Source: Escherichia coli (GTDB lineage: Bacteria; Pseudomonadota; Gammaproteobacteria; Enterobacterales; Enterobacteriaceae). From it: DNA of 64,000 nt. A program made the position numbers and the translations under genes. Position 1 is the stretch's first letter, and each line of letters begins with the position of its first letter. Of the stretch, positions 1 to 64,000 are shown one piece after another. The notes under the pieces were generated by a model. The model ran no database searches, was not told where the DNA came from, and was given only the letters and a program-made list of their open reading frames with translations. Location: NCBI RefSeq assembly GCF_009931435.1, contig NZ_CP043414.1; one strand, given 5' to 3'.

Positions 1-1
1 C

Positions 2-457
2 GAGCTGAAAAAACTGATGCCAAACGTCGCGGCGTTTAACTCCGATAACCCAGCTAACCCGTATATGGAAGGCGAAGTTAACCTCGGCATGATCTGGAAC
101 GGTTCTGCTTTCGTTGCACGCCAGGCGGGTACGCCAATTGACGTGGTGTGGCCGAAAGAAGGCGGCATTTTCTGGATGGACAGTCTGGCAATTCCGGCAA
201 ATGCCAAAAACAAAGAAGGCGCGCTGAAATTGATTAACTTCCTGCTGCGCCCGGATGTGGCAAAACAGGTTGCTGAAACTATCGGTTATCCAACGCCAAA
301 CCTCGCCGCGCGTAAGCTGTTAAGCCCGGAAATAGCGAACGATAAAACGCTCTACCCGGATGCTGAAACCATTAAAAATGGCGAATGGCAGAATGACGTT
401 GGCGCAGCCAGCAGCATTTATGAAGAGTATTATCAGAAGCTGAAAGCAGGACGTTAA
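2..457 (+). CDS. potD: Spermidine/putrescine ABC transporter periplasmic binding protein, C-terminal part (5' end outside window)
   Basis: Frame is open from the window edge; translation ends ...IYEEYYQKLKAGR, matching the PotD C-terminus as recalled; followed by an intrinsic terminator. Confidence 0.9.
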   Translation, partial: ELKKLMPNVAAFNSDNPANPYMEGEVNLGMIWNGSAFVARQAGTPIDVVWPKEGGIFWMDSLAIPANAKNKEGALKLINFLLRPDVAKQVAETIGYPTPNLAARKLLSPEIANDKTLYPDAETIKNGEWQNDVGAASSIYEEYYQKLKAGR

Positions 458-465
458 TTCAGCAA

Positions 466-498
466 GCGGGCGGTGGTATTACCGCCCGTTTTTTATTT
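466..498 (+). terminator. Rho-independent terminator downstream of potD
   Basis: GC-rich inverted repeat cgggcggt / accgcccg followed directly by a T-run (ttttttattt). Confidence 0.7.
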
Positions 499-560
499 AG
501 CAAGGATGTGGCTAATGTTGCTGTTATGGACGAGTAAACGCTAAAAGAGGCAGTAAATAT

Positions 561-656
561 GCCAGATGCGGCGTCAACGCCTTCTCTGGTCTACGACACC
601 CGGAAATTCAATTCATTGCGCCCCATCGCAGGCCTGATAAGCGTAGCGCATCAGGC
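561..656. repeat. REP/BIME element (two palindromic units) between potD and cobB
   Basis: gccagatgcggcgtcaacgcc...ctac and gcctgataagcgtagcgcatcaggc match the E. coli REP palindromic-unit consensus. Confidence 0.7.
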
Positions 657-669
657 CATTACTCCTGAT

Positions 670-1491
670 TTATAATCCTTTCAGCAATTTCTCAACAAAC
701 TCTGGTACCACCTGGCTTGCCGGGCCGTAATATTTCTCGGCAAATTCATTACCGACCTGACTCGGTTCAAGATTGAGTTCGACAGTGTGCGCACCATGCA
801 GTTTCGCTTCGTGAACAAACCCAGCCGCCGGATAAACATGCCCTGATGTACCAATGGCAATGAAAATATCGGCCATCGACAACGCCATATAAATTTCATC
901 CATGCCGAGTGGCATTTCGCCAAACCAAACGACGTGCGGGCGCAAGGGTGCCGGGAACTGGCAACAATGGCATTTATCGTCTGACGTAACGTCTCCGGTC
1001 CAGTCGAGAATCTGACCACTTTGCGAACAACGTACTTTCAGCAATTCCCCATGCATATGAATCACATTGGTATTACCTGCGCGTTCGTGCAGATTGTCGA
1101 TATTCTGCGTCACCAGCAAAAAGCGATCGCCGAGAGCATCTTGCAGTTTAGCCAGCGCAAGATGCGCGGCGTTAGGCTGAATTTCTGGCTGCTGCAGCTG
1201 TCGACGGCGGGCGTTATAAAACGCTTGTACCAGTTCAGGATCGCGATCGAAACCTTCCGGCGTTGCCACATCTTCAACCCGATGTTCTTCCCACAGGCCA
1301 TCTGCGGCGCGAAAGGTACGAATACCTGATTCCGCAGAAATACCTGCCCCAGTCAGTACGAGTACTCTTGGTTTTTCCATTGCTTCCGGCACCACTTTAT
1401 CTCTGAAAAAAATACGCTGACGCAAACGCTCGCGCAGGCGGCGTTTATTTTTACGAAAACGACTTAACCGATGACCCCGACGCGACAGCAT
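670..1491 (-). CDS. cobB: NAD-dependent protein deacylase (sirtuin) CobB
   Basis: 273-aa [21 protein letters not shown]...[19 protein letters not shown] with sirtuin motifs; about 6 aa shorter at the C-terminus than the K-12 protein I recall. Confidence 0.9.
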
Positions 1492-1506
1492 AGCAACCTC
1501 TGTTGT

Positions 1507-2418
1507 TTACTCGGTTAGATGTAGGAAAGCCGCACCACGCATTCCTCCCGCATCACCGTGGCGCGCGCGTTCAATGCGCGGAACACGAGCTACAGGTAAG
1601 AGATGACGAGGCAGCCTGTCCGCCAGTTGCGTTGTGATTGCCGGGAAATTCGATAAGCCACCACCAATGACGACCAGGTCAGGGTCAACAATGGTCAGGA
1701 TATTTCCCAGACAAACCGCTAATAAATCCAGATAACGCTCAACGTGCGCCCTTGCCTGCTCATCGCCTTGATCATAAAGCGCAATAATTTCGGGAGCCTG
1801 CAACGGTTGATGATAATAGTGTTGATACAGCCACGCAAAACCGCGACCAGACAGATAATTTTCAATGCAGCCATGCTGACCACAGCCGCAGCGGCGTAAC
1901 GGGAAATCCAGCCCCATCATGGTTAACGCATCAACCGGCAGACGCATATGGCCAAACTCGCCGGTAATATAGCTTTTACCGGTAATTGGTTTACCGTTGA
2001 AAATCAGCCCGCCGCCAACGCCGGTGCCGAGAATCAACCCCATCACCAGTGGATATTGAGTAAATTCATCATCCCAGGCTTCTGAAAGGGCAAAACAGTT
2101 GGCATCGTTATCAAGGCGGACATCGCGATCAAGACGTGCGCTCAGATCTGCACGCAGCGATTTACCGCTGGCAGCGGGGACATTGGCGGCATACAGCGTA
2201 CCATCTTCTGTTTCCGGCATTCCCGGAATACCGATGCCGACAGAACCTTTACAGCCAAAACGTTGGTCAGCTTCGGCTACCAGCTCGCACACTGCATCTA
2301 AAAATGCGTCATAGCTGTCACGCGGTGTCGGCACCCGCTTTTCCCACTGCAACTGCCGACCGCTATCAAACACGCCAAGCGCAATTTTTGTTCCACCAAT
2401 ATCAAACCCGTAATACAT
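1507..2418 (-). CDS. nagK: N-acetyl-D-glucosamine kinase
   Basis: ROK-family kinase; start placed at the internal ATG ([17 protein letters not shown]) giving 303 aa; the track ORF extends 20 codons upstream. Confidence 0.9.
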
Positions 2419-2446
2419 TGCCGCTCCTTGTTTTAATGTACTGCCT

Positions 2447-5704
<3,258 letters not shown>

Positions 5705-5846
5705 CTAAATTGCCATGTTTTATCATCAATCTTGCCGCCTGATCTTAATCTGAAAAATCATCCAATACAGACAGATACCCATTACACCTCGGGTCATAAC
5801 CCGCAGGATCAACCGCATGTAAATTAAAAAAGAGCGTGTTGTCCTG

Positions 5847-6920
5847 ATGAAACAAAAAGAGCTATGGATTAACCAGATCAAAGGGTTATGTATTTGTCTT
5901 GTAGTGATTTATCACTCGGTCATTACCTTTTATCCGCATCTGACCACTTTTCAGCATCCGTTATCGGAAGTCCTGAGCAAATGCTGGATCTATTTCAATC
6001 TTTACCTTGCCCCCTTTCGTATGCCGGTTTTTTTCTTTATTTCTGGCTATTTGATTCGCCGCTATATCGATAGCGTGCCATGGGGAAATTGTCTCGATAA
6101 ACGCATCTGGAGCATCTTCTGGGTGCTGGCACTTTGGGGCGTAGTGCAGTGGCTGGCGATAAGTGCACTAAATCAGTGGCTGGCACCTGAGCGCAATTTA
6201 AGTAATGCCTCCAATGCCGCTTATGCCGATTCTACCGATGAGTTCCTGCACGGAATGATCACCGCCAGCACCAGCTTGTGGTATCTGTATGCTTTAATTG
6301 TCTATTTCGTGATATGTAAAATTTTTAACCGCCTGGCCCTGCCGTTATTTGTTCTGTTTGTACTGATGAGTGTGGCGGTTAATTTCGTACCCACACCGTG
6401 GTGGGGAATGAACAGTGTGATCCGCAATTTGCCTTATTACAGCCTTGGCGCATGGTTTGGCGCAACATTAATGACCTGTGTTAAAGAGGTGCCGTTGCGC
6501 CGCCATCTGCTGATGGCTTCTTTGCTGGCTGTTCTGGCGGTCGGTGCCTGGTTGTTTACTATCTCGCTGCTGTTGTCGCTGGTATCGATTGTGGTGATCA
6601 TGAAACTGTTTTATCAGTACGAGCAACGTTTCGGTATGCGCCCCACCAGCCTGCTGAATGTGATTGGCTCCAACACCATTGCTATCTACACCACCCATCG
6701 CATACTGGTAGAAATATTCAGCTTAAGCCTGATTCCGCAAATGAACGCGGCACGCTGGTCGCCGCAAGTCGAACTGACGCTCCTGCTGGTTTACCCCTTT
6801 GTCAGTTTGTTGATTTGTACTGTTGCGGGCTTGCTGGTAAGAAAACTTTCACAGCGCGCATTCAGCGATCTGTTGTTCTCCCCGCCTTCTCTGCCCGCTG
6901 CCGTCAGTTACTCCCGCTAA
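5847..6920 (+). CDS. ycfT: Inner-membrane acyltransferase-3 family protein YcfT
   Basis: 357-aa very hydrophobic multi-TM ORF at the position expected between lolC and mfd. Confidence 0.85.
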   Translation: MKQKELWINQIKGLCICLVVIYHSVITFYPHLTTFQHPLSEVLSKCWIYFNLYLAPFRMPVFFFISGYLIRRYIDSVPWGNCLDKRIWSIFWVLALWGVVQWLAISALNQWLAPERNLSNASNAAYADSTDEFLHGMITASTSLWYLYALIVYFVICKIFNRLALPLFVLFVLMSVAVNFVPTPWWGMNSVIRNLPYYSLGAWFGATLMTCVKEVPLRRHLLMASLLAVLAVGAWLFTISLLLSLVSIVVIMKLFYQYEQRFGMRPTSLLNVIGSNTIAIYTTHRILVEIFSLSLIPQMNAARWSPQVELTLLLVYPFVSLLICTVAGLLVRKLSQRAFSDLLFSPPSLPAAVSYSR

Positions 6921-7047
6921 GCCATCGCCCCAGCCGGGGCGATTCAATTTGCTAAACCATGTCGATTACGGATAATGAACAGCATTGCTTATCAGAGATA
7001 TGCCCCCATATGTTGAGGCATATCCTAACGAGAATCTGACAACCGTT

Positions 7048-10000
7048 ATGCCTGAACAATATCGTTATACGCTGCCCGTCAAAGCGGGTGAGCAGCGTCT
7101 GCTGGGCGAGTTAACTGGCGCTGCCTGCGCGACGCTGGTAGCGGAAATTGCCGAACGTCACGCCGGTCCGGTGGTACTTATTGCACCAGATATGCAAAAT
7201 GCCCTGCGTTTGCATGATGAAATCAGCCAGTTTACCGATCAGATGGTGATGAATCTGGCGGACTGGGAAACCCTTCCCTACGACAGTTTTTCGCCTCATC
7301 AGGACATTATCTCCTCACGCCTTTCCACTCTTTACCAGCTACCAACGATGCAGCGTGGCGTACTGATTGTTCCGGTGAATACGCTTATGCAGCGCGTTTG
7401 CCCGCACAGTTTCCTCCACGGCCACGCGCTGATGATGAAAAAAGGTCAGCGGTTATCTCGTGATGCCTTACGTACGCAACTGGACAGTGCCGGTTATCGC
7501 CATGTTGACCAGGTTATGGAGCACGGCGAATACGCCACGCGCGGCGCGTTGCTGGATCTTTTCCCGATGGGCAGCGACTTGCCTTATCGTCTTGATTTTT
7601 TTGATGATGAAATCGATAGCCTGCGCGTATTTGACGTTGACAGCCAGCGTACGCTGGAGGAAGTAGAAGCCATCAATCTGCTGCCCGCGCACGAATTTCC
7701 GACAGATAAAGCGGCAATTGAACTGTTCCGCAGCCAGTGGCGCGATACCTTCGAAGTGAAGCGCGACCCGGAACATATTTATCAGCAAGTGAGTAAAGGC
7801 ACATTACCTGCCGGGATCGAGTACTGGCAGCCGCTATTCTTCAGCGAACCGCTGCCGCCACTGTTCAGTTATTTCCCTGCCAATACGCTGTTGGTGAATA
7901 CTGGCGATCTGGAAAACAGTGCCGAACGTTTCCAGGCTGACACGCTGGCGCGTTTTGAAAATCGCGGCGTCGATCCGATGCGTCCACTGTTGCCACCACA
8001 ATCGCTCTGGCTGCGGGTAGACGAGCTCTTTTCAGAGCTAAAAAACTGGCCGCGTGTGCAGCTAAAAACTGAACATTTACCGACAAAAGCAGCGAATGCC
8101 AATTTAGGTTTCCAGAAGCTGCCAGACCTGGCCGTTCAGGCACAACAAAAAGCGCCGCTGGATGCGCTGCGTAAGTTCCTCGAGTCTTTCGACGGTCCGG
8201 TGGTGTTCTCGGTAGAAAGTGAAGGTCGCCGTGAAGCGCTGGGTGAACTGCTCGCGCGAATTAAAATTGCTCCTCAACGCATTATGCGTCTTGATGAAGC
8301 CAACGACCGTGGGCGTTATCTGATGATTGGCGCTGCCGAACATGGTTTTGTCGATACGGTACGTAATCTGGCGCTGATTTGCGAAAGCGATCTGCTCGGT
8401 GAACGCGTTGCCCGTCGTCGTCAGGATTCTCGCCGCGCCATCAACCCCGATACACTGATCCGTAACCTTGCGGAGCTGCATATTGGTCAGCCGGTGGTCC
8501 ATCTGGAGCACGGCGTCGGGCGCTATGCAGGAATGACCACGCTGGAAGCGGGCGGCATTACTGGCGAGTACCTGATGCTCACCTATGCCAACGACGCCAA
8601 ACTGTATGTTCCGGTGTCATCACTGCATCTGATTAGCCGTTACGCCGGTGGCGCGGAAGAAAACGCCCCGCTGCATAAACTTGGCGGTGATGCGTGGTCG
8701 CGGGCGCGGCAGAAAGCGGCGGAAAAAGTGCGTGATGTGGCGGCGGAATTGCTGGATATCTACGCGCAACGCGCCGCCAAAGAGGGCTTCGCGTTTAAAC
8801 ACGATCGTGAACAATATCAATTGTTCTGCGACAGCTTCCCGTTTGAAACCACGCCGGATCAGGCGCAAGCCATTAATGCAGTGCTTAGCGATATGTGTCA
8901 GCCGCTGGCGATGGATCGTCTGGTGTGCGGTGATGTTGGCTTTGGTAAAACTGAAGTCGCGATGCGCGCCGCGTTCCTGGCGGTAGATAACCACAAGCAG
9001 GTGGCGGTGCTGGTGCCTACCACCCTTCTCGCGCAGCAGCATTACGACAACTTCCGCGACCGTTTCGCCAACTGGCCGGTACGCATCGAAATGATCTCCC
9101 GTTTCCGCAGCGCCAAAGAGCAGACGCAAATCCTTGCGGAAGTGGCGGAAGGGAAAATCGATATTCTGATCGGTACGCACAAACTGCTGCAAAATGACGT
9201 CAAGTTTAAAGATTTAGGTCTGCTGATTGTCGATGAAGAACACCGCTTCGGGGTGCGTCATAAAGAGCGCATCAAAGCGATGCGGGCGAACGTGGATATT
9301 CTGACACTTACCGCAACGCCGATCCCACGTACGCTGAATATGGCAATGAGCGGAATGCGCGATCTGTCGATTATCGCTACGCCGCCTGCCCGTCGTCTGG
9401 CAGTTAAAACCTTTGTCCGTGAGTATGACAGTCTGGTGGTCCGGGAGGCGATCCTGCGTGAAATTTTGCGCGGGGGACAGGTTTATTATCTCTACAATGA
9501 TGTGGAAAACATCCAGAAAGCTGCCGAACGACTGGCGGAGCTGGTGCCAGAGGCGCGGATCGCCATCGGTCACGGGCAGATGCGCGAGCGCGAACTGGAA
9601 CGGGTGATGAATGATTTCCATCATCAACGTTTCAACGTGCTGGTTTGTACCACCATTATCGAAACCGGGATCGATATCCCGACTGCCAACACCATTATCA
9701 TCGAGCGGGCGGATCACTTCGGTCTGGCGCAGCTGCATCAGTTGCGCGGTCGCGTCGGACGTTCGCATCATCAGGCATATGCATGGCTGCTGACGCCGCA
9801 TCCAAAAGCGATGACTACCGATGCGCAAAAACGTCTTGAAGCGATTGCCTCGCTGGAAGATCTCGGTGCAGGTTTTGCGCTGGCAACGCACGATCTGGAG
9901 ATTCGCGGCGCGGGTGAACTGCTTGGCGAAGAACAAAGCGGCTCAATGGAAACTATCGGTTTCTCGCTGTATATGGAGTTGCTGGAAAACGCCGTCGATG

Positions 10001-10494
10001 CGCTGAAAGCCGGACGCGAGCCGTCGCTGGAAGATCTCACTAGCCAGCAAACGGAAGTCGAGCTGCGGATGCCGTCGCTATTACCAGATGATTTCATTCC
10101 TGACGTGAATACGCGTTTGTCGTTCTATAAACGTATTGCCAGCGCCAAAACGGAAAACGAACTGGAAGAGATCAAAGTCGAGCTTATCGATCGCTTCGGC
10201 CTGCTGCCGGATCCGGCGCGTACCCTGCTGGATATTGCCCGTCTGCGTCAGCAAGCGCAGAAACTGGGGATCAGGAAGCTGGAAGGTAATGAGAAAGGTG
10301 GGGTGATCGAATTTGCCGAGAAGAATCACGTTAATCCGGCCTGGTTGATTGGTTTGCTGCAAAAACAGCCACAGCATTACCGCCTTGATGGTCCGACGCG
10401 CCTGAAGTTTATTCAGGATTTGAGCGAGCGGAAAACGCGTATCGAATGGATTCGCCAGTTTATGCGTGAACTGGAAGAGAACGCGATCGCTTAA
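7048..10494 (+). CDS. mfd: Transcription-repair coupling factor Mfd
   Basis: Start at internal ATG (MPEQYRYTLPVKAGEQ) gives 1148 aa; superfamily-2 helicase motifs GDVGFGKTEVA and DEEHRFGV. Confidence 0.93.
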   Translation: MPEQYRYTLPVKAGEQRLLGELTGAACATLVAEIAERHAGPVVLIAPDMQNALRLHDEISQFTDQMVMNLADWETLPYDSFSPHQDIISSRLSTLYQLPTMQRGVLIVPVNTLMQRVCPHSFLHGHALMMKKGQRLSRDALRTQLDSAGYRHVDQVMEHGEYATRGALLDLFPMGSDLPYRLDFFDDEIDSLRVFDVDSQRTLEEVEAINLLPAHEFPTDKAAIELFRSQWRDTFEVKRDPEHIYQQVSKGTLPAGIEYWQPLFFSEPLPPLFSYFPANTLLVNTGDLENSAERFQADTLARFENRGVDPMRPLLPPQSLWLRVDELFSELKNWPRVQLKTEHLPTKAANANLGFQKLPDLAVQAQQKAPLDALRKFLESFDGPVVFSVESEGRREALGELLARIKIAPQRIMRLDEANDRGRYLMIGAAEHGFVDTVRNLALICESDLLGERVARRRQDSRRAINPDTLIRNLAELHIGQPVVHLEHGVGRYAGMTTLEAGGITGEYLMLTYANDAKLYVPVSSLHLISRYAGGAEENAPLHKLGGDAWSRARQKAAEKVRDVAAELLDIYAQRAAKEGFAFKHDREQYQLFCDSFPFETTPDQAQAINAVLSDMCQPLAMDRLVCGDVGFGKTEVAMRAAFLAVDNHKQVAVLVPTTLLAQQHYDNFRDRFANWPVRIEMISRFRSAKEQTQILAEVAEGKIDILIGTHKLLQNDVKFKDLGLLIVDEEHRFGVRHKERIKAMRANVDILTLTATPIPRTLNMAMSGMRDLSIIATPPARRLAVKTFVREYDSLVVREAILREILRGGQVYYLYNDVENIQKAAERLAELVPEARIAIGHGQMRERELERVMNDFHHQRFNVLVCTTIIETGIDIPTANTIIIERADHFGLAQLHQLRGRVGRSHHQAYAWLLTPHPKAMTTDAQKRLEAIASLEDLGAGFALATHDLEIRGAGELLGEEQSGSMETIGFSLYMELLENAVDALKAGREPSLEDLTSQQTEVELRMPSLLPDDFIPDVNTRLSFYKRIASAKTENELEEIKVELIDRFGLLPDPARTLLDIARLRQQAQKLGIRKLEGNEKGGVIEFAEKNHVNPAWLIGLLQKQPQHYRLDGPTRLKFIQDLSERKTRIEWIRQFMRELEENAIA

Positions 10495-10637
10495 TGGTAA
10501 ATCGGGGGCGTTTCTGCGCCCCCATATCCAACATTTACAAATTATTTGCACTTCCCTGCACTATCCGACACTGTCACCATCCATAATTCAGGCTTATCTG
10601 TTTATTACAATAACCTTATATTTATTATGGATTTTTG

Positions 10638-11600
10638 GTGATGATCAAAACGCGTTTTTCTCGCTGGCTAACGTTTTTTACGTTCGCCGCTGCCGTGGCG
10701 CTGGCGCTACCGGTAAAAGCCAACACCTGGCCGCTGCCGCCAGCAGGCAGTCGTCTGGTTGGCGAAAACAAATTTCATGTGGTGGAAAATGACGGTGGTT
10801 CTCTGGAAGCCATCGCCAAAAAATATAATGTCGGCTTTCTCGCTCTGTTACAGGCCAACCCCGGCGTTGATCCTTACGTGCCGCGCGCGGGTAGCGTGTT
10901 AACGATCCCGTTGCAAACCCTACTTCCAGATGCGCCGCGCGAAGGCATTGTGATCAATATTGCGGAACTGCGTCTCTATTACTACCCGCCGGGTAAAAAT
11001 TCGGTAACCGTGTATCCCATCGGCATTGGTCAGTTGGGTGGTGACACGCTGACACCGACAATGGTGACCACCGTTTCTGACAAGCGTGCAAACCCAACCT
11101 GGACGCCAACGGCAAACATTCGCGCGCGGTATAAGGCACAGGGAATTGAGTTGCCTGCGGTAGTTCCGGCTGGACCGGATAACCCAATGGGCCATCATGC
11201 GATTCGTCTGGCGGCCTATGGCGGTGTTTATTTGCTTCACGGTACGAACGCCGATTTCGGCATTGGCATGCGGGTAAGTTCTGGCTGTATTCGTCTGCGG
11301 GATGACGATATCAAAACACTCTTTAGCCAGGTCACCCCAGGTACCAAAGTGAATATCATCAACACCCCGATTAAAGTCTCTGCCGAACCAGACGGTGCGC
11401 GTCTGGTTGAAGTACATCAACCGCTGTCAGAGAAGATTGATGACGATCCGCAGCTGCTGCCAATTACACTGAATAGCGCAATGCAATCATTTAAAGATGC
11501 AGCGCAAACTGACGCTGAAGTGATGCAGCATGTGATGGATGTCCGTTCCGGGATGCCGGTGGATGTCCGCCGTCATCAAGTGAGCCCACAAACTTTGTAA
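10638..11600 (+). CDS. ldtC: L,D-transpeptidase LdtC (YcfS)
   Basis: Signal peptide, LysM-like N-terminal region and YkuD catalytic motif HGTN...SSGCIRL; start at GTG 10638 (320 aa) or ATG 10641. Confidence 0.88.
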   Translation: MMIKTRFSRWLTFFTFAAAVALALPVKANTWPLPPAGSRLVGENKFHVVENDGGSLEAIAKKYNVGFLALLQANPGVDPYVPRAGSVLTIPLQTLLPDAPREGIVINIAELRLYYYPPGKNSVTVYPIGIGQLGGDTLTPTMVTTVSDKRANPTWTPTANIRARYKAQGIELPAVVPAGPDNPMGHHAIRLAAYGGVYLLHGTNADFGIGMRVSSGCIRLRDDDIKTLFSQVTPGTKVNIINTPIKVSAEPDGARLVEVHQPLSEKIDDDPQLLPITLNSAMQSFKDAAQTDAEVMQHVMDVRSGMPVDVRRHQVSPQTL

Positions 11601-11611
11601 ATCCTGGATAA

Positions 11612-11650
11612 AAAAATCCCCGCGACACGGCATGTCGCGGGGAAAAAAAT
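11612..11650 (-). terminator. Intrinsic terminator for bhsA in the convergent ldtC/bhsA gap
   Basis: Hairpin ccccgcgacacggcatgtcgcgggg flanked by A7 on both sides of the + strand, giving a U-run after the hairpin on the minus transcript. Confidence 0.6.
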
Positions 11651-11682
11651 CAGCAGTAGCAGGCATTAATGAGGGTTAATGC

Positions 11683-11940
11683 TTATTTATAAATTACTGC
11701 TGTTCCATGGAGGGTATTCGGACCGGTTACAGAAGTAATACGGAAAGATTTTGCGCCCATCTCATCCGCTTTTTGCGCCAGCTGCTCTTCCAGCGATCCC
11801 AGATTTGTCCCCGCGTTAGCACTGATAGTACCGACTTTTTGTTGGCCTTCTGGCGTTGACTGAACTTCGACAGCCGCAAAGCTGGCAAATGACATTGAGC
11901 TTAAAATCGCCGCAGCGATGAGGGTTTTTACGTTTTTCAT
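11683..11940 (-). CDS. bhsA: Multiple stress resistance / biofilm protein BhsA (YcfR)
   Basis: 85-aa secreted YhcN/BhsA-family ORF MKNVKTLIAAAILSSMSFASFA... Confidence 0.88.
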   Translation of the reverse strand: MKNVKTLIAAAILSSMSFASFAAVEVQSTPEGQQKVGTISANAGTNLGSLEEQLAQKADEMGAKSFRITSVTGPNTLHGTAVIYK

Positions 11941-12180
11941 AATAGTGGCCTTATGCAGATGAATGACGTCGCAAGCAATTACTTAACGATCGATAACTAA
12001 ATGATAGATGTGATCTGGATCACATACAAGATATTTTTTATAACAATCATTAATTAATTTAAAAATCTTTAAATTTCAGTTAAATAGAAAGCAATTATTT
12101 TTATGGTTTGTGGACTGGTGAACGGAGGTGATTATTTTTATAATAACCTTTCATTCACAGTCACCAGGTACAACGGCATC
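11941..12180. promoter_or_regulatory. Divergent bhsA/comR promoter region (expected ComR operator)
   Basis: 240-bp AT-rich intergenic region between divergent bhsA and comR; the operator itself is not pinpointed. Confidence 0.4.
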
Positions 12181-12813
12181 ATGGCAACTGACTCAACACA
12201 ATGTGTAAAAAAAAGCCGTGGCCGCCCAAAAGTGTTCGACAGGGATGCCGCGCTTGATAAGGCCATGAAATTGTTCTGGCAGCACGGTTATGAAGCGACT
12301 TCTCTTGCGGACCTCGTCGAAGCGACCGGAGCCAAAGCGCCCACGCTATACGCGGAATTTACCAACAAAGAGGGGTTATTCCGCGCCGTACTCGACCGCT
12401 ATATCGATCGTTTTGCCGCTAAGCATGAAGCACAGCTGTTTTGTGAAGAGAAAAGCGTGGAGTCTGCGCTGGCTGACTATTTTGCTGCCATCGCCAACTG
12501 CTTTACCAGCAAAGACACCCCGGCTGGCTGCTTTATGATCAACAACTGCACCACCCTCTCCCCGGATTCCGGAGATATCGCCAATACGCTGAAATCACGC
12601 CATGCGATGCAAGAGCGCACTTTGCAGCAGTTTTTATGTCAACGACAAGCGCGCGGGGAAATCCCGACCCACTGTGATGTGACGCATCTGGCTGAATTCC
12701 TTAATTGTATTATTCAGGGGATGTCGATCAGCGCACGCGAAGGTGCATCGCTGGAAAAACTGATGCAGATTGCCCGAACGACTTTGCGTTTATGGCCCGA
12801 ACTGGTGAAATAA
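12181..12813 (+). CDS. comR: TetR-family copper-responsive repressor ComR (YcfQ)
   Basis: N-terminal TetR helix-turn-helix; start at internal ATG (MATDSTQCVKKSRGRPK) gives 210 aa. Confidence 0.85.
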   Translation: MATDSTQCVKKSRGRPKVFDRDAALDKAMKLFWQHGYEATSLADLVEATGAKAPTLYAEFTNKEGLFRAVLDRYIDRFAAKHEAQLFCEEKSVESALADYFAAIANCFTSKDTPAGCFMINNCTTLSPDSGDIANTLKSRHAMQERTLQQFLCQRQARGEIPTHCDVTHLAEFLNCIIQGMSISAREGASLEKLMQIARTTLRLWPELVK

Positions 12814-12819
12814 GGCGCA

Positions 12820-12853
12820 AAAAAAAGCCCCTCAGCCTGAGCGAATGGGGGGC
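12820..12853 (-). terminator. Candidate terminator in the comR/ycfJ convergent gap
   Basis: A8 run followed by hairpin agcccc...gggggct; on the minus strand the hairpin is followed by U8. Confidence 0.45.
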
Positions 12854-12875
12854 TAAATTGCAGAATACAGCCTTG

Positions 12876-13415
12876 TTATACTTTGTTATTCAAAATCAGT
12901 TGCCCGTTGCCATCTAACGGGATCTGCGTACCCGGATCGCGGTCCATGCGGATTTTGCCCTGCTGATCGCCAATCTTATAGGTCACATCATAACCGAGCA
13001 TTTTTTCTGACTTGTCATACACCGTTTTACAACGCTGTTGCGTAGTCGTGTAAGTATCGCTTTCCTGGAGAGAGCCCTGGATCTGGTTACCGGCATAGCC
13101 ACCTCCCAGCGCCCCCACAACAGTGGCGACATCTTTACCGCGACCACCGCCAAACTGATGCCCTATCACGCCGCCAGCAACAGCGCCGAGCACCGACCCG
13201 GTAATGCGATTTTCATCCTGCACCGGTCGACGATGGGTCACTGTGACGTTGCGACACTCCTGACGCGGTGTTTTAACCGTTTCCTTGATTGGGGTTGCAG
13301 AAACAACCTGAGCGTATTGCGGGCCACGTTCAAACACGTTCAGACTGGCCACTGCCGCTACGCCCAACGCAGCTGCGACACCAATCCCCATACCCGCCAA
13401 CATTGATTTATTCAC
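12876..13415 (-). CDS. ycfJ: Glycine-zipper (17-kDa surface-antigen-like) membrane protein YcfJ
   Basis: Gly-rich segments GAVAGGVIGHQFGGGRG and VVGALGGGYAG; start placed at GTG 13415 with a strong SD (aaggagg, 7-nt spacing), giving 179 aa; ATG 13403 is the alternative. Confidence 0.8.
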   Translation of the reverse strand: MNKSMLAGMGIGVAAALGVAAVASLNVFERGPQYAQVVSATPIKETVKTPRQECRNVTVTHRRPVQDENRITGSVLGAVAGGVIGHQFGGGRGKDVATVVGALGGGYAGNQIQGSLQESDTYTTTQQRCKTVYDKSEKMLGYDVTYKIGDQQGKIRMDRDPGTQIPLDGNGQLILNNKV

Positions 13416-13540
13416 GGGAACACCTCCTTCTTTGCTGTTATGCCAATCATGCAAGTGAAGGAGAAAAGCAGCTATCAGACAGAAGATGAAAAGCGCGGGA
13501 ATGGCTGGAAATACTTAGGGATTCGGAGGAGTCTGAAGGA

Positions 13541-13631
<91 letters not shown>

Positions 13632-13641
13632 TACAAGCCGA

Positions 13642-14946
13642 TTAATGCAACTTCAAACGTGGACGGATAACGCGGTTAATACTCCCCACCAGCATCATTA
13701 ATCCGGTTTTAAAGTAACCATGCAGCGCAATCTGATGCATTCTGTATAGCGAGATGTATACAAAGCGCGCAATTCGTCCTTCAATCATCATTGAGCCGCG
13801 CGTCAGGTTACCCATCAGGCTACCGACGGTGGAGAAGTTCGACAGCGATACCAGAGAACCGTGATCTTTATACTGATAATTTTTCAGCGGCTTACCGTTC
13901 ATCTGCGCCAGAATGTTGTTCATTGCGCAGGTTGCCATCTGGTGTGCGGCCTGCGCACGCGGCGGAACAAAGCCCCCTTCCGGACGCGGGCATGACGCGC
14001 AGTCGCCAATAGCGTATATGTCTGGATCGCGAGTGGTTTGCAGCGTCGGTTCCACCACCAGCTGGTTGATACGGTTGGTTTCAAGACCACCGATATCTTT
14101 CAGGAAGTCTGGCGCTTTGATCCCGGCTGCCCACACCATCAGATCAGCCTCAATATATTCACCATCTTTAGTGTGCAGGCCGCCTTCATCAGCACTGGTG
14201 ACCATGGTTTGCGTCAGCACGCGAACGCCAAGTTTCGTTAACTCATTATGGGCCGCAGCAGAGATACGTGGCGGTAATGCAGGCAAAATACGTTCGCCCG
14301 CTTCTACCAGTGTTACGTTCAGGGCTTCGTTGGTCAGGCCTTTGTAACCATAGCTGTGCAGTTGCTTGACCGCGTTGTGCAATTCTGCGGAGAGTTCTAC
14401 ACCCGTCGCGCCGCCGCCGACAATCGCAATGTTCACTTTACCATTCGCGCCCAGGTTGGCGGAGTATTTCAGGAACAGATTCAGCATCTCCTGATGGAAA
14501 CGACGCGCCTGATGCGGGTTATCGAGGAAAATGCAGTTCTCTTTGACTCCTGGCGTATTGAAATCGTTAGAGGTGCTGCCCAACGCCATTACCAGGGTGT
14601 CATAGGCGATTTTACGTTCCGGAACCAGCAGTTCACCTTTCTCGTCGCGCAGTTCTGCAATAGTGATTGTTTTCGCTTCACGATCGATATCAATGACGGA
14701 ACCCAGCTGGAACTGGAAACCATGATTGCGCGCATGGGCCAGATAGCTCAACGCATCGACGCCTTCATCAAGCGAGCCAGTCGCCACTTCGTGCAGCAGC
14801 GGTTTCCACAAGTGGCTGTGGTTACGATCGACCAGCGTAATTTTGGCTTTTTTCTTGCGTCCCAGCTTATGTCCCAGCTGTGTCGCCATTTCCAGCCCAC
14901 CAGCACCGCCGCCGACAATCACAATTTTTTTCAATGGCGTAGTCAA
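13642..14946 (-). CDS. ndh: Type II NADH:quinone oxidoreductase (NDH-2)
   Basis: Start at TTG 14946 gives [25 protein letters not shown] (434 aa) with two dinucleotide-binding motifs; the track ORF begins 9 codons upstream. Confidence 0.9.
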
Positions 14947-15208
14947 CGTGACCCCCTTAAATTTATTAACCAATTGTTAACTAATGGTTATTAATATAGC
15001 TCTTAATTAACAACAGGTTACAGCAATGAAAATGTTCTTCGTTATTGAGAATAACATGAATGGTGCATTGGTCATACCAAAATTGATGTTAATCAAGTTT
15101 TGTTGCTGAAAAGATAGGCTGATTTACCGGATGAGATCAAAAAATACAGCTTATTGTTTATTATTTAAACGAATTCAGGAGGGTGAGACGTATATGGAGG
15201 GCGTTTGG

Positions 15209-15339
15209 TAGGCCTGATAAGACGCGAGCGGCGTCGCATCAGGCACATTGCCAGTGTCGGATGCGGCGTGAACGCCCTATCCGACCTACAGAATTTACAG
15301 AATCTGGAACGCATCAGGTATCAGCAAGGTTACCTGATG
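15209..15339. repeat. REP/BIME cluster plus perfect 9-bp-arm inverted repeat downstream of ycfP
   Basis: taggcctgataagacgcgagcggcgtcgcatcaggc, gtcggatgcggcgtgaacgccctatccgacctac, and catcaggta-N10-tacctgatg. Confidence 0.7.
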
Positions 15340-15351
15340 CGACGAGGGCAT

Positions 15352-15894
15352 TTAACCGAGGGTTTTGAACGCTTTAATGCGCTGCAAATGCGGGGAGATA
15401 TTCTTGAATTTGTGCGTCTGCTCTTCGTCCCAGACAATCTCGTAATAATGATGCAACTCTTCAGATGTCCGCTGGCTGTTAAGCGCTTCATCGTTACGCG
15501 ACAAAATCACCAGACAGCGATCGCGATTCTTCTCGCGGAAGTTGGTCACACACTTAGTGGTAATATCGGCATACTCTTCCGGGCGATCAATCTTGCCTTC
15601 CATGTTCTCATAAGGGAACAAATTAGGATTGAAGATCACCTGGCGGATATCGCAAAGAAAACCAATTCGCTCCGCCCAGTATCCGCCCAGACCAACGCCG
15701 CATATCAGCGGACGCTCATCGACGTTTAGTTGCAGCATTTTGTCCACTTCTTTGAGCAGATGCTGCATATCATGTTTCGGATGCCGCGTACTGTAGCTTA
15801 TCAAGCGTACATCCGGGTCAATAAACTGCAATTGTAAGACTTTCTCGTGGTTACCCGGACTGTTAGAGTCAAAACCGTGTAAATAGATAATCAT
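15352..15894 (-). CDS. ycfP: UPF0227 alpha/beta-hydrolase (esterase) YcfP
   Basis: Start at internal ATG ([18 protein letters not shown]) gives 180 aa. Confidence 0.88.
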
Positions 15895-15916
15895 CGCTTC
15901 CTCACATAAGCCAGGG

Positions 15917-17757
<1,841 letters not shown>

Positions 17758-17777
<20 letters not shown>

Positions 17778-18399
17778 CTTTACCTGACCAGATAATTTCG
17801 CCCGTCTGCACCAGCATTAGCTGCATTTGTAGGGTCGGAGCGTTAACGTTGCCAGAGGCGCTGGAGTACAGCACGTAATGAGCACCGACGTTGCGGGCAA
17901 TGCCTATGGCTTTACTACGGGTGCCTAAACTGTCCTGCGGCGACAAACCTAACTGTTGCTTAGCCATCGACAGTTGCTGGGCGGAAACCAGGGTAAATTT
18001 ACCGTTATTAGCCAGCGCATTTCGCAGCGTTTCGGTCGCTTCTGCGGCATTCAGCGAACCGTTAGTACGGTTGTTGACGCTATCAACCAGCAGGACGCTA
18101 CCCGCAGTCACGCCGTCAGCCCCAAGCATCTTACTGACCATCGGCTGCATTGCGCCATTCCAGTCATAATGGCGAATATGCGGCGCAGGCGGTGCGGTTT
18201 GATCTTCATGCTCAATTGGCCCTGGCTGCTGCGGGATCGTCGGCACCGAGGGCACTGTGGGCACAGGCTGTTGTGGCTCGGCAGGTTGTTCCGGCGCTGG
18301 TTTCACTTCTTCTACCGGTGCAGGTTCACGTTGCCCCACACACCCGGCGAGAAACATCGCCAGCGCGGCAATCAAAGCGTAGCGACTCATTTTTATCAT
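17758..18399 (-). CDS. lpoB: Outer-membrane lipoprotein LpoB (PBP1b activator)
   Basis: Lipoprotein signal with lipobox LAGC followed by a Pro/Gln-rich linker; 213 aa from the second Met. Confidence 0.88.
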
Positions 18400-18412
18400 C
18401 AAGATTCACCCC

Positions 18413-18790
18413 TTACAAATATAGATAAAGTCTGACTTTGTGCGCCCCCAGAAAATTGGCGCTGCCGTATAGCGTTACCGCCGAATGTGCGGGAATGGTA
18501 ACGCTGCGTGGCGTTTCCAGAGGATGCATCTCAAGTCCTCTGGCGTCATACCAGTAAAAACGATAATGAACGGTAACGGGTTCTTGCCTTTCGTTATAAA
18601 GCGTTGAGGATGCTGAAGGTTGAATATCAGACGTTGAAAGGACGGGCTTTTCTGCACTGATGCCCGCAGCCAATAAAGATGACTCCATCACCAGCGATTG
18701 CTCATCATTCACCGGAATTTCCGGATGTGAACGACAGCCCACCAGCACTAACAACGCCAGAGACACCAGCCCAAAGCATCCTTTTCTCAT
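18413..18790 (-). CDS. ycfL: Lipoprotein YcfL
   Basis: 125-aa ORF with lipobox LVGC. Confidence 0.85.
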   Translation of the reverse strand: MRKGCFGLVSLALLVLVGCRSHPEIPVNDEQSLVMESSLLAAGISAEKPVLSTSDIQPSASSTLYNERQEPVTVHYRFYWYDARGLEMHPLETPRSVTIPAHSAVTLYGSANFLGAHKVRLYLYL

Positions 18791-18792
18791 CG

Positions 18793-19152
18793 TTACAGAC
18801 CTTTATGCGCCAGCATTGGTCCCAGCGGACGGCCACCCAACAAGTGCATATGGATGTGATACACCTCTTGTCCGCCATGGCGATTGGTGTTCATGATCAG
18901 ACGATAGCCATCTTCGGCAATACCTTCTTGCTCAGCAATTTTTGCCGCTACGGTGATCATGCGTCCCAGCGCCTGCTCATGCTCAGCAGACACGTCGTTC
19001 ACAGTCGGAATGAGGATATTTGGAATGATCAGAATATGCGTTGGCGCTTGCGGCGAAATATCGCGAAACGCCGTTACCAGATCATCCTGGTAGACGATAT
19101 CGGAGGGGATCTCACGACGAATAATTTTGCTAAATATAGTTTCTTCTGCCAC
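18793..19152 (-). CDS. hinT: Purine nucleoside phosphoramidase HinT (HIT family)
   Basis: HIT histidine triad HIHMHLL; start at GTG 19152 gives 119 aa ([15 protein letters not shown]...); the track ORF starts 6 codons upstream. Confidence 0.85.
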
Positions 19153-19360
19153 GACATTTTCCTTTTTCAAATAGCCATGCGTTGCGCCATGCTACGCCGC
19201 GCCATACTGCGAGTATAGAGTATGGTCGAGTTAAACCTGCTCTTTCAACCTTAACTCACGATTTCTTAAGCAAAAAATCGTTTTACTGCCGTATATATCG
19301 TCATTATTCCCATTTCTGCCTGCGAATTCGCTGAAAAGACATTCTCTGTTTGGTTTACAC

Positions 19361-19390
19361 GCCAAATATGAATGCGTATATTTCTCATTT
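19361..19390 (+). promoter_or_regulatory. Candidate Fur box in the fhuE promoter
   Basis: AT-rich sequence with partial similarity to the Fur consensus on the bottom strand (aatgagaaatatacgcattc); weak match, supported mainly by fhuE being a known iron-regulated gene. Confidence 0.3.
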
Positions 19391-19485
19391 GCATTTACAT
19401 GCAAAATTATTCGCACACTATATATAACCGCTCATCATCCTCCTCCGGCATGAGCCTGACGACAACATAAACCAAGAGATTTCAA

Positions 19486-21675
19486 ATGCTTTCAACACAA
19501 TTTAACAGGGATAATCAACATCAAACCACCTCCAAACCGTCACTACTCGCCGGTTGCATAGCACTGGCACTCTTACCTTCCGCCGCTTTTGCTGCACCAG
19601 CCACTGAAGAAACGGTGATTGTTGAGGGTTCCGCCACTACTCCAGTTGATGACGAAAATGATTACAGCGTAACGTCTACCTCTGCGGGTACCAAAATGCA
19701 GATGACTCAACGTGATATTCCTCAGTCGGTCACTATTGTTAGTCAGCAGCGGATGGAAGATCAGCAGTTACAAACGCTGGGCGAAGTGATGGAAAACACG
19801 CTGGGGATCAGCAAAAGTCAGGCGGATTCCGATCGTGCTCTTTATTATTCCCGCGGATTCCAGATCGATAACTATATGGTTGATGGTATCCCCACCTATT
19901 TTGAATCGCGCTGGAATCTGGGCGACGCACTTTCTGATATGGCACTGTTTGAACGCGTAGAAGTAGTGCGTGGCGCGACAGGACTCATGACCGGTACGGG
20001 TAATCCATCTGCGGCAATTAATATGGTTCGAAAACACGCGACCAGTCGTGAATTTAAAGGCGATGTCTCGGCAGAATACGGTAGCTGGAACAAAGAACGG
20101 TATGTAGCGGATTTACAAAGTCCACTCACCGAAGATGGTAAAATCCGCGCGCGAATTGTCGGCGGCTACCAGAATAACGACTCATGGCTGGACCGCTACA
20201 ACAGTGAAAAGACCTTCTTCTCCGGCATTGTCGATGCTGATTTAGGCGATCTTACGACGCTTTCAGGCGGTTACGAATATCAGCGCATTGATGTTAATAG
20301 CCCAACCTGGGGCGGTTTACCGCGCTGGAATACTGATGGCAGCAGCAACAGTTACGATCGCGCACGCAGTACCGCACCTGACTGGGCGTACAACGATAAA
20401 GAGATCAACAAGGTCTTTATGACCCTGAAGCAGCGGTTTGCTGATACCTGGCAAGCGACACTGAATGCCACCCACTCCGAAGTCGAATTTGACAGCAAAA
20501 TGATGTATGTCGATGCCTATGTAAACAAAGCGGATGGTATGCTGGTTGGGCCATACAGTAATTATGGACCTGGCTTTGATTATGTCGGCGGCACCGGTTG
20601 GAACAGCGGCAAACGTAAAGTTGATGCGCTGGATTTGTTCGCTGACGGTAGTTATGAATTGTTTGGTCGTCAGCACAATCTCATGTTTGGTGGCAGTTAC
20701 AGCAAACAAAACAATCGTTACTTCAGTTCATGGGCCAACATCTTCCCGGATGAAATTGGCAGTTTCTACAACTTTAATGGCAATTTCCCACAAACCGACT
20801 GGTCACCACAGAGTCTGGCGCAGGACGATACCACACATATGAAATCGTTATATGCTGCCACTCGTGTCACCCTTGCCGATCCGCTGCATCTGATCCTTGG
20901 CGCACGTTATACCAACTGGCGGGTTGATACGCTGACTTACAGCATGGAGAAAAACCACACCACGCCTTATGCTGGTCTGGTGTTTGACATTAATGACAAC
21001 TGGTCGACCTACGCCAGCTATACCTCTATTTTCCAGCCGCAAAATGATCGTGACAGTTCAGGCAAATATCTGGCTCCAATCACCGGTAACAACTACGAGC
21101 TGGGTCTGAAATCGGACTGGATGAATAGCCGTCTGACCACCACGTTAGCCATCTTCCGTATTGAGCAGGATAATGTCGCTCAGTCCACCGGTACACCTAT
21201 CCCCGGCAGCAACGGCGAAACCGCCTATAAAGCGGTGGATGGGACAGTCAGTAAAGGTGTGGAATTTGAACTCAACGGCGCAATTACCGACAACTGGCAG
21301 CTGACGTTTGGCGCAACGCGCTATATTGCAGAAGATAACGAAGGAAACGCCGTTAATCCTAATCTGCCACGCACCACGGTTAAAATGTTCACCAGCTATC
21401 GGTTACCTGTCATGCCAGAGTTGACGGTCGGCGGTGGTGTTAACTGGCAAAATCGCGTGTATACCGACACCGTGACACCGTATGGCACCTTCCGCGCCGA
21501 GCAAGGTAGCTACGCGCTGGTGGATCTCTTCACCCGCTACCAGGTGACGAAAAACTTCTCGTTACAGGGGAACGTCAATAACCTGTTCGACAAAACCTAC
21601 GATACCAACGTGGAAGGTTCTATCGTCTACGGCGCACCGCGTAATTTCAGCATTACCGGCACGTATCAATTCTGA
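19486..21675 (+). CDS. fhuE: TonB-dependent outer-membrane receptor for coprogen/ferric rhodotorulic acid FhuE
   Basis: 729-aa ORF with signal peptide and C-terminal ...TGTYQF terminal aromatic residue. Confidence 0.92.
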   Translation: MLSTQFNRDNQHQTTSKPSLLAGCIALALLPSAAFAAPATEETVIVEGSATTPVDDENDYSVTSTSAGTKMQMTQRDIPQSVTIVSQQRMEDQQLQTLGEVMENTLGISKSQADSDRALYYSRGFQIDNYMVDGIPTYFESRWNLGDALSDMALFERVEVVRGATGLMTGTGNPSAAINMVRKHATSREFKGDVSAEYGSWNKERYVADLQSPLTEDGKIRARIVGGYQNNDSWLDRYNSEKTFFSGIVDADLGDLTTLSGGYEYQRIDVNSPTWGGLPRWNTDGSSNSYDRARSTAPDWAYNDKEINKVFMTLKQRFADTWQATLNATHSEVEFDSKMMYVDAYVNKADGMLVGPYSNYGPGFDYVGGTGWNSGKRKVDALDLFADGSYELFGRQHNLMFGGSYSKQNNRYFSSWANIFPDEIGSFYNFNGNFPQTDWSPQSLAQDDTTHMKSLYAATRVTLADPLHLILGARYTNWRVDTLTYSMEKNHTTPYAGLVFDINDNWSTYASYTSIFQPQNDRDSSGKYLAPITGNNYELGLKSDWMNSRLTTTLAIFRIEQDNVAQSTGTPIPGSNGETAYKAVDGTVSKGVEFELNGAITDNWQLTFGATRYIAEDNEGNAVNPNLPRTTVKMFTSYRLPVMPELTVGGGVNWQNRVYTDTVTPYGTFRAEQGSYALVDLFTRYQVTKNFSLQGNVNNLFDKTYDTNVEGSIVYGAPRNFSITGTYQF

Positions 21676-21685
21676 ATAACACCTG

Positions 21686-21712
21686 TAAAAAAGGCAGCCA
21701 TCTGGCTGCCTT
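21686..21712. terminator. Intrinsic terminator in the fhuE/ptsG convergent gap (mainly for ptsG)
   Basis: Hairpin ggcagcca-tctg-gctgcc preceded by A7 on the + strand, i.e. a U-run after the hairpin on the minus transcript. Confidence 0.6.
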
Positions 21713-21734
21713 AGTCTCCCCAACGTCTTACGGA

Positions 21735-23168
21735 TTAGTGGTTACGGATGTACTCATCCATCTCGGTTTTCAGGTTATCGGATTTAGTACCGAAAATCGC
21801 CTGAACACCAGAACCAGCAACCACTACGCCCGCTGCGCCCAGTTTCTTCAGGCCAGCCTGATCCACTTTAGACACATCAGCAACGCTGACGCGCAGACGG
21901 GTAATACATGCGTCGAGGTTAGTGATGTTTTCTTTACCACCAAACGCAGCAACCAGAGCCGGTGCCATTTCGCTGGTACCTGTCGCTTTTGCATCATCAG
22001 TCGCGTCTTCACGACCCGGCGTTTTCAGATCCAGTGCTTTAATCAGCACGCGGAAGATGGTGTAGTAAACAATTGCATAACCGATACCGACGATCGGGAA
22101 CAGCCACAGTTTGCTGCTGTTACCAGACAGAACGATGAAGTCGATCAGACCGTGCGAGAACGACGTACCGTCACGCATCCCCAGAAGAATACAGATAGGG
22201 AATGCCAGGCCTGCCAGAATCGCGTGGATGATGTACAGGATCGGCGCAACGAACATGAAGGAGAACTCGATAGGCTCGGTGATACCGGTCAGGAACGAGG
22301 TCAGCGCCGCGGAGATCATGATACCGCCCACTTTCGCGCGGTTTTCCGGTTTAGCAGAGTGCCAGATAGCAATTGCGGCAGCTGGCAGACCGTACATTTT
22401 GAACAGGAAGCCGCCAGACAGTTTACCCGCAGTCGGGTCACCCGCCATATAACGCGGAATGTCGCCGTGGAAAACCTGACCTGCAGCGTTGGTGTATTCA
22501 CCAATCTGCATCTGGAAAGGTACGTTCCAGATGTGGTGCAGACCAAACGGTACCAGGCAACGTTCGATGAAACCGTAAATGCCAAACGCAACTACCGGGT
22601 TCTGGTAAGCAGCCCACTGAGAGAAGGTCTGGATTGCAGAACCAATAGGCGGCCAAATGAAGGACAGCACAACGCCAGTAAAGATGGCAGCCAGGCCTGA
22701 AATGATCGGCACAAAGCGTTTACCGGCAAAGAAGCCAAGATACTCAGGCAGCTTAATACGGTAGAAACGGTTAAACATGTACGCTGCGATCGCACCGGAG
22801 ATGATCCCCCCGAGTACGCCAGTATCCGCCAGGTGTTTAGAGGCGATTTCTTCAGCAGGTAAATGCAGTACCAGTGGCGCAACCACGGCCATGGTTTTAA
22901 CCATGATGCCATAGGCAACAACTGCGGCCAGCGCGGATACGCCATCGTTATTGGTAAAGCCGAGGGCGACACCGATCGCAAAAATCAGTGGCATGTTTGC
23001 AAAGACGGAACCGCCTGCTTCTGCCATAACATGCGATACAACGGCGGGCAGCCAGCTGAAATTCGCGGAACCGACGCCCAGCAGAATACCTGCGATAGGC
23101 AGTACGGATACCGGCAGCATCAGCGATTTACCGACCTTTTGCAGGTTAGCAAATGCATTCTTAAACAT
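21735..23168 (-). CDS. ptsG: Glucose-specific PTS enzyme IICB
   Basis: 477-aa [36 protein letters not shown]... with C-terminal EIIB motif [13 protein letters not shown]. Confidence 0.95.
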
Positions 23169-23200
23169 AATTGAGAGTGCTCCTGAGTATGGGTGCTTTT
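23169..23200 (-). promoter_or_regulatory. ptsG 5' leader / RBS region, the known SgrS pairing target
   Basis: Minus-strand sequence aaaagcacccatactcaggagcactctcaattATG directly upstream of the start codon. Confidence 0.6.
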
Positions 23201-23461
23201 TTACGTTCTCACGCGTGGCAAGGGGGGAGAGCCTCGCCGTGTACAGGGCATCTAAGCGCCCTTTATTTATTACACAGAGTAAAATAATTCAGTGCCGATT
23301 TGTTTGACGGCTATCACGTTTCAACTTCAGATCATTGGAGAAGTTGCACATTTTGACAAAACATATGTCACAATATTTCAAACGTGGTTATTCACCGCCC
23401 AATTTTCGGCGGTGAACTTTACTCGTTTTAGCCATTAATTACGAGCTTTAAAAAAACTCAT

Positions 23462-24259
23462 TCAAAGGATGGATTGAAGGCGGGAAGCGTCGATGTGAAA
23501 CAGACGGGCGAAGTTATCGGTGGTTACCTGCGCCAGTTCTTCAACGGCAACACCTTTCAACACAGCCATGTATTCTGCAACGTCACGAACCATCGCAGGT
23601 TGATTCTCTTTTCCTCGATGCGGAACCGGTGCAAGGTAAGGTGAGTCAGTTTCTACCAGTAACCGATCGAGGGGGACATAACGCGCGGCATCGCGCAGTT
23701 GCTCCGCATTACGGAAGGTCACAATGCCGGAAAAGGAGATGTAAAATCCGAGATCCAGTAATTTACCCGCCGTTTCTCTGTCCTCTGTAAAACAGTGTAG
23801 TACGCCACCACAATCCGTCACTTTTTCTTCGCGCAGAATTGCCAGCGTATCGGCGCGGGCGTCACGGGTGTGGACGATAACCGGCTTGTTCAGTTCACGA
23901 CCAATCTGGATATGATGGATGAAGGACTCTTGCTGCCGTACTTTAGTTTCCGGCGTGTAATAATAATCCAACCCGGTTTCACCCAGCGCAACAACGCCCT
24001 CTTCTGCCGCCAGACGGCGTAAATCTTCTACATCGTAGGGATCATTCTGGTTGAGTGGATGCACGCCACAAGAAAATACGACGTTGTCACGTTCGCCTAC
24101 CAGATCCCGCATGTGTAAATAACCCGGTAATGTTGTGGCGACTGCCAGACAAAATTTCACATCGCGTGCGGCGGCTTTCGCCAGAACGTCATCCACGTCC
24201 TTATGCAAAGATTCATAATCCAGACCATCGAGATGGCAGTGTGAGTCGACTAAAAACAT
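23462..24259 (-). CDS. ycfH: TatD-family metal-dependent nuclease YcfH
   Basis: Start at internal ATG ([15 protein letters not shown]) gives 265 aa. Confidence 0.88.
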
Positions 24260-24269
24260 GATGTTTCTC

Positions 24270-25274
24270 TTAAAGATGAGGAACCGGTAGCACAACGCCC
24301 GGTTGCAGGTAATGCTCAATACGCAGTAAAAGATCGGTGATGAGAAGCTCGCGGTTAATACCTGTGACAGACATTAACTGTTCACGAATGTGGCAAACAT
24401 CCCCCAGTATAGCCTGTAGACGCGAGGGAGAAAGATGGTTTGCCAGTTCGACGACCAGGCCCGGCACATCAACATTGGTAACCTGCGCAGCGCCATGATG
24501 GCGTTTTAGCGCATCCATCAGCAACGTTGCCAGCCAGTGTAAACGCGCCGGAGCTTGTTCATGATTAAGGGCCGCTAGCAGCGAATACCAGTCGCCCGAT
24601 TGCACGCTATATGCCAGCGCCTGACACAATGTTTCACGAGCCTGCCAGATATCTCCCTGAAACAACGCCAGTGCCGCACCAGGCGAACCGGCGCTTAAGC
24701 GCAATGCGGCAAGTAATGTATCCTGTGACATTGTCACTTCGCGTGAAAGCCAAGTCACGGCGTACTGTTCCGGCGGCGGCGCAAGGTAATGTAACCGACA
24801 ACGACTACGTAATGTTGCCAGTAAACGTTCAGGCTCGCGGGTAGCAAGGAAAAACCAGGTTTCTGCTGGCGGCTCTTCAAGCGTTTTCAGCAATGCGTTA
24901 GCCGCAGCGTCGGTCAGTAAGGCAGCATCGGTTACCCAGACAACTTTTGCACCGCCTAAGCGTGCGTGCTCATTCAGCTTTTCGGTAACTTCACGTACCG
25001 CATCAATGCCCAGCGCATTTTTCCCTTTTTCGGGAGCCAGGGTGTAATAATCGGGATGCGTGCCAGCCTGCATCAACTGACATCCACGACAGTGACCGCA
25101 ACTTTTGTGGCCCTGCGGTTGTTGGCAGAGTAAATAACGGCTCAGGGCGTAGATTAAAGCATCCTCGCCCATACCCGGTAACGCCTGAATGAGTAGCGCA
25201 TGGTGACCTCTTCCGGCCTGATAGCTGGCTACCAGTTTTTCGAAATCAGGTCGTAACCATGGATACCATCTCAT
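24270..25274 (-). CDS. holB: DNA polymerase III delta-prime subunit
   Basis: 334-aa [31 protein letters not shown]... with zinc module CGHCRGC; overlaps tmk by 4 nt. Confidence 0.92.
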
Positions 25275-25912
25275 GCGTTCTGCTCCTTAACCCAATTGGT
25301 CACGGTAGTGCGGATTGCATCCATCACGGACTCCAGCGGCTGGGTGGCATCAATGGTATGAATGCTTTTATCTTGTGCTGCCAGTTCCAGATAGCGGGCG
25401 CGGGTGCGATTAAAGAAATCGAAAGACTCTTGCTCAATACGATCCAGCTCGCCGCGCGCACGCGCGCGTTTTAAGCCAACTTCCGGGGTAACATCGAGAT
25501 AGAGCGTTAAGTCGGGGCGAAAATCCCCGAGAACAGCATCACGCAGCGTTGCCAACATATGTTGGTCAATACCACGTCCGCCCCCCTGATACGCTTGAGT
25601 AGAGAGATCGTGGCGGTCGCCAATAACCCAAGTGCCGTTAGCCAGCGCAGGTTTGATGACCGTTTCTACCAGTTGAACGCGCGCGGCATAAAACATCAGA
25701 ACTTCGGCTTTATCGGTAATGACTTCATCGCCTACCGATTTGATATCCAGCACCAGGCTTCTTAACTTTTCGGCAAGTTGCGTACCGCCAGGTTCCCGAG
25801 TGAAAACCATGTCGCGGATACCCAGTTGCTCGAGCGTCTCAACCACCACGTTACGCGCGGTAGTTTTGCCTGCGCCTTCCAGCCCCTCAATGACGATATA
25901 CTTACTGCGCAT
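25271..25912 (-). CDS. tmk: Thymidylate kinase
   Basis: 213-aa ORF with P-loop GLEGAGKTT. Confidence 0.92.
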
Positions 25913-26924
25913 TTTTTTCCTTAAGCACTTTCAGATAATCCTGCACAGACTTGTTATGACTGGCAAGATTGGTATTAAACGTGTGACCACCTTTACCATC
26001 GGCCACAAAATAGAGATACGGCGTTTTTGCCGGATGCGCAGCAGCCTTCAGCGAATCCGCCCCCGGCGTCGCTATCGCACCTGGCGGCAAACCGGTAATG
26101 GTATAGGTGTTATACGCTGTCGGCGTTTCCAGGTCTGCACGAGAAAGTTTGCCATTATAACGCTCTCCCATCCCGTAAATCACGGTCGGGTCGGTCTGCA
26201 GGCGCATACCAATGCGTAAACGGTTGATAAATACCGAGGCAACCTGATCGCGTTCGCTGGAAACGGCGGTTTCTTTTTCGATAATTGATGCCATCGTCAC
26301 CAACTGGTTTTTATCTTTATAAGGCAGACCGTCCGCACGCCCTTCCCAGGCGCTATCGACCGCTTTCACCATTTTCTTGTGCGCTCGCTTGAGTAACGCG
26401 ACATCGGTGGTATTGGCGGTATACATCCAGGTGTCTGGCCAGAACCAACCTTCAATCCACTCCGGGTTTTCCAGTTCAAGTGCCTGCGCTACGGTGGCGT
26501 ACTTATCGTCGCTCAGCGTGTGTTTGATATACGGGGCCTCACGCAATTGCTTGAGGTAATCGCTCAAACGCATCCCTTCTACCAGTCGCAGAGGGAACTG
26601 TGCTTCTTTACCGCTTTCCAGCAATTTCAGCATCTCACGTACGGTCATCTGCGGTGTAAAGCGGTAAGTCCCGGCTTTAAAGTGAGAAAGATCCGGTTCG
26701 ATACGCAGCAGCCATTGAAAAACCCGTGGGCGATTGATGATCTTATCGGCGTAAAGCTGTTCACCGAGCGCCAGACGTCCGGTCCCTGGCTTCAGGGTAA
26801 ATATCGTCTCTTCTTTGATAAGCAATTTGCTGTCGGCAAGATGGCGAACCTTCCAGACGCCCACACCAGCGGCGATACCCAGTACCACCAGCAATAACAA
26901 GATAATCAATAACACTTTTTTCAT
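25902..26924 (-). CDS. mltG: Endolytic murein transglycosylase MltG (YceG)
   Basis: 340-aa ORF with N-terminal membrane anchor; overlaps tmk by 11 nt. Confidence 0.9.
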
Positions 26925-26926
26925 GA

Positions 26927-40047: not shown

Positions 40048-41001
40048 TTATTTGTTGAGCTGGAACAGCGACAATCCCTGCATATCGGTAAATGCTTTAT
40101 ACGATGCCTGCAATGCCGTTTGCTGCATGATGTAAGATGAAATAGTTGCATTCCAGTCCACATCAACCAGATCGCTCATCTGCTGCGTTTGCCCTAAAGC
40201 GCGATCGCTACCTAATGAATCCAGCGACTCCAGTTCGTTCAGCTGCGTGCCTAATTCCGCGCGAACGGTCAGCACATTATTCAGCGAATTTTTCAGTCCG
40301 CGGTTGGTTTTATCCAGTGTCGCAGCGGCGGTTTCTTTATCCGCTTCGCTATCCGCGACCGGCGTTTTCAGGGCTGCGATGGCGCTATCCAGCATGGCAA
40401 AAAGATTGGTTTCAGAAGCGCTACCGTCTGGTTCCGCTACCGCGTTGCTGGTAATACTGTCGAAAATTTTGTCACCCGTGTGCCCTATCACCATCGAACG
40501 CGAAGCATCGACCTGTTGTTTAATACTTTCTGCTCCGCCAACATATTCGCCGTCTGCCTCACTAAACGGCGCAGTTTCTGTTTTATAACCGGCAAAAATG
40601 TAGCGCCCGTTACCGTCAGTGGTGTTCGCCAGATTCAGCAACTGGTCACGAAGCCCCTGAATATCCGTAGCCAGTGAGGCCCGGTCATCGTCACTCAAGG
40701 TGCCATTGCTGGCGTAGACAATTTTTTCCTGAGCATTCTGGATAGCAGTGGTGACCTGGCTAAGCACACTCTCTTCCAGTGACACTTTTTGAGTGGCGAA
40801 AGTACGCGCCAGCGTGTACTGACTGTTTTGCGCCTGTGCCTGGGAGAGAACAACAGCTTGTGATGCAGCAATGGGATCATCTGAAGGGTTAACGACTCGC
40901 TTACCCGTCGACATCTGTTCGCCGTACTTCATCCATTCTGCCTGAGAATTGGTGATGCCACGCATGTTTTGCTGGTACATCATCTGGGTACTGAAACGCA
41001 T
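40048..41001 (-). CDS. flgL: Flagellar hook-associated protein 3 (HAP3)
   Basis: 317-aa ORF MRFSTQMMYQQNMRGITNSQAEW... Confidence 0.92.
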   Translation of the reverse strand: MRFSTQMMYQQNMRGITNSQAEWMKYGEQMSTGKRVVNPSDDPIAASQAVVLSQAQAQNSQYTLARTFATQKVSLEESVLSQVTTAIQNAQEKIVYASNGTLSDDDRASLATDIQGLRDQLLNLANTTDGNGRYIFAGYKTETAPFSEADGEYVGGAESIKQQVDASRSMVIGHTGDKIFDSITSNAVAEPDGSASETNLFAMLDSAIAALKTPVADSEADKETAAATLDKTNRGLKNSLNNVLTVRAELGTQLNELESLDSLGSDRALGQTQQMSDLVDVDWNATISSYIMQQTALQASYKAFTDMQGLSLFQLNK

Positions 41002-41012
41002 TTTATCTCCCC

Positions 41013-42656
41013 TTAGCGAATGTTAATCAGCGCATCAAAAATCGCGTTTGCCGTCTGCAGAACCTGCGCATTCGCCAGGTAATACTGCTGAAAACGTTGC
41101 AAATTTCCGTACTCCTCATCGAGATTGACACCGGAAATCGACTGCTGCTGATTGGAAAGCTGCGTCACCACATTACCTTGCGTGGCGCTACTGGTTTTCA
41201 ACGTCGCGGTTTTATTACCGATATCACTCACTAACGATGCATAAGCATCGTTAAAGGATTTCGCACCGCCCACCGTTTTACTGTTGCTTTGCAGATCCAG
41301 CAGGGCCTGACCGTTGCGGTTGTCGCTATCACCCGCATCTTCTTCGCTCGCCATGGCGATTTTCGCTTCGTCAGTGATTAATACATCCATGTTGACGATG
41401 GCGTCACTTACCGGTTTCAGCGTGAAGCTGTCGTTAACGGCAGGCGTTCCTGTAAACGTCAACTCCAGACCATCAAATGCCACTTTACCGTTGGCATCCG
41501 GCGCCACCGTAAAAGTGGTATTGCTGGCAAGGCGGGTGACCTGCCACTGATTATTATCGAACGAGATTTTGTAATCTGTCGCCAGTACCGCGGAGGCATC
41601 AGTTACCGTTGCACCGATCGCAACGCCACCATTGTTGTTAGTATTTTGCAGAACCGCGGGCTTACCGATAGCAAAGAAATCCTCCCCTTCTTTACCATTG
41701 GCATCATACCCCTTGTTATGTTGGGCATTGAAAGCCTCGGCAAATGCCAGCGCCAGTTGTCCGAGCGTATTACGCGTCTGGTCGAGATCCTGAGAACGAA
41801 ATGTCAGAATACCGCCCAGTGACCCGGTATTCAGCAATTTCTCCGGGATCTCAAGATTGCCCGCAGTCCCATCAACATAAGCGACAGTCGTACGAGAAGG
41901 GTCGGCGCTGGAAGGAACTGCCGCCAGCTGCCGCGCCGTACTACCCTGAACCAGTGAGTAGCCATTGGCCATCGTGATGTTATAAGTGCCACCATCCTGA
42001 ACGCTGACTTCTACGCCAACAATCTGGTTTAATTCGCTCACCAGTTGATCGCGTTGATCCAGCAGATTGTTAGGTGACGCCCCTGCCCCCACGCCTGTCA
42101 GGCGGGAGATCTGATCGTTCAGGCTGGCGATTTGTTTAGCGTAATTGTTGATCTGATCAACGCTGGCACCTATCGCGATATTGACCTGTTTGTCCTGGTC
42201 GCGCAGATATTGATCGGTGGTTTTAAACTGATTCACCAACCCTTCTGATTTCCCAATCAGCGCCTGGCGTGCTGCCGGGTCTTCCGCGTTACTTACCAGC
42301 GTTTGCAGGCTGGTGAAGAAATCCTGCATCTGTGTTGCCAGCGAAGAGGTACTGGTGGAGAGCATATTGTCGATTTTCGACATCTGCTCATAGCGGGCAG
42401 TCAGGCCGCTACTTTGCGTCTGCGCAGCACGTAACTGGTTGGTAATAAACGCATCATACTCACGCTGCACACCAGAAACGTAGACGCCATTGCCAACCCA
42501 GCCACCCGCGCCCAACGTGCTGTTGGCCTGCGCCATAATAGTGGTTTGGCGGGTATATCCGGCAACGTTATAGCTGGAAATATTATTACTTGCCGTATTT
42601 AACGCCGCCTGAGCCGCGTTCAGTCCGCTCATGGCGTTATTGATCAAGCTGGACAT
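41013..42656 (-). CDS. flgK: Flagellar hook-associated protein 1 (HAP1)
   Basis: 547-aa ORF MSSLINNAMSGLNAAQAALNTASNNISS... Confidence 0.92.
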   Translation of the reverse strand: MSSLINNAMSGLNAAQAALNTASNNISSYNVAGYTRQTTIMAQANSTLGAGGWVGNGVYVSGVQREYDAFITNQLRAAQTQSSGLTARYEQMSKIDNMLSTSTSSLATQMQDFFTSLQTLVSNAEDPAARQALIGKSEGLVNQFKTTDQYLRDQDKQVNIAIGASVDQINNYAKQIASLNDQISRLTGVGAGASPNNLLDQRDQLVSELNQIVGVEVSVQDGGTYNITMANGYSLVQGSTARQLAAVPSSADPSRTTVAYVDGTAGNLEIPEKLLNTGSLGGILTFRSQDLDQTRNTLGQLALAFAEAFNAQHNKGYDANGKEGEDFFAIGKPAVLQNTNNNGGVAIGATVTDASAVLATDYKISFDNNQWQVTRLASNTTFTVAPDANGKVAFDGLELTFTGTPAVNDSFTLKPVSDAIVNMDVLITDEAKIAMASEEDAGDSDNRNGQALLDLQSNSKTVGGAKSFNDAYASLVSDIGNKTATLKTSSATQGNVVTQLSNQQQSISGVNLDEEYGNLQRFQQYYLANAQVLQTANAIFDALINIR

Positions 42657-42689
42657 GGAGGTTCCTTATAAGCCTTCAATTACAGAGTA

Positions 42690-42716
42690 TTATCGGCAGC
42701 GACACGCCGGACTTGA
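42690..42716 (-). promoter_or_regulatory. Candidate sigma28 (class 3) promoter for flgKL
   Basis: Minus strand reads tcaagtcc-N11-GCCGATAA: perfect sigma28 -10 element, 5/8 match at -35, about 35 nt upstream of the flgK ATG. Confidence 0.45.
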
Positions 42717-42721
42717 GTTAT

Positions 42722-43663
42722 TCAGAACAGATTATCAATGTTCATGCTGTAGGTTTTGCTCACCTTGTCGCTTATCGATTTCATCTGCTGAATCATGCTG
42801 GTGAGTTTGCGGGCATAGTGAGGATCGGTGGCATAGCCCGCGTCCTGTAGGGCCTGCGCCCCCTGCTCCGCACTCGCGGCGGTCGTCACGGCAGCGTAGC
42901 GCGGGTTACGTGTTAATAGCCCAACGTAATCCGACAATGCTTCCAGATACGAGCTGTAGACCCGAAACTTCGCTTTTACTTTCTTCGCTTCGCCATTTTC
43001 ATATTCAGTCGTGGTGATTTCAGTGACTGGCCCTTTCCAGTTGCCAGAGGCTTTGACGCCAAACAGGTTATAGCTCGGCTCGCCGTTTTCACGGCGGATT
43101 TGCCGTTGTCCCCAGCCAGATTCCAGCGCCGCCTGAGCGAGGATCAAATGATGTGGCACACCGCTTTGCTGGCTTGCCAGTTGGGCGGGCAACGAGAGTT
43201 GCGCGAGGAATGCTTTACTGTCACCCGGCAGCGAATCATCGTAGTTACGTGGTACGGCCTTTTGCACCAGCTGCGAAAGCGTCTGATTTTGATAACGCAC
43301 CACGGTTTCGAGCGGGAATTTCATCGGTGCTGCTGGCGTGGACTCCTCTGGCGATGGTTGTTCTGGCGTCATCTGTTTAACCATCATCTCTGCCAGCCCC
43401 AGACCTTTGCCCGCCGTCATCTGTTGGGCAATCTGCTGGTCATACATACTGGTATACAGGCGAGTGTGCTCGCTGCTGAACAGGCCATCTTTTGGTAAAG
43501 CGTCGCGCATGCTTTTCAACATCATCTGCACGAACATCCCTTCCACCTGGCGGGCCACCGGACGGATATTTGCCGCCGGATCTTCGCCCGCTTTCGCCTT
43601 AAGTTCGTTGAGCGATTGTGCATCCCAGGCCGCACTTGCCAGTAGTTTGCTGTCGCTGATCAT
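42722..43663 (-). CDS. flgJ: Flagellar rod-assembly protein / peptidoglycan hydrolase FlgJ
   Basis: Start at internal ATG ([22 protein letters not shown]) gives 313 aa; its ATG shares a nucleotide with the flgI stop (TGATG). Confidence 0.9.
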   Translation of the reverse strand: MISDSKLLASAAWDAQSLNELKAKAGEDPAANIRPVARQVEGMFVQMMLKSMRDALPKDGLFSSEHTRLYTSMYDQQIAQQMTAGKGLGLAEMMVKQMTPEQPSPEESTPAAPMKFPLETVVRYQNQTLSQLVQKAVPRNYDDSLPGDSKAFLAQLSLPAQLASQQSGVPHHLILAQAALESGWGQRQIRRENGEPSYNLFGVKASGNWKGPVTEITTTEYENGEAKKVKAKFRVYSSYLEALSDYVGLLTRNPRYAAVTTAASAEQGAQALQDAGYATDPHYARKLTSMIQQMKSISDKVSKTYSMNIDNLF

Positions 43664-44760
43664 CAGATGATTTCCAGTTTTGCCCGCAGACATCCCGCAC
43701 TTTGCATTGATTGCAGTATGGACATCAGATCCATCGGCGTAGCGCCCAGCGCATTGAGCGCACGCACCACGTTATTGAGGCTGGCGCTGGAACGTACGCT
43801 TTGCAGCGAACCGCCGCTCTGGCGTAAATCGATCTGCGTCTGTGGAGTAACCACAGTCTGCCCGCCACCAAACGGTGTATCTGGCTGGCTGACATTGGCC
43901 TGCCGATTTACCGTAACCGAGAGATTCCCCTGCGCTACCGCGCAGCTGTCGAGGGTCACTTCGCGATTCATCACCACCGAACCAGTGCGCGAGTTAATCA
44001 CTACTTTAGCGTCCTGCGGGGAGACATTAACCTGCATATTCTGGATATCGGCAAGGAAACGGACCTGGGAACTGTTGCCACTCGGTACGCGCACCTGAAT
44101 AGTCCGCGCATCTAACGCGGTGGCGCTGCCATATCCACGCACGCGGTTGATGGTGTCAGCGATTTGCTGCGCCATACTGAAATCTTCGTCGTTAAGTTGC
44201 AAATTAAGGGTATTCCCGACGCCAAACTGGCTGGGCAATTCACGTTCAATAACCGCACCATTGGTGATCCGTCCACCGTTCAGTTGGTTCACCTGAACAC
44301 TGCTACCGCCAGCGGAGGCCCCTGCGCCGCCAACCAGAATATTGCCCTGTGCCAGCGCATACACCTGACTGTCAACGCCCTTAAGCGGTGTCATCAATAA
44401 CGTACCGCCACGCAGACTTTTGGCATTTCCCATGGAAGAAACCACCACGTCAATGGTTTGCCCCTGACGTCCAAACGGTGGAAGTGACGCCGTCACCATT
44501 ACCGCAGCGACGTTTTTTAGCTGCATATTAGTGCCCGTCGGAACGGTAATTCCCAGCTGTGAGAGCATGTTATTAAGCGTTTGTGTGGTAAACGGCGTCT
44601 GAGTTGTCTGGTCACCGGTGCCATCCAGCCCCACCACCAGGCCATAGCCAATCAGTGAGTTTTGCCTTACCCCCTGAACACTGGTGAGATCGCGAATACG
44701 CTCAGCCTGAGCTGCCGTGATAACCAGTAGAAGAATTAATGCAGAGAGAAATTTAATCAC
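43663..44760 (-). CDS. flgI: Flagellar P-ring protein
   Basis: Signal peptide; start placed at the second of two tandem GTG codons to give 365 aa. Confidence 0.9.
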
Positions 44761-44771
44761 CACAGCCTCAC

Positions 44772-45470
44772 TTACATTGGCGACAGGTTAAGGAAGAAAC
44801 GCTGCAACCAGCCCATATTTTGCGCTTCGTTAATGTAGCCATTGCCTACGTATTCAATGCGCGCATCCGCCACCTGAGTAGACGGTACGGTATTACTGCC
44901 GCTGATGGTGCGAGGATTAACTACACCAGAGAAGCGAATAAATTCGGTACCCTGATTAATGGCGATCTGTTTTTCACCCACCACATGCAGGTTGCCGTTG
45001 ACCAGTACCTGGTCAACCGTCACCGTCAACGTGCCGCTAAAGGTATTGCTGGCATTGGCCCCGCCTTTTCCGTTGAACGTGTTGCCACCAGAGGCTTCGA
45101 CATCGGCACGAGCGTTACCAAACAGCCCCTGCAAATAGCGCGGCACAGTATCAAAGCCAAAATTAGTTTTACCGTCACGGCTGGCATTCGCAGAGGAGCT
45201 TTTGCTGGCGCTGACGTTCTCCTGCAACACGATGGTCAGCGTATCGCCAATATTGCGTGGTCGACGATCTTCAAACAGCGGTTGATAGCCATAGTTAATC
45301 GGCTGAGCAGACTGGAAAATAGAACCGTTGGCGACGGGCGTCGGACCGGGAACCGGTTGTGCACTGGTCGCCCCCTGTACCAGCGGCGTGGAGGGTATCC
45401 AGGCGCAGCCGGTTAGTGAAAGCACCAACAAGCTGGAAATGGCATAAGTATGCGCAGCGTTTTTTTGCAT
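44772..45470 (-). CDS. flgH: Flagellar L-ring lipoprotein
   Basis: Start at internal ATG ([22 protein letters not shown], lipobox LTGC) gives 232 aa. Confidence 0.9.
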
Positions 45471-45522
45471 GGCTATCATCTTCAAAAATCAGTAACCCGG
45501 TGAATCTGCCACCGGTTATGCC

Positions 45523-46323
<801 letters not shown>

Positions 46324-46350
46324 TTATTGACAAAATGCATATGTCTTCAT

Positions 46351-46384
<34 letters not shown>

Positions 46385-46475
46385 AAGGTATAGAAAAATC
46401 AATAAATTGCGATGTACCCCGTAGACCGATAAGTTTGCACACCGGGCAACTTACGTTTGTCATGTATCCGTTCAA

Positions 46476-47231
46476 TTAACTCATCGACAGCAGTTGGTTG
46501 GCACGGCCTGCGTTATCATCGACGCTGCTGATCACCTTCATCTGCATTTCAAAACGCCGCGCGCTGGCAATCATGTCGCTCATTGCCGCAACGGCATTGA
46601 CGTTACTGCCTTCCAGAACCCCCGACATCACACGTAAGGTTGGATCTGCCTGCAGTACCGGCCCACGCGTAGCCTGGCTTTCTGCGCTTAAACGAAAAAT
46701 GCCGTCGTCACCGCGCTGCACTTCGCTGCCCGTGGCTTTCACCAGCTTCAGACGCCCCACTGGTGCAACCGTATTTGCCGGATCGCCAGAATTCAGCGCT
46801 GAGATTGTGCCATCGGCAGCAACAGTGATTTCCGCCCCTTCCGGCACAGCAATTGGCCCCGCCTCGCCGATCACCGGATGCCCCTGAATTGTCAGTTGCC
46901 CGGTGGGATCAACCTGAATGCTGCCATTACGCGTATACCCTTCGCTACCGTCATCGGTCTGCACGGCCAGCCAGCCGTCCTGCTGCAACGCGACGTCCAG
47001 CGGGCGCGAGGTGTAATCCATCTTACCGGGCGTCATGTCAGCACCCGGTGTTGACGCCGTAACCAGCGTGCGCGTGGGTAGTGAAAGCCCTTCCACCGGC
47101 ACTGCACGCAAGGCGTTTAACTGTGCGCGAAAACCGGGCGTAGAGGCATTGGCCAGATTACTGGCGGTCACCGCCTGTTGATTCAGCGTCTGGCTGGCTG
47201 CCCCCATCGCGGTATAAATTGCGTGATCCAT
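46476..47231 (-). CDS. flgF: Flagellar proximal rod protein
   Basis: 251-aa ORF MDHAIYTAMGAASQTLNQQAVTASNLANASTPGFRAQ... Confidence 0.92.
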   Translation of the reverse strand: MDHAIYTAMGAASQTLNQQAVTASNLANASTPGFRAQLNALRAVPVEGLSLPTRTLVTASTPGADMTPGKMDYTSRPLDVALQQDGWLAVQTDDGSEGYTRNGSIQVDPTGQLTIQGHPVIGEAGPIAVPEGAEITVAADGTISALNSGDPANTVAPVGRLKLVKATGSEVQRGDDGIFRLSAESQATRGPVLQADPTLRVMSGVLEGSNVNAVAAMSDMIASARRFEMQMKVISSVDDNAGRANQLLSMS

Positions 47232-47250
47232 TGAGCTATCCCGTCAGCGA

Positions 47251-48456
47251 TTAGCGTAAGTTAACCAGCGTGTTGAGGATCTGGTCCTGGGTTTTGATGG
47301 TCTGGGCGTTAGACTGATAGTTACGCTGGGCAACGATCATATTGACCAGTTCTTTGCTGAGATCGACATTGGACGCTTCCAGCGCACCGTTGGTCAGGGT
47401 GCCAAAGTTGCCCGTCCCGGCTGTCCCCAACAGCGCCACGCCAGAAGATTGCGTCGCAGACCAGACGTTGTCGCCTTCGGATGCCAGACCTTCGTTGTTG
47501 GCAAAGTTCGCCAGTACAATCTGCCCCAGCAGTTGGGTTTGTTCGTTGGAATAGTTGCCGACAACCGTACCGTCATCATTGATTTGATAACTCACCAGAT
47601 CGCCCGGTTTGTAGCCGTTCTGGGTGGTTGCCACAATGTTGTTAGCACCGGTATTTTGCTGCATGGAGTTGAGGAAGCTCAGGCTAAACGTGGCGGGATC
47701 TGCGCCGTTAATTGCTCCGGTGGTAATATCCTTTGTTGGATCTGAGGTCAGAACGCCATTGGCATTAAACACCAGCGTCGTTGCAGGGTTAGCTGTGCCT
47801 TTTGGATCACTGCTATCCAGGGTGTAAACATCCCAGTTATTATCCCCGGTCTTCACAAAATAAACGCTCATATCATGAGCATTACCCTGACTATCGAAAA
47901 CAGTCACCGAACCTTTTTTGTTATAGCTATCCGCATTGCTGGCATCGAATCCTTTAACAGAGGGAAGCGGATCACTGGAATTCAGGTTGATCTGCATCGA
48001 CGCCGTGGTGGTAGTTTTCGCTGCCATCAGGGTATTCGGGATCGAAATATTGGTCGGATTCGCCCCTTGTTGAATAGTCGGCGGCGTACCGGTTGCCGGA
48101 TACCCCGTCAGCTGTAATCCTTGCATGTTCACCAGGTTACGATTTTCATCAAGCTTAAATTGTCCATTACGGCTGTAAAAAACCGAACCATTGCTGTCTA
48201 CCAGACGGAAAAAACCATTCTGGCTGATAGCAACGTCCAGACCTCGCCCGGTGTTGGTGGTCGTGCCATCGGTAAAGTCCTGAGTGATACCGGCAACTTT
48301 TACCCCCAGTCCCACTTTCGAACCGGCAAACATATCGGCAAAAGAGGCCGTGCCTGATTTAAAGCCGTAGGTGGCGGAGTTGGCGATATTGTTGCCAATA
48401 ACATCGAGGTTGGTGGCGGCAGCGTTTAATCCGCTAACCGCTTGAGAAAAGGCCAT
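47251..48456 (-). CDS. flgE: Flagellar hook protein
   Basis: 401-aa ORF MAFSQAVSGLNAAATNLDVIGNNIANSATYGFK... Confidence 0.92.
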   Translation of the reverse strand: MAFSQAVSGLNAAATNLDVIGNNIANSATYGFKSGTASFADMFAGSKVGLGVKVAGITQDFTDGTTTNTGRGLDVAISQNGFFRLVDSNGSVFYSRNGQFKLDENRNLVNMQGLQLTGYPATGTPPTIQQGANPTNISIPNTLMAAKTTTTASMQINLNSSDPLPSVKGFDASNADSYNKKGSVTVFDSQGNAHDMSVYFVKTGDNNWDVYTLDSSDPKGTANPATTLVFNANGVLTSDPTKDITTGAINGADPATFSLSFLNSMQQNTGANNIVATTQNGYKPGDLVSYQINDDGTVVGNYSNEQTQLLGQIVLANFANNEGLASEGDNVWSATQSSGVALLGTAGTGNFGTLTNGALEASNVDLSKELVNMIVAQRNYQSNAQTIKTQDQILNTLVNLR

Positions 48457-48481
48457 GACTGACTCCTGAAATTTGAGGGCT

Positions 48482-49177
48482 TTAAATTATCTGCCGTACT
48501 TCGTCGAGGGTGGTGGTGCCGTAAGTGCCGAGATCCAGCGTATTACCGTTGTTGCCGCGGATCACACCCTGCACCAGAGCAAACTGCAGCGGCTGGGCAA
48601 CCAGTTGTGTACCACCGCTACTGGCGCTAATCGCTACATTGTAAGAACCGTTCGGCGCAGTGCTGCCGTCAGTCAACGTACCGTCCCAGGTGAAACTGTG
48701 GACTCCGGCAGTCAGTTCACCGATATCAATGGTACGGACAACCGCGCCGTTTTTATCGGTGATGGTGGCCGTAACTTTGTCTGCCGCCTGCTGCAACTCA
48801 ACACCAAACGGTGTGGTCGTGGTCACAGCCCCTTCTTCACTGCCGGTTCCGGCAAGAACTGTGGTGCCGGGGATCATCACACCGTGACCGATCAGGTTAC
48901 TGGCCTGTAACGACTGGCTGTTATCAATCTGTCCGGAAATAGATCCGAGCGTGGTATTGAGTTTTTCAATCCCGCTGACCGTGCTGATTTGTGCCAATTG
49001 CGACGTCAGCTCGTTGTTTTCCATTGGATTGGTCGGGTCCTGGTTTTTCAGCTGCGCCACCAGCAAAGTCAGAAAACTGCTTTGTAAATCTGCGGCGTTG
49101 CTACCCGTGAGTGAGCTACTGCTGGTGGTGCTGACGCCGGTATTTGTCGGATCGGTGGTGGTTACCGCAATGGACAT
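48482..49177 (-). CDS. flgD: Flagellar hook-capping protein
   Basis: 231-aa ORF at the conserved position between flgC and flgE. Confidence 0.9.
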   Translation of the reverse strand: MSIAVTTTDPTNTGVSTTSSSSLTGSNAADLQSSFLTLLVAQLKNQDPTNPMENNELTSQLAQISTVSGIEKLNTTLGSISGQIDNSQSLQASNLIGHGVMIPGTTVLAGTGSEEGAVTTTTPFGVELQQAADKVTATITDKNGAVVRTIDIGELTAGVHSFTWDGTLTDGSTAPNGSYNVAISASSGGTQLVAQPLQFALVQGVIRGNNGNTLDLGTYGTTTLDEVRQII

Positions 49178-49188
49178 AGATTTCTCCT

Positions 49189-49593
49189 TTATTGACCAAG
49201 CGTAAGGGTTTTCAGCATCATGCTTTTCACCGTGTTGAGCACTTCAACATTGGCCTGATAGCTGCGTGACGCCGACATGGTGTTAACCATCTCGCCGACA
49301 ACATCAACGTTTGGCATTTTCACGTAGCCCTTTGCATCCGCCAGCGGATTACCCGGTTCATAAACCAGTTTGTCCGGAGCCTGACTTTCTATAACATCGG
49401 CAACCTTTACGCCGCCTGTCGCAGCGCCTGGCGCAGCGTTCACCTGGAATACCACCTGTTTTGCCCGATATGGCTGTCCATCGGGACCGGTCACGCTATC
49501 AGCATTCGCCAGATTACTGGCCGCCACATTCAGGCGCTGGGACTGGGCAGTTAACGCCGACCCGGCGATATCAAAAATGTTCAGCAGTGCCAT
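49189..49593 (-). CDS. flgC: Flagellar proximal rod protein
   Basis: 134-aa [36 protein letters not shown]... Confidence 0.92.
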
Positions 49594-49596
49594 CCG

Positions 49597-50013
49597 TTAA
49601 TTTCCGCTCTGTAAAACGTTCATCATGCCTTTGATTTGCCCGCTCAACGCGCTAAGGCTCATCTGGTATTGCAGGCTGTTATCGGCAAACTGAGTGCGTT
49701 CGCGATCCATATCGACGGTATTACCGTCCAGCGAAGGCTGGTCCGGAATACGGTATTGCAGTTCTGCGGTAGGAGGCGTCAGCGCCTGCGCCGGAATGTG
49801 TTGCGTTGAGGTCATCGTCAGCGCAACCATGCTGGTTTCATCCCGTCCACGCTGCATGACCTTTTTAAGTTCACTGGCAAAATCGATATCGCGTGCCTGA
49901 TAACCAGGGGTATCGGCATTGGCGATGTTTGCTGCCAGCACTTCCTGACGCTGGGCGCGCAGATTGAGCGCCTCTTGTTGAAAACGTAAGGCGGCGTCGA
50001 GCTTATCGAGCAT
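49597..50013 (-). CDS. flgB: Flagellar proximal rod protein
   Basis: 138-aa [45 protein letters not shown]... Confidence 0.92.
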
Positions 50014-50167
50014 ATCTCCTCCGCAAGTATCAAAATTCTGCCATCAGCTTAAATGCCTTTACGCGCGCGTTATCGGCGGAATAAACGCAAAATGGGTCGC
50101 TATTTATGCCGTTGATGGTCATTGCGTACAGGTACAATTCACGTTGTAGAAATGGCTGGGAGCGAAA
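50014..50167. promoter_or_regulatory. Divergent flgB / flgA class 2 (FlhDC-dependent) promoter region
   Basis: 154-bp gap between divergent flgB and flgA; the FlhD4C2 box itself is not resolved. Confidence 0.5.
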
Positions 50168-50827
50168 ATGCTGACAATAAAACGTAGCGTGGCGATCATT
50201 GCGATACTGTTCAGTCCGTTAAGTACGGCGAGCAATCTCACATCGCAGTTACAAACCTTTTTTAGCGCCCAGCTCGCGGGAGTAAGTGATGAGGTTCGTG
50301 TTTCTATTCGTACATCGCCCCATCTACTTCCGCCGTGCGAGCAACCACTGCTTTCGATAAGCAATAATTCCCGCCTGTGGGGAAATGTGAATGTGCTGGC
50401 ACGCTGCGGTAACGACAAACGATATTTGCAAGTCAATGTACAGGCCACAGGAAATTATGTGGTTGCCGCGATGCCCATTGTGCGGGGAGGAAAGCTGGAA
50501 GCTGGCAATGTAAAACTGAAACGCGGACGACTGGACACCTTGCCGCCGCGTACTGTGTTGGATATCAATCAACTTATTGATGCCGTTAGCCTGCGCGATC
50601 TATCACCCGAACAACCTATCCAATTAACCCAGTTGCGCCAGGCCTGGCGTGTAAAAGCGGGACAACGCGTCAACGTGATCGCCAACGGTGATGGATTTAG
50701 CGCCAACGCTGAAGGTCAGGCGTTGAACAATGCTGCCGTCGCACAGAATGCGCGGGTGCGCATGGTATCGGGACAGGTGGTCAGCGGCGTTGTTGATGCA
50801 GATGGGAATATTCTTATAAACCTGTAA
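50168..50827 (+). CDS. flgA: Flagellar P-ring assembly chaperone
   Basis: 219-aa ORF with signal peptide. Confidence 0.9.
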   Translation: MLTIKRSVAIIAILFSPLSTASNLTSQLQTFFSAQLAGVSDEVRVSIRTSPHLLPPCEQPLLSISNNSRLWGNVNVLARCGNDKRYLQVNVQATGNYVVAAMPIVRGGKLEAGNVKLKRGRLDTLPPRTVLDINQLIDAVSLRDLSPEQPIQLTQLRQAWRVKAGQRVNVIANGDGFSANAEGQALNNAAVAQNARVRMVSGQVVSGVVDADGNILINL

Positions 50828-50831
50828 GCTG

Positions 50832-50858
50832 TTAAAGATTACCCGACCCATGCCGATA
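50832..50858 (+). promoter_or_regulatory. sigma28 (FliA) class 3 promoter for flgMN
   Basis: TAAAGATT-N11-GCCGATAA: 7/8 match at -35, perfect -10, exact 11-nt spacer, about 45 nt upstream of the flgM ATG. Confidence 0.75.
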
Positions 50859-50902
50859 AATAAGCAACACATGATAAAAGCGCCCTCAATGAGGAATAAA
50901 CC

Positions 50903-51196
50903 ATGAGTATTGACCGCACTTCACCTCTGAAGCCCGTAAGCACCGTTCAACCGCGTGAAACCACTGACGCGCCGGTAACGAATACCCGGGCGGCAAAAAC
51001 AACCGCCGCCACCAGCACCAGTGTGACGTTAAGCGACGCGCAAGCAAAACTAATGCAACCCGGCAGCAGTGATATCAATCTTGAACGTGTCGAAGCGTTA
51101 AAACTGGCGATTCGTAACGGTGAACTAAAAATGGACACCGGCAAAATTGCCGATGCGCTAATCAACGAAGCGCAGCAAGACTTGCAGAGTAACTGA
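50903..51196 (+). CDS. flgM: Anti-sigma-28 factor
   Basis: 97-aa [28 protein letters not shown]... Confidence 0.92.
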
Positions 51197-51200
51197 TCGT

Positions 51201-51617
51201 ATGACGCGTCTTGCAGAGATCCTCGACCAGATGTCCGCAGTGCTTAACGATCTCAAAACAGTAATGGATCAAGAGCAGCAACATCTCTCAATGGGGCAGA
51301 TCAACGGCAGCCAGTTGCAATGGATTACAGAACAAAAAAGCTCACTGCTGGCGACGTTGGATTACCTCGAACAGTTACGCAGAAAAGAACCCAATGCAGA
51401 AAATAGCGTTGATATTAGTCAACGTTGGCAGGAAATTACGGTGCAAACTCAGCAACTACGTCAAATGAATCAACATAATGGCTGGTTACTGGAAGGACAG
51501 ATTGAGCGCAATCAACAGGCGCTGGAAATGTTAAAACCGCATCAGGAACCGACGCTGTACGGGGCGAACGGTCAGACATCAATACCCCATCGCGGCAGTA
51601 AAAAGATTTCGATCTGA
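51201..51617 (+). CDS. flgN: Flagellar export chaperone for FlgK/FlgL
   Basis: 138-aa ORF starting 4 nt after the flgM stop. Confidence 0.9.
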   Translation: MTRLAEILDQMSAVLNDLKTVMDQEQQHLSMGQINGSQLQWITEQKSSLLATLDYLEQLRRKEPNAENSVDISQRWQEITVQTQQLRQMNQHNGWLLEGQIERNQQALEMLKPHQEPTLYGANGQTSIPHRGSKKISI

Positions 51618-51626
51618 AGATTATCT

Positions 51627-51647
51627 CCGGCCTGCAGTGCAGGCCGG
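51627..51647. terminator. Palindrome in the flgN/murJ convergent gap, possible bidirectional terminator
   Basis: Near-perfect palindrome ccggcctgca-g-tgcaggccgg; no adjacent T/U run on either strand, so the function is uncertain. Confidence 0.35.
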
Positions 51648-51656
51648 AATGCATTG

Positions 51657-53279
<1,623 letters not shown>

Positions 53280-53301
53280 CTACCGCCAGATGTTACAGGG
53301 T

Positions 53302-54225
53302 TTATTCACTCATCGCATCGCGCCAGATCTTGTCAACGATACGTTGCGCCAGCACGGCCTGTTCGCCGGCGGTTTGCGGAACTGTCTGATTTTGCACGCA
53401 TTCAATGAAGTGCCGCGCACAGCCGACAAATCCACGTTGCTCAAGAGTACTCTGCCAACCAGGAATCGGTTTATGCACCACGCCCTGCCCGCGCTCCTCA
53501 CGCCATTCGCGCATATCCGTAATGTCGATGAGCGCACCGTCAGTCACGGCCTGCACGGTTTCACGCTGACTTCCGGCACGGCGATGCATACAGGTGGTGA
53601 TCTGCAAAGGACCGGCCGAAAAATGGTGCTCGGCAAACAGCATTTCGCCCGCGTCATTAGTCAGTAGCGTACCGCCATCCAGAGAGGCTTTACCGCCCGA
53701 CAACCACAGCACGGTATCCACCACATGCAGATAATCATCCAGCAACGTGAAATAAAGGTCGTGTGGCCCGACGCTATTACTACGATGTTTATCCATTCTT
53801 AGCGAGGCGGCGGTGGAGAGTTGTGTTTTTAACTCAACGTAGAGTGGTGCGAAGCGACGGTTAAAACCGACCATCAACGTCAGTTTTTTCCGCGCCGCCA
53901 GTTCAACCAGCCGTTCAGCATCGCGCAGATTTTCTGCCAGCGGTTTATCGACACAGACATGCACCCCCGCATTGAGTAACGCACTGACCACGTCAAAGTG
54001 GCTGGCGGTGCTGGAATGCACATAAACAGCGTCACAACAGGCAGCAAGGCTGGATAACGAATCGGCATAAGGAATGCGCCAGCTTTCACAAATTGGCAGG
54101 GCTTTCGCGCGCGTTGGCGACCAGGCGCCTTGTAAGGTCCAGTCAGATGCTGCCGCCAGCACCGGCAACCACGCTTTTTGCGCGATGCCGCCTAATCCCA
54201 CTACGCCGATACGTAATTTTTTCAC
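53302..54225 (-). CDS. yceM: Gfo/Idh/MocA-family oxidoreductase YceM (MviM)
   Basis: Start at GTG 54225 gives KKLRIGVVGLGGIAQKAWLP (307 aa) with a Rossmann motif. Confidence 0.85.
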   Translation of the reverse strand: MKKLRIGVVGLGGIAQKAWLPVLAAASDWTLQGAWSPTRAKALPICESWRIPYADSLSSLAACCDAVYVHSSTASHFDVVSALLNAGVHVCVDKPLAENLRDAERLVELAARKKLTLMVGFNRRFAPLYVELKTQLSTAASLRMDKHRSNSVGPHDLYFTLLDDYLHVVDTVLWLSGGKASLDGGTLLTNDAGEMLFAEHHFSAGPLQITTCMHRRAGSQRETVQAVTDGALIDITDMREWREERGQGVVHKPIPGWQSTLEQRGFVGCARHFIECVQNQTVPQTAGEQAVLAQRIVDKIWRDAMSE

Positions 54226-54226
54226 T

Positions 54227-55469
<1,243 letters not shown>

Positions 55470-55704
55470 TCTATACCTACTCCTTCCCGTAACGTCTTTA
55501 ATACGCTGTAAGTATTACTATACCTGCGCAACCAGACCCTGTGAAAAGTCCAGAATGCCGTTTTCTGCATTATTCACATATTTGATAAAAACTCTCTATC
55601 AAAGCGACGTTTTGATAAAAAAATATTGTCCCCGAAGTGATGGGAAAAGTCTTAACGGCAATGCAGAATAGAAAGTGCTCATCTTTTATTTCCCGGGAGG
55701 GGAA

Positions 55705-56913
55705 ATGTCCCGCGTGTCGCAGGCGAGGAACCTGGGTAAATATTTCCTGCTCATCGATAATATGCTGGTCGTGCTGGGGTTCTTTGTTGTCTTCCCGCTG
55801 ATCTCTATCCGCTTCGTTGATCAAATGGGCTGGGCCGCCGTCATGGTCGGTATTGCCCTTGGTCTACGTCAGTTTATTCAGCAAGGTCTGGGGATTTTCG
55901 GCGGCGCAATTGCCGACCGCTTTGGTGCCAAACCGATGATTGTCACCGGTATGCTGATGCGTGCCGCCGGATTCGCCACAATGGGTATCGCCCACGAACC
56001 GTGGCTACTGTGGTTTTCATGCCTGCTTTCGGGACTCGGCGGCACGTTGTTTGATCCTCCGCGTTCGGCGCTGGTGGTGAAACTAATCCGTCCACAACAG
56101 CGTGGTCGTTTTTTCTCGCTGTTAATGATGCAGGACAGTGCCGGTGCGGTCATTGGCGCATTGTTGGGGAGCTGGCTGTTGCAATACGACTTTCGCCTGG
56201 TCTGCGCCACAGGGGCAGTTTTGTTTGTGCTGTGTGCAGCGTTCAATGCGTGGTTGTTACCGGCATGGAAACTCTCCACCGTACGCACGCCCGTTCGCGA
56301 AGGCATGACCCGCGTGATGCGCGACAAGCGTTTTGTCACCTATGTCCTGACGCTGGCGGGTTACTACATGCTGGCTGTACAAGTGATGCTGATGCTGCCA
56401 ATTATGGTCAACGACGTCGCGGGCGCGCCGTCTGCCGTTAAATGGATGTATGCCATTGAGGCGTGTCTGTCGTTAACGTTGCTCTACCCTATCGCCCGCT
56501 GGAGTGAAAAACATTTTCGTCTGGAACACCGATTGATGGCTGGGCTATTAATAATGTCATTAAGCATGATGCCAGTGGGTATGGTCAGCGGCCTGCAACA
56601 ACTTTTCACTCTGATTTGTCTGTTTTATATCGGGTCGATCATTGCTGAGCCTGCGCGTGAAACCTTAAGTGCTTCGCTGGCAGATGCAAGAGCACGCGGC
56701 AGCTATATGGGGTTTAGCCGTCTGGGTCTGGCGATTGGCGGCGCGATTGGTTATATCGGTGGTGGCTGGCTATTTGACTTGGGTAAATCTGCGCACCAAC
56801 CAGAGCTTCCGTGGATGATGCTGGGCATTATTGGCATCTTCACTTTCCTTGCGCTGGGTTGGCAATTTAGCCAGAAACGCACCGCGCGTCGTTTGCTGGA
56901 ACGCGACGCCTGA
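55705..56913 (+). CDS. mdtH: MFS multidrug efflux transporter MdtH
   Basis: Start at internal ATG ([27 protein letters not shown]) gives 402 aa. Confidence 0.9.
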
Positions 56914-56976
56914 TTTGATACTCCCCCCTGACTCCTCCATACTGAAAGTGAACTGACAGCCAAATGGAGGAGTCAC

Positions 56977-57624
56977 GTGAAGCTATACATTTACGATCAC
57001 TGCCCTTACTGCCTCAAAGCCCGCATGATTTTCGGCCTGAAAAATATCCCCGTCGAATTACATGTTCTGCTCAATGACGACGCAGAAACACCCACCCGGA
57101 TGGTCGGTCAAAAACAGGTTCCCATTCTGCAAAAAGATGACAGCCGCTATATGCCAGAAAGCATGGACATCGTTCACTATGTCGATAAACTCGACGGCAA
57201 ACCGTTACTGACCGGCAAACGTTCACCTGCCATTGAAGAATGGCTGCGCAAGGTCAACGGCTACGCCAACAAACTGCTGTTACCGCGTATTGCCAAATCG
57301 GCATTTGATGAGTTTTCTACTCCCGCCGCACGCAAATATTTTGTCGACAAGAAAGAAGCCAGCGCGGGTAATTTTTCCGACCTGCTGGCCCACTCTGACG
57401 GTCTGATTAAGAATATCAGCGATGATTTACGTGCGCTGGACAAACTTATCGTCAAACCGAACGCCGTGAATGGCGAACTTTCGGAAGACGATATTCAGCT
57501 ATTTCCGCTCCTGCGTAATCTGACGCTGGTAGCCGGAATCAACTGGCCAAGCCGCGTTGCTGATTACCGCGATAATATGGCGAAACAGACACAAATCAAT
57601 TTGTTATCATCAATGGCGATTTAA
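56977..57624 (+). CDS. grxB: Glutaredoxin 2
   Basis: 215-aa ORF MKLYIYDHCPYCLKARMIFGLKNIP with CPYC active site. Confidence 0.93.
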   Translation: MKLYIYDHCPYCLKARMIFGLKNIPVELHVLLNDDAETPTRMVGQKQVPILQKDDSRYMPESMDIVHYVDKLDGKPLLTGKRSPAIEEWLRKVNGYANKLLLPRIAKSAFDEFSTPAARKYFVDKKEASAGNFSDLLAHSDGLIKNISDDLRALDKLIVKPNAVNGELSEDDIQLFPLLRNLTLVAGINWPSRVADYRDNMAKQTQINLLSSMAI

Positions 57625-57757
57625 TCCTGACCCGCCGCGGCAGCCTGTATTCGCGGGTTGCCGCCGTTTTCAGTTTTTTCTGCTGGCGAGTTTATCGCTG
57701 GTGACACATGCTGCGTTGTGTCAGGATATTGACGCAGATTTCATGTCGAGGACTACC

Positions 57758-58318
57758 ATGAACAAGTTTTTATTTGCCGCTGTATTGTTCGTCAGTGGCC
57801 TGCTCGTTGGCTGTAATCAACTCACCCAATACACCATCACCGAACAAGAAATTAACCAGTCGCTTGCGAAACATAATAATTTCTCAAAAGATATCGGTTT
57901 ACCCGGCGTGGCTGACGCCCATATTGTTCTGACAAACCTGACCAGCCAAATTGGTCGCGAAGAGCCGAATAAGGTTACCCTAACCGGAGACGCCAATCTG
58001 GACATGAACTCCCTGTTCGGTAGCCAGAAAGCGACCATGAAACTGAAGCTGAAAGCGCTGCCTGTGTTTGATAAAGAAAAAGGCGCGATCTTCCTGAAAG
58101 AGATGGAAGTAGTCGATGCGACGGTACAACCGGAAAAAATGCAAACGGTGATGCAAACGTTGCTTCCCTATTTGAACCAGGCATTACGCAATTACTTTAA
58201 CCAGCAACCTGCTTATGTCCTGCGCGAAGATGGCAGTAAGGGCGAAGCAATGGCGAAGAAACTGGCGAAAGGTATTGAAGTGAAGCCTGGTGAAATTGTC
58301 ATTCCGTTTACTGATTAA
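57758..58318 (+). CDS. yceB: Lipoprotein YceB (DUF1439)
   Basis: Start at internal ATG (MNKFLFAAVLFVSGLLVGCNQL, lipobox LVGC) gives 186 aa. Confidence 0.85.
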   Translation: MNKFLFAAVLFVSGLLVGCNQLTQYTITEQEINQSLAKHNNFSKDIGLPGVADAHIVLTNLTSQIGREEPNKVTLTGDANLDMNSLFGSQKATMKLKLKALPVFDKEKGAIFLKEMEVVDATVQPEKMQTVMQTLLPYLNQALRNYFNQQPAYVLREDGSKGEAMAKKLAKGIEVKPGEIVIPFTD

Positions 58319-58324
58319 TCACGA

Positions 58325-58349
58325 GGGCGCATTTGCGCCCTTTATTTTT
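58325..58349 (+). terminator. Rho-independent terminator downstream of yceB
   Basis: Hairpin gggcgc-attt-gcgccc followed by tttattttt. Confidence 0.7.
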
Positions 58350-58355
58350 CGTGCA

Positions 58356-58373
58356 AAGGAAAACGTTTCCGCT
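58356..58373 (+). promoter_or_regulatory. PurR operator in the pyrC promoter
   Basis: Palindromic core GGAAAACGTTTCCG matching the PurR box core AAACGTTT, about 50 nt upstream of the pyrC ATG. Confidence 0.6.
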
Positions 58374-58423
58374 TATCCTTTGTGTCCGGCAAAAACATCC
58401 CTTCAGCCGGAGCATAGAGATTA

Positions 58424-59470
58424 ATGACTGCACCATCCCAGGTATTAAAGATCCGCCGCCCAGACGACTGGCACCTTCACCTCCGCGATGGCGACATGTT
58501 AAAAACTGTCGTGCCTTATACCAGCGAAATATATGGACGGGCTATCGTAATGCCCAATCTGGCTCCGCCCGTGACCACCGTTGAGGCTGCCGAGGCGTAT
58601 CGCCAGCGCATTCTTGACGCCGTACCTGCCGGGCACGATTTCACCCCGCTGATGACCTGTTATTTAACAGATTCGCTGGATCCTAATGAGCTGGAACGTG
58701 GATTTAACGAAGGCGTGTTCACCGCTGCAAAACTTTACCCCGCAAACGCAACAACTAACTCCAGCCACGGCGTGACGTCGGTTGACGCAATCATGCCGGT
58801 ACTTGAGCGCATGGAAAAAATCGGTATGCCGCTACTGGTGCATGGTGAAGTGACACATGCAGATATTGACATTTTTGATCGTGAAGCGCGCTTTATTGAA
58901 AGCGTGATGGAACCGCTGCGCCAGCGCCTGACCGCGCTGAAAGTCGTTTTTGAGCACATCACCACCAAAGATGCTGCCGACTATGTCCGTAACGGAAATG
59001 AACGGCTGGCTGCCACCATCACTCCGCAGCATCTGATGTTTAACCGCAACCATATGCTGGTTGGTGGCGTGCGTCCACACCTGTATTGTCTACCCATCCT
59101 CAAACGCAATATTCACCAACAGGCACTGCGTGAACTGGTCGCCAGCGGTTTTAATCGCGTATTCCTCGGTACGGATTCTGCGCCGCATGCACGTCATCGC
59201 AAAGAGAGCAGCTGCGGCTGCGCGGGCTGCTTCAACGCCCCAACCGCGCTGGGCAGTTACGCTACCGTCTTTGAAGAGATGAATGCTCTGCAGCACTTTG
59301 AAGCATTCTGTTCTGTAAACGGCCCACAGTTCTATGGCTTGCCGGTCAACGACACATTCATCGAACTGGTCCGCGAAGAGCAACAGGTTGCTGAAAGCAT
59401 CGCATTGACTGATGACACACTGGTGCCATTCCTCGCCGGGGAAACGGTACGCTGGTCCGTTAAACAATAA
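58424..59470 (+). CDS. pyrC: Dihydroorotase
   Basis: 348-aa [36 protein letters not shown]... Confidence 0.95.
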
Positions 59471-59504
59471 AAATCGTAGCTTCCTGTTGTCATTAGGTTA
59501 TTTT

Positions 59505-59524
59505 AACTGTATAAATAACCAGTA
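59505..59524 (+). promoter_or_regulatory. LexA (SOS) box of the dinI promoter
   Basis: aaCTGTataaataacCAGta fits CTGT-N8-ACAG with one mismatch in the right arm, about 20 nt upstream of the dinI ATG. Confidence 0.75.
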
Positions 59525-59543
59525 TATTCAACAGGGGGCTATT

Positions 59544-59789
59544 ATGCGAATTGAAGTCACCATAGCGAAAACTTCTCCATTGCCAGCTGGGGCTATTGAC
59601 GCCCTGGCTGGCGAACTTTCCCGCCGTATTCAGTATGCGTTTCCTGATAATGAAGGCCACGTATCGGTACGTTATGCCGCAGCGAATAATTTATCGGTTA
59701 TTGGCGCAACAAAAGAAGATAAACAGCGCATTAGCGAAATTCTCCAGGAAACGTGGGAAAGCGCCGATGACTGGTTTGTCAGCGAATAA
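59544..59789 (+). CDS. dinI: DNA damage-inducible protein I (RecA modulator)
   Basis: Start at internal ATG gives the 81-aa protein MRIEVTIAKTSPLPAGAIDALAGELSRRIQYAFP... Confidence 0.92.
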   Translation: MRIEVTIAKTSPLPAGAIDALAGELSRRIQYAFPDNEGHVSVRYAAANNLSVIGATKEDKQRISEILQETWESADDWFVSE

Positions 59790-59810
59790 TATGCAGTGAT
59801 TTTTGTTTTT

Positions 59811-59836
59811 GCCGGGTCGCCCCGGCTTTTTTATTT
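59811..59836 (+). terminator. Rho-independent terminator downstream of dinI
   Basis: Hairpin gccggg-tcgc-cccggc followed by ttttttatttt. Confidence 0.7.
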
Positions 59837-60078
59837 TACTTACGAATTTCGAGTACAAAATTTCTACACTTCCTCAAAATAATTGCACAATATGCTAAAA
59901 AAATATGAATGACATGCTGTTTTATTGTTCATATAAATCTTAAAAGCAAAAATTTATCTGTTCCCCCCTTTAAAAATTCGGTGAATACCCTTACTTATTG
60001 GTATACTGAAGTTGCTTCAGATAAAAACGCATTGAACCTCGAATAACGTTGTCTAGTAACACGAATTAGGGGGCCATG

Positions 60079-60333
60079 ATGGAAAAAAATAATGAAGTCA
60101 TTCAGACTCATCCGCTCGTAGGGTGGGACATCAGCACCGTTGATAGCTATGATGCGCTGATGTTGCGTTTGCACTACCAGACCCCAAATAAGTCCGAGCA
60201 GGAAGGGACTGAAGTTGGTCAGACGCTCTGGTTAACCACTGATGTTGCCAGACAATTTATTTCGATATTAGAAGCAGGAATCGCCAAAATTGAATCCGGT
60301 GATTTCCCGGTAAACGAGTATCGGCGTCATTAA
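60079..60333 (+). CDS. bssS: Biofilm regulator BssS
   Basis: 84-aa protein MEKNNEVIQTHPLVGWDISTVDSYDALMLRLHYQ... from the second of two tandem ATG codons. Confidence 0.88.
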   Translation: MEKNNEVIQTHPLVGWDISTVDSYDALMLRLHYQTPNKSEQEGTEVGQTLWLTTDVARQFISILEAGIAKIESGDFPVNEYRRH

Positions 60334-60447
60334 CATGACATGACCATCCACCCAAAAGGCACCTCACTGGTGCCTTTACCATTTCTGGGTTGTATATCTG
60401 CATTCAGTTAATTACTCTGCTTAAACCATGAGAGCAGAGAGAAAAAA

Positions 60448-61566
60448 ATGAAATACGATCTCATCATTATTGGCAGCGGTTCCGTAGGCGCTGCCGCCGG
60501 GTATTATGCAACCCGTGCCGGTTTAAACGTGCTAATGACCGACGCCCATATGCCACCGCATCAACACGGCAGCCACCACGGCGATACGCGATTAATTCGC
60601 CATGCTTATGGTGAAGGCGAAAAGTATGTCCCGCTGGTCCTCCGCGCGCAAACGCTGTGGGATGAACTCTCCCGCCACAACGAAGAAGATCCCATTTTTG
60701 TACGCTCGGGTGTCATTAACCTTGGCCCGGCTGATTCCGCATTTCTCGCCAACGTCGCCCACAGCGCTGAACAGTGGCAACTCAACGTTGAAAAGCTCGA
60801 TGCGCAAGGGATTATGGCACGCTGGCCAGAAATACGCGTCCCGGACAACTACATCGGCTTATTTGAGACTGATTCCGGCTTTTTACGCAGCGAACTGGCG
60901 ATTAAAACCTGGATCCAACTGGCGAAGGAAGCGGGTTGTGCGCAGTTGTTCAACTGCCCGGTCACCGCAATTCGTCATGACGATGATGGCGTAATTATTG
61001 AAACGGCTGACGGTGAGTATCAGGCGAAAAAAGCGATCGTCTGCGCGGGAACATGGGTAAAAGATCTGCTCCCGGAACTGCCTGTCCAGCCCGTACGCAA
61101 AGTATTTGCCTGGTATCAGGCCGATGGTCGCTATAGCGTGAAGAATAAATTCCCGGCGTTTACCGGTGAACTGCCCAATGGCGATCAATATTATGGTTTT
61201 CCGGCAGAAAACGACGCGTTGAAGATTGGCAAACATAACGGAGGCCAGGTTATCCATTCAGCGGATGAACGTGTTCCGTTTGCGGAAGTCGTCAGCGATG
61301 GCTCGGAAGCCTTCCCGTTCTTGCGCAATGTGTTGCCGGGTATCGGTTGCTGCCTGTACGGCGCTGCCTGCACCTATGATAATTCGCCTGACGAAGATTT
61401 TATTATCGATACTCTACCCGGCCACGATAATACACTGCTCATTACCGGCCTGAGCGGGCACGGTTTTAAATTTGCGTCAGTTTTAGGGGAAATAGCTGCC
61501 GATTTTGCGCAAGACAAAAAAAGCGATTTTGATTTGACGCCATTCAGGCTTTCCCGCTTCCAATAA
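60448..61566 (+). CDS. solA: N-methyl-L-tryptophan oxidase
   Basis: 372-aa [24 protein letters not shown] with FAD-binding GxGxxG motif. Confidence 0.93.
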
Positions 61567-61586
61567 TCATCATTACGGCCTCCAGA

Positions 61587-61727
61587 ATGAGGCCGTTTTT
61601 ACAGGAGTATTTAATGCGTCGGCTGTTGCACTATCTCATCAATAATATTCGCGAGCATCTGATGCTTTATCTTTTTCTCTGGGGACTGTTGGCAATTATG
61701 GACCTGATCTACGTGTTTTATTTTTAG
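61587..61727 (+). CDS. yceO: Small hydrophobic protein YceO (46 aa)
   Basis: Hand translation [46 protein letters not shown]; an internal ATG at 61614 has a good SD (aggag) and would give 37 aa. Under 60 aa, so absent from the ORF track. Confidence 0.6.
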
Positions 61728-61988
61728 TTTTTCCGCACTGACATAAACTGACAAATATTTAATCTCCCTTTCATTTAGCGTGAAAAATTGAATGAGATTC
61801 TTCCTACCTCTACAGCACTCACCAGACCTTCCAGATGCTGAACCCACTAAACTTATGAAGATTCTTTCATTATTAATTCAAAATTATTGAAATAAAAATA
61901 AATATCATTCAATTTGTTATTTTTGTGTTGCAATTCATTCTCCGACACGCCATTTTCTTTCTCTCGCAAATTCGTTTTGGATGCACTT

Positions 61989-62555
61989 ATGTCATTCACA
62001 AATACCCCTGAACGCTATGGTGTTATATCTGCGGCCTTCCATTGGCTAAGCGCAATTATTGTCTATGGCATGTTTGCTTTAGGTCTGTGGATGGTCACGC
62101 TCAGTTATTACGATGGCTGGTACCACAAAGCACCCGAATTGCATAAAAGCATCGGCATTTTGTTAATGATGGGGCTGGTTATTCGCGTTCTTTGGCGTGT
62201 CATATCTCCACCGCCGGGTCCGCTGCAAAGTTATTCGCCCATGACTCGTGTTGGCGCAAAGGCTGGACATCTTGCATTGTACCTATTGCTCTTTGCCATC
62301 GGCATCAGCGGCTATCTGATCTCCACTGCCGATGGTAAACCGATCAGCGTTTTTGGCTGGTTTGACGTCCCCGCGACCCTTGCCGATGCAGGCGCACAGG
62401 CTGACTTTGCCGGTGCCCTGCATTTTTGGCTCGCGTGGAGCGTCGTAGTACTGTCCGTTATGCACGGATTTATGGCCCTGAAGCATCATTTCATCGATAA
62501 GGACGACACTCTGAAGCGCATGCTGGGAAAGTCGTCATCTGACTATGGAGTATAA
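61989..62555 (+). CDS. yceJ: Cytochrome b561-family membrane protein YceJ
   Basis: Start at internal ATG (MSFTNTPERYGVISAAFHWLSAIIVYGMF) gives 188 aa with conserved His residues in TM helices. Confidence 0.88.
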   Translation: MSFTNTPERYGVISAAFHWLSAIIVYGMFALGLWMVTLSYYDGWYHKAPELHKSIGILLMMGLVIRVLWRVISPPPGPLQSYSPMTRVGAKAGHLALYLLLFAIGISGYLISTADGKPISVFGWFDVPATLADAGAQADFAGALHFWLAWSVVVLSVMHGFMALKHHFIDKDDTLKRMLGKSSSDYGV

Positions 62556-62558
62556 AAA

Positions 62559-63134
62559 ATGAAAAAAAGCCTGCTTGGTTTAACCTTCGCTTCCTTGATG
62601 TTCTCTGCGGGTTCAGCGGTTGCCGCCGATTACAAAATTGACAAAGAAGGTCAGCACGCCTTTGTTAACTTCCGCATCCAGCATCTTGGCTATAGCTGGT
62701 TATATGGCACCTTTAAAGATTTCGACGGTACTTTTACCTTTGATGAAAAAAATCCCGCTGCTGATAAAGTGAATGTGACAATTAACACCACCAGCGTCGA
62801 TACTAATCACGCCGAACGCGATAAACATCTTCGCAGTGCAGATTTCCTCAATACCGCAAAATATCCACAGGCAACATTCACCTCCACCAGCGTGAAGAAA
62901 GACGGTGACGAACTGGATATTACCGGCGATCTGACGCTGAACGGGGTCACCAAACCCGTCACGCTGGAAGCGAAATTAATTGGTCAGGGCGACGACCCGT
63001 GGGGCGGTAAACGTGCAGGCTTTGAGGCCGAAGGCAAAATTAAGCTCAAAGACTTCAATATCAAGACAGATTTAGGTCCAGCTTCTCAGGAAGTGGACCT
63101 GATTATTTCAGTGGAAGGCGTACAGCAGAAGTAA
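62559..63134 (+). CDS. yceI: Periplasmic YceI-family (polyisoprenoid-binding) protein
   Basis: 191-aa ORF with signal peptide [22 protein letters not shown]; starts 4 nt after the yceJ stop. Confidence 0.9.
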
Positions 63135-63146
63135 GCGTGAAATGTT

Positions 63147-63167
63147 GCCGGATGACACGCATCCGGC
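63147..63167. terminator. Hairpin in the yceI/yceA convergent gap, candidate terminator
   Basis: Inverted repeat gccggatg-acacg-catccggc followed by an AT-rich stretch. Confidence 0.4.
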
Positions 63168-63175
63168 AATGATAT

Positions 63176-64000
63176 TTATTCTGTTGGATCAGGAATGCCC
63201 AGTGTTGTATTCAGACGTCCACGAGACTTATTAAAGATCTTATTGCCATTTTCACGTCCTGCCCGACGGCGTCGCTGTTCTTCTGGCGGTAACGCGCTTT
63301 CTTCGCAGCAAATCTCACTGCAACAACCTTTGTATTTTTCTGCACATACTGGACACTGAATAAACAGCAGGTGGCAGCCATCATTTTTACAGTTGGTATG
63401 GCTGTCGCACGGCGCACCGCACTGGTGGCAATGCGCGATAATCTCATCAGATATACGTTCGCCCATCCGCTCGTCAAACACAAAATTTTTGCCAATAAAA
63501 CGCACCGGTAAGCCCTGCTCGCGCGCCTTACGGGCGTATTCAATAATTCCGCCTTCGATATGCCAGACTTTATTGAATCCGTTATGTTTCATCCAGGCAC
63601 TGGCCTTTTCACAACGAATGCCGCCGGTGCAGTACATAACGATTTTTTTATCTTTATGTTCCTGCATCATCTCGACTGCTTTTGGCAGCTGCTCACGGAA
63701 GGTATCTGCCGGAATTTCCAGCGCGTTTTCAAAGTGCCCCACTTCATACTCATAATGATTACGCATGTCGATAAACAGAGCATCGGGATCGTCAAGCATG
63801 GCGTTCACTTCTGCCGCTTGCAGATACTCACCAACATTGCTGGCATCAAAGTGAGGATCGTCAATACCGTCGGCTACGATGCGATCGCGCACCTTCATGC
63901 GCAGTACCCAGAAGGATTTCCCGTCATCATCCAACGCGATGTTCAGGCGTAAGCCATCTAAAGCCGGGTCGAAGCCGTATAGCTGTGCGCGAAATGTTTC
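63176..64000 (-). CDS. trhO: tRNA uridine(34) hydroxylase TrhO / YceA (rhodanese-domain protein), C-terminal about 275 aa; N-terminus outside window
   Basis: Minus-strand frame is open to the window edge (...[33 protein letters not shown]...); rhodanese active site [12 protein letters not shown] and Cys-rich C-terminus. Confidence 0.85.

Follow-up and report, generated by a model that had tools for sequence, protein, structure and literature searches.

Conserved neighbourhood of the cytochrome b561 gene yceJ and the lipocalin gene yceI in Escherichia coli, and independent gain and loss of the small gene yceO

The pairing of a cytochrome b561 with a YceI-family lipocalin has been published as the LcoA/BcnA system, for which a role in defence against lipid peroxidation was proposed (Naguib et al. 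2022, PMC9113575). The Escherichia synteny and fused genes in Alphaproteobacteria were already described in that work. In Burkholderia, lipid peroxidation was raised in both lcoA and bcnA mutants, and co-transcription and induction by oxidants or antibiotics were shown in this genus only (PMC9113575). Crystal structures of YceI-family proteins hold a polyisoprenoid or ubiquinone-8-type ligand (PMC9113575, introduction). Genes of the yceI type also occur without an adjacent cytochrome in Klebsiella, Acinetobacter and Neisseria (PMC9113575), which means that the lipocalin can function by itself. The literature searched yielded no experiment on what YceJ and YceI do in E. coli. The original prediction, which called the function of the pair poorly defined, thus stands with respect to E. 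coli experiments, but not in the light of the published LcoA/BcnA model.

The window analysed here is a 64-kb stretch of E. coli DNA (64,000 nucleotides, contig NZ_CP043414.1). The order solA-yceO-yceJ-yceI, with trhO convergent on the minus strand (stop at 63176), is the standard annotated arrangement of the E. coli chromosome and matches the RefSeq annotation (solA, YceO family protein, yceJ, yceI, trhO). Of 5,426 complete E. coli genomes, 5,422 contain at least 80% of this locus. All reading frames were found where they had been predicted, and their names (yceO, yceJ and yceI) were borne out by the open reading frames and profile matches. All three genes are already known, and both the detection of YceO and the cytochrome b561/YceI pairing have been published. 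An Rfam scan of positions 61300-63400 at E ≤ 1 returned only a spurious eukaryotic lncRNA fragment and no known RNA element. As an overall explanation, we consider with good confidence that the locus holds two independent units, a yceJ-yceI operon and a separate yceO. The flanking features are as follows.

60448 to 61566, plus strand: solA (N-methyl-L-tryptophan oxidase), the upstream neighbour; reading frame of 372 aa with the stop TAA at 61564-61566, matching solA as annotated in RefSeq.
63143 to 63171, plus strand: terminator-like hairpin with a 12-pair stem, located where yceI and trhO converge (terminator scan).

The two genes of the pair have the following coordinates.

61989 to 62555, plus strand: yceJ, a four-helix cytochrome b561-family membrane protein of 188 aa (PF01292).
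62559 to 63134, plus strand: yceI, a periplasmic YceI-family lipocalin of 191 aa, with a signal peptide at residues 1-22 (62559-62624).

YceJ matched the Pfam prokaryotic cytochrome b561 profile PF01292 over residues 9-180 (104.3 bits, cutoff 30.1). The listed reading frame starting at TTG 61914 (213 aa) is over-extended, and homologues align from ATG 61989. The protein has four hydrophobic segments, and the AlphaFold model places helices at residues 12-36, 43-72, 84-114 and 135-168. Five histidines (H18, H52, H145, H159 and H166) were invariant in 60 homologues, and the first four of these align with histidines of CybB, which we take to be the CybB haem ligands. YceJ has the same four-helix fold as E. 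coli CybB, a superoxide:ubiquinone oxidoreductase (PDB 5OC0; TM-score 0.89, sequence match E = 3e-13, 27% identity in the structural alignment). Its score against the CybB equivalog NF008566 (NCBIfam) was only 60 bits, below the cutoff of 170, which makes it a paralogue of CybB rather than CybB itself. From profile matches and the model, YceJ is predicted to be an inner-membrane cytochrome b561 with four helices and two haems.

YceI scored 167.7 bits against PF04264 (cutoff 23.7) and 344.8 bits against the NCBIfam equivalog NF002994 (cutoff 232), and is 100% identical to PDB 1Y0G, to which its predicted fold aligned with a TM-score of 0.96. Its N terminus has the features of a signal peptide (MKK, a hydrophobic core and a predicted cleavage site AVA|AD), and the resolved chain of 1Y0G has 169 residues, that is, 191 minus 22. 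YceI is accordingly read as a protein exported by a predicted cleavable signal peptide and, by its identity to 1Y0G and its modelled fold, as a periplasmic eight-stranded beta-barrel lipocalin.

In a locus scan with an alignment of 15 sequences as the query, yceI followed yceJ directly, in the same orientation, in 79 of the 80 yceJ loci from Enterobacterales and Pseudomonas. The sole exception was cut by a contig end; hence, the arrangement was found in 79 of 79 informative loci. Among the top 150 YceJ representatives, 4 were proteins in which a cytochrome b561 is fused to YceI, and over 115 other fusions of this kind were found; the linker between the two domains is hydrophobic and signal-peptide-like. 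On an E. albertii contig, yceJ and yceI were lost together, with yceO retained. The co-occurrence check proposed with the original prediction thus came out in its favour, with the informative loci, the fusions and a 4-nt overlap of the two genes in Salmonella all showing yceJ and yceI as co-conserved neighbours. The pair is also presented as one unit in a table of the E. coli Cpx regulon (PMC2731931, table entry). Very probably, yceJ and yceI form one functional unit. An AlphaFold model of a virtual fusion of YceJ and preYceI gave good domains (pLDDT 89) but a pTM of only 0.66, a result that speaks neither for nor against a fixed interface.

The junction of the two genes reads TAA-AAA-ATG, which confirms the predicted spacing of 3 nt. 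A ribosome-binding site for yceI lies inside the upstream gene.

62547 to 62550, plus strand: yceI Shine-Dalgarno sequence GGAG, within the last yceJ codons and 8 nt before the yceI ATG (read from the sequence).

From this spacing, translational coupling had been proposed. In its strict form, yceI would depend on ribosomes terminating at the yceJ stop codon, and the YceJ:YceI ratio would be fixed. The 3-nt gap in the window, gaps of 1-3 nt throughout Escherichia, Citrobacter and Enterobacter, and the Salmonella overlap are what such coupling would predict. However, the gap ranges from -17 to +74 nt across genera, with Serratia, Yersinia, Photorhabdus and Pseudomonas at 13-74 nt. A well-spaced GGAG stands before yceI in almost every one of the 79 loci. 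Structure-mediated coupling was also rejected, as the region around the yceI start folded no better than shuffled sequences (z = 0.14). Moreover, the AUG-AAA-AAA context of yceI by itself boosts initiation, and its first 10 codons drive efficient translation of a reporter (PMC10710512). Strict coupling is therefore unlikely. What is left of the proposal is the near-abutting stop and start; coupling is possible but not needed, because yceI has its own GGAG and an unstructured start and the gap is lineage-specific. In the preferred reading, translation of yceI in the window would be initiated through its own GGAG and its A-rich start, and the 3-nt gap would have arisen because the C terminus of yceJ was extended across this GGAG site in this lineage. 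The adjacency of the two genes would then serve joint transcription and, in some lineages, fusion.

Three conserved elements were identified in the region upstream of yceJ.

61739 to 61753, plus strand: tandem direct repeat TGACA-N5-TGACA, conserved, about 250 nt upstream of yceJ; candidate regulator site or -35 element.
61877 to 61891, plus strand: palindrome TTCAA-N5-TTGAA, candidate operator in the yceJ upstream region; a single match in the window, with 0.10 expected.
61928 to 61956, plus strand: promoter-like block (TTGCAA, 17 nt, CATTTT), putative core promoter, 33 nt before the yceJ ATG.

The TGACA repeat occurs once in the window, with 0.07 matches expected, and in 661 kb of related loci 29 of its 31 matches fell 197-339 nt ahead of yceJ. 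It goes with yceJ and not with yceO in Serratia, Pantoea and Rahnella. Among repeats of the Pho-box, CpxR, OmpR and ArcA types, none fitted it in both half-site and spacing, and no regulator was therefore assigned. The TCAA and TTGA columns of the palindrome were conserved across 13-16 genera, and in alignments reaching from E. coli as far as Serratia and Pantoea, a TTG(C/A)xx, 17-18 nt, xATxxT arrangement was preserved. These promoter-like blocks were recognized by conservation, not by consensus strength; a sigma-70 consensus scan returned no plus-strand promoter upstream of yceO or yceJ. The length of the yceO-yceJ spacer is also conserved, and a structured RNA leader was considered for it and rejected, with 0 pairs predicted by RNAalifold across 16 genera.

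Upstream of these elements lies yceO, for which two lengths had been predicted.

61614 to 61727, plus strand: yceO, conserved 37-aa form (DUF2770), an N-terminal part followed by one hydrophobic helix (DUF2770 profile, PGAP, conservation).
61603 to 61607, plus strand: yceO Shine-Dalgarno sequence AGGAG, 6 nt before ATG 61614.
61575 to 61600, plus strand: solA intrinsic-terminator-like hairpin formed by ACGGCCTC, the loop CAGAAT and GAGGCCGT, followed by a T-run (fold -13.8 to -14.5 kcal/mol).

The reading frame ends with TAG at 61725-61727 and contains two in-frame ATGs, giving 46 aa from position 61587 or 37 aa from position 61614. The ambiguity is real, since the K-12 reference annotates 46 aa (141 nt) and PGAP 37 aa. 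The Pfam DUF2770 profile, 36 positions long, matched the 46-aa frame with 79.1 bits (cutoff 25) over residues 10-45. Loci with 37-38 codons were found in 22 Enterobacteriaceae and 4 Serratia cases, plus Salmonella. Because the length of the 37-codon frame was kept and dN/dS was about 0.07-0.36 across genera, the frame is not a chance pattern; by these measures of conservation, yceO is identified as a real gene under purifying selection. The 37-aa form reached a maximum Kyte-Doolittle hydrophobicity of 2.15 (19-residue window) from residue 16. A word-indexed protein search had suggested a restriction of yceO to Escherichia, which proved to be a sensitivity artefact when loci were inspected directly: the gene is present in Citrobacter, Salmonella, Enterobacter, Cedecea, Atlantibacter and Serratia.

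YceO was detected by SPA tagging and top-down MS, which already supplies the peptide evidence that the original prediction had proposed to seek, and its chromosomal level was estimated to be at least 10,000-fold below that from an induced plasmid (PMC12529367). When the 46-aa frame was expressed from a plasmid, its N-terminal 11-residue peptide was recovered (PMC12529367), so the longer protein can be made if it is translated. This peptide, the K-12 annotation and an upstream ATG whose presence and frame are conserved in both E. coli and E. albertii would all agree with a native 46-aa YceO. The upstream ATG, however, lies within the loop and 3' arm of the solA hairpin and has no Shine-Dalgarno site, whereas the ACAGGAG before the second ATG was invariant in 8 Escherichia sequences. 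Furthermore, E. marmotae and relatives carry a 1-nt insertion that shifts the upstream ATG out of frame, in-frame stops precede the 37-aa start in Citrobacter and Enterobacter, and the Pfam model and PGAP both begin at the second Met. A native 46-aa protein is thus improbable, and the conservation pattern points with considerable confidence to ATG 61614 as the native start; the start in the K-12 reference is probably nine codons too far upstream. In one paper's table, YceO is entered as an 'acid stress small protein' (PMC12997748, table entry), and yceO is not mentioned in the Weaver preprint.

Across Escherichia species, the stem of the solA hairpin was invariant and its loop variable. Citrobacter, Enterobacter and Cedecea have a hairpin with a T-run in the corresponding position, but its stem differs in sequence. 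As the yceO start comes directly after the solA terminator, yceO is probably expressed at a very low level, and read-through of this terminator would be the likely route of its transcription.

A regulatory effect on larger membrane proteins is known for many small ones. Given this, and a distance of 207-319 nt between yceO and the downstream yceJ in 22 Enterobacteriaceae loci, YceO might be a small third subunit of the YceJ/YceI system, or its regulator. More than 50 loci, however, carry yceJ-yceI without any yceO-like reading frame, and in Serratia yceO lies 1.6-2.4 kb from the pair. Its retention in E. albertii despite the deletion of the pair, and an upstream motif that goes with yceJ and not with yceO, also argue against this role, which is highly improbable. 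yceO was gained and lost independently of yceJ-yceI and is not part of the pair.

In the working model judged most likely, taken by homology from LcoA/BcnA of Burkholderia, YceJ would pass electrons between the membrane quinone pool and a quinone head-group carried by YceI. This would allow YceI to quench peroxyl radicals derived from lipids, or to handle isoprenoid quinones in some other way, in the envelope. That such a quinone-redox antioxidant mechanism holds in E. coli is a tentative reading by analogy, which we place somewhat short of an even chance, and the redox link between the two Burkholderia proteins is itself a proposal. YceI might instead act mainly as a carrier that takes polyisoprenoids or quinones through the periplasm or out of it, or as a sequesterer of hydrophobic antibiotics, with YceJ as a loader or an incidental neighbour and no redox cycling. 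The octaprenyl-type ligands in published family structures, the sequestration of antibiotics by BcnA and PA0423 (PDB titles; PMC9113575, introduction) and the species with a lipocalin but no neighbouring cytochrome (PMC9113575) speak for a carrier. On the other hand, the invariant histidines at CybB-aligned positions of the linked cytochrome argue that electron transfer matters, and the widespread covalent fusion to a redox protein and the peroxidation phenotype shared by the lcoA and bcnA mutants (PMC9113575) point the same way. The carrier reading therefore appears somewhat unlikely. A more elaborate proposal extends the quinone-redox mechanism: YceI would be a diffusible periplasmic quinol carrier recharged by YceJ at the inner membrane, expression would be set by a regulator at TGACA-N5-TGACA, and yceO would be expressed only from solA read-through transcripts. 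As a joint claim this is rather unlikely; if true, YceI would serve E. coli as a soluble quinone-based electron shuttle for its periplasm and its outer membrane.

The discovery value of the locus is small, as practically all E. coli genomes have its genes annotated, production of YceO has been demonstrated and the cytochrome/lipocalin linkage has been published with a model. The additions made here are the 37-aa form of yceO as the conserved one, the independent gain and loss of this gene, and the tandem TGACA motif upstream of yceJ. The conserved motifs provide a handle on yceJ-yceI regulation, and the quinone redox cycle proposed for the periplasm could be tested conveniently on the E. coli pair.

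Compared with described systems, YceO resembles the small single-helix membrane proteins of E. coli (the Hemm/Storz set, which includes CydX, MgtS and AcrZ) in having fewer than 50 aa and one hydrophobic helix and in its verification through epitope tagging and top-down MS; unlike them, it has no known partner protein or activity. YceI belongs with the solved lipocalins 1Y0G, 7BWL (PA0423), 1WUB (TT1927b) and 3HPE (HP1286), the window protein being the one in 1Y0G. The LcoA-BcnA(-BcnB) locus of Burkholderia cenocepacia has two lipocalin genes, whereas E. coli has one, and E. coli YceI is nearer in sequence to BcnB (5IXG; phmmer E = 5e-19, 32% identity) than to BcnA (5IXH; 8e-9, 23%), the Burkholderia lipocalin that has been studied. 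In both loci, the cytochrome b561 gene is immediately upstream of the lipocalin gene on the same strand.

The final 4 kb of the window carries dinI, bssS, solA, a small ORF, a 188-aa ORF, a 191-aa ORF and trhO, in the same order as in the K-12 reference. The ORFs of the original prediction, a 46-aa or 37-aa yceO followed by yceJ and yceI, were correct, and their Pfam matches were all well over the cutoff. The features are as follows.

60448-61566: solA
ATG at 61587 (46 aa) or ATG at 61614 (37 aa): small ORF, yceO, matching DUF2770 (Pfam)
61989-62555: 188-aa ORF, yceJ (cytochrome b), matching PF01292, prokaryotic cytochrome b561 (Pfam)
62559-63134: 191-aa ORF, yceI, matching PF04264 (Pfam)
minus strand, convergent with yceI: trhO

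By megablast, the region 61400-63300 was present in 5,424 of 5,426 complete E. coli genomes, with coverage of at least 80% in 5,422, and annotation of the matched genomes gives solA, YceO family protein, yceJ, yceI and trhO. The solA-yceO-yceJ-yceI locus is an ordinary one, annotated and studied before, and most of the checks suggested with the original prediction are already in the literature. The minor additions made here concern the 37-aa yceO start, yceO as a gene independent of yceJI, the short yceJ-yceI gap with its lineage-specific origin, and conserved motifs upstream of yceJ. Because just one of the 5,424 matching genomes reached at least 99% identity over this region (95-99% in 5,413), the lineage of the window is somewhat uncommon among E. 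coli at this locus. Additionally, a 12-pair hairpin (63143-63171) between the convergent yceI and trhO is probably their shared bidirectional terminator.

Five lines of evidence favour a native YceO of 37 rather than 46 amino acids. The 36-position DUF2770 profile starts at residue 10 of the 46-aa form, and in other genomes PGAP gives yceO 37 aa, whereas 46 aa are annotated in K-12; the additional codons are 61587-61613 in the window and 1119421-1119447 in K-12 (NC_000913.3). The upstream ATG at 61587 lacks a Shine-Dalgarno sequence and lies within the loop and 3' arm of the solA terminator, a GC-rich hairpin of 8 bp (61575-61600) followed by a T-run; an invariant AGGAG precedes the ATG at 61614 with 6-nt spacing. 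A single nucleotide inserted between both ATGs shifts the upstream one out of frame in E. marmotae and in three further Escherichia contigs, and in Citrobacter and Enterobacter in-frame stops occur upstream of the conserved Met. Because these comparative data favour 37 aa, the K-12 reference annotation probably begins nine codons too early. An N-terminal peptide of the 46-aa form has been reported, found only with a plasmid bearing the 46-aa ORF (PMC12529367), and therefore leaves the native start unsettled.

The 37-codon ORF, whose product has a single hydrophobic helix after a short basic N-terminal stretch, is constant in length in 20 species, and comparison with the window gives a dN/dS of 0.07-0.36 (between genera, synonymous sites are saturated); therefore, yceO is a real coding gene. 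Experimental evidence for the protein exists: chromosomal YceO-SPA was detectable on immunoblot, and YceO was also found by top-down MS. The estimate for its chromosomal level was 10,000-fold or more under the arabinose-induced plasmid level (PMC12529367). In most genera, the solA stop and the yceO ribosome-binding site are separated by a hairpin with a T-run whose stem sequence differs, and no promoter-like site was found upstream of yceO. We infer that yceO is expressed via read-through of the solA terminator or from an unrecognised promoter.

A word-indexed protein search returned no YceO homologues outside Escherichia/Shigella; those of other genera were found by direct inspection of related loci, which placed yceO in 22 Enterobacteriaceae loci, 46-109 nt past solA and 207-319 nt ahead of yceJ, and also in Salmonella. 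In four Serratia loci, yceO lies 1.6-2.4 kb from yceJ, and more than 50 loci carry yceJI without yceO. Moreover, one E. albertii contig (L003, 3115-3327) shows a clean deletion of ~1.26 kb relative to about 61910-63170 of the window, which removed the yceJ core promoter, yceJ, yceI and the yceI terminator and retained yceO and the distal upstream motifs. Thus, yceO stands outside the yceJ-yceI unit.

Neither an Rfam match nor a conserved RNA structure was found in the AT-rich spacer (261 bp) ahead of yceJ. The following conserved DNA elements lie in it.

61739-61753, plus strand: tandem direct repeat TGACA-N5-TGACA (TGACATAAACTGACA), conserved from E. coli to Serratia, Pantoea, Mixta and Rahnella
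61877-61891, plus strand: perfect palindrome TTCAA-N5-TTGAA (TTCAAAATTATTGAA), a conserved DNA block upstream of yceJ
61928-61956, plus strand: promoter-like TTGCAA-17 nt-CATTTT, with the TTG and xATxxT positions kept across genera

The direct repeat occurs once in the window, and of the 31 copies present in related loci totalling 661 kb, 29 lie 197-339 nt upstream of yceJ. It tracks yceJ rather than yceO, being kept where yceO is missing or far off. Because a TAnnnT hexamer follows the second TGACA by 16-17 nt in many species, the repeat could act as a -35 element or as a response-regulator site. A published Cpx-regulon table includes yceJ and yceI with modest fold changes (PMC2731931).

A YceJ-alignment scan with one genome per species found 80 loci, in Enterobacterales and in Pseudomonas or Stutzerimonas. 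As expected from the proposed co-occurrence, yceI lay directly 3' of yceJ on the same strand in 79; the remaining locus stops 296 nt past yceJ and is therefore uninformative. Cytochrome b561-YceI fusions are common: they numbered 4 among the best 150 YceJ representatives, and a search seeded with one fusion found more than 115 others, chiefly in alphaproteobacterial MAGs. Their linkers are hydrophobic and signal-peptide-like, which fits a cytoplasmic cytochrome C-terminus and a periplasmic lipocalin domain. Synteny of lcoA-bcnA, including Escherichia, and the fusions were already published by Naguib et al. 2022 (PMC9113575), and our pairing and fusion results reproduce that work.

The predicted 3-nt separation of yceJ and yceI is right (junction TAA-AAA-ATG), but the translational coupling deduced from it is weakly founded. 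The short gap speaks for coupling; across loci, however, the distance from yceJ stop to yceI start ranges from -17 to +74 nt: Salmonella has a 4-nt overlap, Escherichia, Citrobacter and Enterobacter have a gap of 1-3 nt, and the distance is mostly 13-33 nt elsewhere. In the short-gap clade, the yceJ C-terminus is extended over the yceI GGAG (window 62541-62561), whereas in Cedecea and Serratia the yceJ TAA precedes the GGAG, which sits in the spacer; the short gap is lineage-specific in origin. Furthermore, a GGAG of its own lies 8 nt before the yceI start, shuffled versions of the 96-nt junction fold equally well (z = 0.14), and in a published reporter carrying yceI codons 1-10 from Salmonella, the AUG-AAA-AAA context by itself promoted efficient translation (PMC10710512). 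Coupling may contribute somewhat in E. coli but is neither needed nor conserved. The A-run at the junction also differs among E. coli strains (1-nt gap in L009, 4560-4571, against 3 nt in the window). In an Arsenophonus endosymbiont (L081, 4585-5222), yceJ is intact and yceI is split into two ORFs beside a long T-run soon after its start, likely a frameshift pseudogene in a reduced genome.

YceJ has four long helices, and its invariant H18, H52, H145, H159 and H166 align with His residues of CybB. Its fold matches the CybB structure 5OC0 with a TM-score of 0.89, and the NCBIfam score (60 bits, cutoff 170) distinguishes it from CybB. YceI is an NCBIfam equivalog (345 bits, cutoff 232) with a 22-residue signal peptide and is 100% identical to the barrel structure PDB 1Y0G. 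AlphaFold modelling of a virtual YceJ+preYceI fusion, based on an alignment of 111 natural fusions, gave a pLDDT of 89 and a pTM of only 0.66, and so speaks neither for nor against docking of the two proteins.

In the Burkholderia model, the cytochrome reduces the lipocalin-borne quinone and the lipocalin then quenches envelope lipid peroxyl radicals; YceI-type lipocalins without an adjoining cytochrome also exist (PMC9113575). E. coli YceI is 32% identical to Burkholderia BcnB (5IXG) and 23% to BcnA (5IXH), the functionally studied lipocalin; because YceI is nearer BcnB, simple orthology-based transfer of function is uncertain. With these caveats, the Burkholderia model is the best available one and, carried to E. 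coli by homology, would have YceJ reduce quinone on YceI, and the quinone-loaded YceI would quench lipid peroxyl radicals in the envelope.
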